Positions 1 to 64,000 of a DNA stretch of 64,000 nt are shown here, one piece after another. Position 1 is the stretch's first letter. Every line of letters begins with the position of its first letter. Source of the DNA: Heptranchias perlo (lineage: Eukaryota); NCBI RefSeq assembly GCF_035084215.1, contig NC_090336.1, positions 33,542,001-33,606,000 on the forward strand, given 5' to 3'. The notes below the pieces were generated by a model. It saw only the letters and a list, made by a program, of their open reading frames with translations. It had not been told where the DNA came from and did not search any database. Position numbers and translations under genes: made by a program.

Positions 1-305
1 CCTTTAGGACTTAACCACATGACCAATGTTCCATCTGCCTATTCAGGTAGATGTGAAAGATCTCGTGACACTATTTGAAGAGCAGTGCAATCTCCTGGTG
101 TCCTGACCAACATTCCTCACTCAATCAAAAATCAGAATAACTGGTCACTCATTGTTTGCTGTTTGTGGGACCTTACAGTGTGCAATTGGCTGCTGTATTT
201 GCCTATATTTAAGCAGTGATTGCAATTAAAGTAGTGAATTGGACATGAAGAGCTCTCAGATGTCCTGAGGATGTGATAAGGTACTAAATAAATGCAAGTT
301 TTTCC
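1..305 (+). mobile_element. Deu-domain SINE (SacSINE1/AmnSINE1-like), 5' part outside window
   Basis: Contains ttgctgtttgtgggacctt..gtgcaattggctgc..cagtgattgcaattaaagta and ends in the L2-type tail gatgtcctgagg..taaataaatgcaagt. Family recognised from memory of the consensus; related copies occur at 1983 and 53325. Confidence 0.75.
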
Positions 306-573
306 TTTACTCTGTTCACTCAGGTGGGTAAAATTCTTATCTCGTGAAAAAAATGACTGCAAACTGTACAAATAAGGACAGCACAGAGACTGAGCACAAG
401 TTATTTTTCCCACCTTTGAAAGTATGACGCACGAAGCTCAATAGATCTTTTGATGAACTGCTCGTGAAAACAGATGCCAGCAGCTATTGTCTGGAGTATT
501 ACTTCTTTGTTGCCGATATTGATTGCCACCCAGAAAAACTATGAAGAAGGATGGTTGTTAACTGATAGATAGT

Positions 574-797
574 GGGTGAATTTCCTCAGGGATTCTCTGC
601 TCCAGTGCTATAATTTCAGTAGAAGTTCAGCAGAAACCTCATTTATGCGTGTAAATGAGGTTTCTGACAAAATTACAGTGGTGGAACGGGAGAACAGAGG
701 AACAACATAGGAACAGGAGTGGGCCATTTAGTCCCTCGAGCCTGTTCCACCATTCAATGAGATCTGTGACCTAAGAGAAGTCTCAAGGAAATTCCTG
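574..797. mobile_element. Palindromic MITE-like element, interrupted at about 700-775 by a CR1 3'-tail fragment
   Basis: Perfect central hairpin cagaaacctcattta/taaatgaggtttctg; outer arms gaatttcct../..aggaaattc and ctataattt/aaattacag. The insert aacataggaacaggagtgggcc matches the CR1 tail at 8826. Confidence 0.6.
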
Positions 798-899
798 GTG
801 ATGATGTTTAATAAGGAAGCACTCAATTTATCTCCTGTATTTCTGTTTGCCTCTTGCACTGCTGATTTAAGAGAAGAGAGTGCCTTGCACTGATGGTGG

Positions 900-1028
900 C
901 ATAGAAGGATATGCTGATAGGGTTAGATGAAGTAGCTGGGTGGAGGCTCTTGTGGAGCATAAACACCGGCATAGACCAGTTGGACCGAATGGCCTGTTTC
1001 TGAGCTGTAAATTCTATGCAATTCTATG
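900..1028 (+). mobile_element. CR1 LINE 3' UTR/tail fragment
   Basis: gaatggcctgtttctgagctgtaaattctatg tail; closely similar to 57640-57771. Confidence 0.7.
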
Positions 1029-1982
1029 TGATACCTTGTATACTAGTGTGTTGCACCATGGAATGGCACTGTGTCCTTTAATGTCCACAAAGCAAGTCCC
1101 TCATCTCGGAAAGGCTACTTAAGGAGGGAGAACCTTCTTTATTTTATTGTGAAACAATTGGTGAAGGACCAAGGCCAGTGGTGCAGGACACTACCCTGGT
1201 TGAAAATAGTAGAAGAGAAGAGAAGAAAAGACAAGATTTAGTTATCAGATGACATAACAATTGAGTTTTAAAGCCTGTAGTTTGCAGGAGAAAGGGAAGA
1301 CCAAAGAAGATAAGGAGCTCCAGTTATGTGGTCCTGGAGAAAATGACCAATCATCATAATAACGCTGATAAAATAGAGAGAGAGATATTGGAGGCTGGAT
1401 GTGACATGTATCTGCTCCAGGAGTATGAGAGCGATGTTCCAGCCTCCTGAGATATGGGAGAAGTAGGTGAGTCACCACAGCTCACACTTGCACACCTCCT
1501 TCTGCTCTCCCTTTTGGGATGGTATTGGCAAATGACTTGGGAACAAGCCTTCATCTTGCCTTCTTAAGCCGGTAATGGTGAAGGGTTCCAGGAGAAACTA
1601 TGGGATGGAGAGGGAAGAATGAAAAGCAAAATGTGGTGGATTCTCTGCGCAGCCCATGATTTTCTGCCTACTCACTTTAACGGATGGAATGCCGAAGCAG
1701 AAAATCTCAGCCATCGTGTCTTTCAGGAAAGTGTAAAGTTAAAAGGTAATTTTCAGAGAGGGGGATAACTATGTTTGACATTTAAAAGAGATTTGATAAT
1801 TTCTTCAAAAAGATTAATATTTAAACTGGGTTGAGTCATAAATTAAAAGTCACAGGATCGCTTAATGAAAGTTTTAATAATTTACTTTAAAATCTTTTGT
1901 ACAACTCCTCCATTATCCACTCAAAGCACAAAAGCCATTTTTTACAACATTAAGGATAAATTGCAACTTAATGTTAAAAAGA

Positions 1983-2990
1983 AAAAGAACTTCTATTTAT
2001 ATAGTCCCTTTCATAACGAATGAATTACTTTTTGAAGTGTAGTCACTGTTTTGTAGGCACACGCGGCAGCCAATTGGCTCACACGGCAGCCAATTGGCTC
2101 ACAGCAAGGTGGCACAAACAGCAAATGAGATAAGTGATGAGCTAATTTGTTTTTGGTGGTGTTGTTGAGGGATAAATGTTGGCCAGAAATTCTCCTGCTC
2201 TTCTTTGAATCGTGCCATGGGATCTTTTACTTCTAACTAAAAGGGGCCTTGGTTTAACATTTCACCCAATGGACAGATCTTCTGACAGTTCAGTCCTTCC
2301 TCAGGACTGTACTGAGGTGTCAGCCTAGATTATTTATTTATTTTTCGTTCATGGGACGGGGGCATCGCTGGCAAGGCCAACATTTATTGCCCATCCCTAA
2401 TTGTCCTTCAGAAGGTGGTGGTGAGCTGACGTCTTGAACCTCTGCAGTCCATGTGGTGAAGGTTCTCCCACAGTGCTGTTAGGCAGGAAGTTCCAGGATT
2501 TTGACCCAGCGACGATGAAGGAACGGCGATATATTTCTAAGTCGAGATGGTGTGTGACTTGGAGGGGAACGTGCAGGTGATGTTGTTCCCATGTGCCTGC
2601 TGCTCTTGTCCTTCTAGGTGATAGAGGTTGCGGATTTGGAGATGCTGTCAAAGAAGCCTTGGCGAGTTGCTGCAGTGCATCCTGTGGATGGTACACACTG
2701 CAGCCACGGTGCACGGGAGATGAAGGGAGTAAATGTTTAGGGTGATGGATGGGGTGCAAATCAAGTGGGCTGCTTTGTCCTGGATGGTGTCGAGCTTCTT
2801 GAGTGTTGTTGGAGCTGCTCTCATCCAGGCAAGTGGAGAGTATTCCATCACACTCCTGACTTGTGCCTTGTAGATGGTGGAAAGGCTTTAGAGAGTCACG
2901 AGGTGAGTCACTCACCGCAGAATACCCAGCCTCTGACCTGCTCTTGTAGCTCAATTCTATACTGAAGCTTGAACCTATGACCTTTGAACG
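1983..2990 (-). mobile_element. Deu-domain SINE split by a LINE insertion (SINE parts 1983-2330 and 2949-2990)
   Basis: Reverse complement of the Deu core and L2-type tail. The head resumes after the LINE with cttgaacc (B-box GGTTCAAG on the minus strand). Internal tandem duplication of cggcagccaattggctcaca. Confidence 0.75.
2331..2950 (-). mobile_element. Non-LTR retrotransposon family B (CR1/Jockey-group, clade uncertain), 3' fragment
   Basis: ORFs 2397-2954 and 2648-2851 encode the same C-terminus as 7900-8595 (MEYSPLAW..WEQHHLHVPLQV..SWN); A-rich tail at 2331-2345. Confidence 0.9.
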
Positions 2991-3894
2991 ATTTGAATGG
3001 TAGACCAGTGGAGCAGTGTGTTAGTGTCCTGGCATGTTGTACCATCAACATGTCCATCATGAGACATTGGCATAGTCATAAGAATAGATTGCCTGTATCT
3101 GAGAATAATGTGTGCTATGAGGGACACAGAAAAAAATGAGAGAGCCCCAAATAATGTACATCGTGGGGAAGGGGGAACAAATTTTCCATATTTTTAACAG
3201 GCCACCTTTGTCAGAATTCCCAGATCAAGATTAGATTCCTTAAGGCCGATTCCCCAGTGTTGCAACTGGGGAGTGGCCCCATGCCAGCAGCACATGTGGT
3301 CCACAGAATCAGTTGGGTAGGCTTCAGCACACTCGGCACTGAACTTCTGAATCCGCGGCCATGCTACTAGCATACGCCGGCTTCGTTAGTACCTGCAAAA
3401 ATATACAACTGTGATACAATTGGCCCCACAATGAATTGTTTGTGCGGTTCTGCAGTGTAGCGCTTGATTTGCTGAGCACCCATATAAAAGTGAGACTGTA
3501 AGTTGTTCCAAAAGTCTACCACTTATAACAAAATTGCCATATTTGTGAGAATTGCACTTGGGTTTTTTGTTTTTGACTTGACAAGCTGAACTACTTGCTT
3601 CTACTGGTTGCCCACAGCTGCAAGCAAAATGGTAAGCATGGACATTCCATTGGCGTTGAAATCAAATCATTGTCCATCTCTTTCCTTGCCATGCCTTAAC
3701 TTGCTGGATTGCCCCTGTGGATGACCAGGGATCTGGGTGGGGCCAGGTGCTTGGCTGCCTCTAAGTCGTGTGAAAACTGCCATCAATGTGCTCACAGTTG
3801 ATCCCCCAGCCTCTGCAAGCAAACAGTGCCTTGCAACAGAGAGACAGGTGTGGCTGCCTGTTAGTCATTGGTTGAATGATAGACTTCACAAAAA

Positions 3895-3991
3895 AGGAAA
3901 ATAGATGTCTTTTTCTCAGGGCAACCTCCTCCAATAAAACCTCCAGACTCTCCTCCTCAAAGGGAACTGTTCTTGGCATCCCTCCAGCCAT
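3895..3991 (-). pseudogene. Relic of a Harbinger-type Myb/SANT-like gene N-terminus
   Basis: MAGGMPRTVPFEEESLEVLLEEVALRKRHLF resembles APRFSDDALEALVEGMDERR (element at 48-52 kb) and RFNDASLQ..VRRRRELF (element at 60 kb). Confidence 0.5.
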
Positions 3992-4069
3992 GTTTAGTCA
4001 GCTTGCAACCAAAAGCAGCTGCATCTCTCTAAGAAGTGCAGCAGTTTGTTAAGAGGAAAACAGGAAGAA

Positions 4070-4358
4070 AAGAGAAATTAGAGCCAGACCTTTCAGGAGC
4101 GAGATTAGAAAACATTTCTACACACAAAAGGTTGTAGAAGTTTGGAACTCTCTTCTTCCGCAAACGGCAATTGATGCTAGCTCAATTGCTAAATTTAAAT
4201 GTGAGATAGATAGATTTTTGGCAACCAAAGGTATTAAGGGATATGGGCCAAAGGCGGGTATATGGAGTTAGATCACAGATCAGCCATGATCTTATCAAAT
4301 GGTGGAGCAGGCATGAGGGGCTGAATGGCCTACTCCTGTTCCTATGTTCCTAGTTCCT
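4070..4358 (+). mobile_element. CR1 LINE 3' fragment
   Basis: Encodes ..RPFRSEIRKHFYTQKVVEVWNSL and ends in the tail ggcctactcctgttcctatgttcct. Confidence 0.9.
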
Positions 4359-4450
4359 AGGAAAAGACCCTCTGGCCCATCCAGCCTGTCACATACGATT
4401 GTGATAACCTGAGTCTCTCAATATATGCATTCTCCATCCTACCCAAAACC

Positions 4451-4570
4451 TAAATCGGTTTAGGTAGTCTCAATCCAACTGCTAGTGTGTATTGATCTAA
4501 AGCAACAAAACTGCTGTTAATTCGATACTAATTACAAATCACATTGATAGGCTAGTATGGCGAGTGGAGG
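4451..4570 (+). mobile_element. LF-SINE-like fragment
   Basis: aaatcggtttaggtagtctcaatccaactgctagt..aaaactgc..tactaatt is similar to the reverse complement of 39790-39870 and to the recalled LF-SINE body. Confidence 0.4.
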
Positions 4571-6323
4571 AAGAGAACCAAACACATAGAAAACGTCACA
4601 AAAAGTGTATTGAATTTGGCTCTGTTTTTGATTTTCTTTTAATTAAAGTACAGAACTGGAAAAGACTCTGCAGTCCATTTGGCCAGTTTCTCTCTCTCTC
4701 TAACTCCTTTTTCTTCCCTCCCCAGTTAAAAAGCCAGATATCTGTCACTTCAGCTTTGCATTATCTTTGTGAGAAAATGAGCATCATTCTAGTTGTAAAT
4801 TAATAAAATGAGCTGTAAGATTAGGTCGGATTGTCTCACTGAATTTTGGTAGCAATTTTACGAGTTTGCAGCCTGGTTGAATTCAATACTTTCTTGCTGC
4901 ATTTTGAAAATTGGGCAGGAAGGAAGACAGTGCCAAATTTTAGAATAACAGGTTTTGCATTGGAGTTCACCTTCTGGTTTAAGGCCCGAGTCTCTGTAGA
5001 TAGCAGGAGGCTGGTAGAAAAGTTATTTTCTCCCCTATTTCCTTGTTCTCATTTAGTCACTCTTCACTCCCAAGTTCTTCCTTTGCTGCTGTCAACTGGC
5101 TGCTCAGAGATGTGTTAGGGGAACCTCACTACAATATGACAGGAATCAAGAGCTCAATGGCAGGAAGAATTGGAGGCACAAACCAACATCCCACTACTCC
5201 ATAATGCTAAACCAGTGTTGCTGCAATTTCCCCCCCACTGTTTCATTATCCCCCATCTAAATTGATTTCAACTGCTTTTCAAGATACATTCAGTTGTTAC
5301 CTAATTCACGCAGTTACCTAACTAATGTGATGGCTGTTATCCAGATCATTTCAATTTCATTTTCATCTTTCAGTTGCCATGTCAAAATGCAGAACAATTT
5401 GTCTTCACCGAATTATAGTGACGTTAGATGGGGTGATTTGCATGCCAAATATAAACTAAATTAACCACTGTTCTTGTTTAACAATCAGTCACTTAATCTG
5501 AATGTTTGATTTGGGAGATGTTGTACACCGTTTAACATTTATAACAATGCAGGTTCTCTGGAACAGAATATTTCATTGTTTTTATACTGTCTTTCAATAA
5601 ACAAGTACAGAATACTAAAGTTTTTCAATAGCTTTATGTGAATGTGTTTTAGCCGATTCCTGTTCTGACCTTTCACGATTGAAGGTTTGAATTAAACCCA
5701 TATGTTTTCTTGTAGCACATAGCTATAGCTACTTGTTATTACATTGCTCAACAGTACATTTCCATAGATATGAGGAACAGTGGAAGGTGTAGAAGGTGAA
5801 TACAGTCGACTGACGTGAAGCTGGATGCTGTGAGAAAGGATAACTTTGGTTCTGTAAATGAGATCAGTGCTACATGGTATGGTCACCCGAGTGTAAACCC
5901 TTGAGCACACTACATGTGCACATTTTTCTAATCATTTACTGACCTGTGAACAATATCTAAATGAATATAATTTGAGTAAATTGTAAAGAGGACTTTCTGC
6001 AATATTTTCCAACTGTTGAAAGTATGTTCATTACATTGAAGCAACTTATCATTGACAAAGTTATCAGATCTTCTAACTTGTATAAATTTTAAAATAAAAC
6101 TTTAAAGATCTAGGTAATGCTGGCCCTGATGTACTATTCTTAACTTGGCAGTATTGGGCAGCGATAGTATAGAGTACAACTATGCAAGTTGATAATCTGC
6201 ACACAGAGGGGATAGTGTTACAACTGTTGAAAGGTACAACAGAATGGTGAGTGCATTTTGTAGTTCTTTTCCAGTTAGAAGTATGCACAAAATTAAATGT
6301 ATTCCATATCTGACAATAGCAAG

Positions 6324-6443
6324 TATATGTAATGTGCTGTCTATGTAAGACAGCACATTACATATATCTGTTAGATATATGTAATGTGCTGTCTTCTTGC
6401 AGCCTTTTGCAAGATGACAGCACATTACATATATCTAACAGAT
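6324..6443. repeat. Double palindrome: four alternating-orientation copies of tatatgtaatgtgctgtc
   Basis: Copies at 6324 (+), 6348-6366 (-), 6376 (+) and 6416-6433 (-). The second hairpin has perfect 28-bp arms at 6366-6393 and 6416-6443. Confidence 0.9.
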
Positions 6444-6588
6444 TTAAGGTTCAAGCACTTCCAGAATTGCAACTTACACCACTAAGCATGTTGAATGCTG
6501 TGTATTAAGATTAGCAGCCTATCCAATCTAAACTGCTTTTATATCAGTCAAACTGAATCACTTATTTGTTGAATACATTGAATACATA

Positions 6589-8657
6589 CCTCATGGCCCG
6601 GCATATTCCTCACTCTATCATTACCAACAAGCCAGGGGATCAACCCTGGTTCAATGAGGAGTGTAGAATAGCATGCCAGGAGCAGCACCAGGCAAACCGA
6701 AAAATGAGGTGCCAACCCGGTGAAGCTATAACTCAGGACGACATGCATGCTAAACAGCAGAAGCAACATGCTATAGACAGAGCTAAGCGATTCCACAACC
6801 AACGGATCAGATCAAAGCTCTGCAGTCCTGCCACATCCAGTCGTGAATGGTGGTGGACAATTAAACAACTAACGGGAGGAGGAGGCTCTGCAAACATCCC
6901 CTTCCTCAATGATGGTGGAGTCCAGCACGTGAGTGCAAAAGACAAGGCTGAAGCGTTTGCAACCAGCTTCAGCCAGAAGTGCCGAGTGGATGATCCATCT
7001 CGGCCTCCTCCTGCTATCCCCACCATACAGAAGCCAGTCTTCAGCCAATTCAATTCACTCCACGTGATATCAAGAAACGGCTGAGTGCACTGGATACAGC
7101 AAAGGCGATGGGCCCCGACAACATCCCGTCTGTAGTACTGAAGACTTGTGCTCCAGAACTAGCCCCGCCTCTAGCCAAGCTGTTCCAGTACAGCCACAAC
7201 ACTGACATCTACCCAACAATGTGGAAAATTGCCCAGGTATGTCCTGTCCACAAAAAGCAGGACAAATCCAATCTGGTCAATTACCGCCCCATCAGTCTAC
7301 TCTCAATCATCAGCAAAGTGATGGAAGGTGTCGTTGACAGTGCTATCAAGCGGCACTTACTCACCAATAACCTGCTCACCGATGCTCAGTTTGGGTTCCG
7401 CCAGGACCACTCGGCTCCAGACCTCATTACAGCCTTGGTCCAAACATGGACAAAAGAGCTGAATTCCAGAGGTGAGGTGAGAGTGACTGCCCTTGACATC
7501 AAGGCAGCATTTGACCGAGTGTGGCACCAAGGAGCCCTAGTAAAATTGAAGTCAATGGGAATCAGAGGGAAAACTCTCCAGTGGCTGGAGTCATACCTAG
7601 CATAAAGGAAGATGGTAGTGGTTGTTGGAGGCCAATCATCTCAGCCCCAGGGCATTGCTGCAGGAGTTCCTCATGGCAGTGTCCTAGGCCCAACCATCTT
7701 CAGCTGCATCATCAATGACCTTCCCTCCATCATAAGGTCAGAAATGGGGATGTTCGCTGATGATTGCACAGTGTTCAGTTCCGTTCGCAACCCCTCAAAT
7801 AATAAAGCAGTCCGAGCCCGCATGCAGCAAGAACTGGACAACATCCAGACTTGGGCTCATAAGTGGCAAGTAACATTCGTGCCAGACAAGTGCTAGGCAA
7901 TGACCATCTCCAACAAGAGAGAGTCTAACCACCTCCCCTTGACATTCAATGGCATTACCATCGCCGAATCCCCCACCATCAACATCTTGGGGGTCACCAT
8001 TGACCAGAAACTTAACTGGACCAGCTATATAAATACTGTGGCTACAAGAACAGGTCAGAGGCTGGGTATTCTCTGGCGAGTGACTCACCTCCTGACTCCC
8101 CAAAGCCTTTCCACCATCTACAAGGCACAAGTCGGGAGTGTGATGGAATACTTTCCACTTGCCTGGATGAGTGCAGCTCCAACAACACTCAAGAAGCTCA
8201 ACACCATCCAGGACAAAGCAGCCCGCTTGATTGGCACCCCATCCACCACCCTAAACATTCACTCCCTTCACCACCGGCGCACCGTGGCTGCAGTGTGCAC
8301 CATCCACAGGATGCACTGCAGCAACTCGCCAAGGCTTCTTCGACAGCACCTCCCAAACCCGCGACCTCTACCATCTGGAAGGACAAGGGCAGCAGGCACA
8401 TGGGAACAACACCACCTGCACGTTCCCCTCCAAGTCATACACCATCCTGACTTGGAAATATATCGCCGTTCCTTCATCGTCGCTGGGTCAAAATCCTGGA
8501 ACTCCCTTCCTAACAGCACTGTGGGAGAACCTTCACCATACGGACTGCAGCGGTTCAAGAAGGCGGCTCACCACCACCTTCTCAAGGGTAATTAGGGATG
8601 GGCAATAAATGCTGACCTCACCAGTGACGCTCACATCCCATGAACGAATAAAAAAAA
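6589..8657 (+). mobile_element. Non-LTR retrotransposon family B, 5'-truncated, with defective reverse transcriptase ORF2
   Basis: RT motifs NYRPISLLS, QFGFR, LDIKAAFDRV, GVPHGSVLGP and MFADD across ORFs 6566-7084, 7108-7605, 7612-7896 and 7900-8595 (one frameshift, two in-frame stops); 3' UTR and poly(A) at about 8650. Confidence 0.95.
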
Positions 8658-9748
8658 TTTTATAACAGTGTTGTTACATTTTTTCATGTACATAGTTGTT
8701 TATATGAAATACCTAACTGGGCGTACAATGTGATCTGACTCACTGAAATACTTATGGAGAATTCCTGTTCCATGCATGCTTCCTGTTATAAGGAACTGAT
8801 CACTTTCCCAGTTCCTAATTGATCTCATAAGAACTTAGGAACATAGGAACAGGAGTAGGCCATTTAGCCCCTCGAGCCTGTTCCACCATTCAAGGAGATC
8901 ATGGCTGATCTGTGACCTAACTCCATATACCTGCCTTAGCCCCATATCCCTTAATATCCTTGGTTAACAAAAATCTATCAATCTCAGATTTAAAATTAAC
9001 AATTGAGCTAGCATCAACTGCTGTTTATGGAAGAGAGTTCCAAATTTCTACCACCCTTTGCGTGTAGAAGTGTTTCCTAACTTCACTCCTGAAAGTCCTG
9101 GCTCTAATTTCTAGACTACGTTCCCTAGTCCTAGACGCCCCAACCAGCGGAAATAGTTTCTCTCTATCTACCCTATCAGTTCTCTTTAATATCTTGAAAA
9201 CTTCGATCAAATTACCCCTTAATCTTCTAAATTCCATGGAATACAACCCTAGTTTGTGTAATCTCTCCTCGTAATTTAACCCTTGGAGTCCAGGTATCAT
9301 TCTAGTGAATCTACGCTGCACTCTCTCCGAGGCCAATATATCCTTCCTAAGGTGCAGTGCCCAGAACTGAACACAGTATTCCAGGTGTGGTCTAACCATG
9401 GCTTTGTATAGCTGTAGTATAACTTCTACCCCCTTGTATTCTCGTCCTCTAAATATAAAGGCCAGCATTTCATTCGCCTTTTTGATTATTTTCTGTACCT
9501 GTCCATGACATTTTAATGATCTATGTACATGGACCCCATAGTCTCTTTGGACCTCCACTGTTTCAAGCTTTCACCATTTAGAAAGTACTCTGATCTATCC
9601 TTTTTAGGTCTAAAGTGGATGACTTCACACTTGCCTACATTGAAATCCATTTGCCATAGTTTTGCCCATTCACTTAATCTATTCATATCGCTCTGTAATT
9701 TTATGCTTCCATTTACATTGCTTACAATGCTGCTTATGTTTGTGTCAT

Positions 9749-10128
9749 AGAGTTAGAGTCATAGAGTTATACAGCACGGATAGAGGCCCTTCGGCCCATC
9801 GTGTCCGCGCCGGCCATCAGCCCTGTCTACTCTAATCCCATATTCCAGCATTTGTTCCGTAGCCTTGTATGCTATGGCATTTCAAGTGCTCATCCAAATG
9901 CTTCTTGAATGTTGTGAGGGTTCCTGCCTCCACAACCCTTTCAGACAGTGAGTTCCAGACTCCAACCACCCTCTGGGTGAAAAAGTTCTTTCTCAAATCC
10001 CCTCTAAACCTCCCGCCTTTTACCTTGAATCTATGTCCCCTTGTTATAGAACCCTCAACGAAGGGAAAAAGCTCCTTAGTATCCATCCTATCTGTGCCCC
10101 TCATAATTTTGTACACCTCAATCATGTC
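9749..10128 (-). mobile_element. Young CR1 3' fragment nested in the older CR1
   Basis: Near-identical to the reverse complement of 38395-38773; (ctctatgac) tail; tgtcat at both junctions (9743-9748, 10125-10130). Confidence 0.92.
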
Positions 10129-10860
10129 ATGGGCAAACTTGGATACATGGCTTTCTATCCCATCATCTAATTCATTAATAAATACAGTGACTAGTTCAGG
10201 CTCCAACACAGATCCCAGTCGGACACCACTGGTCACATCCTGCCAATTTGAGTACCTGCCCCATTATCCCTACTCTCTGTCTCCTGTCGCTCAGCCAATT
10301 TCCTAACCAGGTCAATAATTTGCCCTCAATTTCATGAGCTTCAACTTTAGCTAACAGCCTCTTATTGCATGTATTCTGGAAGTCCATTTAAACAACATCC
10401 ATAGACATTCCCCGGTCCACTGCTTTAGTCACCACTTCAAAAACTTCAATCAGGTTTGTCAGGCATGACCTACCCTTTACAAATCCATGCTGGCTCTCTC
10501 TGATCAGCTGAAAATTTTCAAGGTGTTCAGTCACTCTATCCTTAATTATAGACTCTAGTAATTTCCCCACAACAGATAATAGGCTAACTGGTCTATAATT
10601 CCCTGGTTTCCCTCTCTCTTCTTTCTTAAATAACGGATTGACATGTGCAATTTTCCAATCTAAAGGAACAGCTCCTGAATCGAGAGAACTTTGGAAGATT
10701 ATAGTTAGTTCATCTGCAATGTTCTTGCCTACTTCCTTTAAAACCCTGGGTTGGAAATCATCTGATCCTGGGGATTTGTCACTCTTTAGTGCTGTTAATT
10801 TGCTTACATTAGTTAAGGTGAGTCCCCATCCCTAATCCAAAATTAGTTTCCTTGGGAGTA

Positions 10861-10923
10861 GAGGTTACTTTACTCTAGATTTTTTTGATTTCTGCATTCC
10901 AGACTACTTATATAGGTAAACCC
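10861..10923 (+). repeat. 63-bp direct copy of 12063-12125 inserted within CR1 ORF2
   Basis: gaggttactttactctag..tataggtaaaccc, 62/63 identical to 12063-12125. Confidence 0.95.
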
Positions 10924-12524
10924 ATATCATCTTCCTCTATTGTAAATACTGACGCAAAGTTATTATTTAACGTGTCCTCCATTTCCTTATTTTCATCTAC
11001 AATATCACTATTATCAGTTTTTAAGAGGCCCACGTTACTCTTGACCACTCTCTTTTGCCTAATATAATTATAAAAAAATTTTGTGTTGATTTTGACATCC
11101 CTTGCAAGTTTCTTTTCATACTCCCTTATTGTAGCTGTTGCTATCTGTTTTGTCACCCTTTGCTGTTCTTTGTATCTCTCCCAGTCGCTATGATCTGTTC
11201 TACTTTTTGCATTTTTGTATGCTTTTTCTTTTAGTTTTATGTTGTCTGCTACCTCTTTCATCATCCATAGCTGTTTTTTGGGCAAGTAGAGCTCTTGCCC
11301 CTTAGGATATGTACTGGTTCTGTATTACATTAAATTCTTTTTTAAACACCTCCCACTGATCTTCTCTTGTTTTACCCATTAACAGATTTTCCTAGTTTAC
11401 TGTAGACAGTCTCTGTTTCATTCGTTGAAGTCGGCCTTATCTAAATTTAGAATCTTAGTAGCTGATACAGGTTTCTTCCTTTCAAACACAATGTTGAACT
11501 CGATCATATTATGATCGCTATTAGATAAATTTTCACGCATTGTCAGGCTGTTAACTAGATCTGGCTCATTACTAATTATTAAATCTAATATAGCCTGCCC
11601 CCTTGTTGGTTCTAGGATATATTGTTGCAGAAAGCTGTCCTGAATACACTCAAGAAATTCGTTATCTTTCTGACATGAGCTCGTCTGCTTATCCCAATCT
11701 ATATGAAAGTTAAAATCCCCCATTAAAACCACTCTGCCTTTGCTACATGCTTGTCTAATCTCTGCATGTATACATTCTGCCACTTCACAGCTGCTACCAG
11801 GGAGCCTATACACAACTCCCACTACTGTCTTAAATCCTTTTCTATTTCTTAATTCTACCCATAAAGTCTCCACTGCCTGCTTACCTCTCATTATATCCTC
11901 TCCTATCATTGAAGTAATTTCATTCTTAATCACTAAGGCTACTCTTCCCCCTCTACCAGTTTCCCTATCTCAGAGCTGCTTTATGGAGATAAGTTGGTTT
12001 CAGTACAAAACCTATTTTATTTCACTGCAATTTTCTCTGCCACTCCTATCTTTTATGTTTTTGAGGTTACTTTACTCTAGATTTTTTTGATTTCTGCATT
12101 CCAGACTACATATATAGGTAAACCCGCATTCCGAATAGCCCAGAGAGCTTTTTCACTTGCCCAGGGAATCCTCTTCAGTTTATTTCAGTTATTTATTCTA
12201 CCACTTGATCTCACCTGATCCTCCTTGTCTGCAGAAGGTGGCAGAATAACACTATACTAGATTTTGACTCAGGCTTTGACAGCTAAACACATTTATTAAA
12301 CAACAAAAGAACAGGCAAATAGTAGCAGTAACGCATCATGTATTTTTACAGTAGTTATTAAATATAGTTAGTGCCTTGAGTAGGAGAAAATAATAAACAG
12401 TTTGGACTGCTGTGCTAAACTATGATATAACTAATATTCTTACATAATTGTTCCCACCTACAGAGGCTATCTGGCCTTGCTATCTCTCTTCAAAGACTTA
12501 CGACAGGCTCCCTGGGGGAACACC

Positions 12525-12962
12525 TCTATTAAATCTCCCCTCAACCTTCTCTGCTCTAAGGAGAACAATCCCAGCTTCTCCAGTCTCTCCACATAACTGA
12601 AGTCCCATATCCCTCGTACCATTCCAGTAAATCTCCTCTGCACCTTCTCCTAATCCTTGACATCCTTCCTAAAGTGTAGTGCTCAAAATTGGACACAATA
12701 CTCTAGCTGAAGCCTAACCAGTGATTTATAAAGTTTAGCATAATTTCCTTGCTTTTGTACTCCATGTCTCTATTTATGAAGCCAAGGATCCCGTATCCTT
12801 TTTTAACAGCTTAATCAACTTGTCCTGCCACCTTCAAAGATCTGTATCCGTGAACCCCCAGGTCCTTCTGTTCCTGCACCCTCTTTAAAATTGTACCATT
12901 TAGTTTATATTATATCTCCTCGTTCTTCCTTCCAAAATGCACCACTTCACAGTTCTCTGCAT
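12525..12962 (-). mobile_element. CR1 ORF2 C-terminal fragment
   Basis: Collinear with 23320-23740 (ggagaacaatcccagcttctccagtct, cctgccaccttcaa). Confidence 0.85.
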
Positions 12963-14262
12963 TCTCTGACTACACAGGAGAGCTTTAAAGAAAGCAGGAT
13001 CTGTAAAGTGTTTCCCACAACACTAATGTTTATCCATTTCGGTGCAACATCACATCTAACTGGAAACTACATCAAGTGTAGTGTCTTTTGGTAGGTTACC
13101 GTAGCCTTGCTGCATTGAAAGCACCTCAATCACGGTATTTCATTTTTACATGATACAAGATGAAAGAAGGCATGACATGAAGATGAGAAGGCACTACAAA
13201 TGATTAGAAACATCTGCCATTTCTACCTTTGTTCCCAAGCTTTTGGCAAGTGCACAACAAACTATTTGGTCTATTCTGGGGTGATTCTCCTAAAACCTTT
13301 CTGCACAATTGCTTGGAACTCCGCACTTGCATTAAACTCTTTGCGAATGTGTGAAAAATACTTTCAAGTATTCGAATTTAGGTACCTAACATGGGCTTGG
13401 AGAAAGAGGAGGCAGTGTGGTCTCATGACCACCTAATTTACAGGTGCAAGTCCTGTTTCCTGCCACACTGCAATTGATTGGAAGACCACTGCTGCTGGGT
13501 TCTTCAGCCCCTCTTTGCTCTCCCGACTGAACCCAAATCAGGTCAATCACGCCATGCCGGGATTACGCTGTCAAGTTAGGGGCACAGGAAAAACTAAGGC
13601 TCAAGAACATCACCTCAAAATGATGGGCTTGAATCCAGCTGGGAAACACAATTAGAAAATAATCAACTCAATTCACTAATTAGATCATTGAAGAACAAAT
13701 TGAAAACTCTTTTGATTAAAAATTTTATTTTATAAAGCTTTCTAAAATGCAGGTTGGATGTGCACGTGCTGTGAGTTCGTATGATGGCCTTGCAATGGTG
13801 CTCCTGTTACCCAGTTTGTCCCACACGGCCAAAACCAGTCCGAGCAGTGGCTGGGACCTTTAGACTGGTGAGGTTTTCAGGTGCTACACGAGTGGCATGA
13901 ATGGCATCTAAAACGCTGAATGCTTACTCAAAACATGAGTAGTCGGCAACAATTTTGTTCAGATGCAGTATCCAACATTTGGGCATCAGTATGTGCTGAC
14001 AAAAGGATGTCAGCTACAGAAAATGCTCCAAAAAATGATCTCTGCCAATTGCCTCTGTTCTAATTTTATACTTCACAAGTGCAATCAAATAAGTCCTTCA
14101 GCTTTGCTAAGGACAGTGCCAAAATCCGTACAAAAGCAATAAATGCTAAATTAGAAAGCAGGCTGTTCGAGCAGACATATACACATATAAATCTTAAAAT
14201 AAAGATAAGAGCTTGAGTTCTTACAGCAGAGGGCAGTGTTGAAAGGTATGTTTTACTAATTT

Positions 14263-14750
14263 AAGAACATAAGAACATAAGAAATAGGAATAGGAGCAGG
14301 CCATACGGCCCCTCGAGCTTGCTTCGCCATTCAACAAGATCATGGCTGATCTTCGACCTCAACTCCACTTTCCCGCCCAATCCCCATATCCCTTGATTCC
14401 CCTAGAGTCCAAAAATCTATCGATCTCAGCCTTGAATATACTCAACGACTGAGCATCCACAGCCCTCCGGGGTAGAGAATTCCAAAGATTCACAACCCTC
14501 TGAGTGAAGAAATTTCTCCTCATCTCAGTCCTAAATGGCCGACCCCTTACCCTGAGACTATGCCCCCTAGTTCTGGACTCTCCAGCCAGGGGAAACAGCC
14601 TCTCAGCATCTACCCTGTCAAGCCCTCTCAGAATTTTATATGTTTCCATGAGATCACCTCTCATTCTTCTAAACTCCAGAGAGTATAGGCCCATTCTACT
14701 CAATCTCTCCTCATAGGACAACCCTCTCATCCCAGGAATCAATCTAGTAA
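14263..14750 (-). mobile_element. CR1 LINE 3' fragment
   Basis: ORF 14359-14742 MIPGMRGLSYEERL..WNSLP; (ttcttatg)n tail; same subfamily as 56753-57470. Confidence 0.95.
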
Positions 14751-15044
14751 AGAATCAATTTAGAAGGGTCTGTTCTAAAGCAAACTGTTTAATTTTAGTT
14801 ATTTTATTCCTGTTAGAGACCCTGCCAGCCTTCAGTTTATCTTTCACCCTTGAAAAAAAAATAAAAATTCAGTTTTCTTTACTTTTTGACTACTGTTTCT
14901 TCTTCCTAACCACAGCCTAGTGTTCACATTAAAATCCCAGTCTCACTTGGGGGGTACATGAATCGAGCAGCATACTCTCTCATAGTAATAGGCGGGCCTT
15001 TCCCCATCTCCAACCCAGTTCAGTCCAGCCTGCCAATAATGTGT

Positions 15045-15330
15045 ACGTGTCCAGGTACACAAATCACTAAAAGCTAGTGCACAGGTACAAAAAGTAACCA
15101 GAAAGGCTAATAGAATGTTGGCCTTTATGCAAGGGGGTTGGAATACAAAGGGGACGAGGTTATGCTTCAGTTGTACAGAGCATTGGTCAGACCGTGTCTG
15201 GAGTACTGTGTTCACTTTTGGACAACGAACTTTGGAAAGATATATTGGCCTTGGAGGGGGTACAGCACAGATTCACTAGAATAATACCAAGGCTTAAAGG
15301 GTTAAATTATGAAGACAGGTTGCATGAATT
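15045..15330 (+). mobile_element. CR1 ORF2 fragment
   Basis: Decayed ..LQLYRALVRPCLEYCVHFW..GLKGLNYEDRL. Confidence 0.85.
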
Positions 15331-15362
15331 TAAAAAATAAATAAATCCAGGCCTGTTGTACA

Positions 15363-17207
15363 TAGGATTGTCAATCTTCCCGGAATTGAGGATCGATCAC
15401 CTGGGCACTGCTGCGAGCAACCCGGGAGAAAATAGGAAGTCGAGTTGATGGGCAATGCCAGTACACCAATAAGAGAAGGGAAATCTTTTATGAATGGATA
15501 TGGAGACCAATAGGCATGGGATGGGGGCGGGCTTCTGTTGGCATGTTAGGCTGCGCTGGTGCCTGTGTGAACACCCTTGGCTGTCATAGCTGTTTGTATT
15601 TTGGCTTCAGCAGTATCCATTTTACTTTAGTACATGTCGTAACTGTCTTATTCCAATCAATTCCTTTATCCATTTGGTAATAATCAGATCATTTTGTGAC
15701 TGAAGTGGTTGCAAACTATTGCTGCACTTTTTCCTCCCTCCAAATACATTTTTCCCTTGTCGTTTTACATGTAGAGGTTGAAATGGCTTTTAAATTCCCA
15801 CCCTTCAGCTGTCAGTGCCTATCTGTGTGACAGGGTTGCCCACCATCCTGGGTTATAGATGTTGCCTGACTTGCTGTATGTTTCCAGCATTTTCTGCTTT
15901 TCTTTGAGATTACAAAGAATTGGCCACCTTTGATTTCTCAGAGGAGGTGGCACATCTCAGAGCGCAACCCTTGGGGTGGTGGGGAATCACAGAGCTGAAC
16001 TCTCTGGGTGGTGGGAGATCACAGAGCGCAACTCTCGGGGCGGTGGGAGATCACAGAGCTCAACCCTTGGGGTGGTGGGAGATCAGAGAGCACAACTCTC
16101 GGGGTGGTGGGAGATCAGAGAGCACAACTATCGGGGCGGTGGGAGATCACAGAGCTCAACCCTTGGGGTGGTGGGAGATCAGAGAGCACAACTCTCGGGG
16201 AGGTGGGAGATCAGAGAGCACAACTCTCGGGGAGGTGGAAGATCAGAGAGCACAACTCTCGGGGCGGTGGGAGATCAGAGAGCACAACTCTCGGGGTGGT
16301 GGAGATCAGAGAGCACAACTCTCGGGGCGGTGGGAGATCAGAGAGCACAACTCTCGGGGTGGTGGAGATCAGAGAGCACAACTCTCGGGGAGGTGGGAGA
16401 TCAGAGAGCACAACTCTCGGGGAGGTGGAGATCAGAGAGCACAACTCTCGGGGAGGTGGGAGATCAGAGAGCACAACTCTCGGGGAGGTGGGAGATCAGA
16501 GAGCACAACTCTCGGGGTGGTGGAGATCAGAGAGCTCAACTCTCGGGGAGGTGGGAGATCAGAGAGCACAACTCTCGGGTGGTGGGAGATCAGAGAGCAC
16601 AACTCGGGGTGGTGGGAGTTCACAGAGCCCAACTCTCGGGGTGGTGGGAGTTCACAGAGCCCAACTCTCGGGGAGGTGGGAGATTAGAGAGCACAACTCT
16701 CGGGGAGGTGGGAGATTAGAGAGCACAACTCTCGGGGAGGTGGGAGATTAGAGAGCACAACGCTGGGGGCGGTGGGAGATCAGAGAGCTCAACTCTCGGG
16801 GAGGTGGGAGATCAGAGAGCACAAGTCTTGGGGTTGGTGGGAGATCAGAGAGCTCAACTCTCGGGGCGGTGGGAGATCAGGGAGCTCAACTCTCGGCGTG
16901 GTGGGAGATCAGAGAGCACAAGTCTTGGGGTTGGTGGGGATTAGAGGGCACACCTCCCAGGGGTGGTGGGGAACCATTCATGGGGGTACTTGGGAAATTT
17001 CCCCATATCCTGATACCCAGTCTGCCCCTGTCAGTGAATAAAAACCTTTTTTATTGGCTCAGGGGGAGCAAAGACACTCAGCTACAGGGAACCCAACCTT
17101 TTTAAGGTAAATGGAATAGCATTTGCAAATTACATCCACGAGTCATGTGATCAAGCGTCACATGATCAAACCTCCAGGAATGCGTCCAACCAGAGTGGGC
17201 AACCCTA
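15363..17207. mobile_element. Non-autonomous hAT-like DNA transposon containing a minisatellite
   Basis: Imperfect TIRs taggattgtcaatct / agagtgggcaaccta (TAGGGTTGCCA-type); flanking 8-mers gttgtaca (15355-15362) and gtggtact (17208-17215) match 6/8, consistent with a decayed 8-bp TSD. Confidence 0.55.
15941..16971 (+). repeat. G-rich minisatellite, about 32 units of 31-32 bp (GGGAGATCAGAGAGCACAACTCTCGGGGAGGT)
   Basis: Directly visible tandem array with homogeneous centre, degenerate edges and no unique spacers. Confidence 0.97.
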
Positions 17208-19574
17208 GTGGTACTGTGCTGATGTCCTGTCTGGAGGGAGGTTTTATTATTCTGTATTAGAGAGAAGGTTAGAGGCTGCAATTTACAAATCGACCCTTGT
17301 AATGAGAATCCATTTTATAGCGTATGAGTCACATGCATGACCTAAACTGACAGCAGTTTTTTCTTCCTGTGTGTGATCTGTCCATTGAAGATTGCTTTAA
17401 ATGTCATGCGGCAGAAGCCTGAGCAGGCAAGACAGCAAGACGTCAGAGAAAATTGATTCTGAACCATGTACAACATTTCCAGCTACTGTTTTGTGCTTTT
17501 ATAATTTTCAAGAGATGGCTTCCTCCTGTGTCATCAAAGGGTTCTATCGTGCTCGACCTGCAGAACATGGCACGGCATGGATCTGTTGGGCCGAATGGCC
17601 TGTTTCTATGCTGTATATTCTATGTAACATAGTGACGGCAGACGTATACATTGTACTGAGGAGGTTCCTAGCAAACAGAAACTTTTAGAATTTTCAACTG
17701 TGTCTCATAGTCATTAGATAATTACTAATTATGCATCTCTTGTGACATTACTTATGGTAAACCGTATGATACACTTTTGTGAGACACGGAACATTATACC
17801 CTGTAATACACAATATATTCTGTTGCTAAAGTTCAACTGCGTGTAACCTTGTGTGTCCCATTTAAGACCCCAGGGTCTAATTGCTCTGCCTTCTTGAAGT
17901 CAGTTGGAGGTTAATTGGTCTTAGGCAGGTTATGAGGTAATTAGAAGTCAGAAGCAACCAGTAGGAAATTGTTCTTTTTTTTAAAAAGCATGACATAACT
18001 TGGATGTGCAATGCTGTGATACCTTGTGCGTGACTGGTGTCTCAAAACCTGTATATGTAATTCAGGTATTAAAAGTCTTATGCATTGTATACTCTATTTC
18101 GTATGTTCTTCCTGTGCTTATAGAAAAGGTTGTGTCATCCATATTGCATCACCCCTGAGTGTTATGCCTGCGTACTATGTTCAAGCTAGTGAGGTTTAAA
18201 TTTCCCATATACTGATATTGTACTTACCCTTCAGTGCTTCCAGCTCTGAGATTTGTGTTTCCAAGGTAGGTGGTTCTCTGGTGTTACGTTCCACGGTACC
18301 ATCCCCTTCTTCTTTTCTTCCTCTGGCATGTTCGCTTCCTATCCTTACTGCATCCCTTCCCTAAGTGACACCCCACACCCGCCACCAGAAAATGCAGCCC
18401 TCAGGCCCGATCCCATCGCCACCTTTCAGCCGCCACCTGTAGCCCCAAAGGCACCTCCGATCCACTGGCCTGCAACCCTTCCCCACAAGTGCCCCATACC
18501 AGCCACCTGATAGGTGATCTCTGGGCTTAATACCTGACTCCCTTCCTGCTGTCACCCGCAGCCTCAAAAGAATGTGCCACCTGCTGGCCTTCAGCCCTGG
18601 CTGCAGCCCACGCTGTCCGTACTCCTACCGGCTGAAGCCCACACCTTGCACCAAAAAAAAAGGAGAGAAAGTCAAAGAAGATGGAGAAGAGAACAGAGAA
18701 AGAATCAGAAAAGAAGACAAAGTGAGATAGAGAGAAGCAGAAAAGAACAGCAAGAAAGAATCTGAATGGTGTTGGGCTGGGCTGGGAGGGAATAGGGAGT
18801 TAAAAATTCAGACAACCAGAGCGGCAACCAGCAACACAAAGAGGGCAGAGAGTGTATGCTGCGACTTACCATGAGCAACCCCATGAGAGATCCATTGGTA
18901 ATAAAATTAAGGCTCTAATGCTGCTCTTCATAATGCCTGGGGAACGTTCAATTCCCAGGCGTTACAGAGGAAAAGGGAGCAGAGACCCTTTACGTAGGAT
19001 CTCTGCCCCTTTAGGTTGCCCCAGGATTTTTGGGCTACCTCAGAGGGGCAGAGATCCCATTTTTTAACAGAAGCAGAACAGTTTTAAAAAAAGAGAGAAA
19101 AATAAGTCAGTTACTAAATGCTGGGTGCTTTTGACTTCGAGCAGAAACTGTCAAATGCTTTAATATTTGCAAAATTACCTGACCAAACTATTATTAACTA
19201 AACTTGTACTTGCTTAACAACAATTACACTTTCTGGCATTAAATAGAGACATCTCCACCTTAGCACAATAGTATATTGTGTACTATGTGGTATAAAACCC
19301 CTGTTATAAAATTGCATATTATCCAGCTTATCGTGAGCAATAACATGGGAGATGTGTACAGTCCTTGAAAACAATGAACATAATTCTTCTTAAAAAGTGT
19401 AGACACTTACACAATTATAGCAGAAATTGGGCTCACTGCGCTGCCCAAGTAATTCTGCACCTGAAGTTGAACTTGTTGGCTTGATGAAGAATGAGCATCA
19501 GTCTGAAGATGTACATTGGTCTTGGTCTCCCCCTTCTTGCTGGAGTGTTAACTATGGCAAAGTTGTAGTGGACC

Positions 19575-20412
19575 TTTTTTTTCATTCGTTCATGGGATGT
19601 GGGCGTCGCTGGCGAGGCCGGCATTTATTGCCCATCCCTAGTTGCCCTTGAGAAGGTAGGTGGTAAGCCACCTTCTTGAACCACTGCAGTCCGTGTGGTG
19701 ACGGTTCTCCCATAGTGCTGTTAGGAAGGGAGTTCCAGGATTTTGACCCAGCGAAGATGAAGGAACGGCGATATGTTTCCAAATCAGGATGGTGTGTGAC
19801 TTGGAGGGGAACGTGCAGGTGGTGTTGTTCCCATGTGCCTGCTGCCCTTGTCCTTCTAGGTGGTAGAGGTCGCGGGTTTGGGAGGTGCTGTCGAAGAAGC
19901 CTTGGCGAGTTGCTGCAGTGCATCCTGTGGATGGTACACACTGCAGCCACTGTGCGCCGGTGGTGAAGGGAGTGAATGTTTAGGGTGGTGGATGGGGTGC
20001 CAATCAAACGGGCTGCTTTGTCCTGGATGGTATCGAGCATCTTGAGTGTTGTTGGAGCTGCGCTCATCCAGGCAAGTGGAGAGTATTCCATCACACTCCT
20101 GACTTGTGCCTTGTAGATGGTGGAAAGGCTTTGGGGAGTTAGGAGGTGAGTTACTCACCGCAGAATACCCAGCCTCTGACCTGCTCTTGTAGCCACTGTA
20201 TTTAAATGGCTGGTCCAGTTAAGTTTCTGGTCAATGGTGACCCCCAAGATGTTGATGGTGGGGGATTCGGCGATGGTAATGCCATTGAATGTCAAGGGGA
20301 GGTGGTTAGACTCTCTCTTGTTGGAGATGGTCATTGCCTGGCACTTATCTGGTGCGAATGTTACTTGCCACTTATCAGCCCAAGCCTGGATGTTGTCCAG
20401 GTCTTGCTGCAT
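19575..20412 (-). mobile_element. Non-LTR retrotransposon family B, 3' fragment
   Basis: ORFs 19582-20094 and 20155-20442 match 7820-8595; poly(T) on the plus strand at 19575-19582. Confidence 0.95.
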
Positions 20413-21169
20413 GTCTCTCTGCTCCAAAGCTATTGCATACACTTAATGTCCATATGAGGCAACGAAATAGAACTATAGTATGTTTTACATTCAGTACTAC
20501 TCTCCAAGGATTTCAAAGAACTTTACCAGACATGTAAGTCATTATACACCTGACTTCGAAATATTTGATGATGCTGACACTGGAGGAAAAAGTGGAAAGT
20601 GTTCCATTCTGTAGTGTTAACATTCCTTACATTGATAATCTTTGCTTTCATATAACATACATTTTCAGCGCAATTGGTATTTAGAGATTACAGTGGATAA
20701 TTTGTCCTGATTTAAGTTTTGCATCAAACAGATATTGCTCTAATATAAACACAACCATTGCAATTCAAAAGGGTATCTCCCTTCAATGGATTCCAGTGGT
20801 AGCTCTGTTGTCTATACATTTCATAGTCTTGTGGCCATTTGACATACATAATGTTCAGGTTACATTTGTATTTTTCTGCTTATCCAATCGTTTTCTTTCA
20901 ACAAGAACTAGATAGAATCTGTGGATTGTAGGGAGTTGGGGAGGAAGGAATTATTTTTTGTAAAGTGAGAAGAAGCCATTGATTATCTCAAACAAGTTGG
21001 AGTTTGAATGCTAAAGATTGTTATTGAATTAATTAAATAGAGTAGAGATGTTAGATCCATGTATGATCTCCCTAATTTACCTGGACTATGATATATTGTT
21101 TGCATGGAGCCAATAGATCAAGTGGTCCTACAGTTGTCCTAGGTTCACACTTCAGACCTGTTTGTAAAT

Positions 21170-21280
21170 TGACTACCATATTTGCCTACATCACAACAGT
21201 GACTATGCTCCAAAGGTGGCTGTGAAGCACTTAATGTCCTGGGGACATGAAAGACGCTATATAAATGCAAGGTTTTTTTT
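21170..21280 (+). mobile_element. Deu-SINE/L2-type 3' tail fragment
   Basis: acaacagtgactat..gaaagacgctatataaatgcaag. Confidence 0.65.
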
Positions 21281-22554
21281 TCCTTAACACTGGCACAGGC
21301 ACAATATGCCCAATGGCTACCTTATCATTTCTATGATTCTAAAATTTCTATGGTTCGAAGTACTGCACATCCACCACCCCCATCTTCACCAAACTTCTTG
21401 TGCTTGGAGAAATATTTGAATTCCGTAGTCATCTTACTTCTCTGCTGAAACCAAGACCAGCCTGTCCTGCTTCCCATATTGCTCCAGTGGCAATGTCATT
21501 GTTAATCTATGCACATTGCTGAGGTTTCAAGATATTGCCCAAATACTGCATGCTGTTCTGACTGCCCCCTGACAAGATATCCTGACATACCCCACCCCTC
21601 TAAGAGTGGCTGTTCCTGGGAAACTGCTGTCTAGTGTATGACCCCTGACTGTGCTCCCTCCATTTAACTGTGATGAGATAATGACAAGTTCAAGCAAGCT
21701 CCAAAGTGCACCAAATCAGCAGCAGAGAGAATCTGTCAGAAGATATTACAACCTTTACCCATTTGGGATTAGCTGTTCTTTTTGCGTTCCCTTGGGCCAC
21801 AGCCATGGCTGAGTTGCTTGCGTGTTTTTCCATAGTAGCTGCTTCAATGCTTTTATTGTTAACAAAGCATTTCCTATTGCTTCAGGTCAGGGGTTCAAAT
21901 GATTTAAGAAGTGATAGACTGTGATGAGCACAATACAGCTCAGACCTGCTTGATCTAATGGAGAGATGAAGTTATTGCTGGTTGATAAACTAGAAACTGT
22001 GCACAATGAAGACGACCCAGTGCCCTATCCACATTTCAGTTGAAAGCTACTTGCCTTCTGTTTCTGCCTGTCTCTTGTTCTTTTATGTCTGTTCCTATAG
22101 TAAGGAAATGAATGGAATAGATGACATGCAGGATAATAGATCTCTGCTGAAGAAGAACAGAAATCCATAAAGTGCAATCCCATAATACCTTAAAGTCAAT
22201 GTGGAAAATCTGGGCTCTGCTGGGTGGTTTTTTATATGTATACATACACAGCTATCACATGGAACGGACTGCTAAGCAGTACATTGAGTTTGCATTCAGC
22301 TGGAGCAGAAGTTAGTGTCAAAAAAGTTTTAAAAAGATGAGCTGGACTAAGTAACTGATTAGGAATGGCTTTGAAGATTATATGGGGAAGTATAGACCGA
22401 GATCATCAAATATTCCATGGAACACTTGCTTCATATAACAACACTAAGGACAAACAAATGTCAGCTACAAAAGGCAACTGTCTGGGGTTTGAATGCTGGA
22501 GTTTTGATGCAAAACATTTGGAGATGGGGAAGAGATCATGCAAAACTTTTACTC

Positions 22555-22951
22555 AGGAGAATGAAACCAGGGCTTAAAGGGTTAAATGATGAGGACAGGT
22601 TGCATGAACTTGGTTTGTATTCCTTTGCGTTTAGAAGGTTGTGGGACAATCTGATCGAGGTGTTTAAAATTATAAAGGGATTCGATAGGGTAGATGCAGA
22701 TAAACTATTTCCTGTGGTGGGGCAATCCAGAACAAGAGGGCATCATAAAATTAGAACAAGGCCATTTAAGAATCAAATCAGGAAGCACTTTTTCACACAA
22801 AGGGTAGTGAAAATATGGATCTTGCTCCTCAAAAAGGCTCTGGATGCTGGGACAATTGAAATTTTCAAGACTGAGATCAATAAATTTTTATTGGGTAAGG
22901 GTGTCAAGGGATATGGAGCAAAAGCGAGTAAATGGGGTTGAGGTGCAGATC
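22555..22951 (+). mobile_element. CR1 3' fragment whose 3' UTR continues at 25596-25669 beyond a nested CR1
   Basis: ORF 22417-22941 C-terminal half ..PGLKGLNDEDRL..KHFFTQRVV. The UTR ggtgcagatc|agccatcatct..gaatggcc is split by the 2.6 kb insertion. Confidence 0.88.
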
Positions 22952-25595
22952 TTAGAATCATAAAATCATAGAAAGGTTACAGCATGGAAGGAGGCCATTG
23001 AGCCCATCGAGTCCGCGCCGGCTCTATGCAAGAGCGATCCAGCTAGTCCCACTCCCCCGCTCTATCCCCGTAGCCCTGCAAATTTTTTTCCTTTCAAGTA
23101 CTTATCCAGTTCCCTTTTGAAGGCCATGATTGAATCTACCTCCACCACCCCCTCTGGCAGTGCATTCCAGATCCTAACCACTCGCTGTGTAAAATAAGAT
23201 TTTCCTCATGTCACCTTTGGTTCTATTGCCAATCACCTTAAATCTATGTCCTCTGGTTCTTGACCCTTTCTGTCAAAGGGAACAGTTTATCTCTGTCTAG
23301 ACCCTTCATGATTTTGAATACCTCTATCAAATCTCCTCTCAAACTTTTCTGTTCCAAGGAGAACAATCCCAGCTTCTCCAGTCTATCCACGTAACTAAAG
23401 TCCCTCATCCCTAGAATCATTCCAGTAAATCTCTTCTGCACCCTCTCTAAGGCCTTCGCATCTTTCCTAAAGTGTGGTGCCCAGAACTGGACACAATACT
23501 CCAGCTGAGGCCAAACCAGCGTTTTATAAAGTTTCATCATGACTTCCTTGCTTTTCTACTCTATGCCTCTATTTATAAAGCCCAGGATCCCATATGCTTG
23601 TTTAACCGCTTTCTCAACCTGCCCTGCCACCTTCAATGATTTGTGTACCTATACCCCCAGATCTCTCTGTTCCTATACCCCTTTTAGAATTGTGCCCTTT
23701 ACCGAAAGGTATCAGCTCGTATTTTTCTGCATTAAATTTCATCTGCCATGTGTCCACCCATGCCACCAGCCGGTCTATATCCTCTTGAAGTCTATCACTA
23801 TCCTCCTCACTGTTCACTACACTTCCAAGTTTTGTGTCATCTGCAAATTTTGAAATTGTGCCCTGTACACTCAAGTCATTAATATATATCAAGAAAAGCA
23901 GTGGTCCTAGTACCTATCCCTGGGGAACACAACTGTACACCTCCCTCCAGTCCGAAAAACAGCTATTCACCACTACTGTCTGCTTCCTGTTACTTAGCCA
24001 ATTCTGTATCCATGCTTCTACTGCCCCTTTTATTCCATGGGCTTCAATCTTGATGACAAGCCTATTATACAACATTTTATCAAACGCCTTTTGAAAGTCC
24101 ATATACACCACATCAACTGCATTGCCCTCATCTACCCTCTCTGCTACCTCATCAAAAAACTCTATGAATTTAGTTAAACATGATTTGCCTTTAACAAATC
24201 CGTGCTGGCTTTCCCTAATCAATCCACACTTGTCCAAGTGACTGCTAATTCTGTCCCGGATTATCATTTCTAAAAGCTTCCCCACCACCGAGGTTAAACT
24301 GACTGGTGTATAGTTGCTGGGTTTATCCTTACACCCTTTTTTGAACAAGGGTGTCACATTTGCAGTTCTCCAGTCCTTTGGCACCACCCCAGTACCTAAG
24401 GATGTTTGGACGATTATGGCCAGTACCGCTGCAATTTCCACCCTTACTTCCCTCAGCAACGTAGGACGCATCCCATCCAGACCGGGTGACTTATCTATTT
24501 TAAGTACAGCTAGCCTTTCCAGAACTTTTTAATGAATTTTTAGCCCATCCAGTATCTCAACTACATCTTCCTTTACTGAGACTTTGGCAGTATATTTTCC
24601 CTTGGTAAAGACAGATGGAAAGCACTCATTTAGTACCTTGGCCATGCCCTCTGCCTCCATGAGTAGATCTCCTTTTTGGTCCCTAATTGGCCCCACCCCT
24701 CCTCTTACTGTCCGTTTACTGTTTACATGCCTATAGAAGACTTTTGGATTCTCTTTTACGTTGGCCGCCAGTCTATTCTCATACTCTCTCTTTGCTCCTC
24801 TTATTTCCTTTTTAACTTCCCCTCTGAACTTTCTATATTCAGCCTGGTTCTCACTTGTATTATCAGCCTGACATCTATCATACACCCCCTTTTTCTGCTT
24901 CATCTTACTCTCTATCTCTCTTGTCATCCAGGGAGCTCTGGCTTTAATTGCCCTAAGCCTCGTGAGAAGGTACCCAGACTGTACCCGAACCATCTCCTCC
25001 TTAAAGGCCGCCCATTGTTCAATTACAGTTTTGCCTGCCAATCTTTGATTCCAATTTACCCGAGCCAGATCTGTTCTCATCCAACTGAAATTGGCCCTCC
25101 TCCAATTGAGTATTTTTACTTTAGAGTGGTCCATGTCCTTTTCCATTGCTATTCTAACCCTTATGATACTATGATCCCTAAATGTTCTCCCACTGACACT
25201 TGCTCCGTTTGGCCCACCTCATTCCCCAGAAACAAGTCCAGCAATACCTCCTTCCTTGTTGGGTTGGAAACATACTGGTCAAGAAAGTTCTCCTGAACAC
25301 ACTTCAAATATTCCTTCTCCTCTTTGCCCTTTATACTATTACTATCCCAGTCTATATTAGGATAGTTGAAGTCCCCCATTATCACTATCCTATGGCTTTT
25401 GCACCTCTCTGTAATTTCCCTGCAAATTTGCTCCTCTATATCCTTCTCACTAGTTGGTGGCCTATAGAATACACCCAGTACTGCAATGGCACCTCTATTG
25501 TTTCTTAACTCTAACCAAATAGATGTTGTCCTTGACCCCTCAAGGGCATCCTCTCTTTCCAGTACTGCAATATTCTCCTTTATCAATACTGCCAT
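22952..25595 (-). mobile_element. CR1 LINE, about 2.6 kb decayed ORF2 (APE plus RT)
   Basis: FYRPP..MGDFNYP..LDLFL (APE); SQHGFVKGKSCLT, DFQKAFDK, ISKFADDTKL (RT); PQLEYCVQFW; (tctatgatt)-type tail. Confidence 0.96.
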
Positions 25596-27619
25596 CAGCC
25601 ATCATCTAATAGAATAGCGGAACACGTTTGAGGGGCTGAATGGCCTACATCCTAAGTTCCCCATGTTCCATAGGGTAAATTCCGTGTTTCCAACAGCAAA
25701 CCATACTCTGAAGGACAGTGTATCAGAGATAGAGCTCCAACATTAGCACCAGTTCTCCAGCCTAGGTACCCTTTGAGTTCTGCTCCCTACTGGGAGTGCA
25801 GATTCTACAGGAAGTCAAAGGATATGGGCTTGGTGTGGGGGAGAAGAGAGATGAAAATGATCTGTGCATGTCCAGAAAGAGGACTTAAATAACAAAGGGA
25901 GCTAAGTTGACTGAAATATGTTATCTTTTATTTATTTTATCTGTCCTTGGGATGTGGGCAACACTAAGCAGACAGGATTTATTGCCCATCCCTTGGTCCC
26001 TTGAGAGTGTTGAGTCAACCACACACTGTAGATTTGGAATCACATGTGGGCCAGACCAGGTAGGAGTGGCAGGTCTCTTCCCTGAAGGACATTATCTCAC
26101 TGCTGCCTTCATACATCTTTATGTTTTAATTGGATAGTTCACAGACACACTGTTAGCTCAATACATTGGAGTATAGTATGTAGAAAGACTAATGCAGTAG
26201 TCCATCAAGCCTTTGCTATAAAAGGACAACAGAGCATAGTTTAAAGATGATACTATTTATAGCTGTGGATTATAGGTGACACTGGAGATGATTTTTGTCT
26301 TCAGGTGTAAGTTTATTCTAATTTGATTAGTTCTGCTTTAATACCCACCTGAATCTCAAGTGCAAATAGCACTAAATTCTCTAGTCTAAGCTCATTTGCA
26401 TACTTATTCAGAACTCTAGGTATAAACTCAGATGTGCCTCGAGATGACACTAATGCAAGGAGAAGAATCACAGTGTGTTATGCTTTAAGTGTTAATCACT
26501 CCAGAATGCCTTCTCTCATGCAGTACCAATTAGAGCCTAACTACCAAGGAACCAACCAGCATTACAGTTAGCCAGGCCTTCATATATCATATTCATGCCA
26601 TCAGATTTGCTTTTCCATCTTCTAATGAGAATTGAAGCCTCCACTTGCACTAATCCTGTGACAAAGTGAGGCATGTGAACCTCTTTCTGTAGATGTGGGT
26701 GTGAGGGTATTGGCAAATGGGCACAGGACACCTCTGGTGCAGTCTGTCCTGCCTGGCAGCTCTCCATTGGTCCTCCTGAGCTTCCTCCAAAAAACTCAGA
26801 GTTGGGAAATTCCCAGTGGGAAAACATGTTGGTGATAGCAGTGGAACTGCAGGAGAAAACCGAACAATTGAAACAAAGTCTCATGAAAATATAAGTGGCA
26901 GCAGAAAAAAGGTAAACAAAAAGAAAACAAGTGCAGAACTGGCCTTGCGCCTGTTCCCTGGATATTTCTGCAATGCCCTTTAAATGAATTTCTGCATACA
27001 GCTGATAGCGATCCTGGAAGTCCATTATAAGTATGGGCGTGAAGTGCACTCAGCATTTTGCATGCATGACTGTCAGAAAATGGCATGCAGGACAAAATGA
27101 TGTCACCCCACACCCGCTCAATTTGGAATAAAGCTGCTGCCCGTTTCAGGGAGGAGCTACCTCTCCTGTTTATTGGCAAGCACAAATGTGCACACTAGGC
27201 AGGGATCCAGCTGTACAGATCCGTTATATCAACATGCGCCAGTTTACAGGGTATATGGAGGTGAAAATCAACTTCCTCCCACCAAGTGTCTGCACTGTAT
27301 TTAGCAGCTTGTTGTCTCTGTTCAACAGTGAGGAGTATAAAAACGATCCAGGCTTCAAATACAGAGTTCTCTTGCTGTCAAACTGCAAAGCCAATCCAGG
27401 CAGCGCACAGTCAATTTGAATCTGTCAGACAATGTGCAATTCACAAATATTTGCATCAGTATTGTTCAGTTTCTGAAACTAATACGGAGTACAGCCAATC
27501 ACAACCCACTTGTGTTTCACAAGCACAGTCAATATGGGGCTTAGATAGTAGGTGGAGTTAGAAGGTTAAAAAAAAATATTGTTTACTGACTTAGAAGTGT
27601 TGACATTTGGAGAGAGCCT

Positions 27620-28070
27620 GCTATGTTTTGGATTTGTAATAAAAAGGAACAGGATAGAGAATGGAATACAGAATGAAAGAGATGGAGATGAAAGGGAACG
27701 CATCCAGAAATGGAGGCTGCGGAAACATATTTGGAGATGAGTTAAAGAGATAGAAAGAAGTAATAGGCCAGGATAGTAAAAAAGGAGAGAGATGGGCATG
27801 GGTGGGAAGGGAAAAAGGAGAGTTTAAAAGAAAGAAACAAAAAGTAAAGAAGAGACAGATAGATAGGAAGAAATATCGCACAGGAAAATAGTGGCAGGGA
27901 ATAAAATGTGGAGAGCGGGAGAAATATGTGAGATGAAAGGGAGAGAGGTGCGGTGAGTTGTGGTTTGACAGAGAAAAGGGCACTGAGGGGAAGGAGGCAG
28001 ATTTTGAAGTAGAATGAAAATAGGAAAAGAGCTAGAAGAGCGAGAGTGACTGAAAAGAGATGACGAGTGC
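27620..28070 (+). repeat. Purine-rich (GA) low-complexity tract
   Basis: Strong A/G skew with no fixed period. Confidence 0.7.
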
Positions 28071-28534
28071 GTGTATATGTTTACATTTGCAGAGACGGGA
28101 GACAGTACTAAAGTTGTTGGGCTGGGTCAAAGGCTACACAGGACAAGGGGTGACTACCACTTCTTAAGTTCCACTTTGACCATTGTTGGCTCTTAATAGG
28201 AGTTGGATTGAGTCAGGGTTGCCAGTGAGAGCTGGTTCAGGGCACCACACATTTCAGTCAAACTATCTAGCAGATATTTATGTTCCACTTTTTAAAACGG
28301 GCTTAGCAAAAATTTTGTTGGGCCATTTTGAATTAATTTAAGCACTTCATAACTAAGTGAAGGAAATACGCACTATGTATCCAGTTGAGTGTCAATTTAA
28401 TTGATTTAAAAGTGTGCAGTGAGACGTTATCACTTGTACATGGTTCAGCTGGTTTTCTGGTGATTTAATTTTTGAAATTGTGTTGGATGAAACTGCTCAA
28501 GGAAAACATGTGGGAACCCTCTGTTGTGATTGAT

Positions 28535-28910
28535 GGGGGCCAATTTTCACTGGCTCCGCTGGGTGGGAATAAGGCGGTAGCGCCCCGAATATCGCAGCGC
28601 TGAACCTACCGCTCTATTCCTCTTCCCAATTTGCCCATCACCATCTGCAACCGGTCCTGGAAATGGACAGCCAGAGGACCTGTCTTGAAACAGCAGCGTG
28701 CCTCATTAAGGGGTCCAATGACGTATATAGGACCCCAATGCAATTTTCAGGCACCAATAGGCAGATCGTGCACCGTGCAGACTCCGCCCATTGGTGCCAT
28801 GTCCTTAACTCCAGAAACAGCACAGGTAGGTTTTTAGATAGATTTTTGCGGGGCCAGGAGGAGCAGGCCCAAAGTCTGCGCAAAATTGGCTTCATGGACC
28901 GAAAAATAAA
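28535..28910. mobile_element. Partial non-autonomous Harbinger-like element
   Basis: Starts ggggccaattttcac, like other GGG..AATTTT termini in the window; CpG-rich; ggggccaggaggagca resembles the reverse complement of 46210-46230. Confidence 0.4.
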
Positions 28911-29279
28911 ATAATTAGCTCTTTTTGAGTAAAGGAAGAAAATATACCCGTAAGTGCTGAAAGCAGGGTTGTGGCACTGCTACCGCACTTCTCTTGACAA
29001 TAGTCCCTCGTATTGATATTTAAAAGACAGAGTACTGTTGCGAGCACTCGCTGTGCCATATGAAAGGGAATTTACTTGTGCTAATACCCTCCATTAACAG
29101 CATGGTGTCAATTTGAGGATGAGCGTAAAGCTGAGGTGGTACTCTGTTAAATGTAATCGCTACCACCCAATGATATTGAGCAGCTGTGCAATGACTTCTC
29201 CCAAAATGTCAAAATGTAACATTTCTCACCCCATCATGTCTAGTCATTAAAACTGTCCTCATTCCCAGAAGCTTTCCTC

Positions 29280-29655
29280 TACAACAACAACTTGTATTTA
29301 TATAGTGCCTTTAACATAGAAAATGTCCCAGAATGCTTTACAGAGATGTAATCAGAAAAAATGGGCACCCAGAGAAAAAAAGTTCATTATTTAGGAGCGG
29401 TGACCGAACACTTGATTGAAGACGTGGATTTCAAGGAGAGTCTTAAAGGAGGAGAGGGAGTTGGAGAAGAGGAGAGATTCAGGGAAGGCATTCTAGCAGG
29501 TGGGGCCGAGATGGATGAAGGCATGGCTGCCAGTGGTGTGGAGAAGGATGCACGAGAGGCCAGCATCAGAGGAACAGAGAGTTCTGGAGGAGTTGTAGGG
29601 CTGGAGGAGATTACAGAGACAGGGTTGGTGAGACCATAAAGGGATTTAAACATGC
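29280..29655 (-). mobile_element. L2 LINE 3' fragment
   Basis: Tail acaacaacaacttgtatttatatagtgcc; collinear with 30830-31215. Confidence 0.8.
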
Positions 29656-30102
29656 GGATAATAAACCACAGTCATGACCCTATTTACTCCCTCCCCTCCC
29701 AAAAAAATGTAGTAATATTGTTCTGGAGATGGTAATTTTACTTATAGACAAGATTCCTTACAAAGCTGGATGTTTTGAGATTGCAAATAATAATTATTCT
29801 TGCTTGCAGTCCAAAGCAGTGGTCTCCAGTAAATGAGATCAGAAGGAAAGAGGAAAAGTGACTATTTCCTACTGAAGCACTGCAAGAAGCCCGGATTTAC
29901 TTGGAGCAGTGATTTAAAATGTCATTTTGCTCTCTAGATACAGGATGAACCTATAACCTAATAAAACAGAAAACCTTGTAGCTCAATCAGCAAATTAATT
30001 AATGTAGAAAATATTGTGATTGTCCTAGTCTATTTACTCAGTACCAACCCAATAGAACTCCCCAGTGAAAAAAGAGTTATCTGTTTTTAATACAACTGGT
30101 CA

Positions 30103-30443
30103 TTCTCTCTCTTTCTCTTCCTTTCGGATGTTTCTCTCTCTCTCTCTCTCTCTATCTTTGGGTTCTGACCGTTTGTATATTCAGTAGTCCTGTATGTAAT
30201 GTCTCTCTGTCTGAACACTTTGATTGCCTTGACAACGGGCTGTTGGAAAGATTATCTGTAATCACCAGGCATTGTTCTCTGACTATATATGTGGTAACCT
30301 TCATGGAATCCCACACTCACCTGACGAAGGAGAAAGTCTCTGGAAGCTTGTGATTTTCAAATAAAACTGTTGGATTATAACCTGGTGTTGTAAGATTCCT
30401 TACATTTGTCCACCCCAGTCCATCACCGGCATCTCCACATCAT
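30103..30443 (+). mobile_element. Penelope-like element 3' pseudo-LTR fragment
   Basis: (TC)n, hammerhead-like motif, aataaa and terminal ccccagtccatcaccggcatctccacatc, shared with the inserts at 35565 and 35941. Confidence 0.75.
30317..30353 (+). ncRNA. Degenerate minimal hammerhead ribozyme
   Basis: tcac-CTGACGA-a-ggaga aag tctct-GGAA-gctt-gtga; the conserved GAAA is mutated to GGAA. Confidence 0.6.
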
Positions 30444-30829
30444 CAGCACATTTACATTAAGAAAGAACTCCAGGAGGAACTATAATTTTTTTCAAGTCAA
30501 CTATTAACTTATGATATTACCAACATCCCTGGTACTGCTGTGTTCAACCCATCTCTTGACTAAAATGAATCGAGGGTTAGTAATTGAAACTTTGTGACTG
30601 TGAATGGAGGATTAATAGGTTAAATAAACATAGCTCAAGTGTTCTGCCGAAGGGTCTGAAATATCCACACTCTAGTTATAAGTGCAATATTACCTTGAAG
30701 ACTATTAGAAATATGTGGTCAATATTTCATCAGGATATTGCAGTCAGTACCTTTTTTACAACATAGTCAATATAGTAACTACAGCCAATGCTGTCGAAAC
30801 AACCATTATTTTCAACACAGGAGGTGGCG

Positions 30830-33630
30830 GCATCAACAACATACATTTATGTAGCAACTTTAAAGTACAAAAATGTCCCAAGGTGCTTCGCAGAGGCATA
30901 ATCAAAAAGTTGGACAAGAAGCCAAAGAAGGAGATATTAGGAGGAGTGACAAACCCTTGGTCAAGGAGGAGAGGGAGTTGGAGGGGTGGAGGTATTTGAG
31001 GAAGGGAATTCCAGAGAGTGAGGCCTAGGTGGCTGAAGGCACAGCTGACAATGGTGGGGTGAAGAGACAGAAGGGGAGGAGGGTAGGGGGTAGGGGGGAT
31101 GGGATGCACATGAGGCCAGAGGAACAGAGAGTACTGGGGGGTAGAGGGGGAGGTGTTAGAGGGCTGGAGGAGGTTACAGAGATAGGAATGGGACAAGGCC
31201 ATGGAGGGATTTAAACAAAAGGATTAGAATTTTAAATTTTAACTGTGGGGGTCCGGGTGCCAATGTAAGTCAGTGAGGACAGAAGTGATGCGTGAGCAGG
31301 ACTTGATGCAGGATAGTATACAGGTAGCAGAGTTTTGATGAGCTGAAGTTTACGGAGAGTGGAGGATGGGAGGTCAGCCAGAAAAGCTTGGAATAGTCAA
31401 GTCTGGAAGTGATAAAGACATGGATGAGGTTTTCAGCAGTAAATGGGCTGAGGTACAGATGAAGGTGGGCGATGTTACAGAGGTGAAAGTAAGTGTTCTT
31501 TGTGATGGAGAGGATATGGGGTCAGAAGCTCAGCTCAGAGTCAAATAGGACACTAAGTCTGTGAACAATCTGGTTCAGCCTGAGACAGTGGCAGGGTTGG
31601 GGAATGTAATTGGTGGCAGAGGTATAGAGTTTGTTAATGTTTAGCTAGAGGAAATTGTGGCTTATCCAGGACTGGATGTCTGACACACAGAGGCAGTAGA
31701 TGGTCGAGAGAGCTGGTTGAGAGGTAGAGCTGGGTGCTGTCGGTGTACATATTGAAGCTGACCCCATATCTGTAGATAAGCTGCGAGGGGCAGCAAATAA
31801 ATGTGGAACAGAAGAGGCCCATGGGTAAATCCTTGGGGGACTCTGGAGATAATGGTGCAGAGACGGGAATGGGAAGTGAAGCCATTGCTGGAGATGCTCT
31901 GGCTACAATTGGATAGATAAGATCGGAAACAACCGAGGGCAGTACCACTGAGCTAGATAACAGAGAAGAGTCTTTGGAGGAGGATGGTGTGGTTGACTGT
32001 GTCAAAGGGTGCAAAGAGGTTGAAGAGGACAAGGAGGGATAATACACCATGGCCACATCACAGAGGACATCATTTGTGACTTTGGTTAGGACTGATTTCG
32101 TGCTGTGGGAGGGATGAACCTGACTAGAGAGATTCCAACATGGAATTGTGGGAAAGATGGGCACTGATTTGGGAGACGACAACATGTCCAAGGACATTGG
32201 AGAAGAATGGGAGATTGGAGATGGGGCGGTAGATTGCAAGAACAGAGGGGTCGAGGGTGGGCTTTTTGAGGACGTGGGTGATAATGGTGGTCTTGAAAAG
32301 GAGGGGGAAATAGTTGAAGAGTAGGAACCATTTACAATGTCAGTTGGCATGGGGGCCAGGAAGAGAAGTTTGGTGGTCAGCAGTTTATGGGGTCAAGGGA
32401 GCTGGAGGTGGGTCTCATGGACGAGATCAGCTTAGAGAGGGCATGAGGGGAGATGGAGATAAAAGAAATTCGAGAGAGATGCAGATTTAGGTCTAGGACA
32501 GGTGCGAGTCTGGGGGAGGTTTGGCTTGGTCGGAGGGGGAAGCAGCAGAGACAGCTGAACATACAATCTCAATCTTAGTCAAGAAAAAGTCCATGAGCTC
32601 CTTGCACTTGTTGGAAGTAAGGTTAGAAAGAGGAGGGGAGAGGGGCTTAAGGAGAGAGTTGGTAGTGGAGAAAAGAAGCTAGGGGTTATCTTTGTTTTCC
32701 AGGATGATCCTGGAGTAGTGGACGGTTTTGGCAGAGGACAGTGAGGTCCGACAACAGTTGATGTGGTTTAGTCAGATCTGGTGATGAATTATGCACCAGG
32801 TACGCTCGAGTCTGCACATCTTGGACTTGAGGGAGGGAAGATTGGGCCATAACAAGGGGAATGACTGTGATGGGAGAGAAAGTAAAGGCTTTGCTGGGGA
32901 CAAAGGCATAAAAGTTGGAGGTGAGAGCATGGTTGAGCAAATTGACAGCTGCAGAGTTATTGTGGTGAATGGAAGGCCAAAAGGTAGGCAGTTGGGAGTT
33001 TGAAAGTGCAATTGTAAGTGACTTGGGGAGAATATTTTGCAGGGGTGGATGCAGTCACAAGTAGGGTTGGAAGGAGGTAGGGGAGTGTGGGTGGTGAGGG
33101 ACACCAGGAGGTAATCAAAGATGGCCTTGTCTGTAATCGAGACCACGTAAGTCGAGAGGTGACAGATGGCAAGGGTTGGGGGGATGGCTGTGAATATGGC
33201 TACAAGAGCTTATACGGAGAGTGTAGGGAAATGGGGGGGGTGGGTGGTGAATTCAGGGAAGAGAGGGCAAGGAGAGGCGAGATGCAGATTGAAATCACCG
33301 AGGATGTGAGTCGTTCAGAGCCGAGGTGCAGGGAAGAAAGGAGGAAGGAAATCTTGGGGAGAAACTCAGGGTGGGGTTTGGGAGGACAGTAAAAAGCTAG
33401 GTTTTTGATCGAGAGGTGAGGGGGTTCTGGAACAAGGTGAGGTGCTCGAAGGAGGAGAAGGTACCAGTGGAGTACCGAGAGAGACCAAGATGTGACTTGG
33501 TGATAACGGCCACACTTCCATAATGGCGGTTTGGACGAGGCAGGTGGTGGAAAGTATAGCCAGATGGGGAGGCATCAATAAGGGGCAAAGTGTCACTACC
33601 CATGAGCCAAGTTTCAGTCAAAAGTAGCAC
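30830..33630 (-). mobile_element. L2 LINE, about 2.8 kb of heavily decayed ORF2 (APE plus RT)
   Basis: LLTETWL..SPSGYTFHHLPRPNRHYGSVAVI (APE), HSTKSVLTKVTND and FNMYTDSTQLYLS (RT); L2 tail at about 30835. Confidence 0.88.
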
Positions 33631-34394
33631 AGCTGCTACAGTTAGCACCTCCAGCAGAGCCAACCCTGTGCAAGGTGTTATGAGTGTTTTTGTTGCACTT
33701 ATTAGAAAAATATTTTATAAGAACATATTCATTTCCTTTCAGGAATCCTTCCTCCTTTTATTTTTGGAGTGTTGCCAGTCCAGTGCGTATCACAGAATCC
33801 CAGTCAATAGTGAAGACACCAAATCTGTGTAATTCTATGGAGTGCAATTAATGTCCCTTTTCTTGAAGAAAGAGTAAATGCTTCCTGTAAGTAATAGTAA
33901 CTGTATTTTTCTGTTTTGCTTTGCAGAAGTTTATAATGCAAAGTATTTTACTGTTCCACTGACAGGAGTGAATGGATGATCAATTCTATCTAGTCAATGA
34001 CAAAAGAGCCCTGACACTGGCATAAAGTGCTGTTTTAGTCGTACCAACAATATATTGACTTGGATCACTGTGAGAAAAGTTTCAGAAAAAAAGTATATAT
34101 ACCTGGGATTGGAAGCCACTGCAACACATAGATATTTTTTCATCCTCTAACATGAAAGCAGTTTTGTGCATGGCTCCAGACACTGGTTCTGGATGTACTT
34201 TTTGCTGCGGCTCCGTCAATCGCTCTTATGGGATGCGACTATGAAAATTATATGAGAAAAAGAATTGCCAAAAGGAGTCCGACTCTTGTCTTGTGCTCAG
34301 AAGCATTATTGTTAATTCATGAAAAGTTGTATAAACAATCAGCATAAGGCTTTACAAAATAAAATGGGGTCAGCAACAGAATCGTATGAAATTA

Positions 34395-34595
34395 CATATA
34401 ACATTACATAGAATTTATAGTACAGAAACAGGCCATTCGGCCCAACTAGTCCATGCCAGTGTCCACATGAGCCTCCTCCCACCTCACTTCATCTAACCCT
34501 ATCTGCATATTCTTCTATTCCTTTCTCCCTCATGTACTTATCTAGCTCTCCCTAAAGCATTCTGTGCTATTTGCCTCAACAACTCTATGTGGTAA
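34395..34595 (-). mobile_element. CR1 3' tail fragment
   Basis: Reverse complement of the tail at 57610-57771 (acagaaacaggccattcggcccaact). Confidence 0.75.
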
Positions 34596-34624
34596 TGTCA
34601 TAAAATGCATTGAAACACAGCATT

Positions 34625-35421
34625 GGGCTGGAAATTGCTCGTAAAATAACGGTGAGCCTAACAGTGCTTACCGTTATTGATGGGCAAATGGAACAGCAAG
34701 TTCTGGCGACCGCACATGTGCAGTCAAACGCGCAAATCCGGAACTTGCTCTTCCTGATTCACCAGTGATCTGAAAGCTCCGTCGATTGACAGCTCGCTGG
34801 CTGGCTCTCCATTGAATTACGTGGAGGAGCGTGAACTTGCTGCTGGAATGCGGTAAGTCCACACTAAAATACACTGAAAAAGTTAGGGCTGCTCTGAACT
34901 GGCACTAGGAGCCTGCCCTGCCGCCATGTTAATCTTGTGCATAATTAATGAAACCAAGATTCAGCTGGAAGGAGATTTTTAAGAGATGTCCAAGAGATGT
35001 TTAATAAGTCTGAGAGCCGGGTGTTAGAATTCTCAAATGTTTTTAAAATTTTTTTTTACTTTTTCTATCTGTCTCTTTTATCTCAGTCTTTTACTCTCAC
35101 CCTCTCTTTATTTTGCTTTCTCTATCTGATGTTATAGTACATTTACTAATCTTATCTGGTTCTTAATCTGCGCGGTTTGTGAATGAGCTCCACTTCCTGG
35201 CTCTCACGGGGTGGTTTGTGTTCAAGCTGGTTGGTGGAGGAGACACAGAGCTCCTTTCCTCCTCTCACAGCTCAGAGAAGCCCGGGAACGACCGCTGCTC
35301 CTCTTGCAGCTCTCAATTAAAGCAAGTTGGAGCCCAGAAACCCGCAAAAAGTTTGTGGGCGAGTTAGTCACTTAACAGTGGTGGCCGACATCCTTTTGCC
35401 ACTCACAGCAATTTCCGGCCC
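34625..35421. mobile_element. Non-autonomous DNA transposon (Harbinger-like), about 800 bp
   Basis: 15-bp TIRs gggctggaaattgct (34625-34639) / agcaatttccggccc (35407-35421), 14/15 complementary; no ORF. Confidence 0.7.
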
Positions 35422-35653
35422 ACAGTTTCAGTTGATGTGACATCTTTGTGAAGAACATGATACACAGCTCAGATGTTGGTCAGATGAAATGTTAAAAGAT
35501 TTCACATTTTTTTTAATGAAGATAGAGCTCTTTTAAAAAGAAGTTAATAAACTAGGTTGATGGACATGATGTGGAGATGCCGGTGATGGACTGGGGTTGA
35601 CAATTGTAAACAATTTTACAACACCAAGTTATAGTCCAGCAATTTTATTTTAA

Positions 35654-35694
35654 ATTCACAAGCTTTCGGAGATTTTCTCCTTCCTCAGGCAAAT
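35654..35694 (-). ncRNA. Minimal type I hammerhead ribozyme (minus-strand copy)
   Basis: Exact reverse complement of 35750-35790. Confidence 0.75.
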
Positions 35695-35749
35695 GTTTCA
35701 AGATCTCCTTGAAGCCATAAATGCGTAGGCTTCAAGGAGATCTTGAAAC

Positions 35750-35790
35750 ATTTGCCTGAGGAAGGAGAAAATCTCCGAAAGCTTGTGAAT
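35750..35790 (+). ncRNA. Minimal type I hammerhead ribozyme
   Basis: Stem I AUUUGC/GUGAAU, core CUGAGGA, extra A, stem II GGAGA-AAA-UCUCC, GAAA, palindromic AGCU helix III, NUH triplet CUU (predicted cut after 35784). Confidence 0.78.
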
Positions 35791-35940
35791 TTAAAATAAA
35801 ATTGCTGGACTATAACTTAGGTTGATGGAAGAATGGCCCTATAGCTTTCACTGTTTAAAATGCCTTTAAAAAGATAGCTGCCATGCTAACAAAATGACAG
35901 AATAGGTTTAATAGACTGAATGGCCTGCTCCTGTTTTTAT

Positions 35941-36098
35941 AATTGTAAACAATTTTACAACACCAAGTTGAATTCACCTGAGGAAGGAGGAAGCCTCCGA
36001 AAGCTTGCGAATTTCAAATAAAATTGTTGGACTATAACTTGGTGTTGTAAAATTGTTTACAATTGTCAACCCCAGTCCATCACCGGCATCTCCACATC
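35941..36098 (+). mobile_element. Second Penelope-derived insert with a short inverted 5' segment
   Basis: 35941-35969 is the reverse complement of 36036-36064; TSD tcctgtttttataa at 35929-35942 and 36097-36110. Confidence 0.85.
35970..36014 (+). ncRNA. Minimal type I hammerhead ribozyme
   Basis: GAAUUCAC-CUGAGGA-A-GGAGG AAG CCUCC-GAAA-GCUU-GCGAAUUU; intact core, one mismatch in stem I. Confidence 0.75.
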
Positions 36099-37955
36099 CT
36101 GTTTTTATAAGGAATAGGAGCAGGAGTAGGTCATATGGCCCCTCGAGCCTGCTCTGCCATTCAACATGTTACTACGTATTACAAAATGGTGCCTTTCGTA
36201 CTTATTTGCAGAAATAAAAATATTATCATACTGTTTGCAGGGCAACACAATAAATTTAAAATACATATTTCAGAGGAGCTTGGTTCTTGTTTAACTTTAG
36301 GTGCAGATGACACTAATGTAGAAACTATAGAAAATAGGGTTTGATCTACATTTGTGGCTCATTCGACGTCAGTGGACAGAATTTGTAGGCAGCACGTCAT
36401 CAGAAAGGACCTCAGGCGGAGGGGCCCTAATTAAAGCCACAGTACCATTGTCCTTTCCAATCTCGATGCCAAATTCAGGTCAATTTCATCCACTCACAAT
36501 CAACCAGCCTAGAATTTAAAAATGTTTGAGCTGATTTTAAGAAAGCAATCAGCCAACTGACAGATATAATTTATATTGAAATACCTTTTCTGAGTGAGGT
36601 GATTGTATTTCATTTGAATGGCATGATTCCCAATCTTTTTCTTTTAAAAGGGAAGCCCATGAAAGATGCAGAATATGGATGCCTCAACAATGCTCCCTTA
36701 TCTATGGGGATTTTTATATTTCACAAAGCAAATGTATCTGAGTTGGGCACAGAAAGTATATTGACCAAAACAGGAAATCAGTAAGCTTCTGTTAAATACT
36801 AATTCACAAATATCCGTATCATGTAACCAGAAACAAGAATCGCATGTTAAGTTGCATCCAAGCTGACTCATTTACAGATTGTGCTGGTATGTAGAAAAAC
36901 GTCTCCTCAGTTATTTAGCTATTTCTGTAATTTTCGTTGTACATTTTCATTTATTGCTGCGTGGGGAGGGATGTGTGAAAGGGAAGAAAAATCCTCAAAA
37001 TCATACAGGGAAAAAAAAGTAGGGAATGGGCTAGATTTCCTCCCATTCTTAATCAATGGGCAGAAAATGTAGCCATCAGTTAGAAATTGGAGGACTTGGA
37101 GATGTGAAAGGGAAAGAAAATGCCAAAACTTGCAGGAAAAGTCTATAATAGCTAACTGGGCCACAGTCTGCAAATATAAGCCTGACTATGATTCTGAAAC
37201 AGTGATTTTGAATTAGAAGTTGTCTCTACTGCTACTAAGTAAGTGCTTAAAAACTTTTTAATACCCTTCATTCACAGGGCTGTGAATTTCTGATAAGCAG
37301 CAGTTGTTGAGACTCTCCGATGATTTAGATGGTTAAAGCAACGAGTAATTCACTGTGCAGATCAGTAAGGTCCCAGCTTTGATCGGAAGTCTGTGCTGAG
37401 GCAGCTGATCTCGTCCAGGACAGTGGCAGGGGTGCTTCATTTCACCTCAGCCCAAAGGATTTAGTGGAGGGGAACTGACTGAGGTTCCCCTTTCTCGTTT
37501 CCTCAGGATTTCCAGGGCTTTCCTGGGGATGAGGGGGCAGAGCTGGGCCTGTGCCTGCAGTAAGCGCAGGCCCTTCTTGGCACCCCAGTGCAGGGATGCC
37601 CAGAAAGCTCTGCCAATCAAAGTGTCCACAGGGGCCCGGGGGCAGACCAAAGACTGCAGGTGAGAAATGTTTTAAAAGTTTTAATCCCATCCTGCTTTCC
37701 AGGGCGCCTAGGTCTAACCATGACCTTTTGCCTGTCAATCTCTGAGCTGCAGGCCAGTCACATTCCTGTCCCTTCCACTGGTACTAGTTCCTGTAAATAG
37801 CCTGGCACAGGAAATCCTGGCGCTCCCTGGGTTTGAACAGGAGCTGTGGATGCTGTTCCTATCTAGTGCTGGGGTGATCGGAGGAGGGAGAGGTGGGGAG
37901 GGGTTGGGGAGGAAGAGAAGTAATGGGACAAAATTAGTGGAAGAAGGAGGAAAAA

Positions 37956-38773
37956 AATGGAATTTAACCCGGAAAAGTGCGAGGTGATGCACTTTGGAGG
38001 GACTAACAAGGCAAGGGAATACACAATGAATGGGAGGACCCTAGGCAAGACAGAGGGTCAGAGGGATCTTGGTGTGCAAGTTCACAGATCCCTGAAGGTG
38101 GCGGAACAGGTAGATAAGGTGGTAAAGAAGGCATATGGGATACTTGCCTTTATTAGCCGAGGCATAGAATATAAGAGCAAGGAGGTTATGATGGAGCTGT
38201 ATTAAACACTGGTTAGGCCACAGCTGGAGTACTGTGTGCAGTTCTGGTCGCCGCACTACAGGAAGGATGTGATCGCTTTGGAGAGGGTGCAGAGGAGATT
38301 CACCAGGATGTTACCAGGGCTGGAGCGCTTCAGCTATGAAGAGAGACTGGGAAGATTGGATTTGTTTTCCTTGGAGCAGAGGAGGCTGAGGGGGGACATG
38401 ATTGAGGTGTACAAAATTATGAGGGGCACAGATAGGATGGATACTAAGGAGCTTTTTCCCTTTGTTGAGGGTTCTATAACAAGGGGACATAGATTCAAGG
38501 TAAAAGGCGGGAGGTTTAGAGGGGATTTGAGAAAGAACTTTTTCACCCAGAGGGTGGTTGGAGTCTGGAACTCACTGTCTGAAAGGGTTGTGGAGGCAGG
38601 AACCCTCACAACATTCAAGAAGCATTTGGATGAGCACTTGAAATGCCATAGCATACAAGGCTACGGACCAAATGCTGGAATATGGGATTAGACAGGGCTG
38701 ATGGCCGGCGCGGACACGATGGGCCGAAGGGCCTCTATCCGTGCTGTATAACTCTATGACTCTCTATGACTCT
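37956..38773 (+). mobile_element. Young CR1 LINE 3' fragment
   Basis: ORFs 37957-38205 and 38236-38691 (MEFNPEKCEVMHFG..WNSLSERVVEA); (ctctatga)n tail. Confidence 0.96.
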
Positions 38774-39787
38774 AAAATGATGCAGTTGTTTGACTTGGAA
38801 AGCTACAACTCTTACCAATAATGTAAGGTGACCTTGTCGCATAGTCTTCTCTGCACTGTTATTTATCAGTGGCTCAAAGTAACACAGCAAGAGCTTCTGA
38901 TTGTATCCAATGTGTTAATTGACAAAGCTGCAGTAATACAGTGCAGGAACACCGTGCAAAGGGCCAGCTGTCAACAATGATAGCAAAACCTTGGAATCAG
39001 CACACTCCCTGTGAACTTGCATTATATGAAATCCTGTGAACTGTGGTACTGGATGAGTATTTTAATAAGATAGCGTTATCAATATCACAACAGTGTGCAG
39101 CCAGAACAACTATAATGAGGAAAGATGTTTCACAGGATTGATTCTGGATGTTGACTGCACAGAGAGATCTGAAGAATTTGTACTGGGATCACAACAAGTT
39201 GATGCATGCTGCAACAGCCCTGGATTATTATTTCTTACTGCCTTAATATTGATAAGAATCTGTCCAACAGAGACACCTTATCCTGTGTAATCAGCACGTA
39301 ACACTGGAGGGCCACAAAATGGCTGCTGCAACATGCAGTCAAGGAGTTCCTTGCTGTAAATGTTCATAGCTGTCCCTGATAGCATGAAAAATGCAGAAGA
39401 TGAAAATGGAAAAAAGGTGCAAATGGGAAGTTGTCATGACAGATATCATTATGCATTGTTTATATGATTGCTGTCTTGCTAAAATCACCACATTCCAAGC
39501 ATTTTGTTGAGACAGAGTAGAGAATCTTTACTTTACTTTCAGTTCCTTCTTGTATCTGACCGATCAATGTTTGATGCTGATGCTGGGTGCCATCCTCCAC
39601 CAACAAAATCCTTCATCTTGAAATAGAATTCATCTCTTCTTCCAAAAAAAAGTGGGTTTCCTATACTGTAGCTATTTCTTGTTGAAATAAAATTAAAAGT
39701 CTCATTCAAAAATTTTATTTGGGGTTTACCGATTCACTATTATTTAAAATGTAATGTATTTTGAAAGGATATTATGTAAAATGCATA

Positions 39788-39970
39788 TCAGTGCCAAACT
39801 ACGGGCAGCTGTATGCTGTGGACTCAGTTACTAGGACGTTGATTGAGACTGCCCAAACCAATTTCATAGGCCCTTTACAGCCAGCAGGAAGATAGCAGAC
39901 TTCCATCCCATCAGTCTGGGCTGAATTCATACTCTGGTCCCTATGGTGAAAGACTAGTGCCTCACCCACA
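39788..39970 (-). mobile_element. LF-SINE-like element, 5' half
   Basis: Minus strand ctttcaccatagggaccagagtatgaattcagcccag..ggctgtaaagggcctatgaaattggtttgggcagtctcaatc..cctagt..gtccaca..ttggcact parallels the recalled LF-SINE tRNA-derived head and body. Confidence 0.6.
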
Positions 39971-41512
39971 CTTTTTTGTCACATTCAATGGTGACTTTTG
40001 ATCTAAATGTTTGTGCATGTTTTGAAAACTTCCACCAATATTACCTGTAAATTTGGTTACTCAACATGCTTGGTTGTCTCACAATTAACAAATATATATT
40101 AATAGGTTCATGTGTATATTCACATCTAGGTTATTCAGTGTTGCTAATGAATACAGGACTAAAAGAATCACATGGCAACATGTCATGAGAAGATGATTCA
40201 ACTCTTCTCCTCTCCTCTCAGACACTACTCAGAATGCAAAAGCCGTTCTAATTTCTCGAAATGAGCAATTTAAGAGACTAATGGAAGTAGTCATTTATGG
40301 ACTCCATATTTTCAGTGAACATACAGTCCACTGATTATTGAACACCTTTGCAGTAATAGTAGGAAAATCATCAGACTAGCACTTGCATCTGTCACCCTCA
40401 TTTCCATCCGAGGACGATGCTATGAGCTGAGCATACTCTGTGCAATCAAGCAGTAAATGAGCATGGACTCTAACCCACAACTGAGAACTTGTCACTTTTT
40501 TTACTTATTTGATCATGATCCAATTAACCTTTTCTTTAAAACATCATTGTGGGGGGAGTTATGTATATGTGATCATTTGTTTTGTGATGGAAGGGTAATT
40601 TGTGCGGTTAGTATATGGGGTGGTATGTGTATTTATTGTAGGTCAGCTGTATGATTATCATGTATCAGGAGGGTATGTGTATGATTATTGTGTGGGATGG
40701 GTTTATAAATGGATATGATGATTGAGTGTGACAATGTGCAGGGTTAGCTTAGGTTTATGCTGTCTATACATTGCATTGGGTCATCACTGCTTGAATCCTC
40801 CATTTTTTTCTCAATCACACAAGTGTGAGGTGTTCCGTTGACTCTCACTTGCAATGTCCTGGATGGAGGGTCATATGTGGCTGACATAGCCCCCTGGTTC
40901 CATGCCATTACACAGGCACTCCCAGTCACCTGGGTAGCAGGTTCCTGAGCTTGTCCAGTGAAAAGCTTACACATCAGGGAGAGGGCGGAGCTGGCATGAA
41001 ACATTCTGTCATGTTGTTTGGGAGAATAACTGTTGGTTTGAGTCAGTGTCACTTGCTTTTTGTATGTGGAACTAGCTTGTAATAACAACAGCACAAAGTG
41101 TCCACCCCTGTCCCACACACTGAAAAGTCTGACCTCCTCTACCCGATCCCGCTATGCCATCGTTCAGTCTATCAGGCATAGCCTTGGAACCGATGCCAAT
41201 CGGTGTCTCCTCTATTCTCCTGCGTGGAGGACCAGTTTGTTAGTATTACCTATCCTTGGCTTCAGAAGAGACTGAGGGGACTGAGTCTTGGAGAGTGAGA
41301 TTCATTAGCAACCTAAATCCCTGAATAACTTATGTAGGAAGCTTTGGTAATTACATATAAAATTTACTATGTTTGCATATAAAACTAATATATTTGCTGA
41401 TAAAGGTAGAAGGGCCCAAAAACATCTGCTGCATGGGGCCTCGTAAAGTGTATAGCTGTCCCTGATTGTGTGTGCTAAATTCCACCCGTGTCTGTTTTCC
41501 TCACAGATAGTT

Positions 41513-41697
41513 GGGGTAATTTTAACTTTTGGCGATAGTGTCAAACGGGCGATATCAGATCGGCTGCACGTTATAAACCCGCCTGATTTTCCTTTCTATT
41601 GAAGTCAATGGAAAAGAAAATCAGACGAGGTGCATAACGGGTGGCCCATCCGATCTCACCCGTTTTACACTATCGCCAAAAGTTTAAAATTACCTCC
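41513..41697. mobile_element. Fully palindromic MITE, about 185 bp
   Basis: ggtaattttaacttttggcgatagtgt / acactatcgccaaaagtttaaaattacc; inner arms ctgatttt/aaaatcag; centre attgaagtcaat. Confidence 0.85.
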
Positions 41698-42269
41698 TGT
41701 GTGCTTTGGAGTGAATGATCTGTTTTTTCTACAAATTTATGAGAAAATTATCATTTGCAGTTCTGAGGTAGCATGGCAAATTTCACACTACTTTTACTTT
41801 GATGCTCAAAATAATTATTCACATTCTGTCTGCAAGGTTGGCCGCCAATCAAATATAATGATGGTATCATTATCTCTGCTCCTGTGCATGAGGCTCACAA
41901 ACAGGGAGCAGATTAATGGCATCACCAAAGTCCATCATGGTCCCTGAGTGACAACCAGCCTTACAGACCCACAGCGGGAAGGAAAATTGGGCGGGGTGTG
42001 TAACGGGTGGCAGATCCCATGCCGCTCATTATTAGCCCCTGCTGAAGTTGAAAATTACTCCAATTGTGAACAGATGTCAAGCATCTTTGTTTATACACAC
42101 TCAATCTTTGACTTGTTATTTTAATGTGGAACAGATTGGAATCCAAAGTTCCCAAGGGACCTACAATTTAGTGAGTTACAGTAAATGTTTTGCATAATAC
42201 AAAGTGGAATAGTCACTCTATTACATTGTAAACCGTTACTGCAATTTTATTTAACATTTGTTAGACTGC

Positions 42270-42620
42270 TGTATTTTTTAAAATTTGTTTTCAAGATGTG
42301 GGTAACTTGGCAGGGTTGCATTTTTTGCCCATCCTTAGTTGGCCTGAGAATGTGGTGTTGAGCCTTTGCCTTGAACTGTTGCAGTTGTCGTCTTGGTGCT
42401 GCTCCTGCAATCACGTTAGATAGGTAATTCCAGGATTCTGACCCAGTAATGATGAAGGAATGGTGATATATATCCAAGTCAGAATTTGGGATGATATTTG
42501 CCCCATGACCTCTCAGTTCTTGTTCTTCTCAGGGATAGAGGTCACATAAGGAGTAACCTTGATGAATTGCTGCAGCATATCCAGGAGATCCTATCTGCTG
42601 CAGTTACAGTGCAGTACACC
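42270..42620 (-). mobile_element. Old copy of LINE family B, 3' end
   Basis: ORF 42247-42477 DIYHHSFIITGSESWNYLSN..QQFKAKAQHHIL matches the family B C-terminus. Confidence 0.8.
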
Positions 42621-45014
42621 CTCATTAAGGGTCCAAAAATATGTTAATTAGGATAGAACTTTCCTAACTTTTTTTTGCTCCAGAAATAGAATATCGTGAC
42701 TGAGTGTCTGTTTTAAATTCACTCCCTGGCATGACAGTGAGTTTTGATATGGCTCTGTTTAGCTAGTTTGAGAGCGAATGTGAGCTAATACTTCTATTAG
42801 CTGTTTTAATTGCTTTTGTTGCTTTTAGTGAGTGTGGGTTTTTTTTTATTTTGAACTTCATTTTTGTATGGTTTTCATTTTTCACATGCTATTACAGAAG
42901 GAGCATGCAGGGAAATTTAGACACAGACCCTACTGTTTTCCAACCATTAAAATGAATCGTTGGAATATCGTGGGCAATACGTGCCGAAATTTCTGCTGTC
43001 GTTGTGTGAGGCTCCTCGTCAGCAGTGCAGACTTGTAAAATTACCCCCTAATTCAGATGCTCCATGCTGGTAGAATTGGTGCTCCTATGGGACTATCTCT
43101 TGCCCTCAAGGAGTTAGACAGCAATGCGCAGGCATAAGTGTACCTGCATCTGGTCTAACCCTGACAGAGTTAATTGGGCATGTTCAAGGAGATCCTTTCA
43201 ACATTGTTGTGGAATTTATTAGTACAAATGGCTTCCATTCAACTATACTTGGGTTGTATGTGACCATCAGCGTCATCTGATGCAGTGCCCTGGAAGCTAC
43301 CACACTACACTTATCCTGCAACAGTCAACAGTGGTGTCATTATTTAATGGAATATCAATACTGGACTGATGGATCCCAGGAGACCAGGGATACCTATTTG
43401 AGCCATAGCTGATGACTCCAATCCAAAATTCATGAACCACAGTTGAACAAAATATATAAAGAGGCACTCGCATCCACAAGTATACAAATGGAACGTACCT
43501 TAGGCATGCTGAAGTAAAGATTTCACTGCTTGGAGTGTTCTATTGTTATAAACCTATAAAATTAGTTTTTTTAACAATTTCCAATGATAAATTCCTATAT
43601 TTTTCTAGGTTAGCGGATCAGTAAAAAACAATTTCTGCCTGATTCCGATATTACAAAAATGTTAATTCTCCTGTTGCTGGGGAATCCCAAGTTGCGTGCG
43701 GTTATGCAAGTAACATCATGTTGCGTGATGACTTAATGAGTGCAATATGCATGTGATGTCACTAGTGCTATGTGCATCCCAGGACTGACTTTCAGCACCA
43801 AATTCTGGAGATAAGACGACTTTCAGTAAGTTAATTGGTTGATGTTGCTGATTGTATTGTTCAAAGTCTGTTTAACAAGCCCCTTTCTTACTACTGCTAA
43901 TGTTGGGTTAAAGCAGCTGAGAACATGCACAAAGTGTGTCCCATTGAATGAAAAGTTTGTTTAGGGCATGAGGGGGATGGAATGGCAAGGGATCTAAAGA
44001 GGAGCAATTAATTTACAAAACAGGAAGAGAAATGAATGAAAATGTTTGTAAACACGACTATCTCTGGCCAGTGAACTGCAGGGCCCAGGGACACCTGTTC
44101 CTCAGAGATCACAGCTGTTCAGATTGATAATTGCCCTGATTCTATTTGAGGAAACACAGTCTTCTTTTGTAGTCTAACAGAGAAAAATTAACATCAGTCA
44201 GGTGCAAAAAGCATTGTGTAAACGGCATTCCTTGAGCTCTGGGGATCCCTGGAAAGAGGCAGGATTCAATCTGAAGAAGAGCAGTGAAATGCCAACTCAA
44301 TGAAGTAACATATGAGGTTTTAAAAAATTATTTTCAAGAATTTTTTCTCCCATTTCTGTTCGGTTTGCTTTTTGTACTCCCACACTAAATTCCCACCCAT
44401 CAACACAGTTTTAATGGGGCTTCTGAGCCTGTGGACAAATGCAGCATAGGGTCAACCATTGCTGCAATTTATCCTCAACTTAGCTCCTTCCCCAATCCCG
44501 GTGATTGCACTCTTGCCGCAATCAATTCCTGGGATATTCTGCTCCGACTCAACACAAATCTCCCCAGTGGCTCCAAAAGGAAACGTCAGTCCATCTCTAG
44601 AAAGTAACCAATCTCCTCCAGAATCAGCTACCTGCTCCTTCCTGCATTTTGGGGTCTTTAGAAGGCCCATAACAGAACCTGTGCCTACTCTCATCGCTTG
44701 TAGGTTTTGTTGGACCTATTAGGCAATGGATTGGGTGGAATTTCCCAGAGAAGCCTGGTAACTCTCCCAGCTACATCCCTCAATGTGGGGGAGGCAGGTT
44801 GAAGATCCATCTATGGCTCCCTCAATGAAATTTAAAGGGTCTATACAAATGGGGCAGAATCCCAGCTTAACCGGGTTTTTTTCCAAATTCCTGCACCACC
44901 TTCAGACAGGAATCAGACTTTCTGCCGTCTCTAGCCCCCGGAATTTTGGGGGCTCTGTCTTTAGACTCACCAAGAACTACCTTGTCTTAATTCTTGGTGC
45001 TTGTTGCAGTGTTG

Positions 45015-45155
45015 TGTGCTTGGTGAGGGATTCACTCTTGATACTGAAAGTCCTAAATGGTGTGTTGCCTCCCAGGTGCCAGGGTAAGAAATATAATGAA
45101 GTGGTTGCAAAATTTTGAGAGGGATGGGAAACAGCCAAAAGCCATGGTTCATGAT
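45015..45155 (+). pseudogene. CR1 ORF1 esterase (SGNH-like) fragment
   Basis: MVCCLPGARVRNIMKWLQNFERDGKQPKAMVH, preceded by an RDS (GDS-like) motif; typical of vertebrate CR1 ORF1. Confidence 0.7.
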
Positions 45156-45906
45156 GTGTTGTATATATTACTATACTTGCAGTGTTCAGGGACCTTGACC
45201 ATATCACGGAAGGACTTTGACTGCTTTCAGTTCCAGATTGCTGTACAGTTCTGTCACCTATTCATAGACGATTATATATACAGTCTATAATTTAATATCA
45301 TTCTGATTGTGTAAATTATTACTTATTGTTATGGAGAAAATTATGGACAATCAGCAGCTTTGTTGGCTGCCTTGTTGCAGCCAATTTAATGGACACAAAA
45401 GCGCCTTGTTTTCTGTCCAAATTGATAATGGGCTTCGGCAACAAATCAGTTTGAAGTACACACATCACCATCCTTAGACTTTGATTAGATTTATTTCTGG
45501 CCCCTTCATGTCTCTTGCAATTTAAAAAAAAACTGTACCAGATGGCATAACAACAGGGTGCAGCCGGAGACAATTGTACCTAGACAGCTGTCTGATTAAT
45601 TTGATGCTCGTGGCTGCTGGGGGTGAAGTTCCTCTTTTAATGAAAAAAAAACAGTAGATTGCCTGGTTTTCTCTATATTTATTCACCCAATAATGAAATC
45701 ACACTTCCTGAAATTGCATCATTCAAAGCTGTACATTCCCATAATTTCATTAGCAGGTCATCAATTATAGAAAAACATGGGCAATCTTTTGTTTTTCATT
45801 AAAAAAGGAATCTTGGGACTTTATAATGTCTTGGAGGAATTTTATTTGGGTACTGATAAACAGGTCACAGATTCCCATAGCCAAGTGTACTCTTCAGCAT
45901 TCAATA

Positions 45907-46515
45907 GGGCCGATTTTAACTCCTGGTGGGAAGCTGGCACAAGCGGATGGCGCTCCCACCCTGGAGTTTGAGTCGGAGGCCTGGCAGGTTTCAACCGCTG
46001 GGGATCGGTCTGCTGCTTGCCCGTTTTGGGCGGAGAGTGGCAGCTGGCCAATGGACGGGCGATGAAGATCGAGCAGCCTGGGAAAAGGCTGCCAGCGGCA
46101 AGGTAAGTCATGGGAGGTAAAGTGTTCTGAGGGTCTCGTGACTAAGAAGGCAGGGGATCCCAGGGTAACAGCTGCCAGTCTGTCCTTGTGGGGCCCAGAG
46201 GTGCACTCCTCCTCCTCCTCCTGGCCCCACTAAGGGAAGATTTTTTTTTAACTTACCTTCAATGGCCTCCCTAGCTTCCCAACAGCTTTACCTGGTGGGG
46301 TAGCCTCGGTTGGTGGGTTAAAATGCCCCTGGGGTCCCAAGAATATCATGGGTCCCCGACTTTCATTTATTAATGAGGCTGCCGTTGAAGTCTGGCGGGA
46401 GTCTCACCTGTTGCCAAAACCAGTTTAAATGGGGAATCGGCGGGAAATGGAGCTGTTCCATTGGAATTGCTCTCCTGCTCCTTTCTTGCCAATTGGGGAG
46501 AGTTAATATTCCCCC
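45907..46515. mobile_element. Non-autonomous Harbinger-like element, about 610 bp
   Basis: Termini gggccgattttaactcc / gagagttaatattccccc; the left end resembles the Harbinger terminus at 60106. Confidence 0.6.
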
Positions 46516-47185
46516 TTATGATTCAGAAAGCAATGATTAACTCCTTGTTTGAATTGCTGCATGCAAAGGCACGGAGGTAGAAGTCATGACGTTATCCAAG
46601 ACTTCCACAAGCAGGACAAAGATTGTGAGAAGTCTTCTCTCTGATATTCTGGTGCAGATATCTGGGATTGATAGTGAATACGGAGTTGCACCTGCAGCAA
46701 TTGTATTTCTCACAATGTCACATGGTCCTCCAGACAAGATAGCAGAATGGCCTGGTTCACAGGTATCTGGCTGGCTGCAGTAATGCTGCTCCTTGGTTGT
46801 AATTAAAGCAGTGCAAACCAGATGATGTTTGTTTTATTTCCAACCAAAGATGCAACAGTTCACCATAGTATAGAACTTCTTGTAACGTCATGGATGACAG
46901 AGCTTGAGTTACAGAAAACTGCCAGGGCTTCAGCTTATGACTTTCTTGGTGTGAAATATTGAACAGTCTAAATTACCAGGCCAAGAGTTCATTGTCATTA
47001 AATATAACATGGACATTCAAACAAAAGTATCCCTTTAATGTAAAATAAACATTTCAGGAATTCACTTGGGAACGACCACCAGTTAATCCAAAAATTGGTA
47101 CTTGACTCAAGTTACTGATAAACCATGTATTTGTGAGTGGAATATGTCCATTGAAAAGTAACAGCAGAGTGACATTTAAATACCC

Positions 47186-47290
47186 TGGGGGGAAGATTTC
47201 CCCTGTGTAATACTTGTAACTAAATCGTAAACGCGTACTTTACAATTGATGACTTTGTTACATGTCGCACACAGAGCAAATCTTCAGCCT
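47186..47290. mobile_element. Small degenerate palindromic MITE
   Basis: gaagatttcccctgtgt..tgtaac / gttaca..acacagagcaaatcttc. Confidence 0.5.
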
Positions 47291-47949
47291 CCACAATGCA
47301 TTGTAATTATTTCTCTTAACAGTTGTTTTGACCTGAGCATTTATTATTGGTCTTTACTTCACTAAGTGTAAATGTTTCATGTCAATTTGGGATTGTAATT
47401 TAGAAATTCTCCTTTAATAATCAGTATGAGACAAGAACCAATTAGCAACTGATTTAGAGCAGAGTACCACAGTTAAAGCACTGAAGAAGGAGTTTTGCAA
47501 GTAGAGGCGGAGCTGTTAAATTCCCCTTTATACAATGTGGTTTTAAAACATAAATAAAGATATTTCCTTTAGTTCAATCTTGGATTGCAAAGAAACTTAT
47601 AACAAGAAATAAGAGCGTTATTATGATGAATTCATTTTCCATCTTTACTAACAGAATCATCATTTTAAAAAATATTCTTTCATGGGATATGGGCGTTGCT
47701 GGCAAGGCCAGCTTTTATTGCCCATTACACATGGGCACCTTCAGATTTCATGTCCTTCATGCCTGAACATCAGGAAATGGCATGCAGGACGTCCCCAACT
47801 CCAAATGCATGTTTAAATGATGTACCCGTTCCCATACCAGCCACGCCCACCTTGCTGAGCCCTGATAAACTGAATGTAACACTACAGCTAGTGATGCTAA
47901 TGAGATCCATGAAGCCCTGACTCACTGACTGAGGCACCACAACTAGTTT

Positions 47950-48066
47950 AATACATTACAACAGTGATTACACTTCAAAAGTACTTCATTGGCTGTAAAG
48001 CGTTTTGGGATGTCCTGAGAGCGTGAAAGACGCTATATAAATGCAAGTTCTTTCTTTTCTTTCTTT
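47950..48066 (+). mobile_element. Deu-SINE/L2-type 3' tail, well preserved, bracketed by a 17-bp direct repeat
   Basis: acattacaacagtgattacacttcaaaagtacttcattggctgtaaagcg..gctatataaatgcaagttc(tttc)n; agatccatgaagccctg at 47903-47919 and 48074-48090. Confidence 0.8.
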
Positions 48067-48657
48067 ACCAACCAGATCCATGAAGCCCTGCCTCATGGTT
48101 CTCTTCAGCTGATATTCAAGCTATCAAAGCTGGAAGAGATGGCAGGGGCTAAATTGGGCCATGTAGCGCCCATTGTTTTGGTGCTACACGGCCTCTCCGA
48201 CATCCAAGATGGCGTCTTGGATGCGCATGCACGTTTTCTGCATGATGTGCGCCAGACGCCATCTTGGTATAGGAATTAGCGCAGGCGCAAATACCAAATG
48301 CTGGAAGCATGTAAAGTAGGGAGAAAATGTGTGCAATCAGTGTGCAATGTTGATTTAAAGTGATAAACACCATTTTAGACCTTAACGCTCAACTCAATGC
48401 ACAGTCTTATCCCCGACCATCTAAACGTGACTGACAGTGCCTGAAGGACCTCCCACCAGTGCTATTTAAAGGGGCCATGCAGGTGTTGCAGGTTAGTTGC
48501 TAGATTATTGCATCTGGCTGCTGGAGGAGTAGGAAGAATTTTTTGAAGCTCCCTATTCTTACTGAGAGTTCCTCCACTACTTCTGAGAGTGCTTTGGCAG
48601 ATACTGCCTTATGGGTCAGAAAGTTACAACCCTGGTTGAACAACATTCCTGCCAATC

Positions 48658-49852
48658 ATGGGTGGTCTGCTAGAGCTCCCGCTGGGCATTGAGCATGACT
48701 GGGAGCATGCAGAGAGGCCACGCCCATCAGGTCAAGCTGCAAGGAGACAGAGGACGAGGAGGCGCAGGGCACTGAGCAGGAGGCCCTACCCAATGAGGGC
48801 CTTCCGGGACCAATTCTCTTACCTCAACATGACCGAGGAGGATTGCATCCGACGCCTGAGGTTCATCAAAGAAGCCGTGATGGAGATCTATCAACTGGTG
48901 CGGCCACAACTGCAACCTCAGAACAGGGCGAGGACAGCATTGCCTGTGGCTGTGAAGGTCAGCCTGACACTGAATTTCTACGGCTCAGGATCATTTCAGG
49001 CCTCTGCTGGTGACATGTGCAACATCTCGCAGTATGCAGTGCACTGCTGCATAAGAGAGGTTACAGATGCACTGTACCTCATGAGGAACAGGTTCATCAC
49101 CTTCCCTCTCGACAGAGACAATCAGAACGACCGAGCACGGGGGTTCACCCACATTGCTGGCTTCCCCATGGTGCAGGGTACCATGGACTGCACACATATT
49201 GCCCTGTGTGCCCTGCACATCAACTCAGCCGTCTTCGTCAATAGAAAGGGCTTCCACTCCCTCAACGTGCAGCTGGTGTGCAACCACACGCATCAAATCA
49301 TGGAGGTCGATGCCCGCTACCCTGGGAGCAGTCATGACGCCTTTGTCATGCAGCAGTCCAACGTGCCAGCGATCTTTAGCCCAACTAGGCAAGTCAAAGG
49401 CTGGCTACTGGGCGGCAAGGGCTATCCCCTCGCACAACGGTCAGGAACCCACGCATACGTGCACAGCAGGCCTACAATGAGAGCCATGCTGCCACATGCA
49501 ACATCATGGAGCACAGCATAGGCCTCCTCAAACAATGCTTCCGCTGCCTGGACCGGTCTGGAGGAGCCCTGCAGTACTCCCTAAGTGGGTGGGCAGATTT
49601 GTGGTGCTCTGCTGCATGCTGCACAACATCGTCATCATGAGGGACCAGCCTTTGCCACCAATTATTGGAGAAGACCCTGAGCCAGAGGAGGAAGAGGCGG
49701 AGGAGCAGGAGGAGGAGGAGGCGGTGGAGGAGGAGGAGGAGGCGGTGGAGCCGGAAGAGGAAGTGGAGGAAGACACAAGGGTGCAACAGGAACCACACGC
49801 CTTGTCTGCAAGGGCTGTGCGTGCTCACCTGATCCGTGCCCGCTATCAATAA
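48658..49852 (+). pseudogene. Harbinger (HARBI1-like) DDE transposase, frameshifted
   Basis: FYGSGSFQ, GFPMVQGTMDCTH, NRKGFHSLNVQLVC, YPGSSHD, GGKGYP (catalytic D changed to G), MEHSIGLLK..LDRSGG, CCMLHN, acidic tail; frameshifts near 49435 and 49580. Confidence 0.93.
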
Positions 49853-50023
49853 TTTGAACTACATCCCCCAACTCACCAACAGTCCTACATTCCCCACCTT
49901 TCCACTCCTACAAGACACATTGGTGTCCCTCTCAGCTCATTGCATAAATAAAAACCACCACTAAATGCAAAATCAAACTCTCATTTATCGATGAATAAAT
50001 GAAATTATGCAAACATAACTATA

Positions 50024-51863
50024 TTATTCACCCTTGTGCATTCCCTTAGTGCCTGTTGTTCGTGTGCCTTTACCTGTCCTAGTGCTCCTAGGAGGCTTCT
50101 CCAGTGGCTGGAGAATGGGTGGTGGGAGGCCTTCAATGGAGGAGCGTGTAGATGGCCTTGGAGGACGACCTCGAGCAGATCTGGACTTGGAGGGCCCAGC
50201 TTCAGACGGCACCATCTCAGCATGGGCTGCAGCAGTCTGGCCTGGCTGACCGAGAGTCAACATCAGGGGCACTGGCGGAGTGGCAGGGTGGGAGCAGGAA
50301 GGCTGTCGTCCTGAGAAAGGACAGCAGGCCCGACTGCCATGGCACCACTGCCATGCTCCCGGGGCGGCGCCTCAGCACTCCTGGTGATCAGCTGGAGAAC
50401 GGATTGCTGGAGTGCTGTGACGCACTGGAAGCCCTATTCCACAGTGGTACCGAGAGCCATGATAGCAGCTGTCTGAGCTTCCAAGGCAGCAGTCCATGGA
50501 TGGCAGACGTTTGTGCTGTAATGGATGCTGTGACATCAGTCATTGGAGGCTGCATCATGGTGGGTTCCACAGGTGCGCTGATGGAGGTGACCACCCGTTC
50601 CATGTTGGAAAGGATGGGCTCCAGCTCTGCACAATGCCCTGTGCCAAGTTAGAGCTGGACTCCTCCTTGCCCCTTCTCATTGCGCGCAAGCTTTCCAGTG
50701 CTTCAAGCATTTGTTGGTGTACGCCCATCAGCCGTCTTCTGTAGCCTGACCCATCGAAGTCCTCATCTGACTCCTCTGAAGCAAAACTCGTGTGCAACCT
50801 TGCCCACTGGTGAGCTGGCACCTGTGGTATCCGTTCCCCCCGCCCCCGCTCCTGCGCACTTGTGCTGGGTGCCTCACCACGTGCAGATCCCTCCTCTAAC
50901 CTAACCTCTAAAGGACACACAGTGTCAGTCTCTGAGCTGGTGGAAGCAAGTCTCAGATCGAGTGGCGGTGTGGCTTCAGTGTCTTCCTCCTCCTCTTCCT
51001 CCTTGGAGGGTGCCGTCACTTGTTCTTGGGTATCTGCAATGACAAAGGGAAACAGGTTGAGTTGTGGAGTGGGGAGAGGAGCAAGTAAGAGGTGTGTGCT
51101 GGCAGCATCTGCAGCACGTAAGTCAGAAAAGATTATGGGAGGAGGGAGATGTGGGAAAGGAGAAGGAGCATTAGATATGCAGAGACCCCCTTCACCGGGA
51201 CCTCCAGCACGGCACATTGTGTTCAGCTGCAGCAACGGTCCACCCAATGATCCGGAGCACCATCTCCTCTAGGGGGTGAGGACGTGCAAACGTGCCCGTC
51301 CACCCTCAGGTCTCTCCTGCTGCTGGGTGTTATATGTCACCTTCTCCTGCAAGACAGAGGACAGTGTGTCAATGAGTCTCCTGCAAGGTGTGTGGGTGAT
51401 GTGCCTGTCATGGTCGAATAGCTGCCAGTTTGTGTGACTTGTGAGGCCTCCAAGTGTGGTACCATGTGCGGGTGAGATGCAGCATGCCAAGTGCAACATT
51501 ACATATGGATGGGCAGTGTTTGTTGGTGGGTAGATGGGTGACGGGAAGTGTTGTGCGTGGAGCAGTGGTGCAGTTGGTAGGATGTGCCACTTGATGCTTC
51601 TATTCACTCATCTTGACCACTCGTGTCAAATCATTGAACTTCTTCCAGCACTGTACCCTTGTGCATAGTGCAGTGCTCCTGGCGTTTACTTCCTGCGCCA
51701 CAGCCTGACAATGCCTGCCCAGCTGTAGTCTGGAGGGTCTCCGGCCACCCTGCAGGTACATGCTGGCCCTCCTTTCATCCATGCCTTCCACCAGGGCCTC
51801 AAGAGCATCATCGGAGAAGCGTGGAGCCCCCTCTCATGCCGGTGCAGCTATTCTCATGGCCAT
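50024..51863 (-). pseudogene. Harbinger Myb/SANT-like DNA-binding protein gene (about 3 exons), disrupted
   Basis: MAMRIAAPA*EGAPRFSDDALEALVEG..VAQEVNARS..QCWKKFNDL; first donor mutated to atgagt (about 51610); acceptors ttgcag at about 51348 and 51033; ends KGMHKGE*. Confidence 0.85.
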
Positions 51864-53324
51864 TTTCCCTCCTGCAGGTAAGCTGTGTACCTGCCATTTG
51901 AAATGTGCCTGCACCTTTAAGTAGTGCAGGCTGCTGATGACGTGCGCTGTGCACGCCCCATTTCCAACTTCCTCATTCTCCGTGCAGCCTCTCAGCAGCG
52001 AGGGTTGTGTTTGCTGCACGGAGATTTCCTGGTAAGTAGCAGGCAGCACGAAGTTCACGTGCTGTGTACGAAGGGCCCGTCGGGCACGAGGTGGTAGTGC
52101 ATCGTGCTACCATCGCCCAAAACGGACCCTCATCCAATTTGTTCCCCCGGCACATTCATCCCTGAAATCTCAGGCCTCTATGACAGCAGCCTATGCATTC
52201 ATGGGAGAATTCTTGACTGGTCTTAGAGTTTCTTGTATGGTTGGGGGTGGGGGGGGATTTCCAGTTCCCTGGAATTGCCACATACTCCATATGAAAACTC
52301 CCAATTGGAAAATTTAGGCTATTGATTCCTGTTTTACTTAACCTCTTTAATGGCTGCACTAGTTTACTGTACTTATAAAGTCATTAGAGGTCTATTTAAA
52401 TGGATAAAGTTCTCCTAAACTCTAATTAAATTCAGCACGCAAAATTTTTTTGGAATTGTTCCAGTCTAATTCTGGGTTGAAACGTGGGATGTCACGGGTG
52501 CAAAGGCGATTATTTGGTGTGTGCCTTTGAAGCGAATACTTATAATGAGGGCCCTTTTTGCATTGCCTCTATGGGACTGGAACATTGAAACCTGGAGAGA
52601 CTGATCATCATTGAATGCGTTAAATGTCATTCTAATTTGGCAGGAGTTAGTGTTTTGGTTAAATCCATACAATCCACCTGGGCAATCACTTTTAATACAT
52701 ACAAAGCCCATGCTTGCAAATACTTGGAGATGAATGTGTGCAATCATGTTACACAGATGTTTACCTGCATTTACACTCAAAGGAATCTTACGTAGGTCTC
52801 ATGTCGGTTTGTCACCAGTACTGGACAGTGAGCAGGATAGAGGTGAGTCAGGGGGTGGAGTTCTGGCAGTTTGCTTTGCTATTAATGAAAACCTTATTAA
52901 CCTATAGAATTCAAATGTCTGCATATCCAATCCTGATACCTGGAGAGAGCCAAACAAGGAAAATAGCATGTGTTGTAGTCATTATCAATATCACTCTGCA
53001 ATCATCAGGCAAGAGACATCTTTTGAATTTGGAAAAATGACATTTCCCTCTCCCCTTCCCTGTAAGTCAGAATGCATTGCAAAGCTCACTGAATAAGGAA
53101 GGAGGTTTCAGGGTGAATGCACTTTTCTGGGAAGCGAAAGGCCCATGCTCACATATTGTGATCTGAAGTTATTATCTAAAAATGTTGTGGAGTATATTAG
53201 AGTACAGTCTGTAGAAAGAATTGAACATACAGAGTATACATAAGGTTGCTATCTGTTCAGCTTTGAACCAGATAGTTGAATGAGTTGCCCAGAAATATCT
53301 ACAGAATAAACTGAACGGGAACAG

Positions 53325-53535
53325 AAAGAACTTACATTTATATCGCAGCTTTTATATCCACAAGTTGTCCTAAAATGCTTCACAAACAATGAATTACATT
53401 TGAAGTGTAGTCACTGTTGTATTGTAGGCGAACAATTTGCGCACAGGAAGGTCCCACAAACAGGAAATGAGATAAATGATCAGTTAATCTGTTTTGTTGG
53501 TGTTGGTTTAGAGATGACTGTTGGCCAGGACATGG
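53325..53535 (-). mobile_element. Deu-domain SINE, 3' half
   Basis: Collinear with 1983-2190 (tgaagtgtagtcactgtt..cacaaacag.aaatgagataa). Confidence 0.78.
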
Positions 53536-53536
53536 T

Positions 53537-53720
53537 GGGGCCTAGAAATTGGATCGCGCTGCGCCCATTTTATAGGTATACAACGAGCACCTAAGGGTCC
53601 AATATGGTGGGCGGCATGCACAGGCTCACTCTGTGATGGAAGTGCACTGCCTGCCATATTGGTAAAGGCTCCTCCATAGGTGTCCAGGGTATGTGCCTGA
53701 AAACAGGCGTTACGTCCAAT
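53537..53720 (+). mobile_element. Harbinger-like terminal remnant
   Basis: ggggcctagaaattgg..gcgcccatt..ccaatatgg/ccatattgg mirrors the layout of 48145-48270 (ccaagatgg/ccatcttgg). Confidence 0.55.
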
Positions 53721-54699
53721 GCACTATTGTAGTGCGTGTAATATAATAGTTTTTGGGTACAGCCAGATGGTCTGAGTGTTTTCTAGCCCTGTACATCCCT
53801 ATATTCATGTATCCCACATGCTGTCATTACACATCAACTTGTGCACTGTTATAACCTAGCAATCATGCATGACAGTAACACATTCCTCCTGCATCATTTT
53901 CAGTGGAAGAACAAAGTCCAACATGATTGACCTCCACTACCTCCAACTAACAAATAAATAGAATTCCTGGCCACAAATTAAACAAAATAAAGCAGCATTC
54001 AACCAAAACTGTCACTAGAAAGGTAATTGGCTCATCTGATATGTTGGGGCTTTGACAGATTATGCAGGGCCTTACTGTGCTGAGTCCGTGCAACTACAAT
54101 CAATCATTGATCATAAATCTACAAGGAATGAATAATCAGTCTCGCAATGTTTTCCGACACCATGTAAGAAAATCAGCAGCAGTTCCCAAAGGCATGAGCA
54201 CTTGAAAGATAAGAAATATGAGTGCTTGAGCACTTGTGGTGGGAAATCCTTCGATTTGGATTAGAAATAAGGACATATTTGAAAGTTTTTGAGATTCTGT
54301 TTTATAATTAGTTTCAAGGGTTACTTGCTGTAATGTCCAGTATAAATATTGCTGTTGCTTTTAAGAATATTCTGGGTTTGATACATCGCACCCAGCTGCT
54401 GCACAGGTAATCTACATAGTTTGCACAAATATGTAGCTGGAGGAAAACGGTAAACACCATTGGGACAGTGAAAAAGTAGAGAGTAAAAAATGCTAACTTC
54501 CACACCTTGCAAACTTTAAAGCTTACCCCTAGTACTTTATTTTTATTTCCTCCAGCAGTTAGCATTAATAGCAGTTGGGAAATCCAGTGCATATAAGTGC
54601 ACTGTAGTCAGTAGAGGAGAAGTCACAGGCTTGATAGTCTTTTGTCACCCTTTTATTCGAACCATAGAAGTTCACAGCATGGACCGAGGCCATTTGGCT

Positions 54700-55040
54700 C
54701 ATTGGGTCCACCATCATCTGTAAACACTGATGCAAAATATTTGTTTAATATCTCGGCCATACCATCATCCTCCACAACAAGAACCCTCTCTCCTCCCTCC
54801 CCCCGCCTCCCCACCCACACTGCTTCCTTTATCTTGAGTGGCCCTACTCTCTCTTTAACTATTCTTTTATTTTCAATATGTTTACAAAAGCCCTTACTAT
54901 TTCCTTTTAGATTATTTGCTCACCTTTTTCACATTCCTTTTTGGCCCTTGTAATCCCCCTTTTCACATCCCCACTGCACTTTTGCATTGTTAGCCCTAGT
55001 TTTACCAAGTGAATCCCTTTTATGTTTTGTATGTTCATAC
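54700..55040 (-). mobile_element. Old CR1 ORF2 internal fragment
   Basis: tctgtaaacactgatgcaaaatatttgtttaatatctcggccatacc is collinear with 24600-24840 and 10940-11100. Confidence 0.65.
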
Positions 55041-55959
55041 TTGTAAATATGGATCCAATCAATAATCCATTGCTTTCCAGTAGTTCATCAAATGGATTAG
55101 GATCAATAGTTCAAATGCAGTGCAGGTGCTTGTACAGTCTTTAGAGAATATTTACTTGATTTTATTTTCCTTTCATTTTATTTGAAGTGAACGTAACCCT
55201 TTTACAATGTGATTGCCCCATGTAGTCTAAACATTGTAAATATGTAAACATTATTTTAAAAAAAAATGATATCATTTGGGGATTTTTCCTTAATTTGTTT
55301 CAGTTGGTCTACAAGCTGCAGTTTTTAATTATTTTGGTGTGAGAGTGCTTAAGGTGGCAAATTTAACAATAGCCATGAATGAGATATAATTTGGGATGAT
55401 ACAGAGCCACTTTATTCCAGATTATTCTTACCCACAAATATAAAACATCCTTGGAGATCAAAGCACATTTATTAATGCTAAATGTCGCCCTTCCAGCTCC
55501 CATGCTAATGAATGATACACTTGGAATTAATTAATAATTTGACATAACAAAGGAATATTTTTCTCTTTTTTTTCACTTGACAAGATAGGATTTATCTTAA
55601 AAGGTTTTAGACATCAAAGCTGGCTGTGTTTGAATTGGCTACATAGAAGCTCGTTGCTACCTGTTTTGTCACTGTGTGTATATGAGCAGCCGCTTATGCT
55701 GATGGTTTGCTGAGAGCGAGAGGGGCAGAGTGTATGTGCTTGTATGGGAGTGTGGAATTGCTGCTGTAGGTGTGGTTTAATGAATCTTGCTCATTATTTG
55801 CCTGTGTCTCAGCACCTGGGGTTAGCTAGTAAGTTGAAGATTTTGGGTACTGCTGGATAATGCTTGGATTGTGGCAGATGTCCTTCAGGAGTCTGATCTC
55901 GGGATCATTCTTTCATGCTACAGGCCTTTGTGCTGAAAATCAGACAGTTGATGTAAAAC

Positions 55960-55997
55960 ATGAGTTCTAAGCATCTCTCTGACTGGATCCCTTACAG
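55960..55997 (+). CDS. Candidate short first coding exon of an unidentified host gene (MSSKHLSDWIPY.., phase 2)
   Basis: aacATG (A at -3), 12 open codons plus 2 nt, then CAG|GTACTT donor, inside repeat-free DNA. No downstream exon found and the peptide is not recognised. Confidence 0.3.
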
Positions 55998-56752
55998 GTA
56001 CTTAAATCTATGTGCATCTTCTTATCCGTCTTGTGTTCCTGTTCCCTGTAATAGAAAAGCACAGATGTCTGTTAATATTATACAACGATATTTGATCAAC
56101 TGCTTTTGCATTTAAAAGTATGTCTCGTGTCCTGCATTATAAGCCGTGCAAAAAACTGCTTGAGCTTGGTGTTGCTTTGTACTCTGTTATACAGTGATAT
56201 TTACCTGTTCTCTTTCAGCCTGCACTGTGCCAGCAAAATTAGCTAAAATTGCCTTTTGCAGGTTTAAGCAACAAAGATTTGCCCATTCAGGAATGCTTCT
56301 GATTTTTTTAAAGGTGCCATCATTATTAAAAACAGACAAATTTTATTTTGTTTGGGGGGGTGGGGGGGAGAGAAGCCTGAGGAGCCTTGTGTCATTGTCA
56401 TCGCAGTGATGTCATGAACAAGCGACTTTACAATGAATTTAGATATGATTTGTGTCTTTTTGGTCATGTGTTTTGCCAAAAAAAATTGTGCAGTTTAATT
56501 AGTTTACTCATTAGTTACAAATGTCAAAAGGCAGCTTTTTGCTCTGCTTCCTGCTGATACAGTTTAGTAAAAGCTTGGTTTTATCTTTTTGGATGCCTTG
56601 CATTTTCAAAACACAACTGCGGCTCATTAAGGACTGTACTTCAATAAAGTTTTGTTTCTTAGTGCACTATTCACGTAATCCTTTATGCTTGTGTTTCATT
56701 AAGACTAATAAGCTTTTTACAAACTCTAAGCCTATCACTTTTTAAAAAAAAT

Positions 56753-57470
56753 ATAAGAACATAAGAAATAGGAGCAGGAGTAGGACATATGGCCCCTCGA
56801 GCTTGCTGATCATGGCTGATCTTCGACCTCAACTCCACTTTCCTGTCCTATCCCCATATCCCTTGATTCCCTTAGTGTTCAAAAACCCATTGATCTCAAT
56901 CTTGAATATACTCATCGACTCAGCATTCACAGCCCTCTGGGGTAGAGAATTCCAAAGATTCACAACCCTCTGAGTGAAGAAATTTTTCCTTATCTCTGTC
57001 CTAAATGGCTGACCTCTTACCTTGAGATTATGACTCCTAGTTCTAGACTCTCCAGCCAGGGGAAACAGCCTCTCAGCATCTACCCTGTCAAGCCTTCTAA
57101 GAATTTTATACGTTTCAACGAGATCACCTCTCATTCTTCTAAACTCCAGAGAGTATAGGGCCATTTTACTCAATCTCTCCTCATAGGACAACCCTCTCAT
57201 CCCAGGAATCAATCTAGTGAACCTTCGTTGCACCGCCTCTAAGGCAAATATATCCTCGCTTAGATAAGGAGACCAAAACTGTACACAGTACGCCAGGTGT
57301 GGTCTCACCAGTGCCCTATATAATTGCAGCAAGACCTCTTTACTCTTATACTCCAACCCCCTTGCAATAAAGGTTAACATACCATTTGCCTTCCTAATTA
57401 CTTGCTGTACCTGCATGTTAACTTTCTGTGATTTGCGTACAAGAACACCCAAGTCCCTCTGAACACCAAT
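56753..57470 (-). mobile_element. CR1 LINE 3' fragment
   Basis: ORF 56829-57452 (RPHLAYCVQFW..WNSLPQRAV); (ttcttatg)n tail. Confidence 0.95.
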
Positions 57471-57574
57471 TTTACACTCCTAGAGGTACTGATAGTTTCA
57501 ATCTTTACATCTCTAGGGCAGGGAGGGTGTATGTAAGTTGCATTGCTCTGCAGTATTATTCTACGAGGGGAAGC

Positions 57575-57771
57575 CGATGCCTTTAAGGGGAAGCTTTGAT
57601 GCCCTTAAGGGGGAGCTAGATAAGTACATGAGGTAGAAAAGAATAGAAGGATGTGCAGATAGGGTTAGATGAAGTAGAGTGGGAGGAGGCTCATGTGGAG
57701 CATAAACACCAGCACAGACCAGTTGGGCTGAATGGCCTGTTTCTGTGCTGTAAGTTCTATCTAATTCTATG
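57575..57771 (+). mobile_element. CR1 3' tail fragment with a duplicated gatgcc.ttaagggg.agct
   Basis: Similar to 900-1028 and to the reverse complement of 34395-34595. Confidence 0.75.
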
Positions 57772-58078
57772 CAATAATTTTCTAAGAATAGGAAACCATT
57801 CCTGCTGATTGTATGTATTGGGTGTGGAATCTTTGCCCTGCGGTGTTACTGAGAGGGATCTAGTTCTAGTACTAGATTTCATCAAAAGAAGTCCAGGAGG
57901 AGGCATTTAATTTTTTGTCTTCTCTTCCGCACCCCATACATTGTACAACAAATCATGATGTGTGACTGTGTAAGTTAGCATTGCAGCTGAACTGCTGCCA
58001 TGGAGAAAAGCTAATTGCCATGGCAGCACTGCAGCTGCTGTCATTGGTTCTTGGTTGCCATAAGCTGCCTTGTCTCTA

Positions 58079-58226
58079 TGCTTATTCTCAATGCTTATTC
58101 TCAATGCTTATTCTCAATGCGTATGCATCATATGTACAGAGAACCTAACATTTCAAGGCAGTTCCTGCGTGTGTGAGTCTGTCTGTCTGTCTGTGTGTGT
58201 GTGTTTATATGTGCGTGCGTGTGTGT
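58079..58226 (+). repeat. Short tandem repeats: (tgcttattctcaa)x3 and a (GT)/(GTCT) microsatellite
   Basis: Directly visible at 58079-58120 and 58168-58226. Confidence 0.85.
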
Positions 58227-59349
58227 AATTGTTGATGGCATTGATTTATAATGATTTGGGAGTCAGACTCTTGAATGTTACTGTTTCCTGTGCAAACATA
58301 CAATACACTGCTCTTCAAAAGGCTTTGAACTAAGTGAGCTATTTAGGTCTGCGTAAATTAAACCGATAATCTATCTTTTGGCTTGTGGTATCTGAAGTAT
58401 CATTCAGATTAAAGGATTTATGTTGTTTATCTCCCCCCTCAGCATCTCTGTAACTTGATTTAGACCATTTCCTTTAATAGTGAATGATTAATTAATGGCC
58501 TATCCGTGTACATTTGGTGTGGGGATTTCATTCATTGCTACTAAAATAGACTTTGAAACAATATTATTTCGAAGAGGTACTGAACAAAAATCGTGCTGTT
58601 TCATTGCATGACCCTTAATGTGCAGGATACTAGTCAGTGTACATTCTGCATCCTGTGAGTTAGCCAATTAAATCTGCTTGACCCCTTCAGTACTGAATTT
58701 CTTTTGCCGTATATAGAATATATGTGTTCAACCAAATATCATTTCTCAAATTTTTGTCACTAAATTCTTATGCAGAATATCATAACATAAATTTAAAGCA
58801 ATGCAAAGAATTACAGAATATTTTGAATTTGCAATATAAATTCATTTGGAATCTGCAGGACTGCCCAATGGTGACATTGAAGGGAGATTCCCTTGGTTTA
58901 CTAAAATGGTACATTTTACAAATTAGAGTTCCTGACCCAGAGCTTCGTGCAACAGGAGTATACATCAGGAACTTGAACGCAGCAATTAGCAGGTCTTGCT
59001 TTTCTCTCCATTTCATTCATCTAATTCCCATTATACGTTCCCATCATGAGAAGCTTTGTGCCAGGATCCTACTTTGTAAAATCTACCCCATGTGCAACAA
59101 AATTGTAACCCTGTTCTTTTCAAATGGATTTACAAGTTTGTTACACTTGGTGCACAGAGGATAGCTTCCCCCATTCTCATTAGTGGGATAAACATTATAT
59201 ACTGGATCATGGGCTTTACATAGGAATTTCCATTGATCAGTGATGGTAGTTTACCTGGAACTGGTAACGAGAAAAGTTGTAAAACCAGTCCAGGAGATCG
59301 CATGGACCACGTGTTACCTGTAAAGACACTTACCTTCTATATGATGTGA

Positions 59350-60070
59350 TCTCTGCCCTAGTCAAGAACCGCTCCCAGCTCCCACTTGAAGGTAGGCAGA
59401 GAGTCAGTACACACCACAGCAGCCGGCAATGCATTCCAGAGGCTCACTACTCTCTGGGAAGAGAAGAGCTGCCTAACATCCAGTCTATTCCTACTCTTGC
59501 GTAGTTTAACCTCATGTCCCTTGGTCCTCACCAATCTGTCAAACTGGAATAATCTACCAACAGCCATGATATCCAGCCCTTTACCTATTTTATAAACTTC
59601 TATCAGGTCCAGTTCCTAAGTAAATAGACCCAGCTCCTTAAGCCTGTGTGAGTAGTTAAGGTTCTTCTCGTAGCTCTTCCTTGAACCTTTTCCAAGGCTA
59701 CCATATCACCCACGTGTGAGTGGACCAAAACTGGGCGCAGTACTCCAGATGCAATCTAACCAGCGACCTGTATAATGACAGAATGGTGTCCTTTGATTTG
59801 TGATGAATGGTTCTATTAATACAACCCAATACCCTGTTAGCTTTAGCTACAGCTTGTCTATATTGGTCATGAACCTACAGTGATCTGTGCACAATATCAC
59901 CAAGATCCTTTTCTCTCTCAACCTCTTTTAGTATTGTTCCCTGTGTTGGCCCTACCAACATGCATGATATTACATTTATCGAAGTAAAATGCCATTAGCA
60001 AATGTATAGCCCATTCTCCTGGTGTATCTAAGTCACGTTGCATTTGATTGCACTCATCTACTGTCTTCAC
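59350..60070 (-). mobile_element. Old, divergent CR1-type LINE fragment
   Basis: RTKGHEVKLRKSRNRLDVRQLFSSQRVVSLWNALP; upstream decayed HLEYCAQFW. Confidence 0.8.
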
Positions 60071-60362
60071 TGGATGGAACTTCAATCGCCTGAGGTTGAT
60101 CTATAGGGCTCGATTTTAAACGGGCGGTGGGATGGCGGGGGGGTTCAATGGGCACGCGGCAAATGCGAAGAATAAAAACTTACCATTTCTCATGCGATCG
60201 CGACTTAATTGGTGGCCATTAATCTTGTTTCTGGGTTTGTCGTCTGCAAGCTACGCAGTGGGCGGACTGTGCATCCACATGACAGGCTGTCAGCTGGAGC
60301 ATCTAGATTTAAAGGGCCATTGCTCCAATGGATTTAGCTGGAGCAAAGAGCAAGAAGACCCA

Positions 60363-62238
60363 ATGGAGCAGCACAGGGGCAAGGCTGCTTGAAGATTCAA
60401 CGATGCCTCACTTCAGATGCGGCCGGAGTGAGGAGGAGGAGGGAACTATTTTACAGGGCTGACAGGAGGAAGCGCCCTGCCTCTGCCACCAAGAAAGCCT
60501 GGCTTGAGGTGGCAGATGAGGTCACCAGCAGCAGCAACATCTCCCACACCTGGGTCCAGTGCAGGAAGCGTTTCAATGACCTAACTGGATCAGCAAAAGT
60601 GAGTACACTTACTGATTCTCCTGCATTCCGTGTTGCACATCACCCCCAACTCATTCTGCACTGCCAAAGTTACTCCATCGCATCACTCCTCACACCCACT
60701 TAAGGCTCATTCTCAACTTACCTTCACTTCCTGAGCACTTCCTCACCTCCCCATTTGTGACCCCACCCCTACCACTCACTGCAATCCTGATCCAATGTGA
60801 TGTCTCTGTCTGATACTCACCCTCTGATGCACCTCTCCCACGATCAGCCTCACCCAAAGCAATGCATTCATTGGCTGGCTACTTCACCATCACTCACTCA
60901 CATGTCTGTACTTTCTCCCCTTCTAGGAGAAGAGAGCACAAAATGCACGCGAGCAGGCGAGGACTGGAGGGGGGCCACAACAAATAGTGTCCTCACAGAG
61001 GGGGAGGAGGAGGCCCTGGAGATCAGCCGCACCCTCGAGTGCCTGTCGGTCGAGAACGCTGAGACTGGCACCCCACAAACATCTGGTGACACAACTTTAA
61101 CATTCATCACACACAACATGAATTAATGTTAACAATGATTGGCATGTTGAACACCTCAATATGCTCATCGCAACATGACACATCTGTGATGATGCTTAAT
61201 ATTGCCTTCTGTTCTCTTACGGGCCCTTCAACGACCGCAGTGACGGGAAGAGAGTGATTCCGTAGAGGAGCTCTCGGCCTCTGAGGGTGCACCGTCACAT
61301 CTTAGTGAGCCGTCCACTAACGCAGATACTCACACCTCGGTGGGTCCTAGTAGTGAGTTAGTTGGGTTGGCACCTGGTGGGTCACCACACACAAGTGAAC
61401 ATGAGCAGACACTGATGTCAGGGACAGCTGTGGAGAGTCCGTGTCGGTGGCCGCACTCCTCTCCAGGCTCTGCTCAGCTGGATGCAGATGCTGAACCCCA
61501 GGGGCCATCCTTTAAAAGGAGAATGATCGAGGGACAGCAGCACATTTGCGAGGTACTGAAGCAGGTGCCACGCACACTCTCTATAATAGCGCAGAGGATG
61601 GAGGAGTCCAACTCCTGCACTAGTGGACTGGTGGCGCAGGAAAGTGAGGGAATCCCTGATGTAGTGTCACAGGGACGTGAGGAACTGTCTGAGAGAGTGT
61701 CGCACGTAACTGCAGAAATGTCTGAGATAGTGTTGCAGGTAAGTGCAGGAATGTCTGCGATGGAGAGAAGGCTAGCCTCCATTGAGCTTCAAACACGGCT
61801 CACGAATGAGTCCATTCAGGCCCTGACAACGGCGCTGCGGACTCTAGGTGAAAAACATTCTGCCGCCTTAAACAGGCAGATAGAAACTTTACAACTGGGC
61901 TTCCAAGGCATCACACATGTCCTCCAAACTGTTTTCCAGCAGGATGGTAGGAGTGATGTGGGCCTAGTCCAGGAGAGGGATGATGGCGAAAGGGGACATG
62001 GAAATTGGGGACGCCACTCAAAGTGCTCCCATGTCTCACCCGTTGCCTCCCTTTCAACCAGGTGCAGGTTGAGCAGTCTTTGTAGGGGCCCTCACAGGCT
62101 CCAAAACCCAGAGGACATAGGCCAAAAGCATCTAAGCAGTCTGGCCATGGACATGAGAAACCTGCCACTACCTCTGCTGCAGCTACAGGGGATGCATCAC
62201 GTAGAAGTAGTAGGAAGAGAAAGGCTAAGGTTTTGTGA
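60363..62238 (+). pseudogene. Harbinger Myb/SANT-like gene (3 exons: 60363-60598, 60927-61085, about 61223-62238), disrupted
   Basis: MEQHRGKAA*RFNDASLQ..KKAWLEVADEV..WVQCRKRFNDL|gtgagt; acceptor ttctag|GAGAAG at 60927; third acceptor mutated (acgg); coiled-coil region in exon 3. Confidence 0.87.
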
Positions 62239-62567
62239 TCACGAAGGGTATGCACAAGGGTGTCTGACAGACTGTCATATTTTTCATTTATATTTGTTTT
62301 TTGTTAAAGTCACATTAAATATTATCATTCTCACCATTACTGTCACATCTTGCCCATTCTTGACTGGCTTTTGTGATAGGCCCCTTTCATGAGCTTCATC
62401 ATGAATGGCGACACTTGATGCCACCCAGTGGATGACTTTACAGTGGGTGTATGTGTTGCTGCAGAACTGTTTTGTTGTGTGTGTGTGTGGGGGTGGTAGT
62501 GGTGGAGCTGGTGTTGGTGCTGCTCTTTCCAGGTGGTGTGAAGATTGGACTATTCTCACTTTCTGAT

Positions 62568-63808
62568 CTAATGAGAACCGTTCACAAATGAGTGACTCCC
62601 TGGCCTCACGAGCAGCCAGGTGAGCCGCTGCACTGCCCGTGGGTTCGTCGTCCTCCTCCTCCTGCTGCTCCTGCTCCTCCTCAATGTTGATTGCACATGT
62701 GGATAGTGGATAAGGGCACGGGGCCTCCTCAACCGGTACCCCTCTCTGTTGCGCCATGTTGTGCAGGACACAACACACGACTATAATGTGACCCACTCTC
62801 GCTGGTGCGTATTGAAGCGTTCCCCCAGAACGATCGAGGCACCAAAATCGCATCTTCAGCAGCCCTATTGCATGTTCAATAATAGACCTGGTGGCGATGT
62901 GGCTGTTGTTGTATCGATGCTGTTGCTTGCTGATGGGGTTCCTCTGAAGTGTCATGAGCCACGTGTGCAGGGGGTATCCCTTGTCCCCGAGGAGCCAGCC
63001 CTTAGGGCTATTCGATTCGTGGAAGAGGCCCGGGATGTTGGATTCCCTCAGAATGAACGAATCGTGGCAGCTGCCAGGGAACCTGACGCACACGTGAAGG
63101 AGTCTTTTGCGGTGGTCACAAACTAGCTGAATGTTGATGGAGTGATATCCCTTTCTGTTGATGAACAGTCCTGGCTCGTGTGGAGGTGCTTGGATTGCTT
63201 TATGCGTGTAATCGATTGCACCCTGTACCCATGGGAAGCCAGCCACAGAGTGGAATCCCACTGCCCTCTCCGTCTGGCTGAGGTCGTCCAGGGGAAGTTG
63301 ACGTACTGCGAGGCCTTGTGAAACAAACCGTCGGTCACCTGCCTTTTGCACTTGTGTGCAGATTACTGACAGACCCCGACGATGCCACCAGTGCCACCCT
63401 GAAATGATCCGGAGGTGGAGAAGCTGATGGCAGTAGTGACTTTAACGGTGACAGGTAATGAGATGCCTCCAGGCCCAGCCAAGAGCAGCTCGGCATGAAG
63501 GAGGCTGCAGATGTCTGCGACCACTTGGTGACTCACTCTCAGCTTCTGTATGCACTGCTCCTCAGAGAGGTCCAGGAAGCTGAGCCTCGGTCTGTAGACC
63601 CTCTGACGAGGGTAGTGCCTCCTGCGCCATCACTCCCTCTGTTGTTCCCCTCTCTGCTTTTGTGCAGGTGACTGTGGTGCAGCACTGTGTTGAGCTACAA
63701 GTGGTGGAAGTGCACGCCGTGCCTGGCGAGGCTGGTGATGTTGCTCGTCCTCGGATGTAGTGGTGAATGCAGCCATCACACCCCACCCCCCCCCCCCCCC
63801 CCCGCCAT
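62568..63808 (-). pseudogene. Harbinger (HARBI1-like) DDE transposase with stops and frameshift in the N-terminal half
   Basis: GFPWVQGAIDYTH, NRKGYHSINIQLVCD, FPGSCHD, LLGDKGYP, IEHAIGLLKMRF..LDRSGG, CCVLHN; N-terminal RRRHYPRQRVYRPRLSFLDLSEEQC in another frame; G-run expansion at the start. Confidence 0.93.
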
Positions 63809-64000
63809 CCTGATGGTGTCAGTTTGAGGGGGTCCGAAATGTTGGTAAATATGTGTAAACAGGACAATTCTGAGTGGAAACGATGAATTTTCAGTCTAAA
63901 TACTAAGATCGCCCAGCCAAAAGTTTGTCTGAGAGAATTGAGTGCCCTGCTGCAATAACTCACCTTTTATCCCCATCTGTCAAACAGGCATTTAAATGGT

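Follow-up and report, generated by a model that had tools for sequence, protein, structure and literature searches.

Position 35,565 of a 64,000-nucleotide stretch of the Heptranchias perlo genome (the window; contig NC_090336.1, positions 33,542,001 to 33,606,000) is the first base of a short insert in which two complementary arms each carry a hammerhead motif on their own strand. The question raised by this locus is whether such a palindrome moves as a unit in its own right, as a reading of the sequence alone had proposed, or was left behind by a single insertion of a larger retrotransposon. All coordinates below are those of the window.

Insert, parent element, and empty allele

The insert (35565 to 35817) measures 253 bp between the two copies of an exact 12-bp target site duplication (TSD), TAGGTTGATGGA, located at 35553 to 35564 and 35818 to 35829, and a start codon is all that it holds in terms of ORF content. 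Its arms, at 35626 to 35716 and 35728 to 35818, are 91 nt each, 100% complementary and 11 nt apart, so that all the measurements given by the sequence-only reading are confirmed. Its description of the whole insert as a perfect palindrome has to be narrowed: the 61 bp at 35565 to 35625 have no pairing partner, which makes the insert only partly palindromic, and base 35818 has a double role, ending the right arm and opening the second TSD copy. The full hairpin folds at -181 kcal/mol, with a z value of -27 versus shuffles. Nor are the 11 nt at the center a mere spacer, since they are the next 11 nt of the parent pseudo-LTR (pLTR) and belong, on the plus strand, to the right arm.

On the minus strand, positions 35565 to 35716 form a tail-bearing arm of 152 nt, an exact match to the pLTR that precedes the 902-aa ORF of locus L125, and this arm ends at the start codon of that ORF (35567 to 35565). 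On the plus strand, 35717 to 35818 form the inverted arm, which has no tail and consists of 102 nt of this pLTR, the 11 central nucleotides included; it is found letter for letter, after parent upstream sequence, in loci L093, L094, L125, and L129. The joint between them is blunt, the minus-strand arm (35716 to 35565) meeting the plus-strand arm (35717 to 35818), which goes 11 nt further upstream. Judging by the end positions across the family, the segment at 35565 to 35603 (minus strand) corresponds to the Penelope “tail,” delimited by the two usual arm ends, which are putative reverse transcription start sites. The next ca. 22 nt (35604 to 35625, minus strand) are present in the inverted arm of most copies and absent from the inverted arm here. 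At the other extreme, the plus-strand arm opens with the remnant of a TATA-like box of the pLTR, its first T missing (35717 to 35722), for which the parent context suggests a promoter role. The short copies of this subfamily usually start at 35746 to 35749 (plus strand), 30 nt on from the TATA-like box, at what is probably the transcription start.

The parent element is extremely abundant. In the 3.25 Gb of genome searched for pLTR matches, a 32-mer from the arm had 62,115 exact matches, and an 18-mer from the inner end of the arm had 9,659. Long copies are tandem units with a period of 3081 bp (locus L111) that carry the 902-aa ORF, which starts directly at the end of the tail. A reverse transcriptase (RT) domain was detected in this ORF (Pfam RVT_1, E value of 3e-10); Pfam gave no GIY-YIG match at 1e-3, and a PDB search with the ORF gave nothing significant. 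A stretch near the C-terminus, VYLIRC...WYIGET, accompanied by Cys and His residues and recognized by eye, may be a GIY-YIG motif, and the assignment of the parent to the Penelope/Poseidon clade, made by likeness, is tentative. The RT ORF, tandem pLTRs, TSD, tail at one end, and minimal hammerhead are nevertheless all present, as in endonuclease-bearing (EN+) Penelope-like elements, and both arms, including the 11 central nucleotides, are letter for letter the pLTR of the ORF-intact L125. The Penelope origin with an inverted, truncated pLTR that had been recognized from the sequence was therefore correct. Locus L111 (G000:C1:4459500-4469000) has two identical intact tandem 902-aa ORFs, and the intact ORFs of L111 and L125 are candidates for an in vitro system. 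A second group of copies, subfamily B (L246-L275; L270), has a tandem spacing of ca. 3069 bp and a different sequence between the TATA-like box and the hammerhead; 1,215 exact matches of this subfamily go upstream of its probable start, and 47 of the 91 arms in the sample were placed in it.

Both forms of the locus were present in the short-read contigs of four runs, all made from a single sample, possibly the very one from which the assembly was derived. The filled left junction had a depth of 6.9 to 8.1, and an empty-site contig, in which 35564 runs straight into 35830 with one copy of the TSD, had a depth of 6 to 8. Flank depth beside both junction forms was 11 to 15, and the contigs branch exactly at the TSD, one of the flank contigs beginning exactly at 35818. 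Because filled and empty alleles are both found, the insertion is heterozygous and young, and the TSD is a true duplication. The recent insertion suggested earlier thus holds, with an empty allele present and both arms identical to an ORF-intact copy. As for the suspicion that the palindrome is a fold-back artifact, the left junction is no artifact of the assembly, and the center of the palindrome is spanned by none of the short-read contigs listed.

Formation of the head-to-head arms

We consider, with a probability of about 0.88, that an endonuclease-bearing Penelope-like retrotransposon left a young, 5'-truncated and heterozygous copy at this locus, and that the head-to-head hairpin was likely built in this one insertion. 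The protein of the element would make staggered cuts in the two target strands, at a distance of 12 nt. Of the resulting ends, one would prime reverse transcription at the end of the tail (the start codon) and the other further upstream, usually by ca. 35 nt and here by ca. 60 nt, perhaps with some help from weak similarity to the target. The two cDNAs would proceed toward the 5' end of the RNA, which would come from a single source locus, and stop 11 nt apart near the TATA-like box, the template being likely a read-through (tandem) transcript, because the arms go upstream of the putative start. The cDNA ends would be joined blunt, head to head, and the second strands filled in. In the simplest form, a single RNA molecule would be copied twice by strand displacement, Penelope RTs not being known to carry RNase H; the observations would also fit a tandem transcript that provides two identical pLTRs, or a pair of transcripts from the one locus. 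In the twin priming of LINE-1, the second target end also primes on the RNA and produces a 5' inversion, as proposed here, but its cDNAs derive from different RNA segments, whereas here both would derive from the same segment, giving a palindrome.

The family evidence comes from 87 short pairs from all loci examined, many of them found by likeness to the query. A tail was present on exactly one arm in 86 of the 87 pairs and on both arms in 0, and the one-tail rule held for 22 of 22 pairs in the unbiased subset. Measured from the same anchor, the ends of the tail-bearing arms lie at 65 to 73 nt and those of the short arms at 29 to 37 nt. The TSD was 12 bp long in 38 pairs (the mode of the family) and 12 to 14 bp in 68, and was not found for 10 of the 87. 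Within a copy, the arms were identical in 53 of 69 comparable pairs, versus 15.1 in shuffled pairings (maximum of 22 in 1000 shuffles), and six haplotypes were confined to both arms of one copy. Among the pairs with unequal arms, L189 has four arm differences, and L224 and L244 have a G/C change that also separates subfamilies; these three could be two-template events. The ongoing homogenization offered earlier for the lack of divergence between the arms is unneeded, because the arms were likely identical at birth and 16 of the 69 pairs already differ, several of them by CpG-type changes. The inverted arm studied here begins ca. 22 to 25 nt short of the usual second site, and that of L016 does likewise.

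That one arm of the same element was instead copied from the other as DNA, by fold-back or self-priming, and not from RNA seems to us improbable. It would account directly for the identity of the arms, a quasi-palindrome exists in the parent at this position (with 11 copies sharing a perfect center with a 2-nt loop), C is overrepresented in front of the arm, and self-priming has been proposed for rotifer Penelopes (PMC3846280). However, each arm has sequence that is missing from the other (11 nt at the center, 61 nt on the tail side), and the loop is sense on the strand that contains the cDNA of the tail arm, which fold-back of this cDNA alone could not produce. Tail-less solo copies also end at the second site, without a partner, and both sites prime in vitro in the anole study (PMC11167929). 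The bases found before the arm start (55 C, 14 A, and 14 G) imply that snap-back of the cDNA end may help some joints, but it would be at most a joining step. Two other sources of the inner arm ends were discarded: a cap-templated extra base at the position of the TATA box predicts G before the arm start, where C is in excess, and a splice acceptor or lariat stop at the arm-start base finds no AG there. In loci with this arm end, the cDNA often continues past the inner end of the arm with G, GA, or GAT(G), which is partly accounted for by the parent quasi-palindrome; the remainder may be non-templated addition or a jump to the start site of the tail.

The two-primer insertion from RNA preferred here has close biochemical and structural relatives. 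In vitro, the anole Penelope protein cuts both target strands and extends them from two neighboring internal sites of the RNA, which delimit the tail, and ribozyme cleavage is not needed (PMC11167929). The element concerned, Poseidon from Anolis carolinensis (PAc), resembles ours in the cutting and extension of both target strands, in having two internal RT start sites between which the tail lies, and in a hammerhead cut site that is unused as an insertion end (PMC11167929). The ORF of PAc begins inside the hammerhead and its start sites are 111 to 118 nt into the ORF (PMC11167929), whereas here the hammerhead and both start sites lie upstream of the ATG. Penelope elements with inverted truncated pLTRs, a one-sided tail of 30 to 40 bp, and palindromic junctions have already been published (PMC3846280, PMC8557442, PMC2377424), and the suggestion of an undescribed system is not supported. 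From the sections of those papers available, EN+ Penelope-like elements share with this locus the head-to-head pLTRs, the tail at one end, the TSD, the tandem parent with pLTRs, and the palindrome at the inverted junction (PMC3846280, PMC8557442, PMC2377424). Unlike the elements published in those sections, the copy here is only 253 bp long, with a start codon as its ORF content. The same sections describe the Drosophila virilis promoter as TATA-less and internal (PMC3846280, PMC8557442, PMC2377424), whereas the 5' ends here track a TATA-like box. The insert is thus an ordinary young Penelope stump and not a new kind of mobile element.

The relationship with the TATA-like box was seen in a set of 91 unbiased arms, which excludes 9 arms in local duplications and in which some arms were put in the wrong subfamily and shortened by a few bases. 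Arms starting 45 to 69 nt upstream of the anchor numbered 40 of the 91 (1.6 per nt), and those starting at 80 to 99 nt numbered 6 (0.3 per nt); the arms of the insert studied here start at 79 and 90 nt. In subfamily A the peak is at 61 nt (5 of 34 arms), 30 nt on from the first T of TATAAAT, while subfamily B, with six extra bases there, peaks at 66 to 68 nt (10 of 47), 29 to 31 nt past its TATA-like box. Because the peak tracks the TATA-like box and not the ribozyme, the sequence comparison suggests that it marks the transcription start. A search of a literature collection with few subscription journals retrieved no report of run-off ends at TATA+30 or of an arm-concordance test.

A broader proposal, to which we would give even odds, is that this Penelope family is a genomic record of integration. 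A single protein-RNA complex would copy the same RNA stretch twice, once for each of the cut target strands, and the two rounds would invariably begin at separate, fixed sites. Most short copies would be run-off cDNAs that extend to the element's own start 30 nt after the TATA box, with priming at the start codon of the mRNA of the element itself. If this is true, Penelope integration would normally yield head-to-head hairpins, and ca. 10^4 copies would provide, with their ends, a direct map of the Penelope RNA. The transposition cycle of Penelope has been described as still undefined (PMC8557442), and the one-tail rule, the arm concordance, and the TATA+30 ends supply in vivo figures against which the two-primer, one-RNA model can be tested. 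This locus is a clean filled/empty pair, and the family looks currently active, with intact tandem ORFs.

Palindrome centers across the family

A non-autonomous mobile unit, similar to a MITE or a retrozyme, could have spread from a palindromic master, with the centers diverging later by deletion. We consider this very improbable and already largely refuted. A DNA search with the insert gave more than 20 full-length, near-identical matches with centers within ca. 10 nt (40 of 72 candidates scored), which at first sight favors such a unit. However, this search ranks by likeness and 40 of the 72 candidates were scored, so that close centers were selected for by ascertainment. The junctions of these look-alikes differ base by base, and the central junction studied here is unique among all 55 exact matches having C before the arm start. 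A total of 83 non-parent arms start at this base, with the preceding base being C, A, or G in the proportions given above, and 73 start one base on; true truncations were 80 of the 83 at this base and ca. 23 of 30 examined (of the 73) at the neighboring one. The arm start is, hence, no marked hotspot, with at most a 1.5-fold excess over its neighbor.

The unbiased sample, made of the first 100 of the 62,115 32-mer matches (4.9 Mb of one contig), contained 22 head-to-head pair records, one of them a local duplicate, with anchor distances spread from 37 to 257 nt. As a rough estimate, scaled from these 4.9 Mb of one contig, there would be ca. 10^4 short hairpins genome-wide, which could have consequences for small-RNA silencing or palindrome instability in this genome. 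Loci L002 and L006 have one junction in common, and the commonest shared center, with its 2-nt loop, is found in 11 copies; both facts would fit a mobile palindrome. However, that center sits on the parent quasi-palindrome and its copies appear in both orientations (5 and 6) with five haplotypes, and within each copy a variant of one arm recurs in the other. Counting the copies with the same center was the check proposed along with the idea of a mobile family; it revealed different breakpoints among copies, variable centers, and a single occurrence of the junction studied here, all of which speak against that idea.

The known classes of small mobile elements fit no better. The 61 bp unpaired at one end, the unique junction, and the variable centers argue against a MITE. 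In the available text of the preprint describing them, non-LTR retrozymes are, as this insert is, non-coding, derived from Penelope-like elements, and provided with a type I hammerhead, but they form head-to-tail tandem units bounded by ribozyme cut sites (bioRxiv 10.64898/2026.07.22.740005). Here, there is a single head-to-head insert whose bounds are the putative RT start sites, with ends at the tail and near the TATA-like box, and this assignment was also rejected. A tandem or circular template with a tail-to-head junction was discarded as well, the corresponding pattern giving three matches, all inside palindromes.

Hammerhead motifs and neighboring repeats

Both arms carry a minimal type I hammerhead, as had been claimed, with the core present on both strands and reading outward from the center of the insert. 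The plus-strand motif (35750 to 35790) consists of helix I (35750 to 35755 paired with 35785 to 35790), CUGAGGA (35756 to 35762), helix II (35764 to 35776), and GAAA (35777 to 35780), with helix III reduced to the palindrome AAGCUU and a putative cut after 35784. The minus-strand motif (35694 to 35654) is its mirror image, with the putative cut between 35660 and 35659. The Rfam hammerhead models found no match in the insert at E values of ≤1. The scan retrieved only generic miRNA-hairpin matches below the gathering score, which reflect the hairpin and were discarded as evidence of a miRNA. Hence, of the model search suggested earlier, the part relying on Rfam failed, while the core and the covariation of the helices were found. 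Covariation was assessed in 302 arm records chosen by the core pattern, with some overlapping loci. The three bases after GAAA and the cut-site base were invariant, the outer pair of helix II was A-U, G-C, or G-U, and the commonest variants of helix I kept five to six of the six pairs. This family variation supports the predicted hammerhead fold.

Folded in isolation, the hammerheads were as stable as shuffled sequences (z of -0.7 to -1.1), and the cofold of two copies gave a dimer with swapped helices I and II, not a helix III dimer. The hammerhead of each arm would need a second copy to fold. In the available text on minimal hammerheads of the Penelope kind, single motifs showed no cleavage and dimers showed low cleavage (PMC4209133). 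Our motifs share with those described there the extra base between positions 9 and 10.1, the G10.1-C11.1 pair, the palindromic 15.2-16.2 positions, the lack of loop 3, and the expected action as dimers; unlike them, the copies here point in opposite directions, outward, within one perfect stem, and their cleavage is putative. In the full fold of the plus strand, the pair probability of helix II was 0.000000, and symmetry extends this to the minus strand. Because the arms are joined head to head, transcription from either side would make the antisense arm before the ribozyme, so the masking of the ribozyme in both transcripts that the sequence-only reading anticipated is also predicted here. 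This masking is predicted to be a by-product of the insertion mechanism, from which the arrangement follows, and the copy is most likely inert; a function as self-masking ribozyme or dsRNA source is unsupported. That the locus is kept as a ribozyme switch or a source of ds or small RNA is the least probable reading of all: the perfect 91-bp stem and the helix II probability of ca. 0 would suit it, but the insert is on one haplotype only, which leaves little time for selection, ca. 20 similar short hairpins occur among 100 sampled matches, and such minimal hammerheads are uncut singly and poorly cleaved as dimers in the text cited (PMC4209133).

The surroundings are rich in repeats. A comparison of 14 of the 67 long stop-to-stop frames of the window with Pfam gave transposon domains only and no host-gene domains. 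DDE_Tnp_4 transposase frames, presumably Harbinger-like, are located at 48640 to 49521 (plus strand) and 62284 to 63441 (minus strand), and a LINE-type RT fragment (RVT_1) is found at 23914 to 25218 (minus strand). A tandem-palindromic stretch with 39-nt arms (95%) lies at 6317 to 6446, and an inverted repeat with 60-nt arms (82%) at 41520 to 41688 is a possible small DNA element. At 30180 to 30443 (plus strand) lies a longer and older stretch of pLTR from a related Penelope subfamily; it is 88% similar to the insert studied and has a tail and a damaged hammerhead, with GGAA for GAAA. Finally, a second insertion of the same family is only 100 bp away from the first, at 35929 to 36110, at the edge of another abundant repeat. 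It has a 14-bp TSD (35929 to 35942 and 36097 to 36110), a 27-nt inverted arm, and a hammerhead arm with a tail, and is 94% similar to the first insert.
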